A stretch of DNA of 64,000 nt, taken from Candidatus Omnitrophota bacterium (GTDB lineage Bacteria > Omnitrophota > Gorgyraeia > Zapsychrales > Zapsychraceae). Shown here piece by piece: positions 1-64,000 of the stretch. Under the pieces are notes generated by a model. The model worked only from the letters and a program-made list of their open reading frames with translations. It was not told the DNA's origin and did no database searches. The position numbers were made by a program, and so were the translations under genes. The stretch lies in assembly GCA_016931055.1 (NCBI GenBank), contig JAFGFL010000089.1:7257-71256 (forward strand). The letters are read 5' to 3'. Numbering within the stretch: the first letter of the stretch is position 1; each line of letters begins with the position of its first letter.

Positions 1-1
1 C

Positions 2-106
2 GGTCTAGTTTATGTTCACTCAAAAAGAAAACTCGCGGCCGGTGATTTTGTGATGGTCAAGGTCAGGGACGCTACTGAATATGACCTGGTGGGGGACGTG
101 ATATGA
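2..106 (+). CDS. 3' end of upstream gene; TRAM-like C-terminus of a radical-SAM methylthiotransferase (RimO/MiaB-like), partial
   Basis: The frame is open from the window edge and ends ...[21 protein letters not shown]. The TGA at 104-106 overlaps the pgsA ATG (ATGA). Confidence 0.4.
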
Positions 107-678
107 ATGCGCCGAACCTATTGACGGTTATGAGGATTGTTCTTACGGTTTTCTTTGTTTTTGCCCTTTACCAGAATGGTTTGGGGGCAAAGGCCCTGGC
201 CTTGTTTTTCTTTACCCTGGCTGTTCTTACCGATTTCTATGACGGCTATTTGGCGCGCAAATATAATCTGATCAGCGCGTTTGGGAAGATCATGGACCCC
301 ATCGCCGATAAATTCTTGATGCTGTCGGCTTTTTTTGTTTTTATGCAGATGCATATCATTGCCGTATGGATGTTCATTGTTATATGCGCCAGAGAAGCGG
401 CTGTAACGGGTTTGCGTTTATGGGCAAAAAAGAAGGGGGTAACATTGGCGGCCGAAAAGGCGGGAAAAGTAAAAACGATATTGCAAATCGTTGCCGTTTA
501 TTTAATAATGATATTCATCATAGCGGCGCAGTCTAGCGTCCATGCTCAATGGTACGCGAATTTATTGTCCCTTGGGATCAAAGGCATTTATGTTTTTATG
601 ATGGGGGTTGTTTTTGTAACGATATGGTCAGGTCTTTCTTTCATAGGAAATAACCGGAAGGACATATTTGGTGTCTGA
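103..678 (+). CDS. pgsA: CDP-diacylglycerol--glycerol-3-phosphate 3-phosphatidyltransferase
   Basis: CDP-alcohol phosphatidyltransferase motif [27 protein letters not shown]; polytopic membrane protein of 191 aa. Confidence 0.9.
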
Positions 679-1126
679 TAAGATAGTAAAAATGCTGGCA
701 ACTTGGTTTTATGTTGGGGATATTCCCGGGGCGCCTGGGACTGCCGCGAGTGCCGTTGCCGTGATGATGGCTGTCATCTGTGCGCCAAACCTCTTTTTAT
801 ATGTGCTTATTGCGATCATTGTCATAGCGCTTGGATTTAAAGTTTCCGGAAGGACGGAGGAGATCCTCGGCCGGAAAGATCCGGGATGTATTGTCATTGA
901 TGAGGTCGCCGGGATCATGGTTGCTTTTTTTCTGCTGCCCATCACATGGCCGGTTCTCATCACGGCTTTTTTCCTCTTCCGAGCCTTTGACATGTTTAAG
1001 ATTTACCCGGTCAATAAGTTTGAACAGATAGAGGGTGGGGCTGGGGTCATGATGGATGATCTGATCGCTGGACTTTATACGAATATTGTCATGCAACTCG
1101 CCGTCCGTTGGGCGGGGATATTATAA
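668..1126 (+). CDS. pgpA: phosphatidylglycerophosphatase A
   Basis: PgpA-like GDIPGAPGTAASAV...IDEVAG...FRAFDMFKIYP. It overlaps the pgsA stop. The start could be GTG 668 or ATG 692. Confidence 0.8.
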   Translation: MVSDKIVKMLATWFYVGDIPGAPGTAASAVAVMMAVICAPNLFLYVLIAIIVIALGFKVSGRTEEILGRKDPGCIVIDEVAGIMVAFFLLPITWPVLITAFFLFRAFDMFKIYPVNKFEQIEGGAGVMMDDLIAGLYTNIVMQLAVRWAGIL

Positions 1127-1149
1127 TCCAGGAAAGTGAGGGTGATATC

Positions 1150-1935
1150 ATGATGCGTTCATCTAATCCGGCATTGAATGCCAAGGTTTTTGATGGGGCC
1201 GGTAGTTTTGAGGTAGGGGAGACAATGACGTTGCAGGGGACCGTTAATAAGACGTTTGTTTTGTTGGGGCTGCTTGTTTTGTCAGCAGCGTGGGTATGGG
1301 GAAAAATTATGCAGCCTGCCGCGCCCATGTTTGAGGGCTTAGAACAAACGGCGAGAACTGTTCCGTCTTCGGTTGGCCCTCTGATGATGCTGGGTATTTT
1401 TGGCGGGTTGATCGTTGGTTTTGTGACAATCTTTAAGAAAGAATGGGCCCCGGTAACGTCTCCGATCTACGCGTTGTGCGAAGGCCTTTTTATCGGGGGG
1501 ATTTCCGCTATTTTTGAAGTGCAATATCCAGGAATTGTGATACAAGCGGTCGCTTTAACTTTCGGGACATTGTTTTGCCTCTTGACCGCTTACAAGTCTG
1601 GGATGATTCGGCCGACTGAGAATTTCAAACTGGGACTGGTGGCCGCGACAGGCGCCATCTGTTTGATTTATTTTATCAGTATGATTATGGGTTTCTTTGG
1701 GGCGTCCATTCCGCTGATCCACGGCAGCGGCCCCTTCGGGATAGCCTTCAGCCTGTTTGTGGTCACGATCGCCGCTTTAAATCTTGTCATGGACTTTGAT
1801 TTTATCGAGCAGGGATCTGCCATGAGTCTCCCAAAATATATGGAATGGTATGCCGCTTTTGGGCTTATTGTGACGCTCGTATGGCTTTATATCGAAATAC
1901 TCAGGCTGCTGGCCAAATTACGCGAAAGACGGTGA
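1150..1935 (+). CDS. Bax inhibitor-1/YccA-family membrane protein
   Basis: N-terminus MMRSSNPALN, then about 7 TM segments with a charged C-terminal tail. GAGGGTGA Shine-Dalgarno before ATG 1150; the ORF is open from 1108. Confidence 0.65.
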   Translation: MMRSSNPALNAKVFDGAGSFEVGETMTLQGTVNKTFVLLGLLVLSAAWVWGKIMQPAAPMFEGLEQTARTVPSSVGPLMMLGIFGGLIVGFVTIFKKEWAPVTSPIYALCEGLFIGGISAIFEVQYPGIVIQAVALTFGTLFCLLTAYKSGMIRPTENFKLGLVAATGAICLIYFISMIMGFFGASIPLIHGSGPFGIAFSLFVVTIAALNLVMDFDFIEQGSAMSLPKYMEWYAAFGLIVTLVWLYIEILRLLAKLRERR

Positions 1936-1948
1936 AAGAGGGACAGGA

Positions 1949-3370
1949 GTGATGGCAATCACGGAAAGGCAAGCTGTTGAAAAACATTTTGACGACATTG
2001 CTTCCCGTTATGATTATTGGAAAAGAAGGAACTCCTACTATTATGATACGATCAAGGATTTTGTTTCAAGAATCATCCCGCCGGCGAGCAGCGTGCTGGA
2101 GGTCGGATGCGGGACCGGGGAAATCCTTGATACCGTGCGGCCTGCGCGGGGGGTCGGTATTGATATCAGCGAGAAAATGGTGGCATTGGCCGCGCAAAAA
2201 TATCCCCAGTATACCTTTATTCATTCACCCATAGAGAGCTTACGGCTTGACGAGCAATTCGATTATATCATCATGGTTGACGTCGTTGACCATGTCTATG
2301 ATATCATGGAAGTCTTCGCGAGCCTTTACCGTTTCTGCAAGCCGACGACACAAATCATTTTAACGACCGTCAATCCCTGGTGGGACCCGATCCTGATGTT
2401 GATGGAAAAGATCGGCGCCAAGATGCCCGAAGGGCCCCATAATTTCATCGAGAAAGGCAATTTAACCAAGATCCTGGAACTGATGGATTTCTCCGTCAGT
2501 TACAGCGGCTACATGCTGTTATTTCCCAAAAAGATTCCGTTCCTGTCATTTCTGGCCAATTCCATCGGTACGCGAATCTGGGGGATCAAGAAATTCTCGG
2601 CTGTTCAATATATGCTTATTCAGCCGAGAGTGAAGAATGACATTGATCTTGGCATGGGGTGTTCCGTTATCATCCCTTGCCATAATGAAGCGGATAATAT
2701 AGAGGAGGCGGTCAGGCGCATTCCCAGAATGGGCAAGAAGACAGAAATCGTTGTCGTTAACGACGGGAGCACAGATAATACGGCTCAGAAGGTCCGGGAC
2801 CTTCAGAAAGAGATTCCCGAGCTGAGGCTGATCGATTATAATTCTAATCGGGGCAAGGGACATGCGGTCAGAAGGGGGTTTGAAGAGGCAACCCAGGAAA
2901 TCCTCATGATCTTAGACGCGGATATCTCAACACTTCCTGAGGAGCTGCCGAGGTTCTTTCATCCTTTGAACAAAGGAGTATGCCAATTTGTCAACGGGAC
3001 AAGGATGGTTTACCCGATGGAAAATCAGGCGATGAGGATGCTGAATCTTTTAGGCAATAAAATTTTCGGATTTATGATATCCTTTATTACCCAACAGAGC
3101 CTCACAGATACCTTATGCGGCACAAAGGCGCTTTACAAGTCGGATTTCAAGCGGATCAGATGGGGTTTAGATAAATGGGGCGACTTCGATCTTTTATTCG
3201 GCGCCGCGAAAATGGGAAGCAAAATCATGGAGGTCCCGGTTCACTATATGTCCCGCAAGTCAGGCGAGTCGAAGATGAAGGCGTTTAAACACGGTCTTCA
3301 TTTATTGCGGGCTTGTTATTTAGGATTCAAAGAACTTGTCTTTGTCCGGTCGCGCGAAGTCCCAGGATAG
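1949..3370 (+). CDS. fusion protein: class I SAM-dependent methyltransferase (N-terminal) + family 2 glycosyltransferase (C-terminal)
   Basis: N-terminal VLEVGCGTGE SAM motif. C-terminal GT2 signatures: SVIIPCHNEADNI, VVNDGSTDNT, ILDADI. Confidence 0.8.
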   Translation: MMAITERQAVEKHFDDIASRYDYWKRRNSYYYDTIKDFVSRIIPPASSVLEVGCGTGEILDTVRPARGVGIDISEKMVALAAQKYPQYTFIHSPIESLRLDEQFDYIIMVDVVDHVYDIMEVFASLYRFCKPTTQIILTTVNPWWDPILMLMEKIGAKMPEGPHNFIEKGNLTKILELMDFSVSYSGYMLLFPKKIPFLSFLANSIGTRIWGIKKFSAVQYMLIQPRVKNDIDLGMGCSVIIPCHNEADNIEEAVRRIPRMGKKTEIVVVNDGSTDNTAQKVRDLQKEIPELRLIDYNSNRGKGHAVRRGFEEATQEILMILDADISTLPEELPRFFHPLNKGVCQFVNGTRMVYPMENQAMRMLNLLGNKIFGFMISFITQQSLTDTLCGTKALYKSDFKRIRWGLDKWGDFDLLFGAAKMGSKIMEVPVHYMSRKSGESKMKAFKHGLHLLRACYLGFKELVFVRSREVPG

Positions 3371-4755
3371 TTTAGGAGAATGATAAGAAGCACGGATAGA
3401 GGAAAGAAATGCAGGATAAGACGGGACAACGTTGTTGAGCTTTGCACTCCGGCAATCCATATGTAATTTGTTGTCAAGACGGCCACGGCGATATATAAGC
3501 CAAAAAATAATAATAAACTAAAAAAGATTATTTTTGCTTCAAAGGCTTTCCGCTTTCTTGTGAATTGGACCAGACTTAAGAAAGCAAGAATCCACACGAT
3601 GTTCCAATTGCCGGATAGAAATAAATCCTGCAGAAACTTGGCTATAATTTGAGGGATCAAACCAAATTTTTGCCATGTCAGCTCAAGACCTGTTTTATCA
3701 ATATTGCCTTGACCTTCCTTGAGGATATGGTTCCATATCTTATAAATGTGAAACACGGCACATATCCCAATACCGGGGATACAAAATTTTGCAGCGTTCT
3801 TTAGTTTTTCCTTCCCGGAAGAATTATTTTGCTGAATGAGAATAACGGCTAACAAAACCAAATAGATCCCCAAAAAAGCTGTGCCTTCCAATTTGGTGAA
3901 TGTCGCGAATCCCGCGAATAGCCCTGCAAGGACCAAAAAAGCGCTTATCTGATTTTTGTTAAAAAAAAGTAAGAGCATGATCGTGATACAGTTATAGTAC
4001 ATTAAAAAGAAATCTCTGTATGAGTCAGTGGCATGGATAATAAAAAGGTTGGATGACAGAAGCATGACGGATCCCAAGAGGCCCCAGGACCTGTTTGTAA
4101 AATGGCTTAAGAATTTGTAATGGATTACCAAATAAGATAAAAACGCGCAGGGGAAAATGATCTTAATAAGAACATCATCCCATTGCCCTAAATTGAAGGC
4201 CACCCAACTTTCCATAAACGGCGTAAACAGGGGATAGCTTTTGTGGGGCAGAAGGTCAAGTGGTGGCGGGATTTTCTCGAAATAGAAGATCTTTGCCTTG
4301 AAGGCCACTGACGCAACGGCGTCCCATGAGGACACTGGTATTGTCATAGAGAGCCAGAAAACATAAAGAGTTGTTTGGGCCAGGTACAACCATAAAATGA
4401 CGACAAAGGCAATATGAAAAATTTTCCAAATTCCCTCTCCTGTTGTATTTGTATTTGTCCGAATCAGACCGTTCTCTGGGATTCCGTTTGCAGGAGTTCT
4501 TCTTAAGCTTAAGAAAGAGAGTAAGACCGCAATCGCAAGAAAAGGGACCTGAAGGATTAATAGGTTGAAAGGTTGATGGCATATGTAAAGAACGAGCATC
4601 CAAAAGGCAAGCAGGCCAAGGCCTAATCCATAAGCAAGGGCGATTTTCATGTCGACGGGAAGAACGTGTTTTGGAAAAATCAATAACAGGCATCCGTATC
4701 CAGCGAGACAGGGAAGAAGAATGCTTAAAGCTAGATTGACTGCTAAGGATGTCAT
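3316..4755 (-). CDS. polytopic membrane protein, putative GT-C-fold (ArnT/PMT-like) glycosyltransferase
   Basis: 479 aa with more than 10 hydrophobic segments and a loop containing SSWDAV. Its start is coupled (ATGA) to the upstream membrane gene. Its 3' end overlaps the convergent gene by 55 nt. Confidence 0.4.
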   Translation of the reverse strand: MTSLAVNLALSILLPCLAGYGCLLLIFPKHVLPVDMKIALAYGLGLGLLAFWMLVLYICHQPFNLLILQVPFLAIAVLLSFLSLRRTPANGIPENGLIRTNTNTTGEGIWKIFHIAFVVILWLYLAQTTLYVFWLSMTIPVSSWDAVASVAFKAKIFYFEKIPPPLDLLPHKSYPLFTPFMESWVAFNLGQWDDVLIKIIFPCAFLSYLVIHYKFLSHFTNRSWGLLGSVMLLSSNLFIIHATDSYRDFFLMYYNCITIMLLLFFNKNQISAFLVLAGLFAGFATFTKLEGTAFLGIYLVLLAVILIQQNNSSGKEKLKNAAKFCIPGIGICAVFHIYKIWNHILKEGQGNIDKTGLELTWQKFGLIPQIIAKFLQDLFLSGNWNIVWILAFLSLVQFTRKRKAFEAKIIFFSLLLFFGLYIAVAVLTTNYIWIAGVQSSTTLSRLILHFFPLSVLLIILLNYPGTSRDRTKTSSLNPK

Positions 4756-5510
4756 TTCAGGCTACGGTTTTCAATAGCAAGAATATAATTCTTGTCTTTA
4801 CTCAAAACAAGGATTCTATAATTTTCGGGGATATGCATTAAAGCGTCGTGTTTGTAGAAGGAAACAATGGTGTCATTGGGTGCCCCGTTATCAAGCCGCA
4901 GAGAAATTTCCGGATAAAGGTGGTAAGATAAAATACGATGAAGGAGCATATAAGGATCGTTGTTCAAGTCTAAATCGGTCATCAATTTCCCTTGATGGGT
5001 ACCTGGAAGAAGTTTTTTGCAGGTTTGTGCAAAGTCATATATTCTACCAAAAAGGATTTGATTGCGCTCCTCAACGGTTTCCCCCCCGAAAATATTTTGT
5101 TCATTCTTGAAAAAATCGTATCGGTGAATTTGCTGAATTCCTGATAATAATAATAATCCTGCAATGCAAACTGTCATGACTGTTTCAATGATGGAATCAA
5201 TTTGTTGTTCTTTTGGCAAGCAATGAAAGGCCTTGAGAGCGATTATCGAGCAGGAAACAGATATGGCCAGGGCCCCATAGAACAGTTTAAGGGGATGGAT
5301 GCCGCTGATTGTTATGACGGTGCATAGATTTATATGGGGATGGTATAGACTGTTTTTGATTTGTAAGGCTAAATCTGACAAAGAAGTGTTAAACAATTTT
5401 GAAATCAAAAACATATATGACGCAAGAGAGATCGAAAAAACGAGAATGAGTATAATAAAATGACTGAAGGGTTTACTCGACAAGTTATTATTCGGGCATT
5501 GATCAGCCAT
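4752..5510 (-). CDS. hypothetical membrane protein (N-terminal TM bundle + soluble C-terminal domain)
   Basis: 252 aa ORF with 3-4 TM segments, in an AT-rich stretch. Its stop overlaps the start of the downstream gene. Confidence 0.45.
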   Translation of the reverse strand: MADQCPNNNLSSKPFSHFIILILVFSISLASYMFLISKLFNTSLSDLALQIKNSLYHPHINLCTVITISGIHPLKLFYGALAISVSCSIIALKAFHCLPKEQQIDSIIETVMTVCIAGLLLLSGIQQIHRYDFFKNEQNIFGGETVEERNQILFGRIYDFAQTCKKLLPGTHQGKLMTDLDLNNDPYMLLHRILSYHLYPEISLRLDNGAPNDTIVSFYKHDALMHIPENYRILVLSKDKNYILAIENRSLK

Positions 5511-5602
5511 ATCTGTTTAAATTGTTTGGTAATATGTTGGCTACTGTATTATAGACATGATGCGCAAACGCGACGATAGAAAAATCAAACATTTAAACAT
5601 CT

Positions 5603-6184
5603 TCAAGGAACTTTCCAGCTCAGCTTAGTTTCATGTAATGACTCATAAATTGGCCCCTGAGACGTTAAGGTGCTTTTGTAGAGAATAATGCAATCGATGA
5701 CTTGCTTTAAACCGGCGGGAAAAGAGTATTCTGACATGGCCTCAGACAATGCCTGAATGTTTCTTGGGGAACGTATCCGGCCGATTGTGACATGAGGGCT
5801 AAAAGGCCGTTCCTCTTTTTTGAATCCTAATTTTCCCAATTCATCCTCCAAAACAGAAACTTGACGCGAAATTTTCTGTTCGTCGTCTTTCAGGCCTATC
5901 CATAGGATTTTCGGGTGGTTTATACTTGGAAAAGCGTCCAGCTGGGTCATTTCCAGTTTGACCGGCCCGATGCCTTTAAAAAGGCTTTCTAATTTTTGTT
6001 TGATTGTGTCTATCTTTTCTAATTCGACATCACCCAGAAATTTCAGGGTCAAGTGGATATTTTCGGGTTTCACCCATTTGATGCTGCAGTCATGCTTCTT
6101 CAGCCGTTCCTGCACTCTTGAAATGGCTTGTTGGATTTCCGTATTCAGGGGGATTGCGATAAATGTGCGGATGGTTTGGCTCAT
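5603..6184 (-). CDS. thpR: RNA 2',3'-cyclic phosphodiesterase (2H phosphoesterase, LigT/ThpR)
   Basis: Two HxT motifs, HLTLKFLG and HVTIGR, at the spacing typical of the 2H family. Confidence 0.85.
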   Translation of the reverse strand: MSQTIRTFIAIPLNTEIQQAISRVQERLKKHDCSIKWVKPENIHLTLKFLGDVELEKIDTIKQKLESLFKGIGPVKLEMTQLDAFPSINHPKILWIGLKDDEQKISRQVSVLEDELGKLGFKKEERPFSPHVTIGRIRSPRNIQALSEAMSEYSFPAGLKQVIDCIILYKSTLTSQGPIYESLHETKLSWKVP

Positions 6185-6197
6185 GCCCGAAAGGGGA

Positions 6198-6665
6198 TTA
6201 AGTTAAAAATTCATTGAGTAGCCGCAAGGCTTGTGTCGCGGCTTGTGTTTTAATGCTTTTTCGTGCTCCTTTAAACTGACACTCAAGGCAGATGTTTTCA
6301 GTATCTGTGCAGATGGCGATAAAAGTCAGGCCGGTCGGTTTTGTTTTTGTCGCTCCGGTTGGCCCGGCTATCCCCGTGATGCCAATGCCGAAATCGGTGT
6401 TTAAGATTTGACGGGCTCCTTGTGCCATAAAAACGGCAACTTGCCTGCTTACGGATCCGTATTTTCTGATGGCGGTTCGGGGGACTTTAAGTAATTTGAT
6501 CTTCGACTCGTTACTGTAGGCAACTAAAGCAAATTTGAGGAATTTTGAGCTTCCGGGGATGTTTGTGAGGCGGTTTGACAGCAGTCCGCCAGTACATGAT
6601 TCCGCGATGGCAACTGTTTTCTTTGTATTAATGAGCAATTTTGCGATTTTTTCTTCAATGCGCAT
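6198..6665 (-). CDS. pncC: CinA C-terminal domain protein / nicotinamide-nucleotide amidase
   Basis: AESCTGGLL... and GITGIAGPTG motifs of the CinA-C/PncC domain; 155 aa. Confidence 0.8.
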   Translation of the reverse strand: MRIEEKIAKLLINTKKTVAIAESCTGGLLSNRLTNIPGSSKFLKFALVAYSNESKIKLLKVPRTAIRKYGSVSRQVAVFMAQGARQILNTDFGIGITGIAGPTGATKTKPTGLTFIAICTDTENICLECQFKGARKSIKTQAATQALRLLNEFLT

Positions 6666-6693
6666 ATGGGTAGTATAGGCGAGGACAAACCGC

Positions 6694-6722
6694 TTGACAA
6701 GTATTAATATTTAGAATATAGT
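6694..6722 (+). promoter_or_regulatory. sigma70-like promoter upstream of ribBA
   Basis: TTGACA (6694-6699), 17-nt spacer, TATAGT (6717-6722); about 150 nt upstream of the ribBA ATG. Confidence 0.5.
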
Positions 6723-6875
6723 ACAGCCTCTAGAGTTCATGATAATGAAATCAGGGATTTCTCTTAAGTCTTTAATTACAAAGGGTTTTGGACAAAAAGA
6801 ATATTTAAAATCCGCAAAAAATGTCATTCAGATCTGTGAATTGTGAATAGTAAATAAACGCAAAAGGAAAAGACT

Positions 6876-8075
6876 ATGTTCAACACGATTGAAGAAGTTT
6901 TAGAGGACCTGCGCCAAGGCAAAATGATCGTTGTGATGGATGATGAAGGCCGGGAAAATGAAGGTGATTTATTGTGCGCGGCCCAATTTATCACTGCTGA
7001 TAAGGTCAATTTTTTGGCAAAATATGCGCGCGGGTTAATTTGTGTTCCCATGGAAGAATCGAGGCTTGATGAATTAAAGCTTCATGCGATGCGGATTGAT
7101 GTCAACCAGGAGCATTTAAAAGACGATACGGCTTGGGCCATTTCGGTAGACGCGGCTAAGGGGGTCACAACAGGCATTTCGGCGGCTGACCGGGCCCAAA
7201 CGGTAAAAACTCTCATTGATCCGGCATCCAAAACTTCGGACCTTGTTACTCCGGGGCATTTGTTCCCATTGCGGGCCAAAAAGGGAGGCGTCCTGGTGCG
7301 CGCCGGACATACGGAAGCTTCTGTGGATTTGACAAGGTTAGCGGGACTTTATCCGGCTGGAGTGATCTGCGAGATTATGAATGAGGATGGCACGATGGCC
7401 AGGAACCCGGAACTTAAAGCTTTTTCCAAAACGCATCATCTTAAGATCTGCACGATTGACAGTTTGATCGAATATTTGCGCAAATCGGTCAAACTGGTTG
7501 ATCGGATTGTCGAAACGAAATTGCCGACGGAGTTCGGTGAATTTAAAATGATCGCGTACAAATCCAGAATCGATGACCTGGAGCATATCGCATTGGTTAT
7601 GGGAAAGATCGATGCGACTGTTCCCACCCTGGTGAGAGTTCAGTCCGAATGTTTGACGGGAGATGTTTTTAATTCGCTGCGCTGTGACTGCAATGCGCAA
7701 CTGCGGGAATCGATGAAGATGATTTCCGAGAACGGATCGGGCGTTTTTGTTTATATGCGGCAGGAAGGCAGGGGAATTGGGCTGATCAATAAATTGAAAG
7801 CATATAATTTGCAGGATGAAGGGCTTGATACCGTTGAAGCCAATGAGAAGCTGGGATTCTCCCCTGATTTGAGGCACTACGGTTTAGGGGCGCAGATCTT
7901 GGCAGATTTGGGTGTCAAGCAGATCCGCTTGATGACGAATAATCCGAGGAAAATCGTCGGCTTAGACGGGTACGGAATGTCGATGATAGAAAGGGTGCCG
8001 CTAAAGATTCCGCATAACCAGATTAATAAAGGCTATCTTAAGGCGAAGAGAGATAAACTGGGTCACATTTTATAA
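6876..8075 (+). CDS. ribBA: bifunctional 3,4-dihydroxy-2-butanone-4-phosphate synthase / GTP cyclohydrolase II
   Basis: N-terminal DHBP synthase (DDEGRENEGDL, RAGHTEA); C-terminal GCH-II (RVQSECLTGDVF..CDC, QEGRGIGL). Confidence 0.95.
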   Translation: MFNTIEEVLEDLRQGKMIVVMDDEGRENEGDLLCAAQFITADKVNFLAKYARGLICVPMEESRLDELKLHAMRIDVNQEHLKDDTAWAISVDAAKGVTTGISAADRAQTVKTLIDPASKTSDLVTPGHLFPLRAKKGGVLVRAGHTEASVDLTRLAGLYPAGVICEIMNEDGTMARNPELKAFSKTHHLKICTIDSLIEYLRKSVKLVDRIVETKLPTEFGEFKMIAYKSRIDDLEHIALVMGKIDATVPTLVRVQSECLTGDVFNSLRCDCNAQLRESMKMISENGSGVFVYMRQEGRGIGLINKLKAYNLQDEGLDTVEANEKLGFSPDLRHYGLGAQILADLGVKQIRLMTNNPRKIVGLDGYGMSMIERVPLKIPHNQINKGYLKAKRDKLGHIL

Positions 8076-8110
8076 TTAAAAAATTTCTTGTAATCCTGAT
8101 TTTTAAAATA

Positions 8111-8575
8111 ATGAAAGTAATCCAGGGAAAAAATGACGGGCGTGGAAAGAAAGTCGCTATTGTCGCGTCGAAGTTCAATGAATTCATCACGCAGCGGCTG
8201 CTTCAAGGTTGCTTGGATGAACTTGCCCGGCTCCGTGTTAAAAAAAGCGATATTTCGGTTGCCTGGGTTCCCGGGGCTTTTGAAATTCCTGTCGTTGCCT
8301 ATCGATTCGCCAAGAAAAAGAATATACAGGCTGTTATCTGCCTTGGCGCGATCGTCCGTGGAGAAACCCAGCATTTTGATTTAGTCGCGCAAGGAACAGC
8401 GCAGGGAATGATGCAAACATCCCTTATGACGGGTAAACCGATTATCTTCAGCGTTTTGGCCGTTGATACTATTGATCAAGCCTATAAAAGATCAGAAGAA
8501 AAAGGCGAAAATAAGGGCAGGGACGCCGCTGTAACGGCTATAGAGATGATCAGCGTGTTGGCACAGATCAAGTAA
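8111..8575 (+). CDS. ribH: 6,7-dimethyl-8-ribityllumazine synthase
   Basis: VAIVASKFNEFIT...VPGAFEIP...GAIVRGETQHFD, the classic lumazine synthase pattern. Confidence 0.95.
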   Translation: MKVIQGKNDGRGKKVAIVASKFNEFITQRLLQGCLDELARLRVKKSDISVAWVPGAFEIPVVAYRFAKKKNIQAVICLGAIVRGETQHFDLVAQGTAQGMMQTSLMTGKPIIFSVLAVDTIDQAYKRSEEKGENKGRDAAVTAIEMISVLAQIK

Positions 8576-8621
8576 AAATGTGCCCGAAATTTCTCAATTT
8601 TTGAAGTCGGTATAATCAGCT

Positions 8622-9047
8622 ATGCGTAAACGAACGCAATCCCGCGAATGCGCTTTGAAAATTCTTTATCAGGCAGAATTGACCCGAAGAAAGATCGGTG
8701 TTGCAGCTGAAATCTTTTGGAATGAATTTGAAACCATTGACGAGCCTGTTCATAATTTTTCGGAACGGTTAACCTCTGGCATTGAAACAAATATTGAAGC
8801 GATCGATCATAAGATCTCAGAGCATGCGACAAACTGGCAGTTGAAACGCATGGCCGTTATTGACCGGAATATTTTGCGCATCGGCGTTTTTGAATTATTA
8901 TATACCACGGATATCCCTCCTAAGGTGACGATCAATGAAGCTGTGGAATTGGCAAAAAAATACGGCGATCTGGAATCAAGCAAGTTCGTTAACGGGATTT
9001 TGGATAAAATCCACAAGCTTGACGTTGCGCCAGAAGATAAGAAATAA
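8622..9047 (+). CDS. nusB: transcription antitermination factor NusB
   Basis: [12 protein letters not shown]...[12 protein letters not shown]...FVNGILDK; the conserved ribH-nusB order. Confidence 0.9.
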
Positions 9048-9059
9048 TCCGATAACCTT

Positions 9060-9887
9060 ATGACACGCCTGGCCGATCTTCATATTCATACCTATTTTTC
9101 TGACAGCACATCCTCCCCGGAAGAAGTTGTTGAGCAGGCCCATGAGCAGGGGCTTGACTGCATATCGATTTCTGATCATGACACGATCGAAGGCATTGAA
9201 CCATCCGCTGAAGCAGCCAAAAAATATAATATTGAGGTGATCGCCGGCATTGAGCTTTCCTCAGAGATCAATGGGATCGATGTGCATGTCCTCGGTTATT
9301 TGTTTGATCTTCATGACCGGGAATTTGCGGATTGCGTTGACCGTATGCAGAATGAAAGAGTGGTCAGGATGCAGAAGATGATTGATAAGTTAAGGTCCAT
9401 GGGCATTGATAACATCACATCGGAAGAAGTCAGTGGGTTAACGCGATCTGATTCGCTTGGCAGGCCTCATTTGGCAACGCTCCTTCGGGAGAAAGGCTGG
9501 GTCACATCGACCCAGATGGCCTTTGATAAATATCTTGCGGATGACGCTCCCGCGTTTGTGCCGAAATTCAAACAAACGCCTTATGAAGCCATCGCCTTGA
9601 TCCGGAAGGCCGGTGGGGTTGCTGTTTTAGCTCATCCGATGTTAACTCATGTCGACGAACTGATCCCGGGTTTTGCGGAAGCCGGGCTTGGAGGGCTTGA
9701 AGTGTATTATCCTGGAAATTCGGATACGATTACCCGTTTTTATGAGGGATTGGCCAAGAAATATGGCTTGGTGACAACCGGCGGTTCGGATGCCCATGGA
9801 AGCGTCAAGAATCATACTTATGTGGGCAAAGTGAAGATCCCCTATGATTTGGTTGAAAAACTAAAGGATGCCCGTTGCAGGCCATAA
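9060..9887 (+). CDS. PHP-domain metal-dependent phosphoesterase (TrpH/YciV-like)
   Basis: ADLHIHTYFSD, ISISDHDT, LAHP, GGSDAHG: the PHP metal-ligand motifs. Confidence 0.8.
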   Translation: MTRLADLHIHTYFSDSTSSPEEVVEQAHEQGLDCISISDHDTIEGIEPSAEAAKKYNIEVIAGIELSSEINGIDVHVLGYLFDLHDREFADCVDRMQNERVVRMQKMIDKLRSMGIDNITSEEVSGLTRSDSLGRPHLATLLREKGWVTSTQMAFDKYLADDAPAFVPKFKQTPYEAIALIRKAGGVAVLAHPMLTHVDELIPGFAEAGLGGLEVYYPGNSDTITRFYEGLAKKYGLVTTGGSDAHGSVKNHTYVGKVKIPYDLVEKLKDARCRP

Positions 9888-9908
9888 TCGCATGTTCTTA
9901 AGGAAATC

Positions 9909-10997
9909 ATGAATGATATCGATTATATGAATTTGGCGTATCGTCTGGCTTTGAAGGCAAGAGGCCGGACGTCACCGAATCCTCTGGTCGGGTGCGTTAT
10001 CGTCCGGGGCAAGACGATCATTGCCGAAGGGTGGCATCGTCGCTGCGGGGCTGATCATGCCGAAGTTGTCGCGTTGAAAAAAGCCGGCCGGCGTTCTCGC
10101 GGGGCCAGGATGTATGTGACGCTGGAACCGTGCTATCACTATGGCCGCACACCGCCGTGTGTTGACGCGGTCATTGAAAGCGGGATTAAGGAAGTGATGA
10201 TCGGAATGAAGGACCCTAATCCGTTTACGAACGGGAAATCCATTGCGAAGCTGCGGCGGGCAGGCATCAAAACAAGAGTCGGGATTCTCCAAAAAGAACT
10301 GCGGGCCATGAATGAGGCATTTATTAAATACGCAACCAAGAAGATGCCGTTCGTTGCGGTCAAAAGCGCGCAGAGTTTAGACGGAAAGATTGCGACCGCA
10401 AAAGGGGATTCTCAATGGATCACCTCTCTAGCGGCTCGGAAATACGCGAGGCGGCTGCGTGATGATTTTGACGCCATCATGGTTGGTATTAATACGGTAT
10501 TGAAAGATAATCCAAGATTGAATGGGGCCAAAAAGACGAAAGGTCTTAAGAAGATTGTCATTGATTCTCTGCTGAAGATTCCGACTAAATCGCTTCTTTT
10601 TTCCGGGACAAACCCCTCTGATATTATTTTGGCAACAACGGCCAAGGCTTCTTTGAAGAAAAGGCTGGCTTTTCAAAAAAGGGGTGTGCGTGTCATGGTT
10701 GCCCCGCAGAGCGAAGGGAAGGTTGACCTGAAATGGCTATTTAAACAACTTGCCAAGAATGAAGTCACGAGCATTCTCGCTGAGGGAGGCGCGCAAACGA
10801 TTGGAAGCGTCCTGAAAGAAAAACTGGCGGATAAAATATTTTGTTATGTTGCGCCTGTTATCCTGGGCGATGACAAAGCCCTGGCCTCCGTTGTTGGGTT
10901 TAATATTGAGAAAATAAGTCAGGCGGTACCGCTGAAAAACATCGTTTCTGAAAAAATCGGTCATGATATCCTGATCCAAGGATATTTTGATTGTTAA
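9909..10997 (+). CDS. ribD: bifunctional diaminohydroxyphosphoribosylaminopyrimidine deaminase / 5-amino-6-(5-phosphoribosylamino)uracil reductase
   Basis: Deaminase HAEV...PCYHYGRTPPC zinc motif plus a C-terminal reductase domain (SLDGKIA..., EGG). Confidence 0.95.
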   Translation: MNDIDYMNLAYRLALKARGRTSPNPLVGCVIVRGKTIIAEGWHRRCGADHAEVVALKKAGRRSRGARMYVTLEPCYHYGRTPPCVDAVIESGIKEVMIGMKDPNPFTNGKSIAKLRRAGIKTRVGILQKELRAMNEAFIKYATKKMPFVAVKSAQSLDGKIATAKGDSQWITSLAARKYARRLRDDFDAIMVGINTVLKDNPRLNGAKKTKGLKKIVIDSLLKIPTKSLLFSGTNPSDIILATTAKASLKKRLAFQKRGVRVMVAPQSEGKVDLKWLFKQLAKNEVTSILAEGGAQTIGSVLKEKLADKIFCYVAPVILGDDKALASVVGFNIEKISQAVPLKNIVSEKIGHDILIQGYFDC

Positions 10998-11017
10998 AGA
11001 GAGGTTTGCATATATCC

Positions 11018-11608
11018 ATGTTTACGGGAATTGTTGAAGAAACTGGCGTGGTTGAGGGAATCGTGTCAAAGAAAAACCTGTCTGTCTTAAGGGTGCGCGC
11101 GCGTAAGGTTTTGGAAGGCACAACGCAAGGGACGAGCATAGCCGTCAATGGCGCATGCCTTACGGTAACCGGCAGAAAAAAGGATGTCCTTGAGTTTGAT
11201 ATGATGCGCGAAACGCTGAAGAAAACGAATCTAGGGACTTTAAAGGCAAAGGACCGTGTCAATTTGGAACGGGCCTTAAAGGCAAACGGAAGGGTCGACG
11301 GTCATTTTGTCAGCGGGCATGTGGATGATATGGGGCGGGTCAAGGCAAAGATTACGGGAGAAAATTACACAGAACTCCAAATAAGTGCCAAAAGGAATTT
11401 GATGAGATATATCGCGCCCAAAGGCTCCGTTTGCCTGGATGGGGTGAGCATGACGATCGGCGAAGTGCGAGAGGACTATTTCTCTGTGTATTTGATCCCC
11501 TTCACGTTGGAGGTAACCACACTGGGGAGTAAGAAAAAGGGTGACCGGATCAATATTGAAACGGACATTTTAGCGAAGTATATCTTGAATAAAAATGAGT
11601 TGTCTTGA
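11018..11608 (+). CDS. ribE: riboflavin synthase alpha subunit
   Basis: MFTGIVEETG start and an internal duplicated lumazine-binding repeat (GSVCLDGVSMT). The ORF is open from 10991. Confidence 0.9.
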   Translation: MFTGIVEETGVVEGIVSKKNLSVLRVRARKVLEGTTQGTSIAVNGACLTVTGRKKDVLEFDMMRETLKKTNLGTLKAKDRVNLERALKANGRVDGHFVSGHVDDMGRVKAKITGENYTELQISAKRNLMRYIAPKGSVCLDGVSMTIGEVREDYFSVYLIPFTLEVTTLGSKKKGDRINIETDILAKYILNKNELS

Positions 11609-11644
11609 CGCTCGTGAAACGATCAAGGCAAGAAGGAGGCGGTT

Positions 11645-12085
11645 ATGGAGCTTGATATTCTGGAAATCCAAAAAATCATCCCGCATCGATTCCCTTTTTT
11701 GATGATCGATAAGATTGTTGATTTGCGCCCGAATGAGAGATTAACGGCGATCAAGAACGTTTCGATCAATGAACATTTTTTTGTGGGCCATTTCCCGGGA
11801 GAGAAGGTCATGCCCGGCGTTTTGATCATTGAAGCCATGGCGCAGGCCGGGTGCATTTATTATTATTACAGCAAAAATATGCAGGACAAGGACTTGATCT
11901 ATTATTTGGCAAAAGTTACGATAAAGTTCCACAAACCCGTGATCCCGGGAGACCAGTTAAGAATTGAAGTCACCCCGATTAGGTTGATGAACAAAGTCGG
12001 TTTTTTTGCGACAAAGGCTTTTGTTGATGATCAATTGGTCGCTGACGCTGAAATCGGCTTTGGAGTGAAGGAAATCTATAATTGA
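11645..12085 (+). CDS. fabZ: 3-hydroxyacyl-ACP dehydratase
   Basis: IPHRFPFLMIDKI...FFVGHFPGEKVMPGVLIIEAMAQ hot-dog motif. Confidence 0.95.
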   Translation: MELDILEIQKIIPHRFPFLMIDKIVDLRPNERLTAIKNVSINEHFFVGHFPGEKVMPGVLIIEAMAQAGCIYYYYSKNMQDKDLIYYLAKVTIKFHKPVIPGDQLRIEVTPIRLMNKVGFFATKAFVDDQLVADAEIGFGVKEIYN

Positions 12086-12171
12086 ATATTGACCTGAAAA
12101 AGGAACAGAGGTCGTCTTTAAACCGCCCCCGAAAGAAGTATTCCATAACGGCAAAATGCTTTTTTTTCATC

Positions 12172-12762
12172 ATGGATCTAATAGCCGGTTCCGCGACCAC
12201 TCTTGCCAAAACGAAATTGATCGAAATATTAGCGAGCATCCCCTATCGCGCATGGGAAATCCGTCAGTACGGACGGCTGACCTTCGGCTATAAGAATAAA
12301 GAGCTTGTCAAACAGGCCCTGAAGATCATGGAGTGGGGGCGGGAGGCCCAGGACAATGAGTACTGGCACTTGCGTGTCATTAATGAAAAAATGAGGGAGG
12401 ATGGACTTAAGGACCCGTGGTATCTTTTTTTCCCAGTTCCGTTTCTCATTGTTGCCTTTTATATAGTTTTTACCCGACTTATAGCGGTCATTAATATCCG
12501 TGCGGCCTTTCATTTCAACGCACTCTTTGAGGACCACGCTGAGCATGTTTACGCCCAGTTTGTTCAAGACCATCCTGAATGGGAAAAACAGACGGTTATG
12601 AATGCCTTGGTCATTGAACGGGGAAACCTAAATTCATGGGCAGATGTCTTCCGGCGTATAGGGTTGGATGAGCGTGACCATATGAATAACAGTTTTCTTT
12701 TCTGCGGTCAGCCGGAACATGTGGTGGATTATGAAGGGATGCCGGAAAAACCCAAACTTTAG
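12172..12762 (+). CDS. alternative oxidase / plastid terminal oxidase-like di-iron carboxylate protein
   Basis: Four-motif pattern: LIEILASIPY (compare PTOX LETIARVPY), EAQDNEYWHL, FEDHAEHVY, DERDH, plus one hydrophobic segment. The ORF is open from TTG 12082, overlapping the fabZ stop; the start is uncertain. Confidence 0.55.
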   Translation: MDLIAGSATTLAKTKLIEILASIPYRAWEIRQYGRLTFGYKNKELVKQALKIMEWGREAQDNEYWHLRVINEKMREDGLKDPWYLFFPVPFLIVAFYIVFTRLIAVINIRAAFHFNALFEDHAEHVYAQFVQDHPEWEKQTVMNALVIERGNLNSWADVFRRIGLDERDHMNNSFLFCGQPEHVVDYEGMPEKPKL

Positions 12763-12863
12763 ATTGAGGAAATGCCTGGTGAAGCGATTTGAGAATTTGT
12801 GATGAGAATTGACGCGGGCATGCAGGGGTGATAAACTACCACGTTATGTATTGTTAACTTGGA

Positions 12864-12915
12864 TTTGGCTTATACTTATGGACGAACGAAGTTCGGAACA
12901 TAAGTATTAGCCAAA
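12864..12915. repeat. palindromic element (17-bp stem, nested inner hairpin), ACTTATG/CATAAGT family
   Basis: TTTGGCTTATACTTATG-GA-CGAAC-GAA-GTTCG-GAA-CATAAGTATTAGCCAAA, with 1 mismatch in the outer stem. Confidence 0.7.
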
Positions 12916-12919
12916 TTAA

Positions 12920-12948
12920 CCCTCAAGAAAGCTTCACTTTCTTGAGGG
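12920..12948. repeat. perfect 12-bp hairpin
   Basis: CCCTCAAGAAAG-cttca-CTTTCTTGAGGG; no adjacent T-run on the + strand. Confidence 0.6.
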
Positions 12949-13012
12949 TCACGTAAAAAAGATTATTAGTTTGCACCCGAATAGTCAAATGAAAGGGTGC
13001 GTAAAATTCTAA

Positions 13013-13039
13013 CACTTATGTCGCTTCGCTTCATAAGTG
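13013..13039. repeat. palindromic element of the ACTTATG/CATAAGT family (core AGCGAAGCGA on the minus strand)
   Basis: CACTTATG-tcgcttcgctt-CATAAGTG. Confidence 0.65.
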
Positions 13040-13050
13040 CAATAATTTTA

Positions 13051-13091
13051 TGGGGCGTAGCGCGGCTGGCTAGCGCGCAACGTTCGGGACG
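13051..13091 (+). pseudogene. 5' half copy of tRNA-Pro(CGG), truncated inside the 3' anticodon-stem strand
   Basis: 39 of 41 nt match positions 1-41 of the intact tRNA at 13234 (differences at positions 1 and 14), then complete divergence into a 10-bp hairpin GCACCAAATT...AATTTGGTGC (13093-13132). Confidence 0.75.
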
Positions 13092-13233
13092 CAGCACCAA
13101 ATTCCCGATTGGCATAGGAGGAAATTTGGTGCAGTACTTGCTTCTACAAAAAATTTAGAAAAATAAGCATTGAGGCCGTGGGTTTCCTGGCTATATAAAT
13201 TGTTCATAGAAATTTTATCTTTAAGGAGATTGT

Positions 13234-13310
13234 CGGGGCGTAGCGCAGCTGGCTAGCGCGCAACGTTCGGGACGTTGAAGTCGACGGTTCGAATCCGTCC
13301 GCCCCGACCA
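13234..13310 (+). tRNA. tRNA-Pro (anticodon CGG), CCA encoded
   Basis: Manual cloverleaf: acceptor CGGGGCG/CGCCCCG, D stem GCGC/GCGC, anticodon stem CAACG/CGTTG with loop TTCGGGA, T arm GACGG-TTCGAAT-CCGTC, then A-CCA. Confidence 0.95.
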
Positions 13311-13491
13311 ATCATGCGAGGGCCAGGACAGGCAAATCCCACCTCCCCGGCTTAGAAATGAGGAGCCATCCATAAGATGGCGACGAATTTAAGTCGTACT
13401 CAAGCGTCATCATATTAAGAAAAGCTTGAGTGCGACTATCTGGAGATATTTAAAGAATATATGTACTGCAATCCTAACAGAGGAGAATAAT

Positions 13492-13881
13492 ATGGCTGAA
13501 TCTAATCCCGTGGAAAAGGTCAAAGAGAATGCCAACCCAGGTCAGAATCAAGAACGGACGTGGGCGACCTTTTGCCACCTCAGTTCCTTATTGTTATTCA
13601 TTTTTCCTCCCATCGGGCATATTTTGGGCCCGCTTGTCATTTGGCTGATCAAGAAGAATGATATACCCCTTGTGAATGAAGAAGGCCGGGCTGTTCTGAA
13701 TTTCCAGATTTCGTGGACAATTTATTTCGTTGTCACAATGTTCCTGTGTCTTGTCGGTATTGGTTTTATACTGATTGGTCCTGTGATTTTAGCTAATGTC
13801 ATTCTCGTTATTATGGCTTCCATCAAAACAAGTAACGGCGAGAAATTTCAGTATCCCTGCACGATTCATTTGATTAAATAA
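13492..13881 (+). CDS. DUF4870-family small membrane protein
   Basis: TWATFCHLSSLL..PPIGHILGPLVIWLIKK..VNEEGRAVLNFQISWTIY pattern; GGAG before ATG 13492. The ORF is open from 13426. Confidence 0.65.
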   Translation: MAESNPVEKVKENANPGQNQERTWATFCHLSSLLLFIFPPIGHILGPLVIWLIKKNDIPLVNEEGRAVLNFQISWTIYFVVTMFLCLVGIGFILIGPVILANVILVIMASIKTSNGEKFQYPCTIHLIK

Positions 13882-13922
13882 TCCTCCGTTAGATACGCGA
13901 TGATCATAAGGAATATCAGGAC

Positions 13923-14192
13923 ATGGTTCGGGCGCATATTATTTTCTCCGGGAGGGTTCAAGGGGTCGGTTTCCGCTTTACGGTTCAAAGGCTTGCCTTG
14001 ACCCTTGGGCTAAAAGGATGGGTCAGAAATCTTCCCAATGGTTCCGTAGAGGTCCTTGTCGAAGGGGCGAAACAGAGAATCGAAGAACTCTGCCGGAAGA
14101 TCGAAGACGATTTCCAGGGATACATTCAGGATAAAGATATTGAATTCGCCCCTGCGGAAGGGAAATTCGATCACTTCCGCATTACCTATTAG
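13923..14192 (+). CDS. acyP: acylphosphatase
   Basis: [10 protein letters not shown]...[13 protein letters not shown] signature; 89 aa. Confidence 0.9.
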
Positions 14193-14215
14193 CTGAAACC
14201 GGGCATGCGTTGACT

Positions 14216-14941
14216 ATGCGCTACGGAATTTTATCAGATGTCCATGGCAATTTGGAGGCATTGGAGGCTGTTCTTGCGTTGTACCAAGAAGAGAGGATCG
14301 AGAATTTCTTTTGTTGTGGTGATGTGGTTGGGTATGGCGCAAATCCTAAGGAATGTCTTGAAATTGTTCGGGGGCTCAGAATGCTTTGTATAGCCGGGAA
14401 TCATGATTGGGCTGTCTCCGGGCGGCTCAACCCGGCCTATTTTAATCCGGTTGCCAAGGAAGCGATATATTGGACGCAAAAACAACTCACGGCGGAAGAA
14501 ATCGGTTTTCTCAATGATCTTCAGCTTGTGGATAAGAACGACCAACTTATCCTGACGCATGGGTCGTTGAATGAGCCGGAAAGTTTCCATTATATGATGT
14601 ATCTGTCTCATGCGGTTGAAACATTCCGTTTAATGGACCGGAATTTATGTTTCATCGGTCATTCTCATGTTCCTCAGATTATTATCAGGCAAAAAGAGAA
14701 AATCTGGCTTTCGGATACGTTAAAAATCACAATGGAGCCAGGATGTCAGTATATAATCAATGTGGGAAGCGTCGGGCAACCGCGCGATGGAAATCCCATG
14801 GCAGGATATTGTGTTTATGATACAAAATCACAAGGGATCGAGATCAAAAGGATAACTTACGATATCAAGCTGGCCCAGAAGAAAATTCTGCAAGCCGGAT
14901 TGCCCGCATCTTTAGCGGCGCGTTTATCAATCGGTCATTAA
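14216..14941 (+). CDS. metallophosphoesterase family protein (YfcE/MJ0936-like)
   Basis: SDVHGN, GDVVGYG, GNHD and GHSH metallophosphatase motifs. Confidence 0.8.
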   Translation: MRYGILSDVHGNLEALEAVLALYQEERIENFFCCGDVVGYGANPKECLEIVRGLRMLCIAGNHDWAVSGRLNPAYFNPVAKEAIYWTQKQLTAEEIGFLNDLQLVDKNDQLILTHGSLNEPESFHYMMYLSHAVETFRLMDRNLCFIGHSHVPQIIIRQKEKIWLSDTLKITMEPGCQYIINVGSVGQPRDGNPMAGYCVYDTKSQGIEIKRITYDIKLAQKKILQAGLPASLAARLSIGH

Positions 14942-14950
14942 AAAAACACC

Positions 14951-16966
14951 ATGAATAAGACTGAAGCAGCTAAAAAAATAAAGGAGATCGCCGATGCTCT
15001 TGAAGAGCATAATTACCGTTATTATGTCCTTGCGGAGCCGACCATTTCGGATAAGGAATACGATGAACTTCTTAAATGTTTGGTTGATTTGGAACATGAT
15101 TTTCCCGACTTGAAGGATCCTGATTCTCCCAGCCAACGGATAGGGGCAAAGATCCCTTCCGGTGCGAAAGCTGTCACGCACGCAGCCAAGATGTATTCTC
15201 TCGATAATACCTATTCCATTGATGAGCTCAGAGAATGGCACAAGCGCGTCCAAAAGGGTTTGTCCGAAAAGCAAGTCGAATATGTTGTGGAGCTGAAAAT
15301 CGACGGTATTAGCGCGGCCTTGACCTACCACAAGGGCCGGTTTGTGCTTGGGGCGACACGCGGCGATGGCGCCGTGGGAGAAGATGTGACGCATAGCCTG
15401 AAAACGGTCCGCTCCATTCCTCTTAAATTAAAGCGGGATGGAAAAACGGCCATTCCGGAAGCGCTTGAAGTCCGCGGTGAAATCTATATGGCCCGTAAGG
15501 ATTTTGAACAGTTGAATCGAAAGCGCAAAGAGGCGGGGGAAGTCCTGTTTGCCAATCCCAGGAACGCGACGAGCGGATCGGTCAAATTGCTGGATACCCG
15601 GATCACGGCACAGAGAAACTTGAGTTGTTTTATCCATTCCTTCGGGATTCTCAAAGGTGAGAAAGAGTTTAAAACGCAATGGGAATTTCTTAACAGTATT
15701 AACAAATGGGGATTTCCTGTTGATCCGCATCATCGGCTCTGCCGAACCATTGAGGAGGTCATCAAATATTGTGAAGAGTACCGGGGTAAACGGGGAGACA
15801 TCCCCTATGATGTCGATGGCGTTGTTATTAAGGTGAATTCACTAGAGCATCAAGGGCGATTGGGGGCAACGTTAAAAAGCCCCCGGTGGGCTGTGGCCTA
15901 TAAGTTCCAGGCGACTCAGGCAACGACCACCGTAAAAGATATTGTCGTTCAAGTGGGGAGGACAGGAGTCCTAACGCCTGTGGCTGAGTTGGAACCGGTT
16001 GAATGCGCGGGAGTAGTGATTTCCCGGTCAACGCTTCATAATTTTGACGAAGTGAAGCGGCTTGGAATCAAAAAAGGCGACCGAGTCCTGATTGAACGGG
16101 CCGGAGACGTCATTCCGAAAATCGTTAAAGTCGTATCCGCTAAAAACGGGTCGAAAGGCGGGCCCTTTACGGTTCCAACACAATGCCCGGAATGCGGGGG
16201 AAAAATTGTTAAGGAAAAATCGGAAGATGTTGCTTACCGCTGCACAAATCTCAATTGTCCGCGTCAGTTGGAGCGCAGGATCCTTCATTTTGCCTCCCGC
16301 GGGGCTATGGACATTGAGGGGTTGGGGGAATCTGTTGTTGATCAATTGCTCGATAAGGAACTTGTCAATGACGTGGCAGACATCTATGGCCTTAAAGAAA
16401 AGGACCTGTTGACGCTTGATTTGTTCAAGGAGAAGAAAGCGGATAATTTGATTCGGGCCATAGAAAAAAGCAAGCAACAGCCGCTTTCGCGGTTTCTTTT
16501 TGGACTTGGGATCATGAACATCGGCGAAAAAGCAGCTTATGTATTAGCGCAGAGGTATGGCGGCCTGGATAGGATCATGGCCGCAAAAAAGGAAGACCTG
16601 GAATCGATCTACGAGGTCGGGGAAGTCATGGCTGATTCCATAACGGCTTATTTCCATAGACCAGCGACGAAGAAGCTGATCCAAAAGTTCCGCAAAGCCG
16701 GCGTCCAAATGATTGAACCTGCTGAACCAAGAGGGCAACAGTTGGCAGGAAAGAAGTTTGTGTTTACCGGTGAATTAAAAACGATAACACGGGGTCAGGC
16801 AAGCGCTCAGGTCAAGAAAATGGGAGGAGACGTGACGTCCAGTGTCAGTAAAAATACGGATTTTGTGGTTGCCGGGGAGTTGCCAGGTTCAAAATATAAA
16901 AAAGCCGCCGATCTGGGGATTAAGATATTAAATGAACAACAATTCTTTGATTTGATTTCAGAATAG
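14951..16966 (+). CDS. ligA: NAD-dependent DNA ligase
   Basis: Adenylation motif VELKIDG, a Zn finger CPECGG...C..C, HhH repeats and a C-terminal BRCT (GKKFVFTG). Confidence 0.97.
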   Translation: MNKTEAAKKIKEIADALEEHNYRYYVLAEPTISDKEYDELLKCLVDLEHDFPDLKDPDSPSQRIGAKIPSGAKAVTHAAKMYSLDNTYSIDELREWHKRVQKGLSEKQVEYVVELKIDGISAALTYHKGRFVLGATRGDGAVGEDVTHSLKTVRSIPLKLKRDGKTAIPEALEVRGEIYMARKDFEQLNRKRKEAGEVLFANPRNATSGSVKLLDTRITAQRNLSCFIHSFGILKGEKEFKTQWEFLNSINKWGFPVDPHHRLCRTIEEVIKYCEEYRGKRGDIPYDVDGVVIKVNSLEHQGRLGATLKSPRWAVAYKFQATQATTTVKDIVVQVGRTGVLTPVAELEPVECAGVVISRSTLHNFDEVKRLGIKKGDRVLIERAGDVIPKIVKVVSAKNGSKGGPFTVPTQCPECGGKIVKEKSEDVAYRCTNLNCPRQLERRILHFASRGAMDIEGLGESVVDQLLDKELVNDVADIYGLKEKDLLTLDLFKEKKADNLIRAIEKSKQQPLSRFLFGLGIMNIGEKAAYVLAQRYGGLDRIMAAKKEDLESIYEVGEVMADSITAYFHRPATKKLIQKFRKAGVQMIEPAEPRGQQLAGKKFVFTGELKTITRGQASAQVKKMGGDVTSSVSKNTDFVVAGELPGSKYKKAADLGIKILNEQQFFDLISE

Positions 16967-16996
16967 TTTGTCGGACGACATAAACAAAGGACTTTT

Positions 16997-17524
16997 ATGG
17001 GTTATATAAGACACAACAAGAAATGGTTCTCTGGCGCAATAGGGATCTGCTGTTTCTGTTTACTCGTTTTTGCGTTGGGCGGCTGTTCGACTTTACGGCG
17101 CAAATTTACCAGAAAAAAGAAACAGGATAGTGAGGAAAGCCAGAGATTCATCCCGGTTTTGGAGCCGGTCGATTATCCGGAAAAGACGCAGTCGCCTTTA
17201 GAAAAATACAAACGGCATTATTCGCTTTGGAGAGTATGGGACAGGGACCTTTTGCAGGCGATTGATAATGATGACAGTGATAAGCGGCAGAAATATCTTT
17301 TGGGGCAGGCCGTTGAACAATTAGAAGAGATGGGACAACTGTTAAATGATACGAAGCGATCGGAGCTCATCCTTCTGATAACCAAACTGCGAAAACTCGA
17401 AGATCAATACAATAAGCCGGTTGCCATGAGGAATACGTTCTCGATCAAGAAAACCATCGAGCGTAACTCGCGGGATATCCGAAACGGATTTGCGCCTGAC
17501 CCCGCTTGGCTCAGTTCAAAATGA
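16997..17524 (+). CDS. hypothetical lipoprotein
   Basis: Signal peptide with lipobox FALGGC; the remainder is a charged helical region. Confidence 0.5.
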   Translation: MGYIRHNKKWFSGAIGICCFCLLVFALGGCSTLRRKFTRKKKQDSEESQRFIPVLEPVDYPEKTQSPLEKYKRHYSLWRVWDRDLLQAIDNDDSDKRQKYLLGQAVEQLEEMGQLLNDTKRSELILLITKLRKLEDQYNKPVAMRNTFSIKKTIERNSRDIRNGFAPDPAWLSSK

Positions 17525-17528
17525 TCTT

Positions 17529-18416
17529 ATGAAAGAATGCATCGAAGAGTTCATGAATTATTTGGCCGTTGAACGGGGGCTTGCCCAGAATACCTTATTG
17601 GCTTACCGCCGGGACTTAAACAAATATTCCTCTTTTCTGGCGAAGAAAGGGATTCAGGGGGCGGTCCAGGTTAAGCGTGAGCATATCTCCGATTTCATGT
17701 TTGACCAGAAAAAGAGGGGCCTATCCGCCGCTTCCATCTGCCGGAGTTTGGCTGCGATCAAGATGTTCCATCGGTTCTTGGTCCGTGAAAGGCACGCCAA
17801 TGAAGATCCGACTCATTTGATCGATACTCCTAAAAAATGGAAAAGGGTTCCCAATGTTCTGGCGACGTCTGAGATCGAGTCCATGATTAACACCGTCAAA
17901 GGGAAAGGATGGCAGGCGGTCCGTGATAAGGCCATTTTGGAATTGTTTTACGCCAGCGGCATGCGTGTTTCCGAATTGCTGAATCTGAAGGTTGATAGTG
18001 TTAATCTCGAACTGGGTTATGTCCGTTGTGTGGGCAAAGGGAGTAAGGAACGTATTATCCCCGTCGGCAGGCGGGCTTGCGAGGCCATAGAGAAATATTG
18101 CCAGAAGGTGCGCACGAAACTGGTTAAGGATAAGACAACGGTGTTTTTATTCTTAAGCCGTTTGGGCAAGAAAATCAGCCGGCAAAGCATTTGGAAAATC
18201 ATTAAGAACTGCGCAAAACAGGCGCATATAAGAACAGAGATAAAACCGCATACGCTGAGGCACTCATTTGCGACCCATCTTCTTGAGCGTGGGGCCGACC
18301 TGCGTTCCGTTCAGGAAATGTTGGGGCATTCGGATATTTCCACGACACAGATTTACACGCATGTGGACAGGGAAAGGCTTAAAACGATTCATAAACAGTT
18401 CCATCCGCGCGGTTGA
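17529..18416 (+). CDS. xerD: site-specific tyrosine recombinase XerD/XerC
   Basis: N-terminal SAM-like domain (FMNYLAVERGLAQNTLLAYRRDL) and catalytic R...HTLRHSFATHLL...GH...TQIYTH. Confidence 0.9.
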   Translation: MKECIEEFMNYLAVERGLAQNTLLAYRRDLNKYSSFLAKKGIQGAVQVKREHISDFMFDQKKRGLSAASICRSLAAIKMFHRFLVRERHANEDPTHLIDTPKKWKRVPNVLATSEIESMINTVKGKGWQAVRDKAILELFYASGMRVSELLNLKVDSVNLELGYVRCVGKGSKERIIPVGRRACEAIEKYCQKVRTKLVKDKTTVFLFLSRLGKKISRQSIWKIIKNCAKQAHIRTEIKPHTLRHSFATHLLERGADLRSVQEMLGHSDISTTQIYTHVDRERLKTIHKQFHPRG

Positions 18417-18426
18417 AACAAGAGCT

Positions 18427-19701
18427 ATGAAGAATTATCTATTGAACCTGGACCAAAAATCCCTTCAGACGATCCGGGAAATCGGGGAAGAAGCTGAACG
18501 AAAGAAACGGTCCGCCTATATTGTCGGCGGCGTTGTTCGGGATATTATCTTAAAACGGAAGAATCTGGATCTCGATATTGTTGTCATAGCTAATGCCATA
18601 GGGTTGGCCAGGGATTTGGCTAAAAAGTGGAATGGGAAAGTGACAACGTATAAGGAGTTCGGGACAGCGTCTTTGGAGACTTCTGAAGGGTTTCGCATTG
18701 ATTTTGCGACAGCCCGAAGGGAATGTTACGCACATTCCGGCGCGTTGCCTCATGTTCAACCAGGAAATTTATCGGAAGACCTTTTACGCCGGGATTTCAC
18801 CATGAACGCAATGGCGATCGCGATCAATCCGGATTGTTTTGGCCAATTAATAGATGGGTTAGGAAGTTTGACCGATCTACAAAAGGGTGTCATTAAGGTC
18901 TTGTACGACCAGAGTTTTATGGATGACCCGACACGGATTCTCAGAGCGGTCCGTTTTGAGCAGCGGTTTTCGTTTAAAATGGAAGAGCGCACATTATCGC
19001 TCTTGAAAGCGGCATTGCAAAAGAAGGCCTTCTTGAATGTGAAGCCCCCGCGTTATTTTGACGAATTCAAAAACATATTACATGAAGAGGATCCCATAAA
19101 ATGCCTTAAACGGCTGCACCAATTGGGCGGATTAGGCTTTTTAAATCCTAGGTTTAAAGCGCATCTACAGGACTTAAATCTTTTGCATCAGAGGATTCAA
19201 GAGACGCGAAAACATCTATTCTATAGACAAAAAGATTGGTGGCTCATTTATTTTATGGGACTTATGGCAAATGCCGATTGCCGTGTCGTTGATCGTGTTT
19301 TGACGAAATTTTCATTTACAAAAAATGAGCGTGTAGGCATCCAACAAAGCCTTAAAGCCAATGAGGTCATTAAAAAACTTTCAGTTCGGCAATTGCGTCC
19401 GAGCCAGGTTTATCAGGCATTACGGTATTTAACGGGAGAAATGATTTTGTATTTGCGTGTGATGACATCAACACGTATTGTCCATAGGCGCATTGATCAG
19501 TTCCTGATCCATAGCCGTTATGTTAAGCTTTATATCAACGGTGAGGCCTTAAAGCAGATGGGCATTGTTTCTGGAAGCAGCATGGGAAAGATCTTAGAAG
19601 ATATTCTTTGTTTAAAAATAGATGGAAAAATCAGTACACGGCAGGAAGAATTAAGAGCGGCGTCGGCATGCTTAGGGAAGTTCAGCGGATCGATTTGTTA
19701 A
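18427..19701 (+). CDS. cca: CCA-adding enzyme / poly(A) polymerase family nucleotidyltransferase
   Basis: GGVVRDIIL...DLDIVV nucleotidyltransferase head and RRDFTMNA motif. The ORF is open from 18268, overlapping xerD. Confidence 0.8.
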   Translation: MKNYLLNLDQKSLQTIREIGEEAERKKRSAYIVGGVVRDIILKRKNLDLDIVVIANAIGLARDLAKKWNGKVTTYKEFGTASLETSEGFRIDFATARRECYAHSGALPHVQPGNLSEDLLRRDFTMNAMAIAINPDCFGQLIDGLGSLTDLQKGVIKVLYDQSFMDDPTRILRAVRFEQRFSFKMEERTLSLLKAALQKKAFLNVKPPRYFDEFKNILHEEDPIKCLKRLHQLGGLGFLNPRFKAHLQDLNLLHQRIQETRKHLFYRQKDWWLIYFMGLMANADCRVVDRVLTKFSFTKNERVGIQQSLKANEVIKKLSVRQLRPSQVYQALRYLTGEMILYLRVMTSTRIVHRRIDQFLIHSRYVKLYINGEALKQMGIVSGSSMGKILEDILCLKIDGKISTRQEELRAASACLGKFSGSIC

Positions 19702-19718
19702 TAAAAAGGAGCAGGGAA

Positions 19719-20090
19719 ATGGGACGCATTGAGCGGATCAATCAGCAAGTTAAGCGCGAAATTGGAAGGATCCTTCTTCAGGAAATGGCAGACCCGCGCC
19801 TACAATTCGTGACGATTATGGATGCGGATGTCAGCCGAGATCTGCAAAACGCAAGGATCCGTTATAGTGTCTTGGGAAAAGAGAGCGAAATCCAATCTGC
19901 GAAAAAAGGTTTGGAGGGGGCCAAGGGGATGATTCGGCGTCTCTTGGGGCAGTCTATGAACATGCGCCACACGCCAGATTTGATATTTATATATGACCAA
20001 TCCATTGAAATAAGCGCCCGTATCGAAGAAACTTTACAGGAGATCCACGATGAGCATGAAACGCATCATCCAGATAATCAAAAAGAATAA
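19719..20090 (+). CDS. rbfA: ribosome-binding factor A
   Basis: RINQQVKREIGRIL...VTIMDADVSRDLQNARI...PDLIFIYD pattern. Confidence 0.9.
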   Translation: MGRIERINQQVKREIGRILLQEMADPRLQFVTIMDADVSRDLQNARIRYSVLGKESEIQSAKKGLEGAKGMIRRLLGQSMNMRHTPDLIFIYDQSIEISARIEETLQEIHDEHETHHPDNQKE

Positions 20091-21009
20091 AAAATTCCTT
20101 ATTAGTACCCATGTCAATCCTGATCCGGATGCGCTCTGTTCGGAATTGGCCTTGGCCATTTACTTGAAGTCATTGGGGAAAACGGTTACGATCGTCAATC
20201 ATGAACCTGTTCATTCAAGATTCCATTTTCTTCCAAGGGCACGAAGCATTAAATCATACGACCAAAATAAAAGGGTTGTTTATGATGTTGCCGTTATCGT
20301 TGACTGCGGCGAATTAAGCCGGATAGGAAAGGTTCAAAACTTAATCCAAAAAGAAAAGATCCTTATCAATATTGACCATCATATTACCAACGATCGGTTC
20401 GGTGACATCAACTTAGTTATGCCGATGGCCTCTTCAGCAGCTGAAGTGCTTTATGAATTATTGCGGCGGGCCAAATGCACTTTAACCAAGAATTTGGCGA
20501 TGCATTTATATGTCGGGATCATGACGGACACGGGATCATTCCGCTATGAAAATACAACGGCCCGGACCCATGAGATTGTGGCGGAATTGTTAAGGCATAG
20601 GATTTCTGCCGTGGATGTGTACAGAAAACTTTATGAGATCATTCCCTTCAGCGATCTTAAAGAATTCATGAAGGTCATAAGCGGTTTTGACATGTTTTAT
20701 TCTGGAAAAGTTGTCTGTGTTCAATTGAGAAAGAAGGCCTTGTCGAAATTTTCCGGAGAGTTTGATTTACGCGATACCATTTTCAAGTTTTTGCGGTCGA
20801 TAAAAAGCGTTGAAGTTTTTGTCGTACTGACAGAGATTGATAAGAACAGGACTCGGGTGAATATGCGCTCAACCAATTCATTTGACGTTGCAAAGCTTGC
20901 CAATCGTTTTAAGGGTGGAGGACACCGTCGGGCCAGTGGCTGTATGATCAATAAGAATATCCTTTCGGCCCAAAAAGATGTGCTGAGGGAAATTAAAAAG
21001 ATTTTGTGA
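20050..21009 (+). CDS. nrnA: DHH/DHHA1 phosphoesterase (NrnA-like oligoribonuclease / pAp phosphatase)
   Basis: HVNPDPDALCS, IDHH, and GGGH in the DHHA1 tail; rbfA-nrnA-truB order. Confidence 0.8.
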   Translation: MSMKRIIQIIKKNKKFLISTHVNPDPDALCSELALAIYLKSLGKTVTIVNHEPVHSRFHFLPRARSIKSYDQNKRVVYDVAVIVDCGELSRIGKVQNLIQKEKILINIDHHITNDRFGDINLVMPMASSAAEVLYELLRRAKCTLTKNLAMHLYVGIMTDTGSFRYENTTARTHEIVAELLRHRISAVDVYRKLYEIIPFSDLKEFMKVISGFDMFYSGKVVCVQLRKKALSKFSGEFDLRDTIFKFLRSIKSVEVFVVLTEIDKNRTRVNMRSTNSFDVAKLANRFKGGGHRRASGCMINKNILSAQKDVLREIKKIL

Positions 21010-21020
21010 AGGAATATATT

Positions 21021-21683
21021 ATGGATGGGATCATAATCGTCAATAAGCCTGACGGGATGACGTCACACGATATCGTGACCCATGTGCGGCGAAAGTTTAA
21101 AATGAAGCGGGTCGGACATGCCGGAACATTGGACCCTTTGGCGACGGGTGTTTTGATCGTGCTTCTGGGAAAAGCAACAAAACTTTTCAGCAAATTTGTT
21201 GCTTTAGACAAGGCCTATCAGGCGACTATGGTTTTAGGGACAGAAACAACTTCGGCAGATATAGATGGAAAAGTGATCGGGCATAAACCTTACCAACATA
21301 TCGCGCGCAAACAGGTTGAGGATGTTTTTGAGAAATTTATCGGTGATATTGAGCAAATCCCCCCGATGGTTTCAGCCGTTAAAATGGCCGGGCAGAAGCT
21401 TTACCACTTAGCCCGCAGGGGCATCGAAGTCAAACGGAAACCGCGGCAAGTTTGTATTAAGCGTTTGGAGATTGAGGCATTTAATCCACCTGAAGTGAAA
21501 TTTTATTTGGAATGCTCAAAGGGCACCTATGTTCGCCAGCTTGCCGATGATGCTGGAAAGGCCTTAGGCTGCGGGGCTTGCATCTCTCAAATCCAGAGGA
21601 CAAAAGTCGGTGCATTTTCCATTGAAGATGCTGTCGACATAAAGGATCTTAATGAAAGTCATATACGACGTTGGGAAGATTGA
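21021..21683 (+). CDS. truB: tRNA pseudouridine(55) synthase
   Basis: GIIIVNKPDGMTSHD...GHAGTLDPLATGVL catalytic Asp motif. The ORF is open from GTG 21006. Confidence 0.93.
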   Translation: MDGIIIVNKPDGMTSHDIVTHVRRKFKMKRVGHAGTLDPLATGVLIVLLGKATKLFSKFVALDKAYQATMVLGTETTSADIDGKVIGHKPYQHIARKQVEDVFEKFIGDIEQIPPMVSAVKMAGQKLYHLARRGIEVKRKPRQVCIKRLEIEAFNPPEVKFYLECSKGTYVRQLADDAGKALGCGACISQIQRTKVGAFSIEDAVDIKDLNESHIRRWED

Positions 21684-22584
21684 CCGGACGTTAACAAACG
21701 CAGTCTTGGCAATTGGTGTTTTTGATGGCCTTCATCTTGGACATCAGAAATTGATTAAAGCTGCAGTTAAAAAAGCAAAAAAGATGAGAGTGCCGGCCGT
21801 CGTCATGACATTCTTCCCGCATCCCGTGCAGGTGTTGCACCCAAACTGCTATCTGCCGTTTATTGTTTCTTTGTCCCATCGCCTTAGACTGATCAAACAG
21901 TTGGGTGTGAAAGCGTGTCTGGTTATCCCATTTACCAAGAAAATTTCGCAGTTAACGGCGGGACAATTCGTTAAGAAATATTTGATACGTCTTTTTTGTC
22001 CTCAAGAAGTGTATGTTGGTGCCGATTTTTGTTTCGGTAAAAACAGACAAGGAACGGTTTCTTATTTAATGAACGCCGGGCAGAAATATGGATTTAAAGT
22101 CAATGCCGTTGCTCCTGTGAAAGCGGGCAACAGGAAAATCGGAAGTTCTTCCATCCGCCATTTGATCATGCGCGGCAGGTTAAATGAAGCGAGTCGTTTA
22201 TTGGGTCGCAATGTTTCTTTAATGGGTAAGGTTGTCAAAGGCGAAGGCCGCGGAAAGTCGCTTGGGTTTCCGACGGCCAACATTTTTCCAGAGAACGAGA
22301 TGATTCTACCCGTCGGTGTTTATGCCGTGCGTGTTAAAACAGGTCACAGAATGTATAAGGGGATGGCGAATGTCGGCCGGAGGCCGTCATTTAAAAAAAA
22401 TAAGAATCATATCAATATAGAAATTCATATTTTCGAATTTAAGAAGTCACTCTACGGAAAAGAAATTAGTGTCGAGTTTATAAAAAAAATCCGCAACGAG
22501 AAATTCTTCAAATCACCGCAGGAATTAACCGATCAGCTTGCACGCGATACTGTCACATGCAAAACAATTTTAAAATCGCGTTAA
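21652..22584 (+). CDS. ribF: bifunctional riboflavin kinase / FMN adenylyltransferase
   Basis: IGVFDGLHLGHQ adenylyltransferase motif and a C-terminal kinase domain (GFPTAN...). Confidence 0.93.
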   Translation: MKVIYDVGKIDRTLTNAVLAIGVFDGLHLGHQKLIKAAVKKAKKMRVPAVVMTFFPHPVQVLHPNCYLPFIVSLSHRLRLIKQLGVKACLVIPFTKKISQLTAGQFVKKYLIRLFCPQEVYVGADFCFGKNRQGTVSYLMNAGQKYGFKVNAVAPVKAGNRKIGSSSIRHLIMRGRLNEASRLLGRNVSLMGKVVKGEGRGKSLGFPTANIFPENEMILPVGVYAVRVKTGHRMYKGMANVGRRPSFKKNKNHINIEIHIFEFKKSLYGKEISVEFIKKIRNEKFFKSPQELTDQLARDTVTCKTILKSR

Positions 22585-22748
22585 GGTCAATTGTCTTCAC
22601 AGTGTGATATCGATTATTTTTCCTCTTCGCTTATCTCATTTTCAAAATTGGGTTCCGAAATGCAAACCCCATATATTGTATCTCGCTTCCCATATTATAC
22701 AAATTGTTGTATATGAAGTACATACGAAAGAATTTGTAAAATTTTGTA

Positions 22749-22777
22749 TTGACTTTTCCCATGATATTACCTATACT
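22749..22777 (+). promoter_or_regulatory. sigma70-like promoter of the dcw cluster (P-mra)
   Basis: TTGACT (22749-22754), 17-nt spacer, TATACT (22772-22777); 68 nt upstream of the mraZ ATG. Confidence 0.6.
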
Positions 22778-22817
22778 GTGAAATATAGTGGTGCAAAGTG
22801 GAGGAATGTGCCACGGT
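22778..22817 (+). promoter_or_regulatory. putative MraZ operator: four GTG(G) boxes phased at exactly 10 nt
   Basis: GTGAAATATA GTGGTGCAAA GTGGAGGAAT GTGCCACGGT, starting directly after the -10 hexamer. Confidence 0.55.
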
Positions 22818-22844
22818 AAAAACCATTGAATCCTATGAGGTTGA

Positions 22845-23282
22845 ATGTTCTACGGAGAATTTAAACATAGTATTGATAGAAAAGGGAGGCTTATTTTACC
22901 GGCGAAATTCCGAGAGGTATGTAAGGAATACAGAATCGACCGGTTTTTTTTGACCCGCGGTCTGGACAAATGTATCTTTATGTTCACGGAAGACGAGTGG
23001 CATCTTCAGGAACAAAAATTTAAGACGATGTCTTTCACCAAACAAGAAACGCGGTCATTTAACCGGATGTTTTTCTCCGGTGCGGTTGATGTGGTCCCTG
23101 ACAAACAGGGGCGTTTCATTATCCCTGAGTACTTGAAAGAATATGCTGATGTCAAGAAAGATACGGTCATTATCGGGGTTTCCAACCGTATCGAAATCTG
23201 GGACCGGAAAAGCTGGCAATCGTTCTATGAAAATTCGAGCGGTTCGTTTGAGCAGATCGCGGAAAACATCCTCAATCTCTAA
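22845..23282 (+). CDS. mraZ: transcriptional regulator MraZ
   Basis: MFYGEFKHSIDRKGRLILPAKFR and a second DxxGR repeat (PDKQGRFIIPEYL). Confidence 0.95.
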   Translation: MFYGEFKHSIDRKGRLILPAKFREVCKEYRIDRFFLTRGLDKCIFMFTEDEWHLQEQKFKTMSFTKQETRSFNRMFFSGAVDVVPDKQGRFIIPEYLKEYADVKKDTVIIGVSNRIEIWDRKSWQSFYENSSGSFEQIAENILNL

Positions 23283-23295
23283 CAGGGCTTTATCT

Positions 23296-24237
23296 ATGCT
23301 GATGGAACGTTTGATTATGGGCGACGTACAAGAAACAACAGGAAATGAAGAGACATCCCACATCCCGGTTATGCTGAATGAAGTGATTAAATACTTGGAT
23401 CCAAAACCGGGAAATATTGTTGTTGATGGAACTCTTGGATTGGGGGGGCACGCCGAGGTTATTCTCAAGCTGATTGGATCAAAGGGGCGTTTAATCGGTA
23501 TCGATCGAGACGCGCAAGCCCTTGCCATGGCGAGTAAAAATTTAAGTGCTTATCAGGACCAATGCGATTTTATCCACGAGAACTATTCGAATATCGATAA
23601 GGTCTTGGCAAAATTGAACATCCGCCATGTTGACCGTGTTCTTTTGGATTTGGGGCTTTCGAGCTTTCAATTAAACGACCCTCAGAGAGGATTCAGTTTT
23701 CGGGCAGAGGGCCCCTTAGATATGCGCATGGATCAGGACAGTTATATTTCCGCCTTTGACTTGGTCAATTCGTTGTCTGAAAGAGAAATTTCAACGATTC
23801 TTAAGGATTTTGGACAAGAGCGCTGGCATCACCGTATAGCCCGCTATGTGGTCCAATCCCGATTAAAAAAGCCAATAGAGACTACTAAAGAGTTGAGTGA
23901 TATCGTCCTGCGGGCCATGCCGCGCCAAAGTCGAAGAGAAAAGATTCATCCAGCGACAAGGGCTTTTCAAGCCTTTCGGATCGCCGTTAATCGCGAGCTC
24001 GAAGGGCTTGAGGAAGCCCTCGAAAAGTGTTTGGATGCCTTGAAAGTCGGCGGGCGGATCGCCGTCGTTGCGTTTCATTCGTTGGAAGACCGGGTTGTCA
24101 AACAGAAGTTCCGCAAATGGAGCCAAAGCGGAGAGTTGGATCTTATTGTTAAAAAACCTTTAAGGCCAAGCGAGGGGGAAGCCAGGTTTAATCCCCGGGC
24201 ACGGAGCGCCCGGCTGAGGATCGCAGAAAGGATATAG
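23296..24237 (+). CDS. rsmH: 16S rRNA (cytosine1402-N4)-methyltransferase
   Basis: HIPVMLNEV...DGTLGLGGH...DLGLSSFQL...FHSLEDR. The start among ATGs 23296/23302/23317 is uncertain. Confidence 0.93.
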   Translation: MLMERLIMGDVQETTGNEETSHIPVMLNEVIKYLDPKPGNIVVDGTLGLGGHAEVILKLIGSKGRLIGIDRDAQALAMASKNLSAYQDQCDFIHENYSNIDKVLAKLNIRHVDRVLLDLGLSSFQLNDPQRGFSFRAEGPLDMRMDQDSYISAFDLVNSLSEREISTILKDFGQERWHHRIARYVVQSRLKKPIETTKELSDIVLRAMPRQSRREKIHPATRAFQAFRIAVNRELEGLEEALEKCLDALKVGGRIAVVAFHSLEDRVVKQKFRKWSQSGELDLIVKKPLRPSEGEARFNPRARSARLRIAERI

Positions 24238-24621
24238 ATGCAATTGTGTAAATTCATAAAAATGATGGGAATCGTTATCGCATTGGCGCTTACGTATATC
24301 CACATGCAAATGCAGATTGTCGACTTGGCATATAGAGGGAACCAGAAAGAGCTTAAGATCAGGAAACTTGTTGAAGAAAACGGCAATACGACGTATAAGA
24401 TTTTAATGTTGGAGTCGGCCAATCATTTGGGAGTCGCTATGCTGGATGAAGGCTCCGACATGCAGTTTGCCGATGCGGAGGATATCGTTCAGGTTGTCAC
24501 CTCAAAAGAGCTCCTCATGGAAGATCATTTGGTTGAAGAGTCCAAGCTCGCTAAACGTAAAAATCCCTTGATCAATTTATCATCCCTCGGCATTGAGGCT
24601 GAGGCAAGAACGGCCGAATAG
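24238..24621 (+). CDS. ftsL: FtsL-like cell division protein
   Basis: Small single-TM protein with a coiled segment in the canonical slot between rsmH and ftsI. No strong sequence motif. Confidence 0.5.
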   Translation: MQLCKFIKMMGIVIALALTYIHMQMQIVDLAYRGNQKELKIRKLVEENGNTTYKILMLESANHLGVAMLDEGSDMQFADAEDIVQVVTSKELLMEDHLVEESKLAKRKNPLINLSSLGIEAEARTAE

Positions 24622-24716
24622 ATTCCAGATGTTTCTTTGATTGTATTGCTACGGCTTTCTATTAGAACGTGTGTGCTGGTCTGTCCAGTTGCGGTCTATA
24701 GTATACAGAATTTGAT

Positions 24717-26393
24717 ATGCAAAATCGAAAACATTCCCTTCGCTTCAGCCTTGTTATCCTCGCGCTCTTAACTTGCCTTTTTATATTCCTGGTTAAGCTG
24801 CTTCTCATTCAGGTCTTCAAGTCAACGCATTTGACCAATCTGGCGCAGAAACAGCATAATTATTTTGTTGAGCTTGAGCCTGTGCGCGGTACGATTTATG
24901 ACCGTAATTTACGGCCCTTGGCCTTCAATGTGCCGGTATATTCTTTGTTTGCCAATCCGCGTTCTATGTCGGAGGAAGATAAAAAGGAGGCTGTTGAACA
25001 ATTAGCGCCTCTACTCGGGATGAGCCCCGATTTTCTTCTTGAGCGCCTAGATCGTGAAAAATATTTTGTCTGGCTTAAGCGTAAACTGCCTGCGGAGGTA
25101 ACCGACCAAATAAAAAAACTGAAAATAAAAGGCATTGATTTCCGGAGGGAAAGTAAACGGTATTATCCCAACGGCAGTTTGGCCTCCCATATTATCGGTT
25201 TTGCCGGGACGGATAATGCGGGGCTCGAAGGGCTCGAATTGTCCTATGATAAATACCTCAGGGGAAAAGAAGGGCAGATGCAGGTCTTAAGAGATGCACG
25301 GCAGATTCAATTGCAGATGAGGGAATGGTTCATCCCGCCTCAGGACGGATTTCATATTGTCTTGACCATTGATGAGACCATTCAATATATTGCCGAAAGC
25401 GCTTTGGAGAAAGCCTATAAACACTATGATGCCAAAGCGGCCAGTATCATTGTTATGGACATTGCGACGGGAGAATTACTCGCCTTGGCTAACCGGCCAA
25501 CCTATGATTTGGATCATGCTGCGGACAGTGCTATTGAGAGCCGGACCAATCGGGCGATCAGCTTTGTTTATGAGCCGGGTTCCGTCTTTAAGGTGGTCAC
25601 GGCCGCGGCGGCTTTAGAAGAAGATATTTTCACCGAAGAAGATAAGATCTATTGTGAAAACGGTCAATACCGAATTGCGAATCATATTTTATCAGACCAT
25701 ACGCCTCATGGGACATTATCCTTCAGGGATGTTTTTGGCCTTTCAAGTAATATCGGAGTCACAAAAATTGCCCAGAAAGTCGGGGCAGCGAATATCTATA
25801 AATATGGCCGGCGGTTTCGCTTTGGGATGCCGACAGGGATAGATCTTGAAGGGGAGGTTAGCGGCTGGCTAAAGGATCCTTCCCAATGGTCAAAGACAAC
25901 AATCGGGGCCATCCCGATCGGCTATGAGGTAACGGTCACGCCCTTGCAGCTAGTTTGTGCCCTTTCATCAATCGCAAATGAGGGCGTGTATATGCGGCCG
26001 TTTGTGGTAAAATACGTCAAAGATAATCAAGGTGAGTATATCAAATCATTCGAACCACAGATTATCGATAGAACGATCAGCCCCGATACGGCAAGGCGGG
26101 TGACAGAAATTCTTAAAGGGGTTGTTGAGACCGGAACAGGGAAGAAAGCACAAATAAAGGGCATGACGGTGGCCGGTAAGACCGGAACCGCGCGTAAAGT
26201 TGCCAATGGGCATTATATTCAGGGTAAATATTACGCAAGTTTCATGGGGTTTGCCCCTGCCGATAATCCACGCTTAGCGGTGGTCGTTGTTCTTAACCAA
26301 CCGTATCCAAGTTATTTTGGAGGTACTGTTGCCGCCCCGGTTTTCCAGGAAGTTATGAGCAATGCGTTAAAATACCTTAAGATCTCCGAATAA
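24717..26393 (+). CDS. ftsI: peptidoglycan D,D-transpeptidase (class B PBP, FtsI/PBP3)
   Basis: N-terminal TM and dimerisation domain; transpeptidase motifs SVFK, SSN, KTGT. Confidence 0.92.
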   Translation: MQNRKHSLRFSLVILALLTCLFIFLVKLLLIQVFKSTHLTNLAQKQHNYFVELEPVRGTIYDRNLRPLAFNVPVYSLFANPRSMSEEDKKEAVEQLAPLLGMSPDFLLERLDREKYFVWLKRKLPAEVTDQIKKLKIKGIDFRRESKRYYPNGSLASHIIGFAGTDNAGLEGLELSYDKYLRGKEGQMQVLRDARQIQLQMREWFIPPQDGFHIVLTIDETIQYIAESALEKAYKHYDAKAASIIVMDIATGELLALANRPTYDLDHAADSAIESRTNRAISFVYEPGSVFKVVTAAAALEEDIFTEEDKIYCENGQYRIANHILSDHTPHGTLSFRDVFGLSSNIGVTKIAQKVGAANIYKYGRRFRFGMPTGIDLEGEVSGWLKDPSQWSKTTIGAIPIGYEVTVTPLQLVCALSSIANEGVYMRPFVVKYVKDNQGEYIKSFEPQIIDRTISPDTARRVTEILKGVVETGTGKKAQIKGMTVAGKTGTARKVANGHYIQGKYYASFMGFAPADNPRLAVVVVLNQPYPSYFGGTVAAPVFQEVMSNALKYLKISE

Positions 26394-26414
26394 TCAAAGA
26401 ACCGCAGACTATAT

Positions 26415-27875
26415 ATGACCTTGAGTGAACTGTTAGCCGGGATATACGACGGCGAAATCGACCCCCGTTTTAAAGAGACCGAAATCTTCTCTATCAGTTG
26501 CGATTCGCGCAAGGTCATGATGGGCGGGCTTTTTGTGGCCCTTCAAGGATTTGCACAGAATGGGGCTGATTTTATTGAGGCGGCGATTGGGAAAGGGGCT
26601 TATGCGGTAGCCACAAGCGCAGATGTTGATCGTCTGCGAAAGGAATATCATCGCGTTTGTTTTCTGAAAGTGGACAATCCCCGGGAATTCTTGCAGGGGG
26701 CAGTTTATAAGTATTTGGGAAACCCTTCCAATGACGTGCGGACGATAGGCATTACGGGAACTAACGGTAAAACCACCATTACGTATTTGATCGAGTCGAT
26801 TCTCAAGGAAGCCGGAAAAGAATGCGGCGTGGTCGGCACCGTCAATTACCGCCTGGCTGATAATGTTGTTCCGGCAAGACAAACGACACCGAGCTTCATT
26901 GATAACCAGCATTTCTTGAAGGGGCTGGCCTTGCAAAGAGTCCCGTATTGCGCAATTGAAGTTTCCTCACACGCGTTAACGCAGGGACGTGTCCATGGCA
27001 TCAATTTCAGGGGCGCCGTATTTACCAATCTGACCAATGATCATTTGGACTATCATGAAACAATCGAGAACTATTTTGCTGTTAAATCGCTCTTGTTCAC
27101 CGGATTGGCATCTGAAGCGACGGCAGTTATTAATATAGACGACCCGTATGGACGCCGGCTGTTGCCCATGACCAAGGCAAATGTTTTTACGTATGGTATA
27201 AAGAATCAAGCAGATGTTATGGCCAAGGATGTCCAGTTAGATATATCCGGCAGCCGATTGATTCTGGCCTGCCCAACTGGTGAGAGCGAGATCCAAACGC
27301 CGTTTATTGGAATTTATAATGTCTATAACATCCTTGCGGCGGCTTCCATTTGTCTTGCTGAACGTTTAGACTTAAACATCATAAAAAGGGGAATCGAGCG
27401 CCTTTCTATTGTTCCTGGACGACTAGAAAGGGTTAGTTGCGGGCAGGATTTCTCTATTTTTATTGATTATGCGCATACGCCTGACGCCCTTGAGAATGTC
27501 CTTACGGCCCTGCGCGAGGTCAGCCGGACACGTATTATTCTTGTTTTCGGTTGCGGCGGCAACCGTGACAAATCAAAAAGGGCCCTTATGGGGAATGCTG
27601 CTGACCGGTTAGCCGATTTCTCGATTGTTACGAGTGATAATCCCAGGAACGAAGATCCGCGCTCAATCATCGATCAAATCATTCCCGGATTTCATCATGA
27701 TCATTACAAAGTCATTGTGAACCGGAAAGAGGCCATTCACCACGCGCTGAAGATGGCCAAACCCGGAGACATGGTTCTTATTGCCGGAAAAGGGCATGAA
27801 AATTATCAGGTTTTCGCGGATGGCCCGGTCCATTTTAATGAACGGGAAATCATTGAGAAAATTTTCAAATGTTGA
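26415..27875 (+). CDS. murE: UDP-N-acetylmuramoyl-L-alanyl-D-glutamate--2,6-diaminopimelate ligase
   Basis: GITGTNGKTT P-loop and DNPR motif (TSDNPRNEDP), consistent with meso-DAP-type MurE. Confidence 0.93.
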   Translation: MTLSELLAGIYDGEIDPRFKETEIFSISCDSRKVMMGGLFVALQGFAQNGADFIEAAIGKGAYAVATSADVDRLRKEYHRVCFLKVDNPREFLQGAVYKYLGNPSNDVRTIGITGTNGKTTITYLIESILKEAGKECGVVGTVNYRLADNVVPARQTTPSFIDNQHFLKGLALQRVPYCAIEVSSHALTQGRVHGINFRGAVFTNLTNDHLDYHETIENYFAVKSLLFTGLASEATAVINIDDPYGRRLLPMTKANVFTYGIKNQADVMAKDVQLDISGSRLILACPTGESEIQTPFIGIYNVYNILAAASICLAERLDLNIIKRGIERLSIVPGRLERVSCGQDFSIFIDYAHTPDALENVLTALREVSRTRIILVFGCGGNRDKSKRALMGNAADRLADFSIVTSDNPRNEDPRSIIDQIIPGFHHDHYKVIVNRKEAIHHALKMAKPGDMVLIAGKGHENYQVFADGPVHFNEREIIEKIFKC

Positions 27876-29248
27876 CGATTTACGAACTTCAAAAAATTAC
27901 AAAAGGAAAAATTGACCAGGGAGACGCCGCCGCAACAGTCACGGGCGTCTCGATCAATTCGCGGATCATAAGAAGGGGAAACGTTTTTATCGCCATTAAA
28001 GGCGCACGGTTCGATGGCCATCAGTTTATCCCGAAGGCCATACGCCATGGGGCCCGTGCGGTTATTGTGTCAAAAAAGGTCAGATGTCCGCGTGATATTG
28101 CGGTTGTTCGTGTCAAAGATACGACCAAGGCCTTGGGGCAGATCGCGGCATGGCACCGCGCGCGGTTTGATATTCCCGTCATTGCCATCACAGGAAGCAC
28201 GGGGAAGACGACAACCAAAGAGATGGTTGCTTCTGTCTTGCAGAAAAAATTCAGGGTCCTGAAGAATGCCGGGACCGAGAACAATCAATTCGGAGTGCCG
28301 TTAACCCTTCTTCGATTGAAATCTTTTCATCAAGCCGCCGTCCTTGAGCTGGGGACAAATCAGCCTGGGGATATCCGTTGGCTGGCAAAGATTGCCGGGC
28401 CGACAATGGCCGTTTTTACGAATATCGGCGAGTCCCATTTAGAAAAGTTAAAATCTCCGGCTGGAGTTTTTAGGGAGAAAGCTCAACTGATCAAGTATGT
28501 GGAACCCGGAGGTGTGATCTTTGTCAACGGCGATGACAGCTACCTGGCGCCATTATCGAAGGCATCCATAAAACATAGGGCTGTCCGTTTCGGGTGCGGC
28601 CATAACGTTGATCATAAGGCAAGCCGCATCAGAATCATGGGCAACCGTTGCCTTCATTTTAAAATCCAACATCATTTGGTTAAAATCAACAGCCCTGCCG
28701 TTCACAATGTGTATAATGCATTAGCTGCAATTTCTTGTGGTCTGGCGTTCAAAATTCGTTATAATGATATCATTGTCGCGTTGAGCCGCTTTCAATTCCG
28801 GAGGGGGCGGCAAGAAATAAATAAAATCGGTCCGTTTTGGCTGATTGATGATACCTATAACGCCAATCCGGTATCGTTTACAAGCGCGATAAACACCCTG
28901 GACGCCTTGCATATCCAGGGCAAGAGGATTGTTGTTTGTGCGGACATGCTGGAATTAGGCCCGCGGTCGGCGGCATTCCATCGGGCAGCGGGAGCGATGA
29001 TCGGGCGATCCAACACGGATGTCGTTTTGACAATCGGCCGCTGTTCGCGCTTTATTACCGAAGAGGCAAAGCGATTCAAGAGCAAAATTGTTGCCCGGCA
29101 TTGCAAAGACATGAAAGATGTGCAGAGGCACCTGAAAACCTTCTGCCGTCCCGGCGATGGCATCCTCATAAAAGGGTCACGGGCCATGCATATGGAACGG
29201 GCCGTTGTCTATTTTAAGGAATATTGTCATTTGAAATTTCTCAATTGA
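27869..29248 (+). CDS. murF: UDP-N-acetylmuramoyl-tripeptide--D-alanyl-D-alanine ligase
   Basis: ITGSTGKTTTKEM P-loop and DDTYNANP motif. Confidence 0.93.
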   Translation: MLTIYELQKITKGKIDQGDAAATVTGVSINSRIIRRGNVFIAIKGARFDGHQFIPKAIRHGARAVIVSKKVRCPRDIAVVRVKDTTKALGQIAAWHRARFDIPVIAITGSTGKTTTKEMVASVLQKKFRVLKNAGTENNQFGVPLTLLRLKSFHQAAVLELGTNQPGDIRWLAKIAGPTMAVFTNIGESHLEKLKSPAGVFREKAQLIKYVEPGGVIFVNGDDSYLAPLSKASIKHRAVRFGCGHNVDHKASRIRIMGNRCLHFKIQHHLVKINSPAVHNVYNALAAISCGLAFKIRYNDIIVALSRFQFRRGRQEINKIGPFWLIDDTYNANPVSFTSAINTLDALHIQGKRIVVCADMLELGPRSAAFHRAAGAMIGRSNTDVVLTIGRCSRFITEEAKRFKSKIVARHCKDMKDVQRHLKTFCRPGDGILIKGSRAMHMERAVVYFKEYCHLKFLN

Positions 29249-29283
29249 GTCATTAAGATTCTCATTAAACTTTATTAACCCCC

Positions 29284-30369
29284 ATGTTTTATTACCTCTC
29301 TGAATTCAAACATCTCTTTTTCGGTCTCAATATTTTCCGGTATATTACCTTCCGCTCCGCCATGGCGGGCTTGACGACTTTTTTGTTTTGCGTTGTTTTC
29401 GGGCCGTTTATCATTGAAAGGCTTAAAAAAATGAAAGTCCGGGAAATTTCCAAAAGGGCTGACTGCCCGGACCTTGACCCGTTTCACGGCCCCAAAGAAG
29501 GGACTCCGACCATGGGAGGCATTTTTATTGTCGCCGGCATATTATTTTCCGTTTTCTTGTGGGCCGATTTGGGAAACCGCTATATTCTTCTGACAGCTTT
29601 CACATGCGCCTATCTTGCGGTCCTTGGGTGGTTTGATGATTATGTCAAATTAACGCAAAAAGGACGGCGCGGCCTAACCAAACGCACCAAACTGCTTTGG
29701 GAGATTGCGTTAGGGTGTTTTATCGGGAGTTATGTCTATTTTAATCCCGACACCGCCACCAAGTTGGACATCCCGTTTTTAAAGGAGTTTATCATTGATT
29801 TGAGCATATTGTATATTCCGTTTGCCGCTCTCGTGGTCATCGGCACATCGAATGCGGTCAATCTGACGGACGGACTCGATGGATTGGCGATAGGCTGCGT
29901 GCTCATCGTGAGTTTAACTTTGGCCGTCTTAAGCTATATTACAGGCCATTTGGCGTTTAGTCAGTATCTGTTTATCCCTTATATCTCTGGAGCGGGTGAG
30001 CTTGCCGTTTTCTGTTCCGCCGTGATGGGGGCCAGTCTCGGCTTTTTGTGGTTTAATTGCCATCCGGCCACTATTTTTATGGGGGACGTTGGGTCTTTAT
30101 CGCTGGGCGGGACCTTGGGCGTTATTGCCGTCCTGATCAAAAAAGAATTATTGCTGTTCATCGCTGGCGGGATTTTTGTTATGGAGGCCGTATCGGTGAT
30201 CATGCAGATCTTTTCCGTTAGGCTGCGCGGCAAAAAAATATTCAAGGTTTCCCCACTGCACCATCATCTGCAATTATCGGGATGGCATGAGTCGAAAATC
30301 ATCATCCGTTTTTGGATTATCGCGATTATCCTCGCCATGATCACGTTAATAACCTTGAAGATCAGATAA
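29284..30369 (+). CDS. mraY: phospho-N-acetylmuramoyl-pentapeptide transferase
   Basis: GTPTMGG, NAVNLTDGLDGLA, MGDVGSL and PLHHH motifs. Confidence 0.96.
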   Translation: MFYYLSEFKHLFFGLNIFRYITFRSAMAGLTTFLFCVVFGPFIIERLKKMKVREISKRADCPDLDPFHGPKEGTPTMGGIFIVAGILFSVFLWADLGNRYILLTAFTCAYLAVLGWFDDYVKLTQKGRRGLTKRTKLLWEIALGCFIGSYVYFNPDTATKLDIPFLKEFIIDLSILYIPFAALVVIGTSNAVNLTDGLDGLAIGCVLIVSLTLAVLSYITGHLAFSQYLFIPYISGAGELAVFCSAVMGASLGFLWFNCHPATIFMGDVGSLSLGGTLGVIAVLIKKELLLFIAGGIFVMEAVSVIMQIFSVRLRGKKIFKVSPLHHHLQLSGWHESKIIIRFWIIAIILAMITLITLKIR

Positions 30370-30396
30370 CGGCTTGGGGAAGAAACGGTTCATTCT

Positions 30397-31707
30397 ATGA
30401 AAATGGAAGGGAAAAAGATTGTCATCATCGGCGGCAAAAGAAGCGGGATGGCCTTGGCGCGATTAGTGGTTGCTTTGAGGGGCAAGGCAGGAATATCCGA
30501 GCAAGGGACACAAGAGGCCTTGGCCAAGGAATTCAGGGATTGGGCGGTCCATCATCATGTCGCTTTGGAATTTAACGGGCATACACGAGGTTTTGTAGAG
30601 GACGGCGATCTCATCGTATTAAGCCCTGGGGTGCGTATTGACACTCTGCCCGTTCAGTGGGCCAAAAATAAAGGGATACCGGTCTTAGGGGAGATTGAAT
30701 TCGCCGCGCAATTCTGCAGCAAACCGATTATCGCGGTCACGGGAAGCAACGGAAAAACCACGGTCTGTACGCTGATCAAGGAAGTCTTAGAGCATGCTGG
30801 ACGAAAAGCGTGCTTATGCGGAAATATCGGACACCCTTTCTCGGAGTATGTCCTTGATCTTGATCAAAAAGATTATGTGGTTTTAGAAATCAGTTCCTTT
30901 CAATTGGAATCTGTCCTTGATCCGAGCTCGACGCTAAGGACGCATCCCGACTGTGATCATAGAGTCAAGGGGTTTAAACCCCATATCGCGGTTATCTTGA
31001 ATTTCAGCCAGAACCATCTCGACCGCCATCAAGATCTCCAGGAATATTTGGGCGCGAAAAAGAGGATATTTCTGAACCAAGACAAAGATGATTTTGCCGT
31101 TCTTAATTATGGCGATCCGCAACTAAAAGCTTTAGCCTCCTGCGTTAAATCCCAGGTTGTCTATTTTAACGTTCCTTCGGATAGTCCAGAAAGCGTCAAT
31201 CCCAATCATTTAGCTGTTCTGGCGGTGGGGCGGATCCTCGGCGTCAGTGATGGATGCTGTCGGGAAGTATTTCAACGGTTTAAGGGCGTTGAGCATCGGT
31301 TGGAAAAAGTGCGCTGTCTGGACGGCATCGATTTTATCAATGATTCCAAAGCGACAACGGTCGAAGCGGCCGGGTGGGCGCTCAAGAATCTCAATCAACC
31401 GGTTGTCCTGATTTGCGGCGGGAGGGATAAAAATGTCGATTTTTCCGTATTGATCGGCCCCATACGGGAAAAAGTGAAGAAGATATATGCCATAGGAGAG
31501 GCGAGGGCGAAGATCCGCCGGGCTTTTGGGACGGTAAGCAGTTTTGAGGAATGTGAAGGATTGGAAGAGGCCGTCAACAAGGCGAGGCAAAGCGCTTCGA
31601 GAGGGGATTGCGTTCTGTTAAGCCCCATGTGCGCGAGTTTTGATATGTTTAAGGATTTTGAGCACCGTGGCCGTGTGTTTAAAGAAATTGTCAATCGGCT
31701 AAAATAA
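30397..31707 (+). CDS. murD: UDP-N-acetylmuramoylalanine--D-glutamate ligase
   Basis: VTGSNGKTT P-loop and INDSKATT motif. Confidence 0.93.
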   Translation: MKMEGKKIVIIGGKRSGMALARLVVALRGKAGISEQGTQEALAKEFRDWAVHHHVALEFNGHTRGFVEDGDLIVLSPGVRIDTLPVQWAKNKGIPVLGEIEFAAQFCSKPIIAVTGSNGKTTVCTLIKEVLEHAGRKACLCGNIGHPFSEYVLDLDQKDYVVLEISSFQLESVLDPSSTLRTHPDCDHRVKGFKPHIAVILNFSQNHLDRHQDLQEYLGAKKRIFLNQDKDDFAVLNYGDPQLKALASCVKSQVVYFNVPSDSPESVNPNHLAVLAVGRILGVSDGCCREVFQRFKGVEHRLEKVRCLDGIDFINDSKATTVEAAGWALKNLNQPVVLICGGRDKNVDFSVLIGPIREKVKKIYAIGEARAKIRRAFGTVSSFEECEGLEEAVNKARQSASRGDCVLLSPMCASFDMFKDFEHRGRVFKEIVNRLK

Positions 31708-31708
31708 T

Positions 31709-32797
31709 ATGCGCGATATTCGGATATCCATTGCAGTTGTCGTGACCCTTATGGTCAGCCTTGGGATCACGATGATCTATAGCTCAAGCGGCATATACGC
31801 CATGCAGGAACTGGGCGATAAGACATATTTCTTAAGCCGGCATTTGTTGTTTTTGTTTGTTGCTTTGTTGGCGGCTTTTGCCGTTATGGCTGTGGATTAT
31901 CGTCATTTGCAATGGGCCGCAAAGCCGCTTCTTCTTATAGCCATCGCATTGCTTGTTCTTGTTCTCGTCCCAGGGATCGGGAAATCGAGTTTTGGCGCGA
32001 GGCGCTGGTTTAAAATCGGGCCGTTTAATTTTCAGCCTTCTGAATTTGCAAAGCTAGCTGTGTTGATTTATCTTGCTGATTTTTTATCCCGGAAACAGAA
32101 TAAGATCAAAAGTTTCTGGGAAGGGTTTTTGCCCGTTATCATTATTTTGTGCGTTCTTTGTTTACTGGTCGTGAAGCAGCCGGACTTGGGCAATTCCGTG
32201 CTTATTGCGGTCATGATGCTGATCTTGATGTATACAGCTGGGGCAAGGATTCTTCATATTATGGTTCTGGCATTGATGGCTATGCCCGCCTTGTTCGTGT
32301 TGGTTGTCTGCGTCCCTTATCGGTGGAAAAGGATCATTGCCTTTATCGATCCCTGGAAGGACGCACAAGGGGTTGGTTTTCAACTGTCACAGTCTCAGAT
32401 CGCGTTAGGATCGGGGGGCACTTTTGGCGTCGGCTTGGGCAAAAGTGTCCAAAAACTCTTTTACCTTCCAGCGGCGCACACGGACTTTATCTTTTCGATT
32501 ATCGGGGAAGAATTGGGCTTGTTAGGAACGCTGGCCGTGGTTGTTCTGTTTGGGGTGTTTATTTGGCAGGGGGCACGGATTGCCAAGAGGACAACGGACC
32601 CTTTTGGCCATTTTTTGGCCTTCGGTATTGTTGTCATGATCGGGCTTCAGGCTGTTGTGAACATCGGCGTCAGCATCGGGGCCTTCCCGACGAAAGGATT
32701 GCCTCTTCCGTTCATTAGTTATGGAGGCTCAGCGCTGATTTTTAATATGATGGCGGTCGCGTTATTGCTGAATATTTCGAGGGTGCAGGATTTATAA
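31709..32797 (+). CDS. ftsW: SEDS-family peptidoglycan glycosyltransferase FtsW
   Basis: FQPSEFAKL, HTDFIFS, PTKGLPLPFISYGGS motifs. Confidence 0.93.
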   Translation: MRDIRISIAVVVTLMVSLGITMIYSSSGIYAMQELGDKTYFLSRHLLFLFVALLAAFAVMAVDYRHLQWAAKPLLLIAIALLVLVLVPGIGKSSFGARRWFKIGPFNFQPSEFAKLAVLIYLADFLSRKQNKIKSFWEGFLPVIIILCVLCLLVVKQPDLGNSVLIAVMMLILMYTAGARILHIMVLALMAMPALFVLVVCVPYRWKRIIAFIDPWKDAQGVGFQLSQSQIALGSGGTFGVGLGKSVQKLFYLPAAHTDFIFSIIGEELGLLGTLAVVVLFGVFIWQGARIAKRTTDPFGHFLAFGIVVMIGLQAVVNIGVSIGAFPTKGLPLPFISYGGSALIFNMMAVALLLNISRVQDL

Positions 32798-32880
32798 CAT
32801 GACACAAGACACAAGACACAAGACACAAGAAACGAATGAGGCAGCCCTGCGTCCCGTGTCCTGCGTCTTGTGTCTTTGTG
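32798..32880. repeat. heptad-periodic inverted repeat: (GACACAA)x4, 14-nt spacer, then about 4 complementary heptads
   Basis: GACACAAGACACAAGACACAAGACACAAGAAACG ... CGTCCCGTGTCCTGCGTCTTGTGTCTTTGTG. It starts 4 nt after the ftsW stop and ends 14 nt before the murG ATG. Confidence 0.85.
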
Positions 32881-32893
32881 GATTTCACTTGCC

Positions 32894-33964
32894 ATGAAAT
32901 TCGTTATCGCGACAGGCGGGACAGGCGGGCATCTTTTCCCTGCGCTTATGGTTTCCGCAGAACTTGAGCGCAGAGGGCATGATGTGCTCTATCTTGGATC
33001 CTTTGCGCAAAGCTGGAAACAATTACACAATAGCGGTTTTGTCTTCGAAGAAGTTGGAGCGAGAGGGTTTACCTCAAAGTCATTCAAGGAAAAAATAGTG
33101 GCTAGCGCCGCCATGATGAAGGCGATATTGATATCGTTTCGCTTATTGAAAAAAATCAAGCCTCATGCCGTCCTTGGCTTTGGGGGCTATGGCGCTTTCC
33201 CGGTTGTCTTATCGGCAGTGTTTTTGCGGTATCCGGTCTTGATCCATGAACAGAATGTTGTTCCCGGACGGGCCAACGCGATATTGGCGAATTTTGTGGA
33301 TAGAATTGCAATCAGTTTTCAAAAGGGCAGCCGGTACTTTAATCCCAGAAAAACTGTTTTGACCGGATGCCCGTGTCATCTTCCCAAGGGAGATGCCGAT
33401 CGGACTGCCATCCTCAATGAATTCCGGTTGAAGGAAGGCAAACGCACGATCCTGGTTGTCGGAGGAAGCCAGGGGAGCCAGCGCATAAACACAGTATTTA
33501 TGGAAACAGCCGGAGTATTAAAAGAAAAATTGGACTTTCAAGTCATCCACATATCCGGTCGACAGGACTACCTAAAGCTGCAAGGACAGTATAATCTATT
33601 GGGAATACCCTTTGCGTTATTTGATTTTTTAGATAAGATGGAAGAGGCTTATCATATTTCTGATCTGGTCATTTCCAGATCGGGAGCAGTTACAGTAAGT
33701 GAGATAGCCGTATTTCGGATACCGGCAATTTTTATTCCTTATCCTTATGCCCATGGGCATCAAAGAGAGAACGCCGCTGTTTTGTGTGAAGAACATATTG
33801 CTCGATTAATCGAAGATAAGGAGCTTTCAGCTTCAAAGTTGGCGGAAACTGTTTACTCTATGCTCGCTGACCGGGATTTGAACAGAATGAATAAGGAAAT
33901 TTGTTTTCCTGATGCTGTTGGTAAATTAGCTGAGGAGGCGGTTTGTTTGGCAGAGCGCAAATAA
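32894..33964 (+). CDS. murG: undecaprenyldiphospho-muramoylpentapeptide beta-N-acetylglucosaminyltransferase
   Basis: MKFVIATGGTGGHLFPAL start and GGSQGS motif. The ORF is open from 32870. Confidence 0.93.
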   Translation: MKFVIATGGTGGHLFPALMVSAELERRGHDVLYLGSFAQSWKQLHNSGFVFEEVGARGFTSKSFKEKIVASAAMMKAILISFRLLKKIKPHAVLGFGGYGAFPVVLSAVFLRYPVLIHEQNVVPGRANAILANFVDRIAISFQKGSRYFNPRKTVLTGCPCHLPKGDADRTAILNEFRLKEGKRTILVVGGSQGSQRINTVFMETAGVLKEKLDFQVIHISGRQDYLKLQGQYNLLGIPFALFDFLDKMEEAYHISDLVISRSGAVTVSEIAVFRIPAIFIPYPYAHGHQRENAAVLCEEHIARLIEDKELSASKLAETVYSMLADRDLNRMNKEICFPDAVGKLAEEAVCLAERK

Positions 33965-34734
33965 AGGCTATCCCGCTCATGCTTTTAGTTTTCGTGTTGA
34001 CGGGACTTCCCGCTTATGCGCAAAACTGGCAAGAGTTTAAACGCCAGCATTTTATCATTTATTACAAAAAAGCCCCTTATGATTTCGTTGAAACGGTTTA
34101 CGAAATGGCTGAAGAATATTACGTTGAAATTACACACAATCTAGGATTCACCCGTTATAAAGGCTGGAATTGGGAGGACCGGGCGAAGATCTATATTTAC
34201 GATAGCATGGAGGATTATGTCGAATCCGGCAAACAGGCTGGTTGGTCCGCCGGGTCGGCTTATCCGGCAGACAGGACCATCCGCACTTTTCCCTCTTCCC
34301 ATGGTTTCTTTGACTCGACATTACCGCATGAATTGGGACACATCATCTTCCGCGAATTCGTGGGATTTAAGGCGCAGATCCCGGCTTGGTTTGAGGAAGG
34401 AGTGGCGATGTATCAAGAGAAGGCTAAGCGGTGGGGGGCGCATGATGTCGTACGCAAGGCGATCGAGGATGGTACCTTTGTGCCTTTGCCAGAATTGACT
34501 ATCACAAATGTCAGTTATCGGGCCAGTGCGGATCTCGTCAACCTTTTTTACGCGGAGTCGGCCAGTATTGTGAATTTTATGATCAATGAACTGGGCGATC
34601 AGCGGTTTGTCTATTTATGCCGGAAATTAAAGGACGGCGAACCGTTTCCATGGGTCCTGGATTCGGTGTACTCGCGGCTGAAAAATATCGACGATTTGAA
34701 CGAGGCGTGGGTTAAGTATTTGAAAAATGAATAA
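33943..34734 (+). CDS. secreted HEXXH zinc metallopeptidase (peptidase MA / gluzincin-like)
   Basis: Signal peptide (LVFVLTGLPAYAQ), then HELGH followed 17 residues later by EEG (PHELGHIIFREFVGFKAQIPAWFEEGVAMYQE). Confidence 0.6.
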   Translation: MFGRAQIKAIPLMLLVFVLTGLPAYAQNWQEFKRQHFIIYYKKAPYDFVETVYEMAEEYYVEITHNLGFTRYKGWNWEDRAKIYIYDSMEDYVESGKQAGWSAGSAYPADRTIRTFPSSHGFFDSTLPHELGHIIFREFVGFKAQIPAWFEEGVAMYQEKAKRWGAHDVVRKAIEDGTFVPLPELTITNVSYRASADLVNLFYAESASIVNFMINELGDQRFVYLCRKLKDGEPFPWVLDSVYSRLKNIDDLNEAWVKYLKNE

Positions 34735-36139
34735 ACATTATCATTTTGTTGGTATCGGCGGGATAGGGGTGGGGGCGTTAGCTGCGCTATCTTTGGATAA
34801 AGGTTATCTCGTGAGCGGGTCCGATTTGCGCAGCAACCAGGTCACAGAACGGCTGAAGGCGAGAGGGGCCGAAATCTTCTTGGGCCATGCCGGGCAAAAT
34901 ATCGGGGATGCGGATTGTATTGTTTTCTCCTCAGCCATTTCCCGTGACAATCCGGAATTGATTGAGGCGCGAAGGAAGCGGATCCCGGTTGTGCAGAGAG
35001 CCAAGTTTTTGGCAGAACTCATGCAAGGGTATATCGGCATTACGGTTGCCGGGGCCCACGGGAAGACGACAACGACATCAATGGCCGCTCACCTGTTGGA
35101 AAAAGCCGGCCTGCAACCGACAACGGCGATCGGCGGGATCGTTAACGACACCTACCATCATGCCGGACTGGGAGAGGGCAAGTATTTTGTGGCGGAGGTT
35201 GACGAAAGCGACGGGTCATTTTTATATTTCAGGCCGCATTATTCGATCATCACCAATATCGACTTTGAACATGTCGATTATTACCTTAAGTGGCAAAATG
35301 TATTGGATGCTTACCGTGAGTTTATCGGGAAAACTCAGGACGGGGGTATTGTCTTGGCCTATGGCGATGATAAGCCTCTCATGAATATGTTGAAAGAAAG
35401 CGGGCGCCGATTCAGGACGTACGGATTTTCAAGGGAGAACAGTATCCACGCGGCCAATATCCAGTTTGGCGGCTTTTGTTCAACCTTTGATTGTGTCATT
35501 GATGGAAAAGACGGCGGGCAGATCTCCTTAAAGGTCCCCGGACGGGTGAATATCGCCAATGCCATGGCTTGTGTTGGATTGGGGGTTAGCCTTTCTCTCG
35601 GTCTTGATACGATTCGGGAAAGCCTGAAGAGTTATCCGGGAGTCCAACGGCGGTTTCAATTAAAACAAAAGATCGATGATATCTGGATCATTGATGATTA
35701 CGCCCATCATCCGACGGAAATCAAGGCCACCCTGGAGACAGCGCAGTTGTTCAAACACTCCGTTCAGGAAAAGGGAGCCGGGAGGCAAGCCTGCAGGCTT
35801 ATTGCGGTTTTTCAACCGCACCGTTATTCGCGGGTTAAAGGGCTGATGGATGATTTTGCGAAGAGTTTAACGGCCAGCGATCATTTAATTGTAACGGATA
35901 TTTACGCAGCCAGCGAAAAACCTATCGACGGGGTTACGGCCGAGGCATTATGCCAAAAGATCCGAGCCATTTCGAACAAGCCGGTGAGTTATATCCCGAA
36001 GGACAGAATCATTGATCATCTGCTGGCTATTGTCGAGCCCCAGGATATGGTTTTGACCTTGGGGGCCGGAGATATTACGCGTATCGCCGATGAATTTGTT
36101 AAGGCGCTTAAAAAACGGTCCGCGGCGGCGGGAGTATAA
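34727..36139 (+). CDS. murC: UDP-N-acetylmuramate--L-alanine ligase
   Basis: HFVGIGGIG Rossmann motif, GAHGKTTTTSM P-loop, DDYAHHP motif. Confidence 0.95.
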   Translation: MNKHYHFVGIGGIGVGALAALSLDKGYLVSGSDLRSNQVTERLKARGAEIFLGHAGQNIGDADCIVFSSAISRDNPELIEARRKRIPVVQRAKFLAELMQGYIGITVAGAHGKTTTTSMAAHLLEKAGLQPTTAIGGIVNDTYHHAGLGEGKYFVAEVDESDGSFLYFRPHYSIITNIDFEHVDYYLKWQNVLDAYREFIGKTQDGGIVLAYGDDKPLMNMLKESGRRFRTYGFSRENSIHAANIQFGGFCSTFDCVIDGKDGGQISLKVPGRVNIANAMACVGLGVSLSLGLDTIRESLKSYPGVQRRFQLKQKIDDIWIIDDYAHHPTEIKATLETAQLFKHSVQEKGAGRQACRLIAVFQPHRYSRVKGLMDDFAKSLTASDHLIVTDIYAASEKPIDGVTAEALCQKIRAISNKPVSYIPKDRIIDHLLAIVEPQDMVLTLGAGDITRIADEFVKALKKRSAAAGV

Positions 36140-36141
36140 TT

Positions 36142-37119
36142 ATGGATGAAACGGGAAACCAATTTGGGCGTATCGGTATTTTAATGGGCGGGATTTCCTC
36201 TGAGCGCGCCGTTTCGCTGAAATCAGGAAAGGCCGTTGCGGAAGCCCTGCTGAGGCAAGGCTGCGATATCGTCGCCTTGGATATTGTTGACGGGGAAGAA
36301 AAGGCCATTTCCTCCTTGATCGGCGGGGCAAATCTTGATATCGCGTTTATTGCCCTGCACGGGCGGATGGGGGAGGACGGCACCATTCAGTCGATCTTAG
36401 AGAATATGAATATTCCGTACACCGGTTCCGGGATTGAGGCGAGCCGTCTGGCCATCAATAAGCCCCTCACTCAAAATATATTTAAAAAGAACGGCATTAA
36501 CGTTCCTGCTTATGTGACTTTGTCAAAAGGCAATGAGTTCAACGCGGATGAAATAGCCGGACAATTGGGAGGCTACCCGATCGTTGTTAAACCGGCTTGT
36601 GAAGGGTCCAGTATCGGTATCCGGATAACGATGACGCCGGAAGAGACGATTCATGCCATGGAACAGGCTTGGGGATACGGCCCGACGATATTGCTGGAAC
36701 GGTATATCAAGGGCAGGGAATTAACCGTCGGTATCCTTAAAGAAGAGGCCTTGCCTGTCGTGGAAGTCTGTTCGAAACGGGCATTTTTCGATTATGATGC
36801 GAAATACACAAAGGGAATGACGGACTACATTGTTCCCGCCGATATCCCGGAAGAGGTTTCCTGCGCGCTAAGGGAAACCGCCCTTCAGGCCCATCACGTT
36901 TTAGGCTGCGCCGATTTTTCACGGGTCGATTTTATCCTTGGCCTTGATCAAGCGCATTATGTTCTGGAAGTCAACACGATCCCCGGCTTTACTTCGACAA
37001 GCCTGTTACCCATGGCGGCCCAGGCGCGAGGCATAAATTTCAATCAACTTTGTTTTAAATTAATCCAATTGGCTTATGGCAAGAAGAAGACAATCAAAGA
37101 CGCAACTCTTTATCGTTAA
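36142..37119 (+). CDS. ddl: D-alanine--D-alanine ligase
   Basis: GGISSEREVSL-type N-terminus, ALHGRMGEDGTIQ, ATP-grasp (EGSSIGI), VLEVNTIPG. Confidence 0.93.
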   Translation: MDETGNQFGRIGILMGGISSERAVSLKSGKAVAEALLRQGCDIVALDIVDGEEKAISSLIGGANLDIAFIALHGRMGEDGTIQSILENMNIPYTGSGIEASRLAINKPLTQNIFKKNGINVPAYVTLSKGNEFNADEIAGQLGGYPIVVKPACEGSSIGIRITMTPEETIHAMEQAWGYGPTILLERYIKGRELTVGILKEEALPVVEVCSKRAFFDYDAKYTKGMTDYIVPADIPEEVSCALRETALQAHHVLGCADFSRVDFILGLDQAHYVLEVNTIPGFTSTSLLPMAAQARGINFNQLCFKLIQLAYGKKKTIKDATLYR

Positions 37120-37831
37120 GTTTATTTTTATTACCCTTTTGATGGGAGGATTGGGTTTCGGGGTCGCTTCGGCCGCGGTTTATTTCTTCCGCAATACGGA
37201 GTATTTCAGGATCCGTTCGGTGATCATTGACCCCGCTCTTCAATTCATCCAGAGGACTGACCTCAAACACCTGATCGGCAAAAATATTTTTGAGGTTGAC
37301 CTGAAGGCCGTCCAGCGTCATCTCAGTTATAAATATCCTCAAGCTGCCGAATTAAAGGTCATAAAACATTTTCCGGACCAGATCGATATTGTCGCTAAAC
37401 AGCGGATGCCTTTTGCGCAGATATGGATCGGAGAAAAGATCGCCATTATGGATGAGGATGGGGTCGTCTTGTCGATCATGGGGAAGGCGGAAAAACTCCT
37501 GCCGCTCATTGCCGGGGCGAAAACTGACAATCAAAGATTGGTTCGGGGGCTGCCTTTTCAAGGGGATGATATCCAAACGGCCCTTCAGATAGCCGGGTAT
37601 TTTCAGGGAAGCAAGAAGCTATCTTCTTATTCGCTCAGTACGATTAATGTTGAAAATTTGTCAAAGATCTATTTGACGTTATCCAACGATCTTCAAGTTG
37701 TCCTTGACCGGGATGATATTGCGCAAAAAATCAGGGTTTTGGAAGTTGTTCTATCCCCAGGAATGTTGGACATGAAAGAGGTCAAATATGTTGACCTCCG
37801 GTTCAAAGAACCGATCATAGGAAAGAAATGA
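37076..37831 (+). CDS. ftsQ: cell division protein FtsQ
   Basis: Basic N-terminus, single TM and a POTRA-like region (FRIRSVII...), in the canonical position before ftsA. Confidence 0.75.
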   Translation: MARRRQSKTQLFIVKFIFITLLMGGLGFGVASAAVYFFRNTEYFRIRSVIIDPALQFIQRTDLKHLIGKNIFEVDLKAVQRHLSYKYPQAAELKVIKHFPDQIDIVAKQRMPFAQIWIGEKIAIMDEDGVVLSIMGKAEKLLPLIAGAKTDNQRLVRGLPFQGDDIQTALQIAGYFQGSKKLSSYSLSTINVENLSKIYLTLSNDLQVVLDRDDIAQKIRVLEVVLSPGMLDMKEVKYVDLRFKEPIIGKK

Positions 37832-37933
37832 AGCATCCTTAAGGACTAGGCCAAAGACAACAGGCTCGACGGAGTATATAGCACATGAATTTAGTCCGGG
37901 CCTTTGGTCTTCAGCCCGTTGCCTATAAAGATT

Positions 37934-39175
37934 ATGCTGACAAAAATGATCAATGAAAAGTACTATTGCGGTCTTGACATAGGGACTCGAAAGATCAAGG
38001 CCGGTATTCTCAAGATCAAGGATCCGTCCGATATGGAGCTGATCGGCGCTTATGAACACAAGTCGCATGGGTTTAGGGACAATGCGGTCAGCGATTTGGG
38101 AGAGTTCTCGGAATGCATTCATTCCGCCATTGACGAAATAACCAAAAAAGCCGGGATTAAGTTTAAGGCCATACAATTAGGCGTTGGTGCGGCGATGATT
38201 GAGACCCGCCAGGTCGATACGGTTATTCCCTTGGTCGACAGGGGCCATAAAGTCATTACCCAGCAAGACATCAAGAAACTCAATAATAACGCTCGGTTAC
38301 TGGGGACTAAGATTGAGGAGGAGGTTTTGCATGAACTGCCCCAATATTATGTCGTTGACGATGTGAATTCGGCGCTCAATCCGGCCGGTCTTTACGGGCG
38401 TAAATTAGGCGTCAATTCCTTGATGATCGTGATCAACGGCAACCGTATCCGCAACATCACCAAGGCGGTGCATCAGGCCGGGTATGACGTGGACAATGTC
38501 TTTTTTAGCAGTTATGTGACTTCAAAGGTCGTTCTTCGCGATGTTGAGAAGAAAAAGGGATGTGTTCTTGTGGATATTGGATCACAGAATACAACGGTTC
38601 TTGTTTTTCTTGACGGAGGACTTCGGTTTCTTGAGAGGATCAATATGGGCGGGGACCATCTGACCCATCATATTGCTGATCAGATCCATTTGTCCTTTGA
38701 TTTGGCTGAAGAGATCAAGCAGTCTTACGCGATGGTCCTGGGTTCTGAGGCGCTTCAGGATGAAGAGATTTTAGTAAAGCGGGAGGATTCCTATTTCCCG
38801 GTAAAAAGAGGGGAAATTTGCCAAGCGATTGAGTCCGATATTGAAGAATTGGCCGGGCGCATCCAATTGGCCGTTATGCATTCGGGTTTGAGGGATAAAA
38901 TAAATAACGGGTTGACAATCATTGGAGGCGGTTCGCTCTTATCAGGTTTTATAGAAAAAATCGGCCAGGCCATGAACATGACAGTCAAACTCGGACAGGT
39001 GAATTTGCCTTTACGCAAGAATCTGAACCATGCGGCCCTGTTTTCCTCGGTGGTGGGATTGGCTCAATGCGGTTATGAAAAAAGCTTCCGTTATTCCATG
39101 GCTTCCAACAGCCAGTCCCATTGGAGCCAGCAAGTGATCAACAGAATCAAGGATTTATATCAGGAGTATTTTTGA
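37934..39175 (+). CDS. ftsA: cell division protein FtsA
   Basis: Actin-fold motifs GLDIGTRKIKAG, VDIGSQNTTV, IIGGGSLLSG. The ORF is open from 37904; ATG 37934 or 37946. Confidence 0.9.
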   Translation: MLTKMINEKYYCGLDIGTRKIKAGILKIKDPSDMELIGAYEHKSHGFRDNAVSDLGEFSECIHSAIDEITKKAGIKFKAIQLGVGAAMIETRQVDTVIPLVDRGHKVITQQDIKKLNNNARLLGTKIEEEVLHELPQYYVVDDVNSALNPAGLYGRKLGVNSLMIVINGNRIRNITKAVHQAGYDVDNVFFSSYVTSKVVLRDVEKKKGCVLVDIGSQNTTVLVFLDGGLRFLERINMGGDHLTHHIADQIHLSFDLAEEIKQSYAMVLGSEALQDEEILVKREDSYFPVKRGEICQAIESDIEELAGRIQLAVMHSGLRDKINNGLTIIGGGSLLSGFIEKIGQAMNMTVKLGQVNLPLRKNLNHAALFSSVVGLAQCGYEKSFRYSMASNSQSHWSQQVINRIKDLYQEYF

Positions 39176-39185
39176 TCCCGGGGAG

Positions 39186-39533
39186 CTATTTGTTCTGTAT
39201 GCGCAGGCGGTTGATGTTGTAGCTGATATCCTTAAGGATATTCGAAAGTCGTTGGATACTGTTAAAGATATACAGCATCCAGAAGGAATTAAGAAGCAAA
39301 AGAAGGACGAGGATGGCTGTATTGACGGATTGGGTCATGACGGCGCGTTCCAGGATGGAGGATCTGGGGATTTGGTAGTTGACGTCGATGACATTGAACA
39401 TATTATGGAACCAGAACAGGAAGATGACAAACAGGACAATCTGGAAAAACATGAAGTAAAAATGGCGCATAAGCCATTTGGCCGTCAGATTATCCCAATA
39501 CCTGATTTTGGTCATGAAATCTTTATAGGACAT
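39186..39533 (-). CDS. hypothetical small membrane protein (2 TM)
   Basis: 115 aa with two clear hydrophobic helices. The competing antisense ORF 39252-39635 is low-complexity and acidic. Confidence 0.4.
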   Translation of the reverse strand: MSYKDFMTKIRYWDNLTAKWLMRHFYFMFFQIVLFVIFLFWFHNMFNVIDVNYQIPRSSILERAVMTQSVNTAILVLLLLLNSFWMLYIFNSIQRLSNILKDISYNINRLRIQNK

Positions 39534-39652
39534 CGAAGTCTCCTTAAAGGCATTTTAACGAACTCTATGTTGAAAGCAATAAATATTAACACTTTTTCGT
39601 TACAATCACCAGTCTGGGGACCGTTTTGTGTTTAAAAGCTTTGGAGGAGGAA

Positions 39653-40033
39653 ATGATGCCGCATAAGATATTAATTATTGATGATGACAAGGGTGTTGTT
39701 GAGTTTGTTAAATCCGCTTTGACGAAAAGAAATTATGAGGTATTTACGGCCAATAGCGGCGACGAAGGGCTTACCCTTGTTAAACAGATTTCTCCGGATT
39801 TGATATTATTGGACGTTGTTATGCCGTCTTTGAACGGCTATGAGTTTTTGCGCGCTTTAAAGGCCCTTAGTGTTATCGAACGTAATAAGACAGTCCCGGT
39901 ATTTGTCATAACGGCGAAAGAAGAAATGGAAGATTTATTCAAGTCGGAAGGGGTAAAGGAATACCTGGTCAAGCCCGTAGATACTTCTGAGTTGATTAAA
40001 AAGACAGAGGAGTGTTTAGGGCCCAATGGTTAA
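39653..40033 (+). CDS. single-domain response regulator (CheY-like receiver)
   Basis: KILIIDDD, phospho-acceptor LLDVVMP, VFVITAK, K(P) motifs; no output domain. Confidence 0.88.
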   Translation: MMPHKILIIDDDKGVVEFVKSALTKRNYEVFTANSGDEGLTLVKQISPDLILLDVVMPSLNGYEFLRALKALSVIERNKTVPVFVITAKEEMEDLFKSEGVKEYLVKPVDTSELIKKTEECLGPNG

Positions 40034-40244
40034 GGATAAAAAGGGACCATACGCTTCTCATTTCTTGCCAATGTCAAAATTATTGATATAATGTCGCACG
40101 AAGAGCTGATATGCGCCTGCACTTTTTTTGATGAAAAAAGTGCTGGCGTTTGTTATTCTGGACATTCTTGATAGCGCCAGTACCCCCTGAGTTTGCAGAT
40201 GGGGTATTGGCACAGGTTTTTCTTGATAAAAACTATTGTAATCT

Positions 40245-40318
40245 GCGCCTGTAGCTCAATTGGATAGAGCGTCTGCCTACGGAGCAGAAGGCTAGTGGTT
40301 CGATTCCACTCAGGCGCG
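40245..40318 (+). tRNA. tRNA-Arg (anticodon ACG), CCA not encoded
   Basis: Manual cloverleaf: acceptor GCGCCTG/CAGGCGC, D stem GCTC/GAGC, anticodon stem TCTGC/GCAGA with loop CTACGGA, T arm AGTGG-TTCGATT-CCACT. Confidence 0.95.
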
Positions 40319-40422
40319 CTCTGCCTCTAAGTTAAATCGAAATTTTCGCGCACGGGAGAAAATTCGGTTATAGAGGCGATAAACGCAAATATTTTTTATA
40401 TCAGATAAAGTGCGTACGTTTA

Positions 40423-42060
40423 ATGACCATGGCTCAAAGAAAGCTCCTCCAGCCACAAAAATTACACTTCCGAGTTTCCTCCGAGACTCCCGGCAACCCC
40501 GAGTCTTCCTTAGCGGATCTGTTTGCGAATAACCGAAAAACGGGTTTAGCTGTCCCGAAAGGGGAACTTGATTTCTTCCGGTATATGGTCGATCAAATCG
40601 ATGATGAATTGATGATTACGGATAAAAAGGCCAGAATCGTCTTTGTGAATGAGGCAACGGTCAAAGGTTTGGGATATGCAAGACAGGATATCTTATGCCG
40701 GCCTGTAACGGATTTCTTCCATGACAAAATAACAGTGCGTCAATGGCAGAAGATATATTTTTCGAAGATTAAGAGGAAAAAGAAACCGATTTTGTACGTC
40801 ATTAACCGAGTTGTCAAGGGCGGGAAAGTCCGGATCATCCAAGTAACGGCTGTTTATATGCCGTATAAATCTGAGGGTTATGTTCTGACCGTCGGCCGCG
40901 ATGTCACTGACCAACTCGTCAATCAGGTGGAACTGAAGACGTCGGAAGACCGCTATCGGCTATTGAGCGAACAAGCCACCGAGGGAATTTTAATGCTCAA
41001 TTTAAATGGCATTATCTTTTATGCCAACAAAGCGGCGGCAGGGGTGTTTAAAATTTCACCGCAGAAGGCGATTGGAATGTCTTTTAAACGTTTTATGGAT
41101 AAAAATTCTATTTCGAGAGTGTCGGGATGCTTCAGAAAGGTTAAAAACGGAAAGCCTTCTTTGTGCAGTGGCCTGAACATCAAAGATCAGAATGGAAAAA
41201 TCACACCCATGGAATTTGTGGCTTCACCGGTTTTTATAGGGAAAAGAGTGGCTCAGATCCAGGTGATCTTCCGGGATATGCGCCAGGAAAGAGAGATAGC
41301 TTCGCTTATCCGGGAATCCGAAAACATGAAGACCCTTCAAGGTTTTGTCGCCGGGACAACCCGGGAGATCCAACAGCCGCTGAAAGGGTTAACGGTCCGC
41401 TTGCAGAGTTTGATCGATAAATATGACAACCGGTATTTCGAATATATCGGCTATAAGGAATTTGCCGACATCATGAGGACATTGCGGACAATGAATGATC
41501 AAACAAAATATTGTTATGAGACGGTCAACAAGATTGTGAGCCTTAGCCGGAGAAAAGCCAATCTGGAAAGACGCCGTTGTTCCGCGAACTCTGTCGTCCA
41601 GGAAGCCGTTGCCATCCTTAAGCAATCTTTAGAAGTCTCTAACATAACGCTTAAGACAAGTTTAAGTTCGCAGCTGCCGCCTGTTGCGATCGGACCGATG
41701 GACCTGGGCCAGGTGCTTAACAATATTCTGACCAACGCGATTCAGTCTTTTTCCAGCGGCGGCGGGACGATCCAGGTCACGACCAAATATCAAAAGGCCA
41801 TGAATGTTGTGCGCATAGATTGCCGTGATGATGGTGTTGGTATTCCAGAAGAAATGCTGGGCCATGTCTTTGAACCGTTTTTTACGACAAAATCACGCGG
41901 TTTGCATAAAAGTTCAGGGCTGGGGCTATCCATTGTTTACTCCATCGTTAAGACACATCACGGCGAGGTTTCCATCAAAAGCGACTACCGTAAAGGAACG
42001 GTCGTGACGGTCATCCTTCCGGTCACCAAAGCGAAAAGAAATCGAAACCACAGCCGCTAA
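40423..42060 (+). CDS. PAS-PAS sensor kinase-like protein with an intact HATPase_c domain but no H-box histidine
   Basis: Two PAS regions. The DHp H-box reads FVAGTTREIQQPL where the canonical form is AHEIxNPL (His to Arg). N (NNILTNAIQS), G1 (DDGVGI), F (FEPFFTTK) and G2 (GLGLSIV) boxes are present. Confidence 0.8.
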   Translation: MTMAQRKLLQPQKLHFRVSSETPGNPESSLADLFANNRKTGLAVPKGELDFFRYMVDQIDDELMITDKKARIVFVNEATVKGLGYARQDILCRPVTDFFHDKITVRQWQKIYFSKIKRKKKPILYVINRVVKGGKVRIIQVTAVYMPYKSEGYVLTVGRDVTDQLVNQVELKTSEDRYRLLSEQATEGILMLNLNGIIFYANKAAAGVFKISPQKAIGMSFKRFMDKNSISRVSGCFRKVKNGKPSLCSGLNIKDQNGKITPMEFVASPVFIGKRVAQIQVIFRDMRQEREIASLIRESENMKTLQGFVAGTTREIQQPLKGLTVRLQSLIDKYDNRYFEYIGYKEFADIMRTLRTMNDQTKYCYETVNKIVSLSRRKANLERRRCSANSVVQEAVAILKQSLEVSNITLKTSLSSQLPPVAIGPMDLGQVLNNILTNAIQSFSSGGGTIQVTTKYQKAMNVVRIDCRDDGVGIPEEMLGHVFEPFFTTKSRGLHKSSGLGLSIVYSIVKTHHGEVSIKSDYRKGTVVTVILPVTKAKRNRNHSR

Positions 42061-42546
42061 ATGCCCCAATCCCCGTTTTCACCAGAACACGTATTTATGG
42101 TAGAAGCCCTGAAGCAGGCAAAAATGGCTTTAGAGAAGGATGAAGTGCCGGTTGGGGCAGTCATTGTCCATAAGAACCAAATCATTGCCAGAGCGCATAA
42201 TCAGGTTGAAATGCTGAAAGACCCGACCGCGCATGCCGAGATGATTGCGGTCACTCAAGCAACTAGCGCCTTGTCGAACAAGTGGCTGAATGACTGTGCT
42301 ATCTATGTGACCATAGAACCCTGCAGCATGTGTGCCGGCGCTCTTGTTTTGGCCCGTATCAAAAGGATTTATTATGGCGCGCCTGATCCCAAGACCGGTG
42401 CTTGCGGGTCTGTTGTGAATATCGCGCAAAATAACCAACTTAACCATCATATTGAGGTTTCTGGCGGATTATTAGCGGAAGACTGTGGAAGCCTGATTAC
42501 TGAGTTTTTTAAAGGGAAAAGGGGGCAATTAATGAAAAACGAATAA
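42061..42546 (+). CDS. tadA: tRNA adenosine(34) deaminase
   Basis: HAEMIA and PCSMCAGA zinc motifs; 161 aa. Confidence 0.92.
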   Translation: MPQSPFSPEHVFMVEALKQAKMALEKDEVPVGAVIVHKNQIIARAHNQVEMLKDPTAHAEMIAVTQATSALSNKWLNDCAIYVTIEPCSMCAGALVLARIKRIYYGAPDPKTGACGSVVNIAQNNQLNHHIEVSGGLLAEDCGSLITEFFKGKRGQLMKNE

Positions 42547-42615
42547 TAAACTAGAAAAGGATATTTATACCCGAATTAAAATATCTGCAACCTCATGTAA
42601 TTGTTATAGTTACGC

Positions 42616-42642
42616 CTCACTTGCCCGAGTGAGATTTTTTTT
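42616..42642 (+). terminator. intrinsic terminator after tadA
   Basis: CTCACT-tgcccg-AGTGAG, then A and T8. Confidence 0.6.
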
Positions 42643-42772
42643 GTACAATACTTCTTCCGGTTGCTTTTATCTAGCCATATATTATATACTTGCTCATAAT
42701 AACGGTTTTTCTATGACAAAGTATAACAAACCTACCAAAGGTAATTGTTACTGAAAATTCAGGAGAAGTTGG

Positions 42773-45700
42773 ATGGTTTTTAAACGGATATTTGTTTCTC
42801 TTATAATATATACGCTCTCTGCATGTGCTGTCACAGTTGGTGCAGAGGATCCCGCTGTCAATGAGGAAAAGGTGGCTGCTTCTGCAGCTCTTCCAAGTAT
42901 GAAACTATCCCTTTCGAGCGGCCATGAAAAGGCCGTCCAGTTTGCACGGTCTCAAGACATGGCTTCCGCTTACGAATACATTCAGCAGGCCTACCAAAAC
43001 GACCCTGAAAAGACTGAAGTTATTGCGGACTATATCGCTATTTCAACCTGGATGGAGCACTTTGATGAGGCGGTAACTTTGTATCATAAACACAAGGAAT
43101 CAGGACTTCCTGATTACGCCGTTAAGGAAGCGATCAAGTCGTTGCGCGAGGTCGGCAATTATGAGGAATCGATCCGGTTATCAGAAAGTTATTTAGAATC
43201 GCACGGTAAAGATTTGGATGTCGCCATTGGGCTGATCTATTCTCTGATTCAGACTAAAGATTATGAGAAAGCGTCCCAACAGTTGTCCATTTTTGTAGGA
43301 ATATTTCCTGATGCCCTGCGTCTAAAAAGTCTTCAAACCCTGCTTTTTGCCTCACAAAAACAATGGGATAAGTTTTTTGATCCGATCGAAGGGGTCAGGC
43401 CATTGATCATTGATGGTCAGGATCCGGCGGTATTAAGCGACCTTAACGAAGGATTTTATCTGGTTTATGACGAGGCCATCGCGTTCGCCCGCAATGGCCG
43501 GTTTGGTGAGGCATTGGGCCTTTTGGACCAACTCGAAGTCTTTAAGCACAAATCCCAGCAAGTCGAAATGGACCGCATTGTGATCATGGCCTGGCAGGAA
43601 AAATTCGGCGAAGCGGTGGACGCCTACCGGCAGATGGATATCCAGAAAGACCCGCCGCCGTATTTCTTAAAAGAAGTCGCGCGCGCCTACAAGAAAAACG
43701 GGCAGGAAATAATCCTTTCGGACAAGCACTGGCAGTATATCACTCCTTATCTTCAGGCAATCGAGGAAGAGGAGTATCAAGCCCGGTTGCAGTTAGCCTT
43801 TATCCGATCCCATATAGAGGAAGGGAACATGGCAGAGGCCTTAAGGCTGATTGATGATATTCCCGGAGATGACCCTATAAAGCAGGAAGCTCTGTTCATT
43901 AAGGCCGAGATCTATGATGCGGCCGGGGAATACTGGAAAGCGGTACAGGTATTCAATCATATCCTCAATATTGAACCGGATAATGATAAGGCGATTAATT
44001 TGAAGCTGAGAAGTTTAATGGACCTCGGCGCTACAAGCTTGGTCCTTGAGGAAAGTGATAAGCATCCTGATATTGTTGACCCTGTTGTTCTTGAGCGGGC
44101 GCGGACCGATGTCCCGATGCACCGGATACAGTGGGAAGAATCGAAGCCGGCACTGGAGGAGATCCGGGAGCTTGAAGAAAAATATGCGCGCCTCTTTGCG
44201 GAAGACCGTGGTGATGAAACAGTTTCGGAGAATGATCAGCGGATCAAATGGGACCGGCTCCTTGCTCTGCGCAAAGAGGACAAGATGGACGAGGTTATTG
44301 CGGAATATGAGACTCTCCTGGAAAAAGGCGCTGACATCCCGCCATGGGTCTGCCGCGCGGCCGCTGACGCGTATCTTTATTTGCAAAAACCCGAGGAAGC
44401 CCTGGCTATCTATGATGAATTGCTCAAGACGGACCAGTCATTTGACGTTCAGATGTCGCAGTATTACACATTCGTGGAATTGGGGCGCTACAAGGATGCC
44501 CAAGCGGTCTTGGACCGGCTGGACGCGATTACGCCTGCGAAGATTATCAGACGCGGTATTTTACAGGACAATTGGGAGAAAGCGGACATTGTGTTTAACA
44601 GGGCCTGGCTGCTTTTGTACCAGGACCGTCTGAAGGATGCAGAAGAATATATTCAAAAGGTCAATAAGGTTTCTCCGTTCAATACGAATCTGCGGACAGC
44701 CGAGGCGCATACTCATTTATACCGCGGCTGGAAGAGAAAGGCTTTGGAAGACTTCAAAATGATCCGGACCCTGGATGACCGCGATTTCGCTTCCCATGTC
44801 GGTTACGCCCGGGCGCTCAATGACAACATGCAAAAAAAGCAAGCACGCGAGGAGATAAATCATATCTTAGATAAGAAACCTACCCATAAACATGCGCAGC
44901 GCTTGAAACGGGCATTTGATGTTGAGGAAATGGCGCAGGTTACGTTTGGCGCCAATTACAAAACAGAGGACCCCGGGGAAGACGAATATACCCTTTCCTT
45001 GCGCGGGGAAAAATCTGTTGATTTCCACCACACCCTGTTCGCCGAATTGATCCGCCGGGAGACAACGCAAGAAGGGGACAATGATGTCGCGCGCAAGATC
45101 CGTGTCGGCGACATCTGGCAGATCAATAACAACTGGCGGCTTGTGGGGGCCGTCACGGGGGATTATGAAAAATCCGATGACGTGGGCTTCTTGGGAGAGA
45201 TCCGCTATCAGCCGGACGATTACTGGACGTTCGATTTCGGATATGAATCTGACACCTTGGATATTGCTTCGCGGTCACGAAAAAATGGCGTTGAGGCCGA
45301 CCTGTACACTTTATCCGCGACCTATCGGATGAGCGAATTGTTTGATACGACGCTGGGCGTTACCTTCAAGGATTTTACGGATAATAACGAATACCTGGAT
45401 TATTTCTGGCGGACCGACACGGCGCTGACCACATCGGCGTATTGGAAGACGCGTTTGCAAACGGAATTCAGCTATGAAACATTCTCGGACCAGGATGTCG
45501 ATTATTTCAGCCCGGAAGAGACCACCTCGTTCTATCTCGTTCCCATCGTCGAACACACGTGGTTCCGACGTTATGAAAAGGCTTGGGTGGACCGTCTCTA
45601 TTTAGGGATCGGGCAGAAATGGCAGAAGGATTTCGGGACCAGCGACGCCGGATACATCCGCTATGAGCAGGACCACCAATTCTCGGATACGAAAAGCTGG

Positions 45701-45790
45701 CTGATCGGGACAACGTACAGCCTTAACGAATATGACGGGGAAGGCGTCAACTCGCTGAATGTGTATACGACACTGCGGTTCAAGTTTTAA
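42773..45790 (+). CDS. pgaA: poly-beta-1,6-N-acetyl-D-glucosamine export porin (TPR + C-terminal beta-barrel)
   Basis: Signal peptide, about 700 aa of TPR-like helical repeats, and a C-terminal region of alternating beta-strand pattern ending ...TLRFKF (OMP terminal Phe). First gene of the pgaABCD order. Confidence 0.8.
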   Translation: MVFKRIFVSLIIYTLSACAVTVGAEDPAVNEEKVAASAALPSMKLSLSSGHEKAVQFARSQDMASAYEYIQQAYQNDPEKTEVIADYIAISTWMEHFDEAVTLYHKHKESGLPDYAVKEAIKSLREVGNYEESIRLSESYLESHGKDLDVAIGLIYSLIQTKDYEKASQQLSIFVGIFPDALRLKSLQTLLFASQKQWDKFFDPIEGVRPLIIDGQDPAVLSDLNEGFYLVYDEAIAFARNGRFGEALGLLDQLEVFKHKSQQVEMDRIVIMAWQEKFGEAVDAYRQMDIQKDPPPYFLKEVARAYKKNGQEIILSDKHWQYITPYLQAIEEEEYQARLQLAFIRSHIEEGNMAEALRLIDDIPGDDPIKQEALFIKAEIYDAAGEYWKAVQVFNHILNIEPDNDKAINLKLRSLMDLGATSLVLEESDKHPDIVDPVVLERARTDVPMHRIQWEESKPALEEIRELEEKYARLFAEDRGDETVSENDQRIKWDRLLALRKEDKMDEVIAEYETLLEKGADIPPWVCRAAADAYLYLQKPEEALAIYDELLKTDQSFDVQMSQYYTFVELGRYKDAQAVLDRLDAITPAKIIRRGILQDNWEKADIVFNRAWLLLYQDRLKDAEEYIQKVNKVSPFNTNLRTAEAHTHLYRGWKRKALEDFKMIRTLDDRDFASHVGYARALNDNMQKKQAREEINHILDKKPTHKHAQRLKRAFDVEEMAQVTFGANYKTEDPGEDEYTLSLRGEKSVDFHHTLFAELIRRETTQEGDNDVARKIRVGDIWQINNNWRLVGAVTGDYEKSDDVGFLGEIRYQPDDYWTFDFGYESDTLDIASRSRKNGVEADLYTLSATYRMSELFDTTLGVTFKDFTDNNEYLDYFWRTDTALTTSAYWKTRLQTEFSYETFSDQDVDYFSPEETTSFYLVPIVEHTWFRRYEKAWVDRLYLGIGQKWQKDFGTSDAGYIRYEQDHQFSDTKSWLIGTTYSLNEYDGEGVNSLNVYTTLRFKF

Positions 45791-45810
45791 TTAAAATTGT
45801 CATTTTTGAA

Positions 45811-47769
45811 ATGCTAATGAGTATAATGATGAAAACAAACAACAAAATCCTGTTATTTATTCTCTCAATCGCGTTTTTCTCGTTCGCTTCGGTGCCGCTG
45901 CTTGCGGCCAATGAGGGGACGATCGTTTTGAGCTATCACGATGTCCCGAAAGAAGTGAATCTGGATGATTTTGGGGCCGATCAGCAGAGTTTTGTCAATA
46001 CCATCGAATATTTCAAGATGCACGGGTATACTTTCATCAGTCTCGACGAACTGGTCAAGTCCAAAAAAGGCGGCATCGTCCTGCCCGAGAAGACCATTTT
46101 GCTGACCTTTGATGACGCTTACGAAAGTTTTTACGAATTTGCTTATCCGCTTTTGGCCGAATACAAGATCCCGTGCACGCTGGCCGTTGTCTCAAGCTGG
46201 ATTGAGGGTGGAGACACGGAATATGTGAAACACTCGCTGATGAGCTGGGAGCAGATCCGGGAAGCGGCCAACAGCCCTTATGTCGAGGTCATCTCGCATT
46301 CGCATAATCTCCATAGGGGGGTTATTTATAATCCCCAAGGGAACAGTGCCCCGGCAGCCGTCAGCCGCCAGTATGATACGGATACTCAAACCTATGAAGA
46401 TGAAGCGGCGTATGTAAAGCGGATTTACGATGATCTAAAAACATCAAAAGAAATGCTGGAAGAAAAGACCGGGAAGATGGTCAGGGCTATTGCCTGGCCT
46501 TACGGCCTTTATAATGAAATAACCATCGAACAGGCGGCTAAACTCGGCCTTGAGGTGCAGTTCACCTTAAACGACAAGATCGTAGCGCCGAACCGTTTCG
46601 GGCAGATCAGCCGTTTTCTTATTCATAAAAATCCTACCGTTCTTGACCTGCTTAAGGATTTAAAACTTGTTCCCAACGGCTATTCGCAAGAGCGGATTGT
46701 GCAGGCTGATCTGGATATGATTTATGACCCTGACCCTGATCAGACTGAACGGAATTTAAGCGCCTTTTTAGACAGGGTCAAAGACATGAGAGTAACGTCG
46801 GTCTATTTACAGGCCTTTTGCGATATCGAAGGGACAGGAAATATCCGGGAAGTGTATTTTCCTAACCGCGTCTTGCCGGTGAAGCAGGATCTCTTCAGCC
46901 GCGTCGCGCACCAGTTAAAAAGCCGGGCAAATGTCAATGTCTATGCCTGGATGCCGATGTTAAGCATTGAGCTTCCGGAGGATGCTGCCCGTGACGGTCT
47001 TTATGTCCGCGAATTCAATGAGGGCGAAAGCAAGGTCAGCACCTCATGGTACAAACGCTTAAGCCCCTTCAGCCCGGCAACGGAAGAAATCCTGACAAAG
47101 CTTTATGAGGACCTGGCGGTCCATGCCAATATGGACGGCATCGTATTTTTGGATGACGGCTATTTGAACGAGGAGGAGGATTTCCACCCTGATGCCGTGG
47201 CGGAATATGAAATAGTTGTCGGCGATGAGAAATTGGCCGCGCCACTTGGAGCCAGTATCAGCGAACGGAAAGCATGGACGGAATCGAAAACCAAGAAACT
47301 CAACGAATTAAGCGAGCACCTTTTAAAGGCCGTTGCCCGTTACCGTCCTGAGATCAAATCGGCCAGGACGCTTTATGCCCCGGTTGTCCTTGATGATTCG
47401 ACCATGGAGCGGTTCTCCCAAAGTTACGAAGAAAGCCTCGCCTTATACGATTACGTGGTCATCATGGCCTATCCGTACCTTGAAGAGGTCAAGGCCCCTA
47501 AGAAATGGCTGGCAAAACTCGTTGCTGTTGCCAAAACGCAGCCCGAGGGCATTGAAAAAACGGTTTTTAAGATACAAACCTTTGATTGGAAGAAAAAGGG
47601 ATGGATTGACAGCAAGATCCTTGATCAGTGGTTAAGAACGCTTGTGTCCGCCGGAGCGAGGCACTTGGCATACTATCCGGATGATTATGTTTTGGATTAT
47701 CCAGAGAAGGGCATCATCCGGGCAATGATGTCCGTCGAAGATTTTCCTTCTGAGAGGGACTGGAAATGA
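45811..47769 (+). CDS. pgaB: poly-beta-1,6-N-acetyl-D-glucosamine N-deacetylase
   Basis: Signal peptide, CE4 deacetylase motifs (LTFDDAY, HSHNLH) and a long C-terminal PgaB-type glycoside-hydrolase-like domain. Confidence 0.85.
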   Translation: MLMSIMMKTNNKILLFILSIAFFSFASVPLLAANEGTIVLSYHDVPKEVNLDDFGADQQSFVNTIEYFKMHGYTFISLDELVKSKKGGIVLPEKTILLTFDDAYESFYEFAYPLLAEYKIPCTLAVVSSWIEGGDTEYVKHSLMSWEQIREAANSPYVEVISHSHNLHRGVIYNPQGNSAPAAVSRQYDTDTQTYEDEAAYVKRIYDDLKTSKEMLEEKTGKMVRAIAWPYGLYNEITIEQAAKLGLEVQFTLNDKIVAPNRFGQISRFLIHKNPTVLDLLKDLKLVPNGYSQERIVQADLDMIYDPDPDQTERNLSAFLDRVKDMRVTSVYLQAFCDIEGTGNIREVYFPNRVLPVKQDLFSRVAHQLKSRANVNVYAWMPMLSIELPEDAARDGLYVREFNEGESKVSTSWYKRLSPFSPATEEILTKLYEDLAVHANMDGIVFLDDGYLNEEEDFHPDAVAEYEIVVGDEKLAAPLGASISERKAWTESKTKKLNELSEHLLKAVARYRPEIKSARTLYAPVVLDDSTMERFSQSYEESLALYDYVVIMAYPYLEEVKAPKKWLAKLVAVAKTQPEGIEKTVFKIQTFDWKKKGWIDSKILDQWLRTLVSAGARHLAYYPDDYVLDYPEKGIIRAMMSVEDFPSERDWK

Positions 47770-48989
47770 TGCAGTTGATTTACAGTTTTGTGTTCCATTA
47801 TCCGCTGTTCATGGCGTTTGTCCTGATGACGGGCGGGTTCTGCTATCATTTCTTCCGGGAGCGCAAGAGCTATCCCGACGTATTGCCGGAAGAGCCGCTC
47901 GTGTCCATTCTTGTGCCGTGCCATAACGAGGAAGAGTGCATCATCCAGACCATCCAGTATTTGGAGAAACAGGAATACAAGAATATCGAAATCATCGCGA
48001 TCAATGACGCATCAACGGACAAGACGCTGGACATCCTCAAGGAAATGCAGAAGACCATGCCCCAATTGCGCGTTGTCAACATGACAACGAACCAGGGCAA
48101 GGGCATGGGCCTGACGATGGGGGCGATGGCGGCCAACGGGGAATATCTCGTGTGTATCGATGCCGACGCGCTATTGGACGCGAAGGCGATCAAATACTTC
48201 ATGTGGCATTTCCTGAATTTCCCGAGGGTCGGGGCCGTTACGGGGAATCCGCGAGTCCGCAACCGGACCAGCATCCTGGGGAAGATCCAGGTCGGGGAGT
48301 TTTCGGCCATCGTCGGCATGATCAAGCGGACACAGCGGATCATCGGGAAGATCTACACCGTTTCCGGCGTGGTCGCGGCGTTCCGCAAGTCGGCCTTGAT
48401 GTCGGTGGGCTTCTGGAGCAATGACATGGTCACGGAAGATATCGACATCAGCTGGAAGCTGCAGCTGAAGTTCTGGGACATCCGCTATGAGCCGCGCGCG
48501 TTATGCTGGATCCTGATGCCGGAGACGCTCAGGGGGCTTTGGCGCCAGAGGCTGCGCTGGGCGCAGGGCGGCAATGAGGTCTTAAGAAAATACGGAAGGT
48601 CGATGCTGGATTGGACGCAAAGGCGCATCTGGCCGATCTATATCGAATATGTTGTCAGTGTCTTGTGGGCCTACTTGTTTTCGCTGACCGTGGTGGTCTA
48701 CATACTGGACAAGATCATCGATCTGCCGCCGGGCATTGAAGTCCGGACAATCGTGCCGGGATGGACAGGCGTTATCCTGGCGGTTGTCTGCCTGTGCCAG
48801 GTCATGATCGGGCTTTTGATTGACAGCAAGTTCGAGAAGGGGATCATCAAGATGTTTTTCTGGCTGATCTGGTATCCGTGTATCTATTGGATTTTAAACG
48901 CGTCGGTGGCCATCATCGGCCTGCCGAAAGCCTTGTTAAAGAAGAAGGGGACTCCGGCAATCTGGGAGAGCCCGGACCGGGGATTTTAA
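47766..48989 (+). CDS. pgaC: poly-beta-1,6-N-acetyl-D-glucosamine synthase (GT2)
   Basis: SILVPCHNEE, AINDASTD, CIDADA, VTEDID, QRLRWAQG (QxxRW); TM helices at both ends. Confidence 0.92.
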   Translation: MMQLIYSFVFHYPLFMAFVLMTGGFCYHFFRERKSYPDVLPEEPLVSILVPCHNEEECIIQTIQYLEKQEYKNIEIIAINDASTDKTLDILKEMQKTMPQLRVVNMTTNQGKGMGLTMGAMAANGEYLVCIDADALLDAKAIKYFMWHFLNFPRVGAVTGNPRVRNRTSILGKIQVGEFSAIVGMIKRTQRIIGKIYTVSGVVAAFRKSALMSVGFWSNDMVTEDIDISWKLQLKFWDIRYEPRALCWILMPETLRGLWRQRLRWAQGGNEVLRKYGRSMLDWTQRRIWPIYIEYVVSVLWAYLFSLTVVVYILDKIIDLPPGIEVRTIVPGWTGVILAVVCLCQVMIGLLIDSKFEKGIIKMFFWLIWYPCIYWILNASVAIIGLPKALLKKKGTPAIWESPDRGF

Positions 48990-49027
48990 CCAACTCCGTC
49001 ATGACAAGACGGGATAATAGGAGTTGC

Positions 49028-49549
49028 ATGATGGATAAATGGGAAAAGGAAATAAGGAAAAAGCGTAAGAGGGAATCGCTGATCATTAACCGGCCGGAGG
49101 TCTTGAAGAAGACACGCCGAAGGATCGAATTCAGCCTGACGACGATTGGATGGGCCGTGTGGATCTTCCTCTGCCGTCCGCTTTTGATCATCCTCCTGTG
49201 GTTTTTGAGCTTCCGAGTGTTCTTCAGACACATGGTGGACCTCGGCGGATTTGTCGGGCTGCAGCAACTGAAGATCTATTATGTCTCGGTCATTATTGTT
49301 ATCATTTTCTTGGTCCGGGGCTGGAACTTGTATAATAAGGTACGTTACGGCAAGAAGACCCGCCGCAAGTTTGTCCGCGGCGTTTCCGATGAAAGGTTGG
49401 AAAAATGCTTCAAACTGCCGCAAGGCAGCGCTCACCAATTGCAGGGCATGAAAAGATTCGATGTTGACTTCTTTGATGGCCATCAGATCCGGATCAGGCT
49501 TCCCGGAAAACCCCAGAGTTTGATTGACGGTTATTTTAAGCCTTCCTAA
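49028..49549 (+). CDS. pgaD: PgaD-like small inner-membrane subunit of PNAG synthase
   Basis: Two TM helices after a basic N-terminus, in the position directly after pgaC. AGGAG precedes ATG 49028; the ORF is open from 48878. The call rests mainly on context. Confidence 0.55.
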   Translation: MMDKWEKEIRKKRKRESLIINRPEVLKKTRRRIEFSLTTIGWAVWIFLCRPLLIILLWFLSFRVFFRHMVDLGGFVGLQQLKIYYVSVIIVIIFLVRGWNLYNKVRYGKKTRRKFVRGVSDERLEKCFKLPQGSAHQLQGMKRFDVDFFDGHQIRIRLPGKPQSLIDGYFKPS

Positions 49550-49750
49550 AAATTCCTGTTTCCAGGAATATGCTTAAGCCATAACAATACACAACGACTC
49601 TTAGTTTGTTTAAGGATTATTTGTTGCCGATGAACAGGTTCTATTTATCCGATCTTGTGATAAAACGTCGCCTTTATGGTAATTATGAACAAAATTTTGG
49701 AGTAATGTTTAAAATATGTTACCATAAATACCAATAACGGTTCATGGAAC

Positions 49751-51592
49751 GTGAAGGATCGTATGGGAATGAAGCCTGAGCATAAAGAATATATCCTCAA
49801 AAATATCAACAGGGATTCCGTTAAGGAGATCTCTAGGAAACTGAACATCAAGGAAAAACAGGTCAGGAGATTTATCCAGCAGCAGAAAAACGGGGGAAGG
49901 CAGCAAGATAATCTCTCGCCGGAAACCGGGATGCCCGTTCAAAAGAAACAGGTCTTTTTCTCTGTCCTTCTCATCATTGTTTTGGCTTTTGCCGTTTACG
50001 GCAATTCCTTCAGAAACGAATTCCTCTGGGACGATAAGCACTTGATCGAAGACAATGTGTTCATCAAGGATTGGGCGCATCTGCCGAAATATTTTGTCAG
50101 CGGCATCGGGGCCGGCGCAGGGGAGAAATATGCTTCTTACCGCCCCCTTCAGATGGTCACCTATAATGCGGATTATTCCTTATGGAAATTTGACGTGAGA
50201 GGGTACCATTTGACAAGTACGATATTGCATATTTGTACCGCGCTTGCTGTTTTCTGGCTGGTCAATATCCTTGGCAAGAACGCATTTTTATCTTTTATTA
50301 CTGCTATTTTCTTTGTCATTCATCCCATTCAAACCGAGGCTGTAACGTATGTTGCCGGCAGGGCGGACCCCTTGGCCTTGCTTTTCATGCTGCTGTGTCT
50401 CATTTTTTATATAAAAGGCACTGACTCAAAGGGAACGGCGGCATATCTTCTGATGTTATTGAGTTACGTTTTAGCACTTCTGTCAAAGGAAAACAGCCTC
50501 ATCCTGCCAGCCTTATTGCTCTTATATCATTATTCGTACAAGAAAAGGATTGAACCTGTCCGTTTTTGTTTGATATCGGCCATGGCGTGTATTTATGTTC
50601 TTTTAAGGGTCACCGTGTTAAAACCGATCATGGCCAATTTTGATATGCCATCGACGAGTGTATGGCAAAGGGCGCCGGGTTTCTTTGCCGCCATAGCCCA
50701 TTATCTACGGCTTTTGTTTTTCCCCTTGGACCAGCATATGGAATATGGCGGCAATAGATTATTCGCTTGGGGAAACATTCAGGTCATGATCGGAGCTTTC
50801 CTGGTGTTTTTCATGCTTGCCTATACGTTCAGGAAGAAGGGATCTAACCCATCGGCATTCTTCTCGGCCTATTGGTTTTTCTTGGCGCTCTTGCCGGTCT
50901 CTAACCTCTATCCGATCAACGCGTTTATGTCCGAACATTGGTTGTACACGCCGTCCGTGGGATTCTTTCTGCTTGCGGCACTGGGCCTGGACTATTTGTA
51001 CAGAAATAAAAATCTTAGGATTTATACGGTTGTCCTAATCTTGGCCCTGATGGTCTTTTATTCTTGCTTGACGTTCAGGCAGAACCGGTATTGGAAGGAT
51101 CCCGAAACCTTTTACAAAAGGACCCTGAAATACGCTGCCCATTTCCCAAGGCTGCACTATAACCTCGGCAACCTGTATTATTATTCCGGGAGGATTGACG
51201 AGGCCGTAAGGTCTTATGAGGAAGCGCTGAAGATCGATCCCGGTTATTTGGCGGCTTACAATAATCTCGGCACGGCCTATTATGCTTTAGGCAAGAAAAA
51301 CGAAGCGATGGCCGCTTATGAACAGGCGCTTTCAATGGATCCCGATGATGTCGAAGCGACGAACAATCTCGGGGTCGTGTATAAAGATTTAGGGAAGACG
51401 GAAGAAGCCCTTCGCCTGTATAACAAGGCCTTAAAGATCGATCCAAACTTTGCCTCCGCGTATAATAATATCGCCGAGATTTATTACCGCTCGCAGCAAT
51501 ATGAGCAGGCGATCGAGTATTTTGATAAGGCAGTTGAATTGGGGCACTCCAATTCGGTCTTCTCGGATTTGCTGAAGCCTTACAGAAAATAG
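49751..51592 (+). CDS. GT-C-fold membrane protein with C-terminal TPR repeats (TMTC/PMT-like putative glycosyltransferase), paralog 1
   Basis: About 11 TM segments, first-loop motif NEFLWDDKHLI, YRPLQMVTY, then 5-6 TPR units (AYNNLG..Y...G...EA...Y..AL..DP). The start is GTG 49751 or ATG 49763/49769. Confidence 0.7.
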   Translation: MKDRMGMKPEHKEYILKNINRDSVKEISRKLNIKEKQVRRFIQQQKNGGRQQDNLSPETGMPVQKKQVFFSVLLIIVLAFAVYGNSFRNEFLWDDKHLIEDNVFIKDWAHLPKYFVSGIGAGAGEKYASYRPLQMVTYNADYSLWKFDVRGYHLTSTILHICTALAVFWLVNILGKNAFLSFITAIFFVIHPIQTEAVTYVAGRADPLALLFMLLCLIFYIKGTDSKGTAAYLLMLLSYVLALLSKENSLILPALLLLYHYSYKKRIEPVRFCLISAMACIYVLLRVTVLKPIMANFDMPSTSVWQRAPGFFAAIAHYLRLLFFPLDQHMEYGGNRLFAWGNIQVMIGAFLVFFMLAYTFRKKGSNPSAFFSAYWFFLALLPVSNLYPINAFMSEHWLYTPSVGFFLLAALGLDYLYRNKNLRIYTVVLILALMVFYSCLTFRQNRYWKDPETFYKRTLKYAAHFPRLHYNLGNLYYYSGRIDEAVRSYEEALKIDPGYLAAYNNLGTAYYALGKKNEAMAAYEQALSMDPDDVEATNNLGVVYKDLGKTEEALRLYNKALKIDPNFASAYNNIAEIYYRSQQYEQAIEYFDKAVELGHSNSVFSDLLKPYRK

Positions 51593-51619
51593 GAGATCGC
51601 AGAAAGGCAGGTCAGGCCA

Positions 51620-53332
51620 TTGGATGCTAAACAACAGATAGAAAGCAACAGCCGACAAAAGAAGGTTGTTTTTTCCGTTCTTTTGATCGTGGCTTTTGGC
51701 CTCCTTGCCTATGGAAACTCGCTAAACGGAAAATTCATTTGGGACGATGATGCCTTGATCAAGAATAATGTCTGCCTAAGGGATTGGTCGTACATCACAA
51801 AAATTTTCAGCGGAAATGTGGAAGCCGGCGCCGGCGGTAAAACCAGTTTTTACCGCCCGGTCCAGACATTGACCTATATGTTGGACTACCGCTTTTGGAA
51901 GCTTGATGAAAAGGGATACCATTTAACCAACACCATATGGCATATTTCGGCGGCTTTGCTTTTATTATGGATGGCCGATATCCTCTTTCAGGATCGGTTG
52001 ATTGCTCTTTTGGCGAGCCTTTTTTTTGTCGCGCATCCTGTCCATGCGGAGGCCGTGAGTTATATCTCAGGCAGGGCAGAGCCGTTGAGCACGTTTTTCA
52101 TCCTTCTTGCGTTGATTCTTTATGTCAAAAGCCTTAAGACAGAGAAGGCAGGCCTTTATTTTGGAATGGTTTTTTGTTATGCCGTTGCGCTCTTATCGAA
52201 AGAAAACGCCATAATCTTTCCCGCCATCCTGATGCTGTATCACTTCGGCTTTAAGGGAAAAATCAAGCCAAAACAATTCATGACAGTTTTGGGTGTGACA
52301 GCGGCCTATCTTGCGTTACGCTTCACGTTATTGAAGGAGCTTTTATCTTATAACTCATATGTTCCAGGCTTGACGGTTGAATCAACGACATTACTAGAGA
52401 GGCTGCCGAAATTCTTTGTGGCGTTGACAGGTTATCTTAGGCTCCTGATATTGCCCTTAAATCTTCATATGGAATATGGCAATACCCTGTTCAGCTATAC
52501 GGATATCAAGGCTATCCTGGGTATCGGGATATTGTTTGGATCATTGATCTTTGCGTTTAAAAAGAGAGAGAACAACACATTGGTTTTTTTCTCGATCATA
52601 TGGTTTTTTGCGGCTTTACTGCCTGTGTCCAATCTGTATCCGATCAATGCCTACATGGCGGAGCATTGGCTGTATTTGCCTTCAATCGGTTTTTTCCTTG
52701 TTCTCTCGCAACCTTTGAGCGTATTATTCCGAAATCGTAAGTTCAAGATTTTTGCCGCGGTCCTGATTGTCCTGTGGTTGATGTTTTTAGCGGCCTTAAC
52801 CCGAAGGCAGAACCATTACTGGCGGGACCCGGTAACCTTTTATGAGCAAACGTTACGGTATGCGCCAGACAGCTATAGGCTCTACAGCAACCTCGGCAAT
52901 GCCTACAACGTGGCTGGCAAAACGGATGAGGCTATCAGGGCTTATCAAAAATCCATCGAAGTCAATAAAACGGGCTTTGAATATGCGCAGCCTTATAACG
53001 GCCTGGGTGTTGCCTATTATCATTCAGGGAAGGTTGAGACGGCGGTCGTCATGTTGAAAAAGGCCGTAGAGATTAATCCCCGTTATCCAGAGGCCTATTA
53101 TAATCTGGGGCAGATGTATAAGATCCTGAATAAAAGCCAAGAATCCCTCGAGGCATTTGAAAAAACCGTGCAGATAAATCCGCTGTATGCGGATGCGCAT
53201 TATGAGCTCTCAACGGCTCATTATCAAAATCGGAATTATGATTTGGCTCTTCAACATTATGATTTGGCTGTCAAACTTGGGCATGACATGGATGCGGCAT
53301 TTCTTAAGAAATTAGAATACTATCGTCATTAA
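51620..53332 (+). CDS. GT-C-fold membrane protein with C-terminal TPR repeats, paralog 2
   Basis: Collinear with the upstream paralog (GKFIWDDDALI, FYRPVQTLTY, SKENA, NLHMEYG, LPVSNLYPINA..EHWLY, TPRs). TTG start is inferred. Confidence 0.7.
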   Translation: MDAKQQIESNSRQKKVVFSVLLIVAFGLLAYGNSLNGKFIWDDDALIKNNVCLRDWSYITKIFSGNVEAGAGGKTSFYRPVQTLTYMLDYRFWKLDEKGYHLTNTIWHISAALLLLWMADILFQDRLIALLASLFFVAHPVHAEAVSYISGRAEPLSTFFILLALILYVKSLKTEKAGLYFGMVFCYAVALLSKENAIIFPAILMLYHFGFKGKIKPKQFMTVLGVTAAYLALRFTLLKELLSYNSYVPGLTVESTTLLERLPKFFVALTGYLRLLILPLNLHMEYGNTLFSYTDIKAILGIGILFGSLIFAFKKRENNTLVFFSIIWFFAALLPVSNLYPINAYMAEHWLYLPSIGFFLVLSQPLSVLFRNRKFKIFAAVLIVLWLMFLAALTRRQNHYWRDPVTFYEQTLRYAPDSYRLYSNLGNAYNVAGKTDEAIRAYQKSIEVNKTGFEYAQPYNGLGVAYYHSGKVETAVVMLKKAVEINPRYPEAYYNLGQMYKILNKSQESLEAFEKTVQINPLYADAHYELSTAHYQNRNYDLALQHYDLAVKLGHDMDAAFLKKLEYYRH

Positions 53333-53461
53333 GAAATGTCTGTTAGATCAGGCTTGTCCTATGCGGGGGCTTTTTGTCAGGGTTGTTGGTGGTACGGCTA
53401 ATGACAGCTATTCCATTGAGAAGATTGAAGATCCCATTTGATTTTTCGATTAAAAATGAAA

Positions 53462-53548
53462 CGGAGAGGCCGGGATTCGAACCCGAGGGCCCGTTACCAG
53501 GCCAACTGCTTAGCAGGCAGTTGCGTTCAGCCACTCCGCCACCTCTCC
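53462..53548 (-). tRNA. tRNA-Ser (anticodon GCT), long variable arm
   Basis: Minus strand GGAGAGGTGGCGGAGTGGCTGAACGCAACTGCCTGCTAAGCAGTTGGCCTGGTAACGGGCCCTCGGGTTCGAATCCCGGCCTCTCCG; anticodon loop CTGCTAA. Confidence 0.93.
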
Positions 53549-53863
53549 ACAATTGAAAAGATTTGCTACTGAAAATTTAGAAAAGAGGGAAGGCAGTTAA
53601 GTCTACCATTAAAATGTTTAGATAGGACTGTCGCCGCCTCTTTACAACTTACTATTGTCTAATAATGCGGTTGGACAAGACTACCTTTTATATCAGACTT
53701 TTTAGGAGCTGTCCAGAATGAAAATCGAATTGGAAGAATGATGACAGATTCAATTTCTCAAAAGAAACTGGCGTTTTTTATTAATAATCATCTTTGCTAG
53801 CTGACAGTTTAGTGGTAAACTTTTTGTGGAAAAGCATGAGGGAATAATATAACGGAACGATTT

Positions 53864-54715
53864 ATGATCAATCAAGCGCAAAAAGGATCTGTGGGTGTCA
53901 TGGCAATGATTGTTATAGCCGCAGTGATCATTGGGATTGCCATGGCGAATCGGTGGCTCCAAAAACAGACCGACAGCATTGGCACAACCGCGGCAGCCCC
54001 ACCAATCCCAGAACCCGGGAGGCCAGAGCCTGTTAAAAAAACATCCACCGTCAGAAGGACCGGGGAGGTCATCCGCGAAACCCGCTATTCCCCTGACCGG
54101 AAATATGAGATTAATGTTTTTTACCAGGACGGTAAGGAAATCGCCCGCAACAGGACGACAAACGGAGAGGTTTATGATCAGGAAGGCGAAATTCCTGACG
54201 GGAAAGTGAAATTCGTCAATGTATCCACGGAGACCTATGGCGTGGAATATTACCGCAACCAGAAATTGCACGGCCCCGCGAACATCTACTATAGCGATGA
54301 TGTTTTGAAACAGGAATTGGTTTATCAGAACGGGAAACTGATCACCAACACGGAATACTATCATGATGGGACCGTTCGGATGCAAGAGGATTTTACGGAT
54401 GCGCGGGCCCTGACCAATCATACCGAAAAGGGTATGGGCAAGGTCTATTTTCGGGACGGCACGGTCAAATATGAATGGCATTTGACGGTCACGGAGCCGA
54501 TTGGATATTTAAAATCTTATGACCGAAAAGGGAATGTTGTTGATGCTGTCTATTTTGATGAATTCGGTCAGGCCGTTGATCCGCAGGAGGCTATTCCTGT
54601 GGTGGAAACTCCATCTGATGTTGAACCCTCCCAAAGCGTTAATGATCTTCAGGAACCAGACTCATCGCCGATCAAAGATCGTCCGCCGAAACAGATCTTT
54701 ATCCCTGCCAGCTGA
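53864..54715 (+). CDS. membrane-anchored MORN/YwqK-like repeat protein
   Basis: N-terminal TM (VMAMIVIAAVIIGIAMA) and repeats of the Y..G(K/T)...E..Y..G type (VYQNGKLITNTEYYHDGTV, KVYFRDGTVKYEW). The antisense ORF 53750-54481 looks spurious. Confidence 0.55.
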   Translation: MINQAQKGSVGVMAMIVIAAVIIGIAMANRWLQKQTDSIGTTAAAPPIPEPGRPEPVKKTSTVRRTGEVIRETRYSPDRKYEINVFYQDGKEIARNRTTNGEVYDQEGEIPDGKVKFVNVSTETYGVEYYRNQKLHGPANIYYSDDVLKQELVYQNGKLITNTEYYHDGTVRMQEDFTDARALTNHTEKGMGKVYFRDGTVKYEWHLTVTEPIGYLKSYDRKGNVVDAVYFDEFGQAVDPQEAIPVVETPSDVEPSQSVNDLQEPDSSPIKDRPPKQIFIPAS

Positions 54716-54718
54716 TAT

Positions 54719-54747
54719 TTGTTATTCTTCCTTTCGTGTTTTATACT
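54719..54747 (+). promoter_or_regulatory. sigma70-like promoter upstream of the GEMM-like element
   Basis: TTGTTA (54719-54724), 17-nt spacer, TATACT (54742-54747). Confidence 0.4.
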
Positions 54748-54802
54748 TATGGTAGACCCCGTAAAAGTCGGGTTAACTGAGTATTGCGGGGTAGACAATA
54801 GA

Positions 54803-54970
54803 GATTGACGAAAAGGGCAAACTCATCGTAAGGTGGGGACCCCTACGTCGCTCAAATATTTTCATGTTTGAGCTTCGCAGGGCCCTGCGAAGCTCCCAAA
54901 CGTAAGTTTTGGAGCGAAGCAGGGGCAAAGCTACAGGGTCCTGGAAAACAGGATAGCCAGTTGCCGAATC
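54803..54970 (+). promoter_or_regulatory. c-di-GMP-I (GEMM-I)-like riboswitch aptamer, interrupted by an 84-nt insertion
   Basis: 5' half: GAUUGACG-AAAAGGGCAAAC-UCAUC-GUAA-GGUGG-GGAC (to 54840). 3' half: GCAAAGCUA-CAGGG-UCCUG-GAAAA-CAGGA-UAGC-CAGUUGCCGAAUC (from 54925). Both resemble the V. cholerae Vc2 aptamer as recalled, and joined they restore GGGACGCAAAGC. Confidence 0.55.
54841..54924 (+). repeat. 84-nt structured insertion (MITE/REP-like) with imperfect 12-nt terminal inverted repeats
   Basis: The ends CCCTACGTCGCT / AGCGAAGCAGGG pair at 10/12. Inside are GCTCAAA..TTTGAGC, a perfect 26-nt palindrome GAGCTTCGCAGGGCCCTGCGAAGCTC (54870-54895), a GTAA-capped hairpin CCAAAC/GTTTTGG, and GGAGCGAAGC. 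Confidence 0.6.
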
Positions 54971-54985
54971 AATAAATAAGGCAGT

Positions 54986-55019
54986 GCCTATCCAGAATGA
55001 TTTCAGGATAGGCTTTTTT
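54986..55019 (+). terminator. intrinsic terminator (candidate expression platform of the GEMM-like element)
   Basis: GCCTATCC-agaatgatttca-GGATAGGC followed by T6. Confidence 0.7.
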
Positions 55020-55024
55020 AATGA

Positions 55025-55065
55025 GCACGTACTTTATGGAGCGAAGCGAACATAAAGTACTGTGC
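55025..55065. repeat. palindromic element of the ACTTATG/GGAGCGAAGCGAA family
   Basis: GCACGTACTTTATG-GAGCGAAGCGAA-CATAAAGTAC-t-GTGC (14-bp stem with one bulge). Confidence 0.7.
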
Positions 55066-55157
55066 GAATTAATCCCGATCCGCCAAGAGTTTTGGCGGAG
55101 AGGGATCTCAGATCCCTCGTCACCAAAGTTCGTAAGAGGGTGACGCGGGATCAATTC
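55066..55157 (+). ncRNA. candidate structured RNA: compact four-way junction
   Basis: Closing helix GAATTAATCCCG/CGGGATCAATTC (11/12) enclosing three 7-bp hairpins: CCGCCAA/TTGGCGG, AGGGATC/GATCCCT and CGTCACC/GGTGACG, with 0-2 nt linkers. Confidence 0.35.
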
Positions 55158-55162
55158 CGGCA

Positions 55163-55202
55163 GCAACTTATGTTCACTCACTTTGTTCGTTCCATAAGTT
55201 GC
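55163..55202. repeat. palindromic element of the ACTTATG/CATAAGT family
   Basis: GCAACTTATG-(20 nt)-CATAAGTTGC, a perfect 10-bp stem. The loop on the minus strand reads GAACGAACAAAGTGAGTGAA. Confidence 0.65.
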
Positions 55203-55303
55203 GCCGTCATTGAAAATAAACAATATTCTTTTTTATTAGGACTAGTAAATCAAGTATAATAACTAACTATAAAGCAATTGTTATATAACCCTAAAGGGTT
55301 CAT

Positions 55304-55789
55304 ATGAATAAGATATCCCGAAACTCTATTGGATTTACCCTGGTGGAACTCCTGTTGGCAGTTCTGATCCTGGGATTTACTCTTGTCGGACTTTTACAAG
55401 TTTTTATCCGATGTTCCGTTTTCGCGGAAATAGCGCAAAGCAAATCGGCTGTCATGAGCTTGCTGCAAGGAAGGATGGAGGATATCCGGCAACGCGACTA
55501 TGCGGATATTGTCGCCCTTTATGACGCGACGGCCAGCGGAGATCCGGCCGAAACGTTTGACCTTGACCCATTGACTGGGAAGGCCGCTGTTTATATTACC
55601 CAGTTTAATGCGGGTGATGACAATCTGATGCAAATTAAGATCGTCGGCAGTTGGAAAGCTCAGCAGGATCGCATTATGGGAGAAGATCTTGATCTGGATG
55701 GGGTGGAGGATACGGGCGAAGACGTGGATGGCGATGGGGACTTTTCATCGATGGCGATGGTGATCAGTTGTATTGCTGCCAGATATTAG
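55304..55789 (+). CDS. prepilin-type N-terminal cleavage/methylation domain protein (type IV pilin / T2SS pseudopilin-like)
   Basis: IGFTLVELLLAVLILG (G|FTLVE class III signal) and an acidic C-terminal GEDLDLDGVEDTGEDVDGDGD stretch. Confidence 0.8.
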   Translation: MNKISRNSIGFTLVELLLAVLILGFTLVGLLQVFIRCSVFAEIAQSKSAVMSLLQGRMEDIRQRDYADIVALYDATASGDPAETFDLDPLTGKAAVYITQFNAGDDNLMQIKIVGSWKAQQDRIMGEDLDLDGVEDTGEDVDGDGDFSSMAMVISCIAARY

Positions 55790-55802
55790 AGGCGGGACGA
55801 TT

Positions 55803-56369
55803 ATGATGAACGTTAAGTATTATCACAGGAAAAAACCCGGGTTGTTCGGATCTCTTGAAGGGTACACTCTTATAGAAGTTCTGGTCACAGTCACAATTTT
55901 TGCCGTTCTTGCCGGGGCGATCAACATGGTCTTGCTCGTGGGAGAATCCTCCTGGCAAACAAACAGCGTCCGCATTGAGCTGCGCCAGGAACTCCGCAAG
56001 GCGATCAACAAAATGGAAGACGAATTAAGACAAACATCCCCAGTTGCTATAACAGCCGGCCCGACAGTCGCGAATGGTTCAACATCGGCATCGATAACAT
56101 TTTATTTGCCGACTGGCGTTTCCGGAAATTCGATTACCTGGAGCGCGAACACAACACAATATAAATTAGGGGGGACCGATTCCAATCAGCTCCAACGGAT
56201 CGAAGGGGGAAATACTGAAGTCATCGCACAGAATATCCAGTCGTTGACATTTTCCCGCGCTGCGGCAACACCTGATATCATTGATGTGTCTCTCGTAGCC
56301 CAGAAAGATACCATCAAAGGCATTCCGCTTACGGTCAATTTTGCTTTTGGAGTCCAGATGAGGAATTAA
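55803..56369 (+). CDS. prepilin-type N-terminal cleavage/methylation domain protein (minor pilin-like)
   Basis: EGYTLIEVLVTVTIFAVLAG motif. The ORF is open from 55773, overlapping the upstream pilin. Confidence 0.75.
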   Translation: MMNVKYYHRKKPGLFGSLEGYTLIEVLVTVTIFAVLAGAINMVLLVGESSWQTNSVRIELRQELRKAINKMEDELRQTSPVAITAGPTVANGSTSASITFYLPTGVSGNSITWSANTTQYKLGGTDSNQLQRIEGGNTEVIAQNIQSLTFSRAAATPDIIDVSLVAQKDTIKGIPLTVNFAFGVQMRN

Positions 56370-56371
56370 TA

Positions 56372-57976
56372 ATGAACAATGATCATGGAAAAAAAGGCTT
56401 GGCGCGATTAACGGAAGAAAAGGGGAGCGTGCTTTTAACGACCTTCTTGCTGATCACGGTCTTGCTGATCCTCGGCGCGGCATTTGTGGTGGCAACCATG
56501 AACGAAAACAGGATCGCGGAAGCGAATAGAAGATATACACAGGCTTTTAATATTGCCGAGGCCGGCATAGAGCGGATGATCTATTATCTTAAGGAAGATT
56601 TTGCTGTCGATAAAGATTGGTCGGACGGTGAGGTCGATGGATGGACATATGATTCGACAGATGTGGACGCGAATAATTATTTTCCGTTTCCGGATGTGTC
56701 TGATGCGGCTAATGCGGCCTACCCGCCATCAACGCTCGGGGATGGTTCTTATGCGATCAGCTTAAAGAGCAGCGCGGATGATGAAATTTGGATCCGTTCT
56801 GTTGGGACGATCGGCAGCATAAGGCAGACGATTGAAGTTTTTGTGCGGGTGATTGCTCTTTCCCCATGGGACAACGCCATTTTCGGGGGAGCAGGTTCGT
56901 CCGGAGCCATGGTAAACGGGAACGTCAAGATCATGGGTTCAGTTCACATATTAGGCAACGGTCTTGCGGATGGTGATAATGCCATTGATCTTGGCGGGAC
57001 AGCGGAACTTGTCGGTAATAATTATGATGGATTAGAGGCTGATCTGGATGACAGGGTTCCGGAACTTGACACGGTTTTGTTTAATGGTGAAAATGTGGAG
57101 ACTTTGAATGCGGAACTTCGCGTCAAAAAAGGACTGGTGGGTTTGAGCGGTACTTCGAAGGTTGGGAATGCTGATGCTTCCGGTGATGGCGATAAAGAAA
57201 CGGTTGACGGAACATATGTCACGGATGGTTATAATGGGACAGCAGGTACAACCAATGTATTTTCGGACAACGGAAGTTCGGAAGGCTATGACTTGGGCGA
57301 TGCTGTCACTTTCCCAAGTCTCAATGACTCTATTTCTGGCTATGACGATTATTATGCTTATTTTTCGGCGGAAGGCTATACGCTTGCCGCAGGTGAACTG
57401 GCAACAGTGGCTGCGTTGTCGGGTGCCACACCGAATTTTACGTATGGAAACTGCGCGACGAATTGCATATCCATGACGGGCGGCAAATTGTATGTCAAAG
57501 GAAAAGTGTATGTTAACGGTGGAACCTTGGGGATAACAGGGAGCACAGTTGAATATACGGGTAGCGGCACAATTTTAGTGTCTGGCGATGTCACTATTAA
57601 TGAGGACTTAATTACGGCAACAGATTTAGATCCAGTCAGCGGCAATCAATATGAGAATTATCCCGTTCATGAAGTTACAGGACAGAAGAATGTCTTGGCC
57701 ATTATGACGCCCAGTGATATTGAAATGGGGACCGGCGCGGGAGCAGCCCAATTGGATGTTATGGGATTGTTCTTTGCCGAAGGGGAGATCAAAACAGCCA
57801 AGCAAACCGATGTGATGGGGTCATTAGTCACGAACTATTTCAACGTCTCGAATCAAGTGCCGAGTGTCTGGCAGGTTCCCGATACATCGGATAATCTTCC
57901 TGATGGACTGATCACCGGCGATGAGATCTATTTGATGAGAGTGATTTCCTGGCGGAAAATCGATAATCCGACTTAG
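56372..57976 (+). CDS. PilX-N-domain pilus-associated protein, large (534 aa)
   Basis: N-terminus GSVLLTTFLLITVLLILGAAFVVATMNENRIAEANRRYTQAFNIAEAG resembles the PilX N-terminal domain. The remainder is a Gly/Asp/Asn-rich, probably beta-helical region. Confidence 0.6.
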   Translation: MNNDHGKKGLARLTEEKGSVLLTTFLLITVLLILGAAFVVATMNENRIAEANRRYTQAFNIAEAGIERMIYYLKEDFAVDKDWSDGEVDGWTYDSTDVDANNYFPFPDVSDAANAAYPPSTLGDGSYAISLKSSADDEIWIRSVGTIGSIRQTIEVFVRVIALSPWDNAIFGGAGSSGAMVNGNVKIMGSVHILGNGLADGDNAIDLGGTAELVGNNYDGLEADLDDRVPELDTVLFNGENVETLNAELRVKKGLVGLSGTSKVGNADASGDGDKETVDGTYVTDGYNGTAGTTNVFSDNGSSEGYDLGDAVTFPSLNDSISGYDDYYAYFSAEGYTLAAGELATVAALSGATPNFTYGNCATNCISMTGGKLYVKGKVYVNGGTLGITGSTVEYTGSGTILVSGDVTINEDLITATDLDPVSGNQYENYPVHEVTGQKNVLAIMTPSDIEMGTGAGAAQLDVMGLFFAEGEIKTAKQTDVMGSLVTNYFNVSNQVPSVWQVPDTSDNLPDGLITGDEIYLMRVISWRKIDNPT

Positions 57977-58002
57977 TAGCAATATGGGGAAAAGATGCTT
58001 GT

Positions 58003-58038
58003 GGGACAGGTGCTTTCGCATCTGTCCCCTTTTTGTTT
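58003..58038 (+). terminator. intrinsic terminator after the pilin cluster
   Basis: GGGACAG-gtgctttcgcat-CTGTCCC followed by CTTTTTGTTT. Confidence 0.65.
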
Positions 58039-58083
58039 AAAAAACAAGTGCGGAAAGTTTCTTTGCCGGTATAATAGCAGCTT

Positions 58084-60219
58084 ATGGACAGGAATTACGA
58101 TGCCAAGATCGCTCTTGAATTGCGGCTTCGCCCGGAGCAGGTCGCGGCCACTGTCCGCCTGCTGGACGATGGCGCGACCGTGCCGTTCATCTCCCGCTAC
58201 CGCAAAGAAGCCACGGGCAACCTCGATGAGGTTGCCGTCAGCAATATCCGCGACCGAGTCGGCCAGTTAAGGGAACTGGATAAGCGCCGCGCGAGCGTCC
58301 TTCAATCCATCCAGGAACAGGGCAAACTTACCGAAGAGCTGAAAAGCAAGATCATCGCTGCCGAGACATTGGCCGTCCTTGAGGACATTTACCTGCCTTA
58401 CCGGCCTAAGCGCCGCACAAGGGCGACCGTCGCCAAAGAAAAAGGCCTGGAACCTTTGGCCAAAATGATCTTTGAGCAAAGAGGCATTGACCCCGAGGCC
58501 GAGGCGGTCCGGTTTGTCAGCGCCGAGAAAGGCGTCGAATCGACTGAGGAGGCCTTGTCCGGCGCGAGGGATATCATCGCCGAATGGGTCAATGAGGACG
58601 CGAAGGCCCGCGCGCAGCTGCGGAAATTGTTTTATGAAAAAGGGATTATGACCTCGCGCGTGATCCGCGGCAAAGAGGAAGAAGGCAATAAATACAAAGA
58701 TTATTTCCAATGGGAGGAACTGGCCAAGAACGCGCCGTCCCATCGGATCCTCGCGGTCCGCCGCGGAGAAAAAGAAAAATTCCTCATGGTGCGTATCCTG
58801 CCGCCCGAAGAGGACGCGGTCGCTATTCTGGAGTCATGTTTTGTCACCTCACATAACGCGGATTCCCGCCAGGTCCAAACAGCCGTCCACGACAGCTACA
58901 AAAGGCTGTTGTCCCTTTCGCTTGAGACGGAAATCCGCCTGGAGCTCAAGAAGAAGGCGGACCAAGACGCGATCAAGGTCTTTGACAGGAATTTGCGCGA
59001 ACTTTTGATGGCGCCGCCGTTGGGCCAGGTGCCGGTCATGGCGATCGATCCAGGGATCAGGACGGGATGCAAGGTCGTGTGCCTGGACAGCCAGGGGAAA
59101 TTGGCCGCCAATGACACGATCTACTTAAGCCAGTCCGAGGGGGCTAGGGAAGAAGCGGCCCGGACCGTCGCGAATTTGTGCAAGAGATTCGCGGTGAATG
59201 TCATCGCGGTCGGCAACGGCACGGCCAGCCGTGAGACCGAGGCGTTCATCCGCAGCATCGGCCTGCCGAAAGAGGTCCAGACGGTCGTGGTCAATGAAAG
59301 CGGCGCCTCGATTTATTCGGCGTCGGATGTGGCACGGGAGGAATTCCCTGATTATGACGTGACGGTCCGCGGGGCGGTGTCGATCGGCCGGCGGCTCATG
59401 GACCCGCTGGCGGAGCTGGTGAAGATCGATCCCAAGTCCATCGGCGTCGGCCAATACCAGCACGATGTTGACCAGAACCTGCTGAAACAAAGCCTTGACG
59501 ATGTCGTCATCAGTTGCGTGAACCGGGTTGGCGTTGAGGTGAATACGGCGAGCAGGCAATTGTTGACCTATGTCTCCGGGCTGGGCCCGGGCCGCGCGCA
59601 GGCGATCATTGATTTCAGACACAACAAAGGCCCGTTTGTTTCCCGCGAACAGATCCGTGAGGTCCCCGGGCTTGGCCCAAAGGCCTTCGAGCAGGCCGCC
59701 GGGTTTTTGCGCATTTTAGGCGGCAGCAATCCGCTCGATGCCAGCGCCGTCCATCCGGAGAGTTATCCGATCGTCCATCGGATAGCGGATGACCTCGGCT
59801 GTTCTATCAAGGATATTCTGTTAAAGGAAGCCTTGCGGAAAAAGATTGACCTTAAAAAATATGTGACGGACACAGTCGGCTTGCCGACATTGATGGATAT
59901 TCAAAATGAATTGGCCAAGCCGGGAAGGGACCCGCGCCCGCCTTTTCAGATTTTCAGTTTTAAAGAAGGCATCGAGACCATGGAGGATTTAAGCCCGGGC
60001 ATGACGTTGCCCGGCGTGGTCACAAACGTGACGGCCTTCGGCGCGTTTGTCGATATCGGCGTGCATCAGGACGGGCTCGTGCATATCAGCCAGCTTTCAG
60101 ACCGCTATGTTAAGGATCCGCAGGAAGCGGTCAAGGTTCACCAGAAGGTTACGGTGCGGATCCTTGAAGTTGACATGAAGCGCCGGCGCATCGCGCTTTC
60201 GATGAGAAAGAGCGGTTAA
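58084..60219 (+). CDS. tex: Tex-like transcription accessory protein (YqgF/HhH/S1 domains)
   Basis: N-terminus RPEQVAATVRLLDDGATVPFISRYRKE, YqgF-like MAIDPGIRTGCK, and a C-terminal S1 domain (GVVTNVTAFGAFVDIG). Confidence 0.93.
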   Translation: MDRNYDAKIALELRLRPEQVAATVRLLDDGATVPFISRYRKEATGNLDEVAVSNIRDRVGQLRELDKRRASVLQSIQEQGKLTEELKSKIIAAETLAVLEDIYLPYRPKRRTRATVAKEKGLEPLAKMIFEQRGIDPEAEAVRFVSAEKGVESTEEALSGARDIIAEWVNEDAKARAQLRKLFYEKGIMTSRVIRGKEEEGNKYKDYFQWEELAKNAPSHRILAVRRGEKEKFLMVRILPPEEDAVAILESCFVTSHNADSRQVQTAVHDSYKRLLSLSLETEIRLELKKKADQDAIKVFDRNLRELLMAPPLGQVPVMAIDPGIRTGCKVVCLDSQGKLAANDTIYLSQSEGAREEAARTVANLCKRFAVNVIAVGNGTASRETEAFIRSIGLPKEVQTVVVNESGASIYSASDVAREEFPDYDVTVRGAVSIGRRLMDPLAELVKIDPKSIGVGQYQHDVDQNLLKQSLDDVVISCVNRVGVEVNTASRQLLTYVSGLGPGRAQAIIDFRHNKGPFVSREQIREVPGLGPKAFEQAAGFLRILGGSNPLDASAVHPESYPIVHRIADDLGCSIKDILLKEALRKKIDLKKYVTDTVGLPTLMDIQNELAKPGRDPRPPFQIFSFKEGIETMEDLSPGMTLPGVVTNVTAFGAFVDIGVHQDGLVHISQLSDRYVKDPQEAVKVHQKVTVRILEVDMKRRRIALSMRKSG

Positions 60220-60405
60220 CAAACAGTTGTCATGACATGGTTTAATATTTCTTTTATTCCTTTTCCTTTGACTCCAATATTGATAGAATATAATCCCATC
60301 CATAAGAGGTTCTTAACCAGGGCCGCATAATTCCGTATGCGATTTTGTGCGAGCCTCGTCATTTTCATCTTATATGGAAATGAGGAAAAATGACGGGAGC
60401 CGGAT

Positions 60406-61410
60406 TTGAAGAAATATTGTTTTCCTGCCAGGATATTATTCCTAACTTTGGTCATTTTCGGAACCTGTGTTTCCCTGACGGCAGCCCAGCAGCCGGTTGT
60501 TTCAACAAAAGCGCCCTCTCTAGGCGCCAGCCTTGATAGGGCCCTGGCGATGGATACGATCATGGACAGCGCCGTCATGAAAAGGAAGGTCCTGGGGACG
60601 GTTTTTATCGTTCTTCTCGGTTATTTTTTGATGTTCGGGTTCATCCGGGTCATCAATAAGCGCGTCAAGGACATCAAGACGCGCTATGCGGTCCGGAAAA
60701 ACACCGTTTATGTTGTCAGCCTGGTCCTTTTGCTCGTCCTATTCGTCATTTGGATACAGAGCATCAATTCGCTGACGATCCTTTTGGGAGTTGCCAGCGC
60801 CGGTCTGGCGCTCGCTTTGCAGGAAGTTATTTTGTCTATCGCCGGATGGTTCCTCATCATCCTGCGCCACCCGTTTGAGGCGGGGGACCGGATTGAAATC
60901 AACGGTATCAGAGGCGATGTCATAGATATCCGCATCTTCCAGACGTCGGTCCTGGAGATCGGCAACTGGGTCCACGCGGACCAGAGCACGGGGCGCATCG
61001 TCCATTTCCCTAACAGCTTTGTCTTTAAACATGCAACCTATAATTACAACCGCGAGTTCGAGTTTATCTGGAACGAGATCCCGATCCTCTTGACCTTTGA
61101 AAGCGACTGGAAGCGCGGCCGCGAGATCATGATGGCGCACGCGAAGAACCTGGCCGAAGGGCTTGAGGCCGAGGTCAGCCGGAAGATCGAGGCCATGCGC
61201 AACCGCTACATGATCTATTACGGAAAGCTGACGCCCATTGTTTATGTCGATATTAAGGACAGCGGGGTCGAATTGACCCTGCGTTATTTAACCGAGGCGA
61301 AGAAGCGCCGCTCGACCCAGGACCAGCTCTGCCAGGCGATCCTTGAGGATTTCAGGAAGGAGCCGAACGTTAAGCTCGCCTACCCGACGTACAGGATCGT
61401 GAAGACTTAG
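60406..61410 (+). CDS. mechanosensitive ion channel family protein (MscS-like)
   Basis: TM3-beta domain signature: FEAGDRIEINGIRGDVIDIRIFQTSVLEIGNW...GRIVHFPNS. TTG start is inferred. Confidence 0.8.
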   Translation: MKKYCFPARILFLTLVIFGTCVSLTAAQQPVVSTKAPSLGASLDRALAMDTIMDSAVMKRKVLGTVFIVLLGYFLMFGFIRVINKRVKDIKTRYAVRKNTVYVVSLVLLLVLFVIWIQSINSLTILLGVASAGLALALQEVILSIAGWFLIILRHPFEAGDRIEINGIRGDVIDIRIFQTSVLEIGNWVHADQSTGRIVHFPNSFVFKHATYNYNREFEFIWNEIPILLTFESDWKRGREIMMAHAKNLAEGLEAEVSRKIEAMRNRYMIYYGKLTPIVYVDIKDSGVELTLRYLTEAKKRRSTQDQLCQAILEDFRKEPNVKLAYPTYRIVKT

Positions 61411-61427
61411 GGAAAGAAACCATTTTA

Positions 61428-61465
61428 AGACACAAGACACAGGACACAAGACACAAGACACAAGA
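61428..61465. repeat. tandem heptad array (A/G)GACACA x5, same unit as at 32801
   Basis: AGACACA AGACACA GGACACA AGACACA AGACACA AGA; it ends 43 nt before the DUF503 ATG. Confidence 0.85.
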
Positions 61466-61507
61466 TTGAGAAACACATGTGTCATCGGGATTATTAATTA
61501 CATAATC

Positions 61508-61807
61508 ATGATCCAGGACCACACGCAACATCTCGGCGTTCTTTCGGTTTCCGTTCATATCCCGGATGCACAGTCGCTTAAAGCAAAACGGTTTGTTTTA
61601 AAAAGCCTGAAGGATAAGGTCCGTCAGAAATACAATGTCTCGGTCGCGGAACTGGACGGCCAGGATAAGTGGCAGGTTTCCACCTTGGGCTTCGCGATGA
61701 TCAATAACGACCGCCGCCGCATCGACAGCTGTCTGCAGAACATCTTATCGTCCTTAGAGAGCTTTGGTGGACTAGTTGTTTGTGATCACAGCATTGAGTT
61801 TTATTGA
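61508..61807 (+). CDS. DUF503 family protein (YlxP-like)
   Basis: LSVSVHIPDAQSLKAKRFVLKSLKDKVRQKYNVSVAELD..QDKW pattern. The ORF is open from 61466. Confidence 0.75.
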   Translation: MIQDHTQHLGVLSVSVHIPDAQSLKAKRFVLKSLKDKVRQKYNVSVAELDGQDKWQVSTLGFAMINNDRRRIDSCLQNILSSLESFGGLVVCDHSIEFY

Positions 61808-61840
61808 AAGTGTGGTAGAATATCGGCACGTTTAAAGAGA

Positions 61841-61905
61841 ACACAAACGCACAAGTGCACAAGATCACAACCTGGGTTGTGCGCTTGTGTCTTGTGCTCT
61901 TGTAC
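61841..61905. repeat. heptad/octad-periodic inverted repeat of NNCACAA units
   Basis: ACACAAACGCACAAGTGCACAAGATCACAACC-tgg-GTTGTGCGCTTGTGTCTTGTGCTCTTGT; it ends 26 nt before the dnaX ATG. Confidence 0.8.
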
Positions 61906-61930
61906 CCAAAAGTTTAATAGCCATTAACCA

Positions 61931-63664
61931 ATGTCCTACATTGTCCTAGCCCGGAAGCACCGACCGCAGACCTTTGATGAGGTCGTCGGCCAGGAACATA
62001 TCACGGAACTTCTGAAGAAAACGATCCAAGCCGACCGCCTGACCCACGCGTATCTTTTTTGCGGGCCGCGCGGGATCGGCAAGACCTCGTGCGCGCGCAT
62101 CCTGGCGAAATCCCTGAATTGTGAGCAAGGGCCCACCTTAAAGCCCTGCGGCAAGTGCCCGGCGTGCGTGGAAATCGCCAAAGGCACGAGTTTCGATGTC
62201 CTTGAGATCGACGGCGCCTCCAACCGCGGCATTGATGAGATCCGCACCCTCAGGGAAAACGTCAAATTCGCGCCCAACTACGGCCGCTATAAGATCTACA
62301 TTGTTGATGAAGTGCACATGCTCACCGCCGAGGCGTTCAACGCGTTATTGAAGACGCTGGAAGAGCCGCCGGAGCATGTCAAGTTTGTCCTGGCGACCAC
62401 CGCGCCCAATAAAGTCCCGGCGACCATCATCTCGCGCTGCCAGCGCTTTGATTTCAAGCGCATCGCGACCAAGACCATCGTCGATGAGCTTTCCAGGATC
62501 AGCAAAAAAGAGAAATTCAAAGTCGATCAGGAGGCGTTGTACGCGATCGGCAAGGCGGCGCAGGGGAGCCTGCGGGACGCCTTAAGCATTCTTGACCAGC
62601 TCAGCGCCTTGAGCGATAAAGGCATTGTCACCGATGACGTGTTTTCCATGTTAGGATTGGTCGAGACGCAGCTTTTGTTTGATCTGGCCGGCGCGTTAGG
62701 TGAAAAAGATTGTTCCCTGTGCCTGGATGTCCTTGAGAAGATCATCGATAAGGGCAAGGACGTCAAACAATTGGCGCGGGACATCACCGAGCACTTCCGT
62801 CACCTGATGGTCATTAAGGTCGGCAGCAAGTCAAAAAACCTTGAGTCTATGGGGAAACTTATTGATTATCCGAATGCCATTAAGGACATGCTTTTCGCCC
62901 AAAGCAAAAAATTTACACTCAAAGAGATCCTAACGGCCATCGACATGTTTATCGAAGCCCAGGATACGGCCCGTGTGGTTGATTCGATCCGCATGCCTCT
63001 TGAAGTGGCGTTTGCGAAATTGACCTATCAGGGGGAGCCTTCCGATATGAAACCGGCTGTTTTGAAAAAGCTGTCCGACCAAGCCGTGGAACAGAAAATG
63101 GAATCTGCGCGCGGATTCTCGCCGGCCGATGTCCTGCGTGACAAAAAAGGGCAAGTGGACATCTCCGGTCCTGGCCGGCCTTATGAGGAAGGGGAAAAGC
63201 AGGAGACAGACGACGAGGAAGAGGAACCTTTGGGGCCGCAGGAGAATGCCGTTGGAGACTTGGATACGTTAGTGGCGCAAGAGCTCGGGCCAGTAAAGGA
63301 GCAGAAAGAAGCCGCTTTGGACCTGCATAAGGTTAAGAAGGTATGGGATGCGCTGACCCATGGGATCAGCCGAGAGCGCATGTCGATCGCGACCTACCTG
63401 CAGAGCGGCGTCCCTTATGACCTGACGGGGGCAAGGTTGACCATCGCTTTTCCTATGGAATGCAAGTTCCAGAAAGAGACCCTGGAAGACGCCCATAACG
63501 TTGAATTTGTCCAGAGAGTATTCTCGGAATTGTTGAAAGCGCCCGTCGTCGTTAAATATCTGATCGTTGAGAATTGTGCACCCCAGGAAGAGACGGAGAA
63601 TGTCAAAGGCGTGCTGGAGACGTTCCAGGGGAAGGTCGTGAACCGCTGGCACGACGAATCTTAG
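61931..63664 (+). CDS. dnaX: DNA polymerase III subunit gamma/tau
   Basis: GPRGIGKTS Walker A, Zn module CGKCPAC, DEVHML and SRCQRF motifs, and an acidic linker region. Confidence 0.95.
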   Translation: MSYIVLARKHRPQTFDEVVGQEHITELLKKTIQADRLTHAYLFCGPRGIGKTSCARILAKSLNCEQGPTLKPCGKCPACVEIAKGTSFDVLEIDGASNRGIDEIRTLRENVKFAPNYGRYKIYIVDEVHMLTAEAFNALLKTLEEPPEHVKFVLATTAPNKVPATIISRCQRFDFKRIATKTIVDELSRISKKEKFKVDQEALYAIGKAAQGSLRDALSILDQLSALSDKGIVTDDVFSMLGLVETQLLFDLAGALGEKDCSLCLDVLEKIIDKGKDVKQLARDITEHFRHLMVIKVGSKSKNLESMGKLIDYPNAIKDMLFAQSKKFTLKEILTAIDMFIEAQDTARVVDSIRMPLEVAFAKLTYQGEPSDMKPAVLKKLSDQAVEQKMESARGFSPADVLRDKKGQVDISGPGRPYEEGEKQETDDEEEEPLGPQENAVGDLDTLVAQELGPVKEQKEAALDLHKVKKVWDALTHGISRERMSIATYLQSGVPYDLTGARLTIAFPMECKFQKETLEDAHNVEFVQRVFSELLKAPVVVKYLIVENCAPQEETENVKGVLETFQGKVVNRWHDES

Positions 63665-63736
63665 ACTTACGGAGCGCCAAAGGCGCGAACGTAAGTCTGT
63701 AGATGTAGTCGCCCCCGGAGCGAAGCGGAGGGGGTG
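63663..63736. repeat. two adjacent palindromes of the GGAGCG...GAA family
   Basis: AGACTTACG-GA-GCGCC-AAA-GGCGC-GAA-CGTAAGTCT (63663-63698) and CGCCCCC-GGAGCGAAGCGGA-GGGGGTG (63710-63736); the first overlaps the dnaX stop codon. Confidence 0.7.
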
Positions 63737-63737
63737 A

Positions 63738-63897
63738 TGAGTAAATGGTTAATGGTGAATAGTAAATAGTGTTATTAGCAGAGTGGGTTTATGGACGACT
63801 GAGATTGCTTGATATTCAATTCACCATTAACTGTTTAAGATTAAGAATATAATTTCTAATAACCCAGACCATTCACCATTAACTATTTACTATTGAC
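63738..63897. repeat. heptad-periodic inverted repeat (TAAATGG/TTAATGG/TGAATAG units), with a third internal copy of a 13-mer
   Basis: The left arm TAAATGGTTAATGGTGAATAG (63742-63762) pairs with CCATTCACCATTAACTATTTA (63869-63889) at 19/21. ATTCACCATTAAC also occurs at 63820-63832. Confidence 0.75.
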
Positions 63898-63903
63898 AAA
63901 GCA

Positions 63904-64000
63904 ATGGCTTACCCTAAATTAATCCAAAATCTCATGGAGCGCCTTGTCAGGCTCCCCGGCATCGGGCAGCGCAGCGCCGAGCGCATGGCGTTCTGGCTGC
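63904..64000 (+). CDS. recR: recombination protein RecR, 5' partial
   Basis: MAYPKLIQNLMERLVRLPGIGQRSAERMAFWL matches the RecR N-terminal HhH; it runs off the window. Confidence 0.85.
   Translation, partial: MAYPKLIQNLMERLVRLPGIGQRSAERMAFWL

Follow-up and report, generated by a model that had tools for sequence, protein, structure and literature searches.

Can a class I c-di-GMP (GEMM-I) riboswitch keep its sensor when the core of the aptamer is interrupted by an 84-nucleotide (nt) insert? The question is raised by a leader region within a 64,000-nt stretch of Omnitrophota DNA, referred to here as the window, to which all coordinates refer. The original prediction, made from the letters alone, was that a GEMM-I aptamer is cut in two at this locus by a self-pairing insert, and that the insertion has either inactivated the riboswitch or added an extra helical domain that the aptamer tolerates or uses. 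We therefore set the window against Rfam covariance models, predicted RNA folds and the equivalent leaders of related Omnitrophota.

Results

A split c-di-GMP-I aptamer

Re-reading of the window bore out the letters of the prediction and the gap of exactly 84 nt (54841-54924) between the halves of a class I c-di-GMP aptamer, which occupy 54803-54840 and 54925-54970. Read directly, 54810-54840 is GAAAAGGGCAAAC-UCAUC-GUAA-GGUGG-GGAC and 54925-54970 is GCAAAG-CUACAGGGUCCUGGAAAACAGGAUAGCCAG-UUGCCGAAUC. The Vibrio cholerae Vc2 positions on which the prediction relied agree with the published list of conserved bases (G20, C22, A23, A25, G32, A35, G42, C44, G45, A47-A49, G83 and C92; PMC3764141), and every base on that list is present in the window. 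The aptamer is laid out as follows.

54803..54840, + strand: aptamer 5′ half (Rfam alignment; Vc2 numbering from PMC3764141)
54803-54806 (GAUU) and 54809-54810 (CG), + strand: 5′ strand of P1, in the aptamer 5′ half
54816, + strand: G20 equivalent, within J1/2, in the aptamer 5′ half
54817-54818, + strand: P2 base-pair bases G21 and C22
54819-54821, + strand: A23-A25, in the aptamer 5′ half
54822-54837, + strand: P2 distal hairpin CUCAUC-GUAA-GGUGGG
54838-54840, + strand: G42, A43 and C44, in the aptamer 5′ half
54925..54970, + strand: aptamer 3′ half (Rfam alignment; covariation in P3 and P1)
54925-54926, + strand: G45 and C46, in the aptamer 3′ half
54927-54929, + strand: J2/3, A47-A49, in the aptamer 3′ half
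54929-54962, + strand: P3, with a bulged AG at 54955-54956, of which 54956 is the G83 equivalent
54964, + strand: C92 equivalent, in the aptamer 3′ half
54965-54966 (CG) and 54967-54970 (AAUC), + strand: 3′ strand of P1

The window shares with GEMM-I (RF01051, clan CL00126; reference V. cholerae Vc2) the three-helix junction of P1, P2 and P3 and the motifs GGCAAAC...GGAC-GCAAAGC; as in Vc2, a GNRA loop caps a 6-pair P2 hairpin of equal length, and there are equivalents of G20, A47, C92, the C22-G45 pair, C44 and the bulged G83. The pocket bases (G54816, A54927-A54929 and C54964) are unchanged in every ortholog described below, and the A, G, C and C at the columns of the P2 tetraloop (GUAA, 54828-54831) and of the C44-G83 contact (C44 being C54840) are invariant in the ortholog alignment; all ligand-contacting and tertiary-contact bases are retained. 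Where the window departs from GEMM-I is in P2. This hairpin normally consists of 2-pair and 6-pair stems around a small, highly conserved internal loop (PMC1950547), whereas in the window the loop is opened at C44/G45 by 84 nt forming two hairpins, which break the 3′ strand of P2. The core of the prediction, a GEMM-I aptamer split at GGAC/GCAAAG by a self-pairing 84-nt insert, was thus correct; the interruption had been assigned to J2/3, and that location has to be moved to C44/G45 on the 3′ strand of P2 (= P1b).

Covariance models recognized the split aptamer weakly. Checked as it stands, the region gave nothing at Rfam gathering thresholds, while E-value mode returned a full-length match below them. 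The best model for the window was RF03167, which belongs to the same clan as RF01051, with 27.7 bits against a gathering threshold of 59 bits (E=2e-4 in 601 nt and 0.022 in the whole window); the match covered model positions 1-80 of 80, with 97 nt bypassed as a local end. RF01051 was masked by clan competition and scored at most 27.7 bits against its threshold of 35. Unlike ordinary GEMM-I members, the window can be bridged by the Rfam models only through such a local end, and it is this 97-nt detour, forced by the insert, that keeps the score below threshold. As a stand-in for the insert-deleted window we took a natural uninterrupted ortholog, L016, which differs from the insert-free window at about 4 of 51 positions from P1 to J2/3 and scored 58.3 bits (E=5e-12). 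The gathering score of RF01051 (35) was also exceeded by L015 (40.7 bits) and L011 (39.6 bits). Across the insert and leader, matches to other Rfam families (a CRISPR repeat, microRNA precursors and the like) were all at chance level.

The 3′3′-cGAMP class carries an A at position 20. Both the c-di-GMP-I-GGC family (RF03167) and the Geobacter 3′3′-cGAMP GEMM-Ib RNAs share their fold with the window, and RF03167 scores best there, but these variants are defined by substitutions in the pocket, and in place of the standard GCAAA found in the window, the consensus of RF03167 has GCGAA. A cGAMP-type or GGC-type variant was rejected, G20 and A47 of the window being standard; with C92 standard as well, c-di-GMP is the expected ligand. 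That RF03167 ranks first is a by-product of competition between models within the clan.

Structure of the insert

The ends of the insert had been proposed to pair with each other, CCCUACGUCGCU with AGCGAAGCAGGG at 10 of 12 positions, and this complementarity was confirmed; the insert is in fact the longest inverted repeat of the 64-kb window, with 43-nt arms that are 77% complementary. As a description of its fold, however, end-to-end pairing gave way to two tandem hairpins, which are conserved and predicted to be more stable (−44.8 versus −39.2 kcal/mol with the ends paired).

54841..54882, + strand: insert hairpin 1 (beta), CCCUACGUCGCUCAAAUAUUUUCAUGUUUGAGCUUCGCAGGG (minimum-energy fold alone and aptamer-enforced fold)
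54883..54924, + strand: insert hairpin 2 (alpha), CCCUGCGAAGCUCCCAAACGUAAGUUUUGGAGCGAAGCAGGG (predicted fold; conservation)

All seven inserts found at this bond among the orthologs (see below) are predicted, when folded alone, as tandem hairpins from the first base to the last. A single long hairpin was rejected as the conserved fold of the insert, since in the window it has the poorer predicted stability, and L006, L019, L005 and L018 cannot form it. Homologs of beta are hairpins in L020 and L014 and appear as the reverse complement in L006. Alpha is capped by GUAA and contains a symmetric GAA/GAA internal loop; when it is compared among the window, L020 and the reverse-complemented hairpin 1 of L006, 33 of its 42 positions are invariant, and the three pairs of its stem that change are all compensatory. 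A K-turn reading of the recurrent GA/GAA hairpin motif was abandoned, the loop being too short. The window contains three copies of the 10-mer GGAGCGAAGC, all of them in intergenic hairpins, against a rough expectation of ∼0.1 exact matches for a random 10-mer.

Orthologous leaders

Our sample comprised eleven distinct syntenic leaders from related Omnitrophota, the window included, which share the arrangement MORN-like gene, leader, two pseudopilins, PilX-like gene and Tex. A GEMM-I aptamer is present in all eleven, and the search for an uninterrupted orthologous leader that the prediction had called for yielded one, L016. The others carry inserts at one or both of two sites: site B, the C44/G45 bond, and site A, between C26 and the GNRA hairpin, which is the 5′ strand of the same P2 internal loop and lies opposite site B. 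Relatives of the window therefore differ from GEMM-I in opening the P2 loop on the other strand or on both. Six leaders have an insert at site B only (50-88 nt, the window among them), three at site A only, one (L014) at both and one (L016) at neither. Site-B inserts measure 84 nt in the window, 88 in L005, 83 in L006, 83 in L020, 50 in L018, 53 in L019 and 138 in L014; the site-A insert, a 42-nt pair of hairpins in L002, L011, L014 and L015, is 96% paired compared with 32-46% in slid controls.

What fills these sites is variable. L006 carries the module reverse-complemented, matching the reverse complement of L020 at 68 of 83 positions without gaps (64.5% in the forward direction), an inversion that turns the GNRA loop of alpha into UUUC in the RNA. 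Unrelated sequence families, with L005, L018 and L019 as examples of the differences, occupy the same bond, and the closest pair, L014 and L021, differ by entire hairpin blocks. An inverton was considered and rejected, as independent contigs from the same organisms showed one orientation (L001 as in the window, L006 to L009 alike; a small sample). No further copies of the site-A or site-B inserts were found in the 64-kb window or the ortholog loci searched, and viral contigs gave no match to the alpha-hairpin core and only an unrelated phage gene family with the P2 motif. A search for related loci by alignment of the upstream gene returned only the L006 contig and one contig ending before the aptamer. 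In a more distant homolog, L055 (39% identity, with another upstream gene), the leader is 130 nt long and has no aptamer.

With the inserts removed, the alignment of 11 orthologs showed helix covariation in the P1, P2 and P3 fold: 93.9% of pair cells are paired, compared with 20-44% in slid controls, and seven pairs, in P1 and P3, vary on both sides while the P2 base pairs are invariant. L005 and L018 have the 25-mer GGCAAACUCAUCGUAAGGUGGGGAC of the 5′ half without any change. In the adjacent gene, four-fold degenerate sites have reached saturation (L006 and L021, for instance, are 27.7% identical there), and retention of the aptamer halves over such distances implies purifying selection. The halves flanking an insert are as conserved as those of uninterrupted L016, and the module itself is 82% conserved against 85% for the aptamer core. 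Of the two alternatives offered at the outset, the comparison speaks more for tolerance of an extra helical domain by the aptamer, seven of the eleven orthologs bearing a site-B insert between conserved halves, than for a riboswitch killed by insertion.

Expression platform and operon

As is typical of GEMM-I, the window aptamer is coupled to a terminator-based expression platform and associated with surface and motility genes. Its position is that of a 5′ regulator, with a promoter-like site ahead of it and a terminator/antiterminator and an operon behind it.

54719..54747, + strand: promoter-like site TTGTTA-17-TATACT, immediately following the upstream gene's stop codon (consensus scan)
54756..54792, + strand: extra leader hairpin ACCCCG...CGGGGU, past the promoter-like site and 5′ of the aptamer (sequence reading)
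54980..54993, + strand: predicted antiterminator strand GGCAGUGCCUAUCC, pairing with the P3 and P1 3′ strands at 54951-54965 (putative function)
54986-55013, then UUUUUU at 55014-55019, + strand: intrinsic terminator GCCUAUCC...GGAUAGGC (hairpin of −14.9 kcal/mol)
55020..55216, + strand: second structured region, a ∼200-nt cluster of inverted repeats with AAUGAG...CAUUGAAAA as its bounds
55304..57976, + strand: downstream operon (Pfam matches; gene order conserved in orthologous loci)
55304-55789 and 55773-56369, + strand: two pseudopilins with N-terminal methylation motifs
56372-57976, + strand: PilX_N protein (Pfam match)

The promoter-like site would set the start of transcription ∼50 nt upstream of the aptamer, and the block TATTTGTTATTC...TGTTTTACACTT in this promoter-like region is conserved at the equivalent place in orthologous leaders. 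The extra leader hairpin is confined to the window and L002 and absent from the other leaders, making it another variable hairpin. All eleven orthologs have a terminator hairpin and U run 15-40 nt past the aptamer; a simple terminator scan missed that of the window because its stem is interrupted. The antiterminator strand overlaps the 5′ arm of the terminator, and antiterminator pairing is the predicted minimum-energy fold (−17.4 kcal/mol) of a transcript ending before the terminator 3′ arm. The second structured region varies in length, with homologs in L016, L020, L005 and L011, a minimal version in L015 and none in L002 or L006. Because there is also a conserved promoter-like block past the terminator, control by the riboswitch may extend to only part of the transcription of the operon. 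The pseudopilin/PilX_N operon is presumably under riboswitch control. On the other side of the leader, upstream, is a pgaABCD-like operon.

Discussion

The locus is, in our judgement, probably a functional class I c-di-GMP riboswitch, with ligand binding predicted from its conserved pocket, in the leader that precedes a type IV pilus-like operon of pseudopilins in an Omnitrophota bacterium, carrying a lineage-specific two-hairpin module that the sensor tolerates. The module would interrupt the P2 internal loop on its 3′ strand, at C44/G45, where beta and alpha are each predicted to close on themselves with their own 5′ and 3′ ends adjoining, which would leave C44 and G45 near each other. The internal loop would then become a four-way junction of the two-pair P2 base, the GNRA hairpin, beta and alpha, a predicted arrangement that fits the conservation, and the G20/A47/C92 pocket, the C22-G45 pair and the C44-G83 contact should still be able to form. 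In the absence of ligand, the P3 and P1 3′ strands would pair with GGCAGUGCCUAUCC, masking the 5′ arm of the terminator and allowing read-through; with c-di-GMP bound, P1 and P3 would be locked, the terminator at 54986-55019 would form and transcription would stop. From this stabilization of P1/P3 we infer an OFF switch, although the predicted pairings are less clear in some orthologs.

Tolerance at this position is not a given. The insert lies directly 3′ of C44, partner in the C44-G83 pair that is essential in Vc2, where G83C abolishes binding (PMC11705072). Moreover, in the predicted minimum-energy fold of the window RNA the insert 5′ strand (CCCU, CGUC) pairs with AGGG and GACG of the aptamer, so that the insert could promote misfolding. 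Imposing the aptamer fold requires 2.6-10.5 kcal/mol more than the minimum energy with inserts and 1.3-6.7 kcal/mol without; binding of c-di-GMP to Vc2 was measured at approximately −9 kcal/mol (PMC11705072). Most likely the module is an expansion element that the RNA tolerates and that may perhaps stabilize it. Over evolution it would have been acquired, lost and lengthened, and in the DNA even turned round, while the sensor was kept.

Could the riboswitch instead be dead, a palindromic element having inactivated its core so that the halves are decaying and the operon is run by other elements only? The score below Rfam thresholds, the insertion point next to the essential C44-G83 contact, the promoter-like block past the terminator and a predicted minimum-energy fold that lacks P1 would all be in keeping with this. 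We nevertheless regard it as very improbable, because a dead aptamer would have decayed over the divergence seen here, whereas insert-bearing aptamers are kept in seven lineages with saturated synonymous sites. The halves of these aptamers share 70-88% identity, P1 and P3 show compensatory changes, the pocket bases are invariant, the terminator is kept in every insert-bearing ortholog, and interrupted aptamers are no less conserved than uninterrupted L016. It is less far-fetched, though still unlikely, that the switch works and that the insert is, or began as, a REPIN/MITE-like mobile palindrome residing at tolerant positions with no function in the RNA. Like REP doublets (REPINs/BIMEs), the ∼84-nt module is non-coding, combines two hairpin units in mutually inverted orientation and has been gained, lost and inverted with exact boundaries; its 43-nt arms and the L006/L020 comparison show it to be an inverted repeat occurring in either orientation, unrelated families occupy the one bond, L014 and L021 differ by whole hairpin blocks, and the threefold 10-mer exceeds its rough expectation. 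Unlike REP doublets, the module lacks further copies in the 64-kb window and ortholog loci searched, and it sits inside a conserved RNA core, at one bond across diverged lineages. No target-site duplication or direct repeat was found at the GGAC/.../GCAAAG boundaries, no transposase was noticed nearby in an unsystematic look, and conservation of the module on a par with the core across saturated lineages fits vertical inheritance under constraint. The idea is still alive as an account of how the module arose, the reverse-complemented module of L006 showing what appear to be DNA-level dynamics typical of palindromic elements.

A role for the module in its own right, whether as a tertiary brace replacing the missing GAAA tetraloop-receptor contact, as an RNase III or protein site, as an internal competitor of the aptamer 5′ strand or as an orientation-independent DNA site, we rate somewhat lower than the mobile palindrome. 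At least one two-hairpin module occupies this loop in 10 of the 11 orthologs, and L016, the sole module-free ortholog, is also alone in having a GAAA loop together with a long P3, a link that however amounts to one sequence. Conservation of alpha is very strong and takes in both the GNRA loop and the GAA/GAA internal loop, and the insert 5′ strand is complementary to GACG...AGGG of the aptamer. Against this, the L006 inversion removes the GNRA loop and the G-A pairs from an RNA whose aptamer is still intact, which argues against a sequence-specific RNA role, and the site is filled by different sequence families (L005, L018, L019). A bolder version, in which the module is active and defines a four-way-junction subclass of c-di-GMP-I RNAs (with alpha as a tertiary brace or as a protein or RNase contact, standing in for the tetraloop-receptor contact) and/or a site-specific, homing or invertible DNA cassette that targets GGAC/GCAAAG and alters riboswitch behaviour, strikes us as speculative, with about the same low standing as the mobile palindrome. 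The reading we prefer remains that of a predicted working switch with a tolerated module.

In other riboswitch classes and in rRNA expansion segments, variable extra helices sprout from a conserved core whose function is kept. The window module differs from such peripheral helices in where it leaves the backbone, between C44, which forms an essential tertiary pair, and the C22-G45 pair, which stacks next to the ligand and adjoins the opened point. We found nothing relevant on GEMM-I RNAs with insertions or on Omnitrophota riboswitches in the literature covered, which lies outside most subscription journals.

In conclusion, a GEMM-I riboswitch precedes a pilus-like operon in this bacterium, and its sensor evidently tolerates an 84-base, two-hairpin insert in its core, as judged by comparison of sequences. 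Across the family, the most conserved part of a well-studied aptamer has been opened by 50-138 nt with no evolutionary loss of the sensor. Tolerance beside C44-G83 and C22-G45 bears on how the binding pocket is built, and sites A and B are two natural insertion points for engineering reporters or scaffolds. The orthologs form a series (no insert, an insert on the 5′ strand only, at C44/G45 only, at both sites, and an inverted module) that lends itself to the study of helix gain, loss and reshuffling in structured RNAs. The window riboswitch and most of its site-B orthologs are invisible at curated Rfam thresholds, and standard annotation misses them; the c-di-GMP regulons of poorly studied phyla may consequently be under-counted.

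An aptamer interrupted within P2

On re-reading the region we found two aptamer halves with 84 nt between them, exactly as in the original prediction:

54803-54840, aptamer 5' half, GAUUGACGAAAAGGGCAAAC-UCAUC-GUAA-GGUGG-GGAC
54841-54924, insert, 84 nt
54925-54970, aptamer 3' half, GCAAAG-CUACAGGGUCCUGGAAAACAGGAUAGCCAG-UUGCCGAAUC

Of all inverted repeats in the 64-kb window, the insert is the longest (43-nt arms, 77% complementary). At Rfam gathering thresholds no riboswitch was called in the window, but in E-value mode the uncut region gave a full-length match to the GEMM-I-clan model RF03167 (model positions 1-80, 27.7 bits; E 2e-4 when 601 nt were searched and 0.022 for the entire window), with 97 nt bridged as a local end. 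The Rfam scan of the whole window showed no GEMM-like matches elsewhere. Sequence, structure, covariation, synteny with threshold-passing members and context together indicate that the window RNA is a GEMM-I homolog.

In the numbering of Vc2, the Vibrio cholerae reference aptamer, C44 and G45 flank the insert. In Vc2 itself, C44 and the bulged G83 of P3 form a Watson-Crick pair that keeps P2 and P3 side by side, and the mutation G83C abolishes binding (PMC11705072); G45 pairs with C22 and takes an A-minor contact from A49 (PMC3764141). These roles place the insert inside the 3' strand of P2, adjoining the pocket, rather than in J2/3 as originally proposed. In the motif's original description, the P2 hairpin consists of highly conserved stems of two and six pairs with a small internal loop between them (PMC1950547). 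This contiguous hairpin, defining for GEMM-I, is broken in the window RNA, and that departure alone leaves it below the curated Rfam score. We found no description of a GEMM-I RNA with helices at C44|G45 in the literature covered, which is incomplete and gives absence of evidence only.

Inserts at two sites in orthologous leaders

Exact-sequence contigs of pseudopilin homologs provided ten further distinct leaders with the same gene order (protein identity to the window, 42-75%), and the aptamer was found in all ten. It was absent from the leader of L055, a remoter homolog that has 39% identity and another gene upstream. Inserts occur at C44|G45 (site B) and on the opposite strand of the same P2 internal loop, after GGCAAAC and before the GNRA hairpin (site A); with either, the loop is predicted to become a multi-helix junction.

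Table. Inserts in the window and in leaders from related Omnitrophota (L numbers).
L016: site B none; site A none
Window: site B 84 nt; site A none
L005: site B 88 nt; site A none
L006: site B 83 nt; site A none
L020 (= L021): site B 83 nt; site A none
L018: site B 50 nt; site A none
L019: site B 53 nt; site A none
L002, L011: site B none; site A 42 nt, two hairpins
L015: site B 1 nt (U); site A 42 nt, two hairpins
L014: site B 138 nt; site A 42 nt, two hairpins

The uninterrupted relative that the original prediction had suggested looking for is thus L016, which lacks any insert, has the core GGCAAAC-UCAUC-GAAA-GGUGG-GGAC-GCAAAGC and scores 58.3 bits in Rfam (E 5e-12). The RF01051 gathering score (35) is passed by L015 (40.7 bits) and L011 (39.6 bits).

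Anatomy and inversion of the inserts

Folded alone, all seven site-B inserts have a minimum-energy fold of tandem hairpins running from first base to last. The predicted hairpins of the window insert are:

54841-54882, hairpin beta
54883-54924, hairpin alpha, with a GUAA loop and a symmetric GAA/GAA internal loop

Together they reach -44.8 kcal/mol, compared with -39.2 kcal/mol for the single hairpin with paired ends that had been envisaged at first, which they displace. Alpha is invariant at 33 of its 42 positions across the window, L020 and its L006 counterpart, and the changed stem pairs are compensatory (3/3); L014 retains alpha's outer stem, with additional branches grown inside. Another hairpin pair (UACUUGAAU...AUUCAAGUA, then CGG...CCG) is common to L005 and L018, and L019 has a third kind of site-B insert. 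The site-A insert comprises two similar hairpins with compensatory changes (96% paired, versus 32-46% in slid controls).

The alpha 3' strand with J2/3 (54906-54930, GAGCGAAGCAGGGGCAAAGC) is similar to the 5' region of the aptamer itself (54808-54822, UGACGAAAAGGGCAAAC). Because of this likeness the Rfam model aligned AGG-GGCAAAGC and not the true GGAC, and the insert's 5' strand is able to pair with the aptamer 5' region; the resemblance may point to partial duplication as the origin.

The module runs beta-alpha in the window, L020 and L014, and reverse-alpha then reverse-beta in L006. Reverse-complemented, the L020 insert aligns to that of L006 without gaps, with 68 of 83 positions identical, as against 64.5% identity, with gaps, in the forward orientation, and L006 hairpin 1 matches the reverse complement of L020 alpha at 40 of 42; the flanking aptamer has the same orientation in both. 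In the L006 RNA, alpha's GNRA loop has turned into UUUC. The inversion is a DNA-level event. It could have come about in place, between the terminal inverted repeats, or by insertion of the module the other way round.

Folding and expression platform

With the P1 top pairs, P2 base pairs and GNRA hairpin enforced and all else free to fold, the aptamer fold cost 2.6-10.5 kcal/mol relative to the minimum-energy fold when inserts were present and 1.3-6.7 kcal/mol when they were cut out, so that the insert adds about 1-4 kcal/mol; the measured c-di-GMP binding energy of Vc2 is about -9 kcal/mol (PMC11705072). The inserts form two local hairpins in the enforced folds. In the unconstrained fold of the window RNA the insert's 5' strand (CCCU, CGUC) pairs with aptamer AGGG and GACG, so the insert might interfere with formation of the correct fold.

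The elements of the leader, and the first gene after it, are:

54719-54747, promoter-like site TTGTTA-17-TATACT, after the upstream stop codon, conserved in orthologs
54756-54792, extra hairpin ACCCCG...CGGGGU between promoter-like site and aptamer, common to L002 only
54986-55019, terminator hairpin with UUUUUU, -14.9 kcal/mol
55304-55789, pseudopilin, first downstream protein

A terminator equivalent lies 15-40 nt past the aptamer in every ortholog. For a transcript ending before the terminator 3' arm, the best fold pairs 54951-54965 (P3/P1 3' strands) with GGCAGUGCCUAUCC (54980-54993), a pairing predicted to take up the terminator's 5' arm; in several orthologs the competing pairing involves the P1 3' strand only. 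Binding of c-di-GMP would lock P1 and P3, free the terminator 5' arm and cause termination, and we infer a probable OFF switch from these folds.

A promoter-like block at ~55221-55262 (ATATTCTCTTTTATC...N...GGTATAAT), past the terminator and ahead of the pseudopilin start codon, is strongly conserved and recurs at this position in every orthologous leader; in the window it went unflagged by a simple promoter scan. Should the block act as a promoter, only read-through from the upstream promoter would be under riboswitch control.

Other hairpins and repeats

Past the terminator, 55020-55216 is a nest of inverted repeats of ~200 nt (bounds AAUGAG...CAUUGAAAA). Homologs of this nest are present in L016, L020, L005 and L011, L015 has a minimal form, and L002 and L006 lack it; like the aptamer inserts, the nest differs between leaders in units of whole hairpins. 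A hairpin motif, stem-GA-[short G+C hairpin]-GAA-stem (for example GUACUUUAUG-GA-GCGAAGC-GAA-CAUAAAGUAC), recurs in the window at 55027-55060, 63666-63699 and 63706-63732 and in the post-terminator regions of L016, L020 and L005, with a compensatory G-C to A-U change in L020 (GA-ACGAAGU-GAA). The window has three exact copies of the 10-mer GGAGCGAAGC (54911, 55038, 63717), each in an intergenic hairpin; by rough estimate, about 0.1 exact matches would be expected of a random 10-mer.

Past a DNA polymerase III tau/gamma-like gene, the intergenic stretch 63740-63897 holds A+T-rich long inverted repeats (such as AGTAAATGGTTAATGGTGAATAGT / ACCATTCACCATTAACTATTTACT, 92% complementary), and at 32801-32876, on the boundary of two ORFs, a run of AAGACAC heptamer repeats stands opposite an imperfect inverted copy, GTGTCCTGCGTCTTGTGTC. 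A long hairpin between the PilX-like gene and Tex in L005 (5145-5299), which drew spurious sub-threshold Rfam matches (RT-14, microRNA precursors), is another sign of long intergenic hairpins accumulating in these genomes.

Gene neighbourhood

Downstream lie two pseudopilins, both bearing N-terminal methylation motifs, a PilX_N protein and Tex. The first pseudopilin (55304-55789) is identical to a protein that NCBI assigns to a metagenome-assembled Candidatus Omnitrophica genome. Upstream are a 283-aa protein, a tRNA, two TPR proteins and, a few kb from the riboswitch, a polysaccharide operon:

42773-49549, pgaABCD-like operon (PgaA barrel with TPR, deacetylase with GHL13, family 2 glycosyltransferase, PgaD)

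PgaC- and PgaD-like genes are upstream in L006 and L007 too. The 283-aa protein has no Pfam match in the window and is called MORN-like because its orthologs show a faint MORN_2 match. The tRNA has a long variable arm, and its place upstream of the MORN-like gene is conserved (53462-53548, - strand; L005 855-941, L006 966-1052). On the strand opposite these tRNAs, and in a similar stretch of L002 (4-55), there is a below-threshold match to the plastid psbI-rps4 3' UTR family that looks spurious. This neighbourhood of surface and biofilm genes suits c-di-GMP control.

Selection on the interrupted aptamer

With inserts cut out, the eleven cores align nearly without gaps except in the P3 loop. 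In this alignment 93.9% of pair cells of canonical P1, P2 and P3 are paired, versus 20-44% with slid partners, and seven pairs are altered on both sides, as in P1, where U-A of the window is C-G in L006. The P2 base pairs G21-C46 and C22-G45 are invariant in all eleven, as are G20, A47-A49, C44, the bulged AG including the G83 equivalent, and C92. The same positions are listed as conserved for the c-di-GMP-I class, a list with which the Vc2 positions given in the original prediction agree (PMC3764141).

At four-fold degenerate sites the adjacent gene is saturated between most lineages (27.7-45% identity), so unconstrained sequence would be randomised over such divergence. The two readings first offered, a riboswitch inactivated by the insertion and an aptamer tolerating an extra helical domain, are therefore unequal: conservation of the aptamer despite saturated neutral sites is the main argument against inactivation, by inference from that conservation, and favours tolerance. 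Between L006 and L020 the module is 82% conserved and the core 85%, again over saturated neutral sites, so the module is either constrained or recently exchanged. Against its belonging to a high-copy mobile family, a search of the window and of the collected ortholog loci gave no further copy of any insert. The module may be neutral, stabilising or regulatory, and may have begun as a mobile palindrome.

The split aptamer should have moderate to good appeal for RNA specialists, and the window RNA is a concrete warning on annotation thresholds. It is best explained, on the sequences compared, as a working c-di-GMP riboswitch with a tolerated, evolutionarily fluid two-hairpin module.

Follow-up and report, generated by a model that had tools for sequence, protein, structure and literature searches.

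The small palindrome at positions 55029–55060 of the window (here the whole stretch of 64 kb that was analysed) resembles several other hairpins in the same DNA, which raises the question of whether these belong to one family and, if so, what kind of element they represent and whether DNA or RNA is under constraint. A preliminary description had noted hairpins with a stem-GA…GAA-stem architecture, or with the same outer stem word, at 12874–12905, 63665–63696, 55029–55060, 13014–13038 and 55166–55199, all of which are correct to within a base or two. A mechanical scan recovers the TTAYG/CRTAA hairpins at 12876, 55034 and 63667 on the + strand and at 55168 on the − strand, and the outer stem word ACTTAYG occurs 14 times (7.7 expected), with eight of the occurrences forming the four facing pairs that had been listed. 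We confirm these small palindromes to be the core of a previously undescribed structured repeat of ∼68 nt, termed HP here, that occurs across the candidate phylum Omnitrophota. The hairpins of ∼30 nt described earlier are thus real; what had been missed is an outer helix and a second GA/GA loop, together with the arrangement in convergent doublets, the range across the phylum and the connection with GIY-YIG cassettes.

The aligned copies, in which the pairing flanks are conserved, give the consensus TTAAAT-GA-[GCACGYR·ACTTAYG]-GA-[P3 hairpin]-GAA-[CRTAAGT·YRC-T-GTGC]-GA-A·TTTAA-YCCC, with a length of 68 positions (uuuuaAAUGAGgcC…CGAAUUuauCCC). A covariance model (R1) was built from HP copies of other genomes and then run on the window, where it finds five copies with E values from 1e-14 to 2e-4, the next match having an E value of 0.45. 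The model is strand-specific: at 55143–55216 the − strand scores 74.1 bits, the + strand only 11.5. The five copies are arranged as two convergent doublets (55015–55216 and 12857–13052) and one solo HP, and are summarized together with the associated palindromes in Table 1.

Table 1. HP copies and associated palindromes in the 64-kb window, with scores from the covariance model R1
Feature	Position	Strand	Score	Remarks
Degenerate HP	12857–12927	+	36.7 bits, E 8.5e-6	Contains the 12874–12905 hairpin; 18-nt arms
Central CCC…GGG hairpin of second doublet	12919–12949			ACCCTCAAGAAAG-cttca-CTTTCTTGAGGGT; 13-nt arms 100% complementary; fold agrees
Degenerate HP, partner of 12857–12927	12995–13052	−	30.9 bits, E 1.9e-4	
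CCCC…GGGG palindrome, 86 nt	54840–54925			46-nt arms 78% complementary; holds the 10-mer at 54911 and a CGTAAGT word
Full HP	55015–55080	+	75.9 bits, E 1e-14	Contains the 55029–55060 hairpin and the 10-mer at 55038
Central module of doublet 55015–55216	55073–55150			Two CCC…GGG hairpins, 55073–55105 and 55113–55150 (inverted repeats, local hairpins in folds)
Full HP facing the 55015 copy	55143–55216	−	74.1 bits	
Solo HP	63649–63719	+	41.1 bits, E 8.6e-7	Contains the 63663–63698 hairpin
Minimal central-type hairpin	63712–63734	+		CCCCC-GGAGCGAAGCGGA-GGGGG; directly after the solo HP; holds the 10-mer at 63717

The copy at 55015–55080 consists of a P1 helix TTAAT/ATTAA, a GA/GA loop, a P2 helix GCACGTACTTTATG / CATAAAGTAC-T-GTGC, a GA/GAA loop, a P3 tip GC-GAA-GC and the tail ATCCCG. 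Its partner has a long P3 (AC-GA-AC-AAA-GT-GA-GT) with a third tandem-GA loop. In the second doublet, the copy at 12857–12927 has an altered outer loop (AAA instead of GAA), and the copy at 12995–13052 includes the 13013–13039 palindrome with the reversed AGCGAAGCGA core. The family had been described as exclusively intergenic, which holds for everything in the window except the solo copy: its 5′ part overlaps the last 16 nt of the ORF at 61931–63664 and has the stop codon TAG (63662–63664) inside P2.

Several other features lie close to these copies or elsewhere in the window. Directly after the doublet at 12857–13052, a 41-nt copy (one mismatch) of the 5′ half of tRNA-Pro(CGG) is found at 13053–13095, with the intact tRNA-Pro(CGG) gene at 13234–13307; a similar tRNA 5′ fragment is located at 5290–5355 of locus L094, directly before a GIY-YIG ORF and within a tRNA cluster. 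Together, these two cases suggest that such elements insert at or rearrange tRNA genes. The AT-rich region 63740–63900, upstream of a recR-like ORF that begins at 63907, contains the repeated or inverted words GGTGAATAGTAAATAG, TTCACCATTAAC and CATTCACCATTAACTATTTACTATTGACA, which may be operator or promoter repeats. At 32806–32876, an inverted repeat of 21–22 nt (86–90% complementary), made up of tandem AAGACAC repeats, lies just upstream of an ORF that starts at 32870.

The HP is built from three helices (P1–P3) and two conserved purine loops (GA/GA and GA/GAA), together with a bulged T and a YCCC tail. The outer loop has the context 5′-TGAG/CGAA and the inner loop is GGA/GAA, while long versions of P3 carry an extra GA/GA loop in a Y-GA-R context. 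A T is bulged in 58 of 73 copies, and a G-N(N)-A mini-loop closes the tip. Across the same 73 copies, standard pairs account for 98.4% of cells, compared with 19–32% when the partners are slid by one to three columns; covariation is seen at 14 of the 20 pairs, with changes on both sides in 280 cells, values that none of 500 shuffles reached. These values strongly support the three-helix structure, and RNAalifold agrees on P2 and P3. Only three features give the HP its polarity: the unpaired purines, which do not vary, the bulged T and the YCCC tail. In many copies P3 reads exactly GCGAAGC or ACGAAGT; DNA hairpins of unusual stability are classically marked by d(GCGAAGC)-type loops and by tandem sheared G·A pairs in a Y-GA-R context.

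The taxonomic range was assessed by scanning one genome from each of 185,579 species for the core pattern ACTTAYGGA-N5–25-GAACRTAAGT, which matches at least 119 loci in more than 100 species. Among the 80 matches listed, 59 are titled Candidatus Omnitrophota or Omnitrophica and one is Ca. Aceula (also Omnitrophota), 14 belong to bins automatically labelled PVC or Planctomycet*, and three to other or unclassified bins (two unclassified bacteria and one labelled Neomarinimicrobiota); the remaining three (two Melainabacteria and one Virgibacillus) lack the flanks and were rejected as chance matches. Among the matches listed, exact cores are therefore almost confined to Candidatus Omnitrophota MAGs. 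A phage origin was also rejected, with all 13 viral-contig matches to the core lacking the flanks and being rejected by the covariance model. A model-based search of related genomes, as had been suggested, yields 145 matches in 685 kb of other Omnitrophota loci. No family in Rfam 15 matches any HP copy, either at the gathering score or at permissive E values, and our search of the literature on Omnitrophota repeats found no relevant paper describing the HP.

Two divergent variants were seen among these loci. At 7313–7390 of L024, AGCTTTTTTG/CAAAAAAGCT replaces ACTTATG/CATAAGT, so that the box itself covaries, and at 924–993 of L075 the GA/GAA loops are replaced by full pairing (ACTTACGGAAATT/AATTTCCGTAAGT). 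Since these variants alter the otherwise invariant box or loops, the family is broader than the search pattern.

The 10-mer GGAGCGAAGC, reported as occurring at least three times in the window, is found exactly three times, always on the + strand (54911, 55038 and 63717), against an expectation of 0.18; one of 100 shuffles reached three copies. Its distribution does not coincide with that of the HP. The copy at 63717 forms the loop of a CCCCC…GGGGG hairpin that follows a family member and is itself no member. The copy at 54911 lies in a c-di-GMP-I-GGC-like aptamer (54807–54969; 27.7 bits, below the gathering score of 59), the first hairpin of which is interrupted by a 97-nt insertion corresponding to the 86-nt palindrome at 54840–54925. 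This insertion had been taken to include a family member; R1 gives no match there even at an E value of 10. The palindrome may instead be related to the inner palindromes of HP doublets, described below. On the 3′ side of the aptamer, a terminator-like hairpin with a T run (∼54980–55020) is followed by the HP doublet and by a pilin-like gene at 55304.

Closely neighbouring HPs show a strongly biased orientation, with 26 convergent, no divergent and nine tandem pairs, and further pairs are visible in the 685-kb scan. The composite order is HP → CCC-arm, loop, arm′-GGG ← HP, in which the spacer between paired HPs is made up of one or two CCC…GGG palindromes. The spacer arms fall into a few classes that are common to different species (CCCTTGACAT, CCCCACACC, CCCAGCACTAATTTT, CCCCCCACCAC, CCCGCCCTTTTG and TTCCGACGAATGTG). 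The HP in L010 and L042 also shows local tandem duplicates. We considered whether a doublet could act as one long hairpin and rejected this because the partners resemble each other no more closely than random pairs do (identity at variable stem columns 0.43, compared with 0.49) and each HP folds alone; doublet folds show local hairpins with z values of −8 to −10, reaching approximately −10 both as DNA and as RNA. The same lack of resemblance between partners argues against recent copying or homogenization, and copies within one genome differ considerably in P2 and P3. A promoter reading of the cccTTGACA that recurs after the HP was likewise rejected, TTGACA being one arm of a central palindrome; by inspection of the spacers, its distance from any −10-like hexamer (P1 included) varies between loci from 17 to ∼39 nt.

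In some doublets the spacer carries a gene. The 264-nt spacer of L027 encodes a 77-aa GIY-YIG protein, a homologue of which occupies the same position in L024. The GIY-YIG ORFs match PF01541 with E values from 1e-11 to 6e-20, and the nearest structures are those of the UPF0213 proteins 1zg2 and 1ywl. Complete nested cases, in which the ORF is located in the central loop between two HPs, are found in L024, L027 and L180, and the ORF abuts an HP in L044 and L147. Of the five GIY-YIG ORFs present in 885 kb, three adjoin HPs or are nested in them, and no mobile-type gene other than the GIY-YIG nuclease is found repeatedly beside HPs. Only two of 80 metagenomic loci that were fetched by nuclease relatives carry HPs (L180, nested, and L147), which indicates that the nuclease family is far broader than the HP family and led us to reject the nuclease as an obligatory partner. 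Most HP copies have no nuclease nearby, the link comprising five loci, and we regard the enzyme as a candidate partner and no more.

It is the central module only that has the organization of a GIY-YIG cassette, with CCCCNCACC-type arms on either side of the ORF in L024, L027 and L180; in the HP doublets of the window, the central palindromes are without an ORF. In 33 of 66 metagenomic loci the ORF lies between the arms of an exact inverted repeat (8 nt or longer), and metagenomic nuclease ORFs are commonly bounded by the same inverted-repeat classes as the HP central arms. Because the same arm classes bound ORFs in unrelated metagenomic loci, the central palindromes are either a UPF0213-type GIY-YIG mini-cassette or, more often, an ORF-less miniature of it, around which the HPs form an Omnitrophota-specific outer layer. 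A related observation was made in the metagenomic loci L133–L212, where genes for UPF0213-type GIY-YIG proteins of ∼80 aa lie between inverted repeats of the CCCCNCACC…GGTGNGGGG type, very often directly beside tRNA genes. This unit looks like a mini-cassette that is widespread across many uncultured bacteria; no description of mobile UPF0213 cassettes was found in the literature searched.

The 5′ end of the HP points outwards and abuts a gene. In 18 of 111 copies, a long upstream ORF on the same strand stops within HP positions 1–10, with 12 of these using a TAA in P1, and in 27 of 111 copies the reverse complement of a Shine–Dalgarno sequence lies 1–3 nt outside the HP. The neighbouring genes are diverse housekeeping genes, among which no recurring transposase family was found. 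Some insertion slots are shared between genomes: rplM–rpsI in L008 and L048, pheS–pheT in L017 and L075, and, for L050, L061 and the window, a slot upstream of pilin genes. At these shared sites the host proteins have an identity of only 49–58%. Conversely, L058, L044 and L042 carry an HP next to orthologues of window genes at which the window has none. From these shared slots and these differences in occupancy, we conclude that the family is old, with some sites kept over time and others subject to gain or loss. The affiliation of the window with Omnitrophota was deduced from the element itself and from the 35–63% identity of its proteins to those in the Omnitrophota loci. The location of HPs inside operons further implies that they are transcribed. 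Two other matches at Omnitrophota loci were seen: a fragment of group II intron D1–D4-3 (45.7 bits) at the edge of L027 (1–53) and a Clostridiales-2-like RNA match below threshold (42.7 compared with 58.6 bits) at 1615–1694 of L090.

Whether such an element is constrained as RNA or as DNA bears directly on its interpretation. As a cis-acting RNA element, the HP could serve as an intercistronic or UTR hairpin, protect against exonucleases, act as a processing site or bind a protein through its tandem G·A loops. The position of copies within conserved operons (rplM–rpsI and pheS–pheT), right after stop codons or before Shine–Dalgarno sequences, agrees with such roles, as do the strong covariation and an RNA fold z value of −10; tandem sheared G·A pairs are, moreover, common protein-binding motifs in RNA. 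The mismatches are less compatible with this. The stems are 96.6% Watson–Crick with 12 G·T and 10 A·C mismatches when cells outside the box fixed by the search pattern are counted, and ∼95.5% Watson–Crick with 35 G·T, 35 A·C and 34 other mismatches in a model-based alignment of 118 copies, and thus show no excess of G·U. Such a scarcity would also follow if sense and antisense transcripts both had to fold. Copies occur in both the sense (22) and the antisense (35) direction relative to co-directional flanking genes with no shift in mismatch type (Fisher p = 0.73), and many transcripts would consequently carry UUC/UC loops rather than GA/GAA. Among the P3 tetraloops, 30 of 37 are GNNA, with only eight GNRA and 22 GNYA, and the triloops are mostly GNA or ANA. 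A K-turn consists of a 3-nt bulge followed by tandem sheared G·A/A·G pairs between a C helix and an NC helix. The internal loops of the HP, a 2 × 2 GA/GA loop with a T-A closing pair and a 2 × 3 GA/GAA loop, have no 3-nt bulge and do not fit this geometry, and the K-turn-like structure proposed earlier was abandoned. An intrinsic terminator was also rejected, the basal helix being A/T-rich (TTAAAT/ATTTAA) and followed by an AYCCC tail, with neither a GC-rich stem nor a U run. With no Rfam match in addition, a primarily RNA-based element appears doubtful to us. The absence of wobble tolerance and of a GNRA preference, together with loops and mismatches as in compact DNA hairpins, favours a constraint that acts on a DNA hairpin read by a protein on one strand; HPs may also matter in mRNA.

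Among DNA elements, the closest class is REP/BIME/REPIN. REPs measure 20–40 bp and carry a terminal unpaired tag, GTAG or CGTC (Di Nocera et al., 2013; PMC3733652). The HP shares with them the high copy number as an extragenic palindrome (five copies in 64 kb) and the pairing in opposite orientation, and lacks both the tag and the short length. That the HP is a classical REP or REPIN mobilized by a RAYT (a Y1 HUH enzyme) encoded elsewhere in the genome would account for its intergenic location, multiple copies, inverted doublets and long vertical persistence, all described hallmarks of that class; a bulged base in an imperfect hairpin also resembles the substrates of Y1 transposases. We nevertheless consider this very unlikely given the differences in tag and size, the inability of doublet partners to pair with each other, the recurrence of only the GIY-YIG nuclease as a mobile-type gene and the outcome of a tblastn search of low power with sequences of IS200 TnpA and E. 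coli RayT, which gave no match in 1.2 Mb of loci. An ordinary MITE, i.e. a recent deletion derivative of an insertion sequence spread by cut-and-paste transposition, is scarcely credible. Its small size, inverted ends, presence/absence polymorphism and local tandem duplicates (L010 and L042) would be expected of a MITE. The shared end words of 21 doublets, however, do not exceed those of a mismatched-partner control and thus reveal no target-site duplications, no transposase gene was found in or near HPs, the copies within a genome are divergent with compensatory changes, and the core is kept across more than 100 species with proteins that are ∼50% identical. The original label of a REP/MITE-like dispersed family was right in kind, as the HP is a multi-copy, intergenic and covarying palindrome, but it is not a classical MITE.

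Taking these results together, we favour, with somewhat more confidence than doubt, the interpretation of the HP as a new REP/BIME-like structured DNA repeat that is specific to and widespread in Omnitrophota and that frames GIY-YIG-type palindromic cassettes, with a putative protein partner and function. In this view the HP is a rod in which tandem G·A mismatches separate three short Watson–Crick helices, features that make for a compact and stable single-stranded DNA hairpin. The unpaired purines, the bulged T and the ACTTAYG box would then be what a conserved protein recognizes when it reads the top-strand hairpin in extruded or single-stranded form; the GIY-YIG nuclease or another host factor is a candidate. 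By analogy with the action of RAYT on REP/REPIN, such a protein would maintain or spread HPs. Once transcribed, HPs probably act secondarily as intercistronic hairpins, by protecting 3′ ends where they follow a stop codon and by forming a 5′ stem beside the Shine–Dalgarno sequence, and it may be owing to these roles that the host tolerates or retains them. That the same 68-nt architecture and core are kept across more than 100 species, in which orthologues are about half identical, implies that a trans-acting partner is conserved as well and that the association with the host genome is a long-lived one. A more specific version, which we put forward as possible but unlikely, is that the HP represents a phylum-wide, vertically persistent analogue of the REPIN–RAYT system in which a 68-nt tandem sheared G·A single-stranded DNA hairpin is recognized by a UPF0213-type GIY-YIG protein of ∼80 aa nested in a minority of the elements. 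If true, nuclease-maintained structured DNA elements of a new class would have colonized core operons throughout Omnitrophota and been kept there.

The HP also has practical uses. It can serve as a sequence marker for Omnitrophota contigs in metagenomes, and its fusion to stop codons and ribosome-binding sites needs to be taken into account in gene annotation. UPF0213-type GIY-YIG proteins are abundant and have no known function, and the nested arrangement makes a role testable.

The comparison with REP/BIME sequences (PMC3733652) is close in several respects. Both are multi-copy intergenic imperfect palindromes with compensatory changes, and in both the units commonly occur, as in BIMEs, as pairs of opposite orientation joined by a short linker. 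Both lie mostly a short distance downstream of coding regions, where the flanking genes are co-directional or convergent, and are transcribed within operons. The HP differs in having three helices rather than the single stem of a REP, in that its conserved unpaired residues are internal tandem GA loops, and in keeping its sequence across a phylum; the conservation of REPs is typically limited to one species or genus. With the REPIN–RAYT system (Bertels and Rainey; PMC3116915, bioRxiv 10.1101/2021.07.10.451892) it shares inverted doublets, long vertical persistence, diversity that accumulates within lineages and possibly a dedicated nuclease partner. Unlike in REPINs, HP partners do not form one long hairpin, and in place of a flanked Y1 transposase the candidate partner is a UPF0213-type GIY-YIG protein nested in some elements. 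Integron attC sites are similar in design only, as folded imperfect palindromes with basal boxes, an unpaired central spacer, extrahelical bases that confer polarity and a variable terminal structure. The HP consensus has no R′′/R′ (RYYYAAC/GTTRRRY) boxes and its copies are dispersed convergent pairs in core operons, not unidirectional cassette arrays, with no integrase seen; identity with attC was rejected on these grounds. Finally, when compared by sequence only, the HP resembles d(GCGAAGC)-type mini-hairpins in its G-N(N)-A loops closed on a C-G pair and in its internal loops with a TGAG/CGAA context. The d(GCGAAGC) and Y-GA-R motifs are models of physical chemistry, whereas the HP combines such motifs in a conserved 68-nt genomic element and would thus provide a natural example of stable DNA hairpins in which this chemistry is used at a genomic scale.
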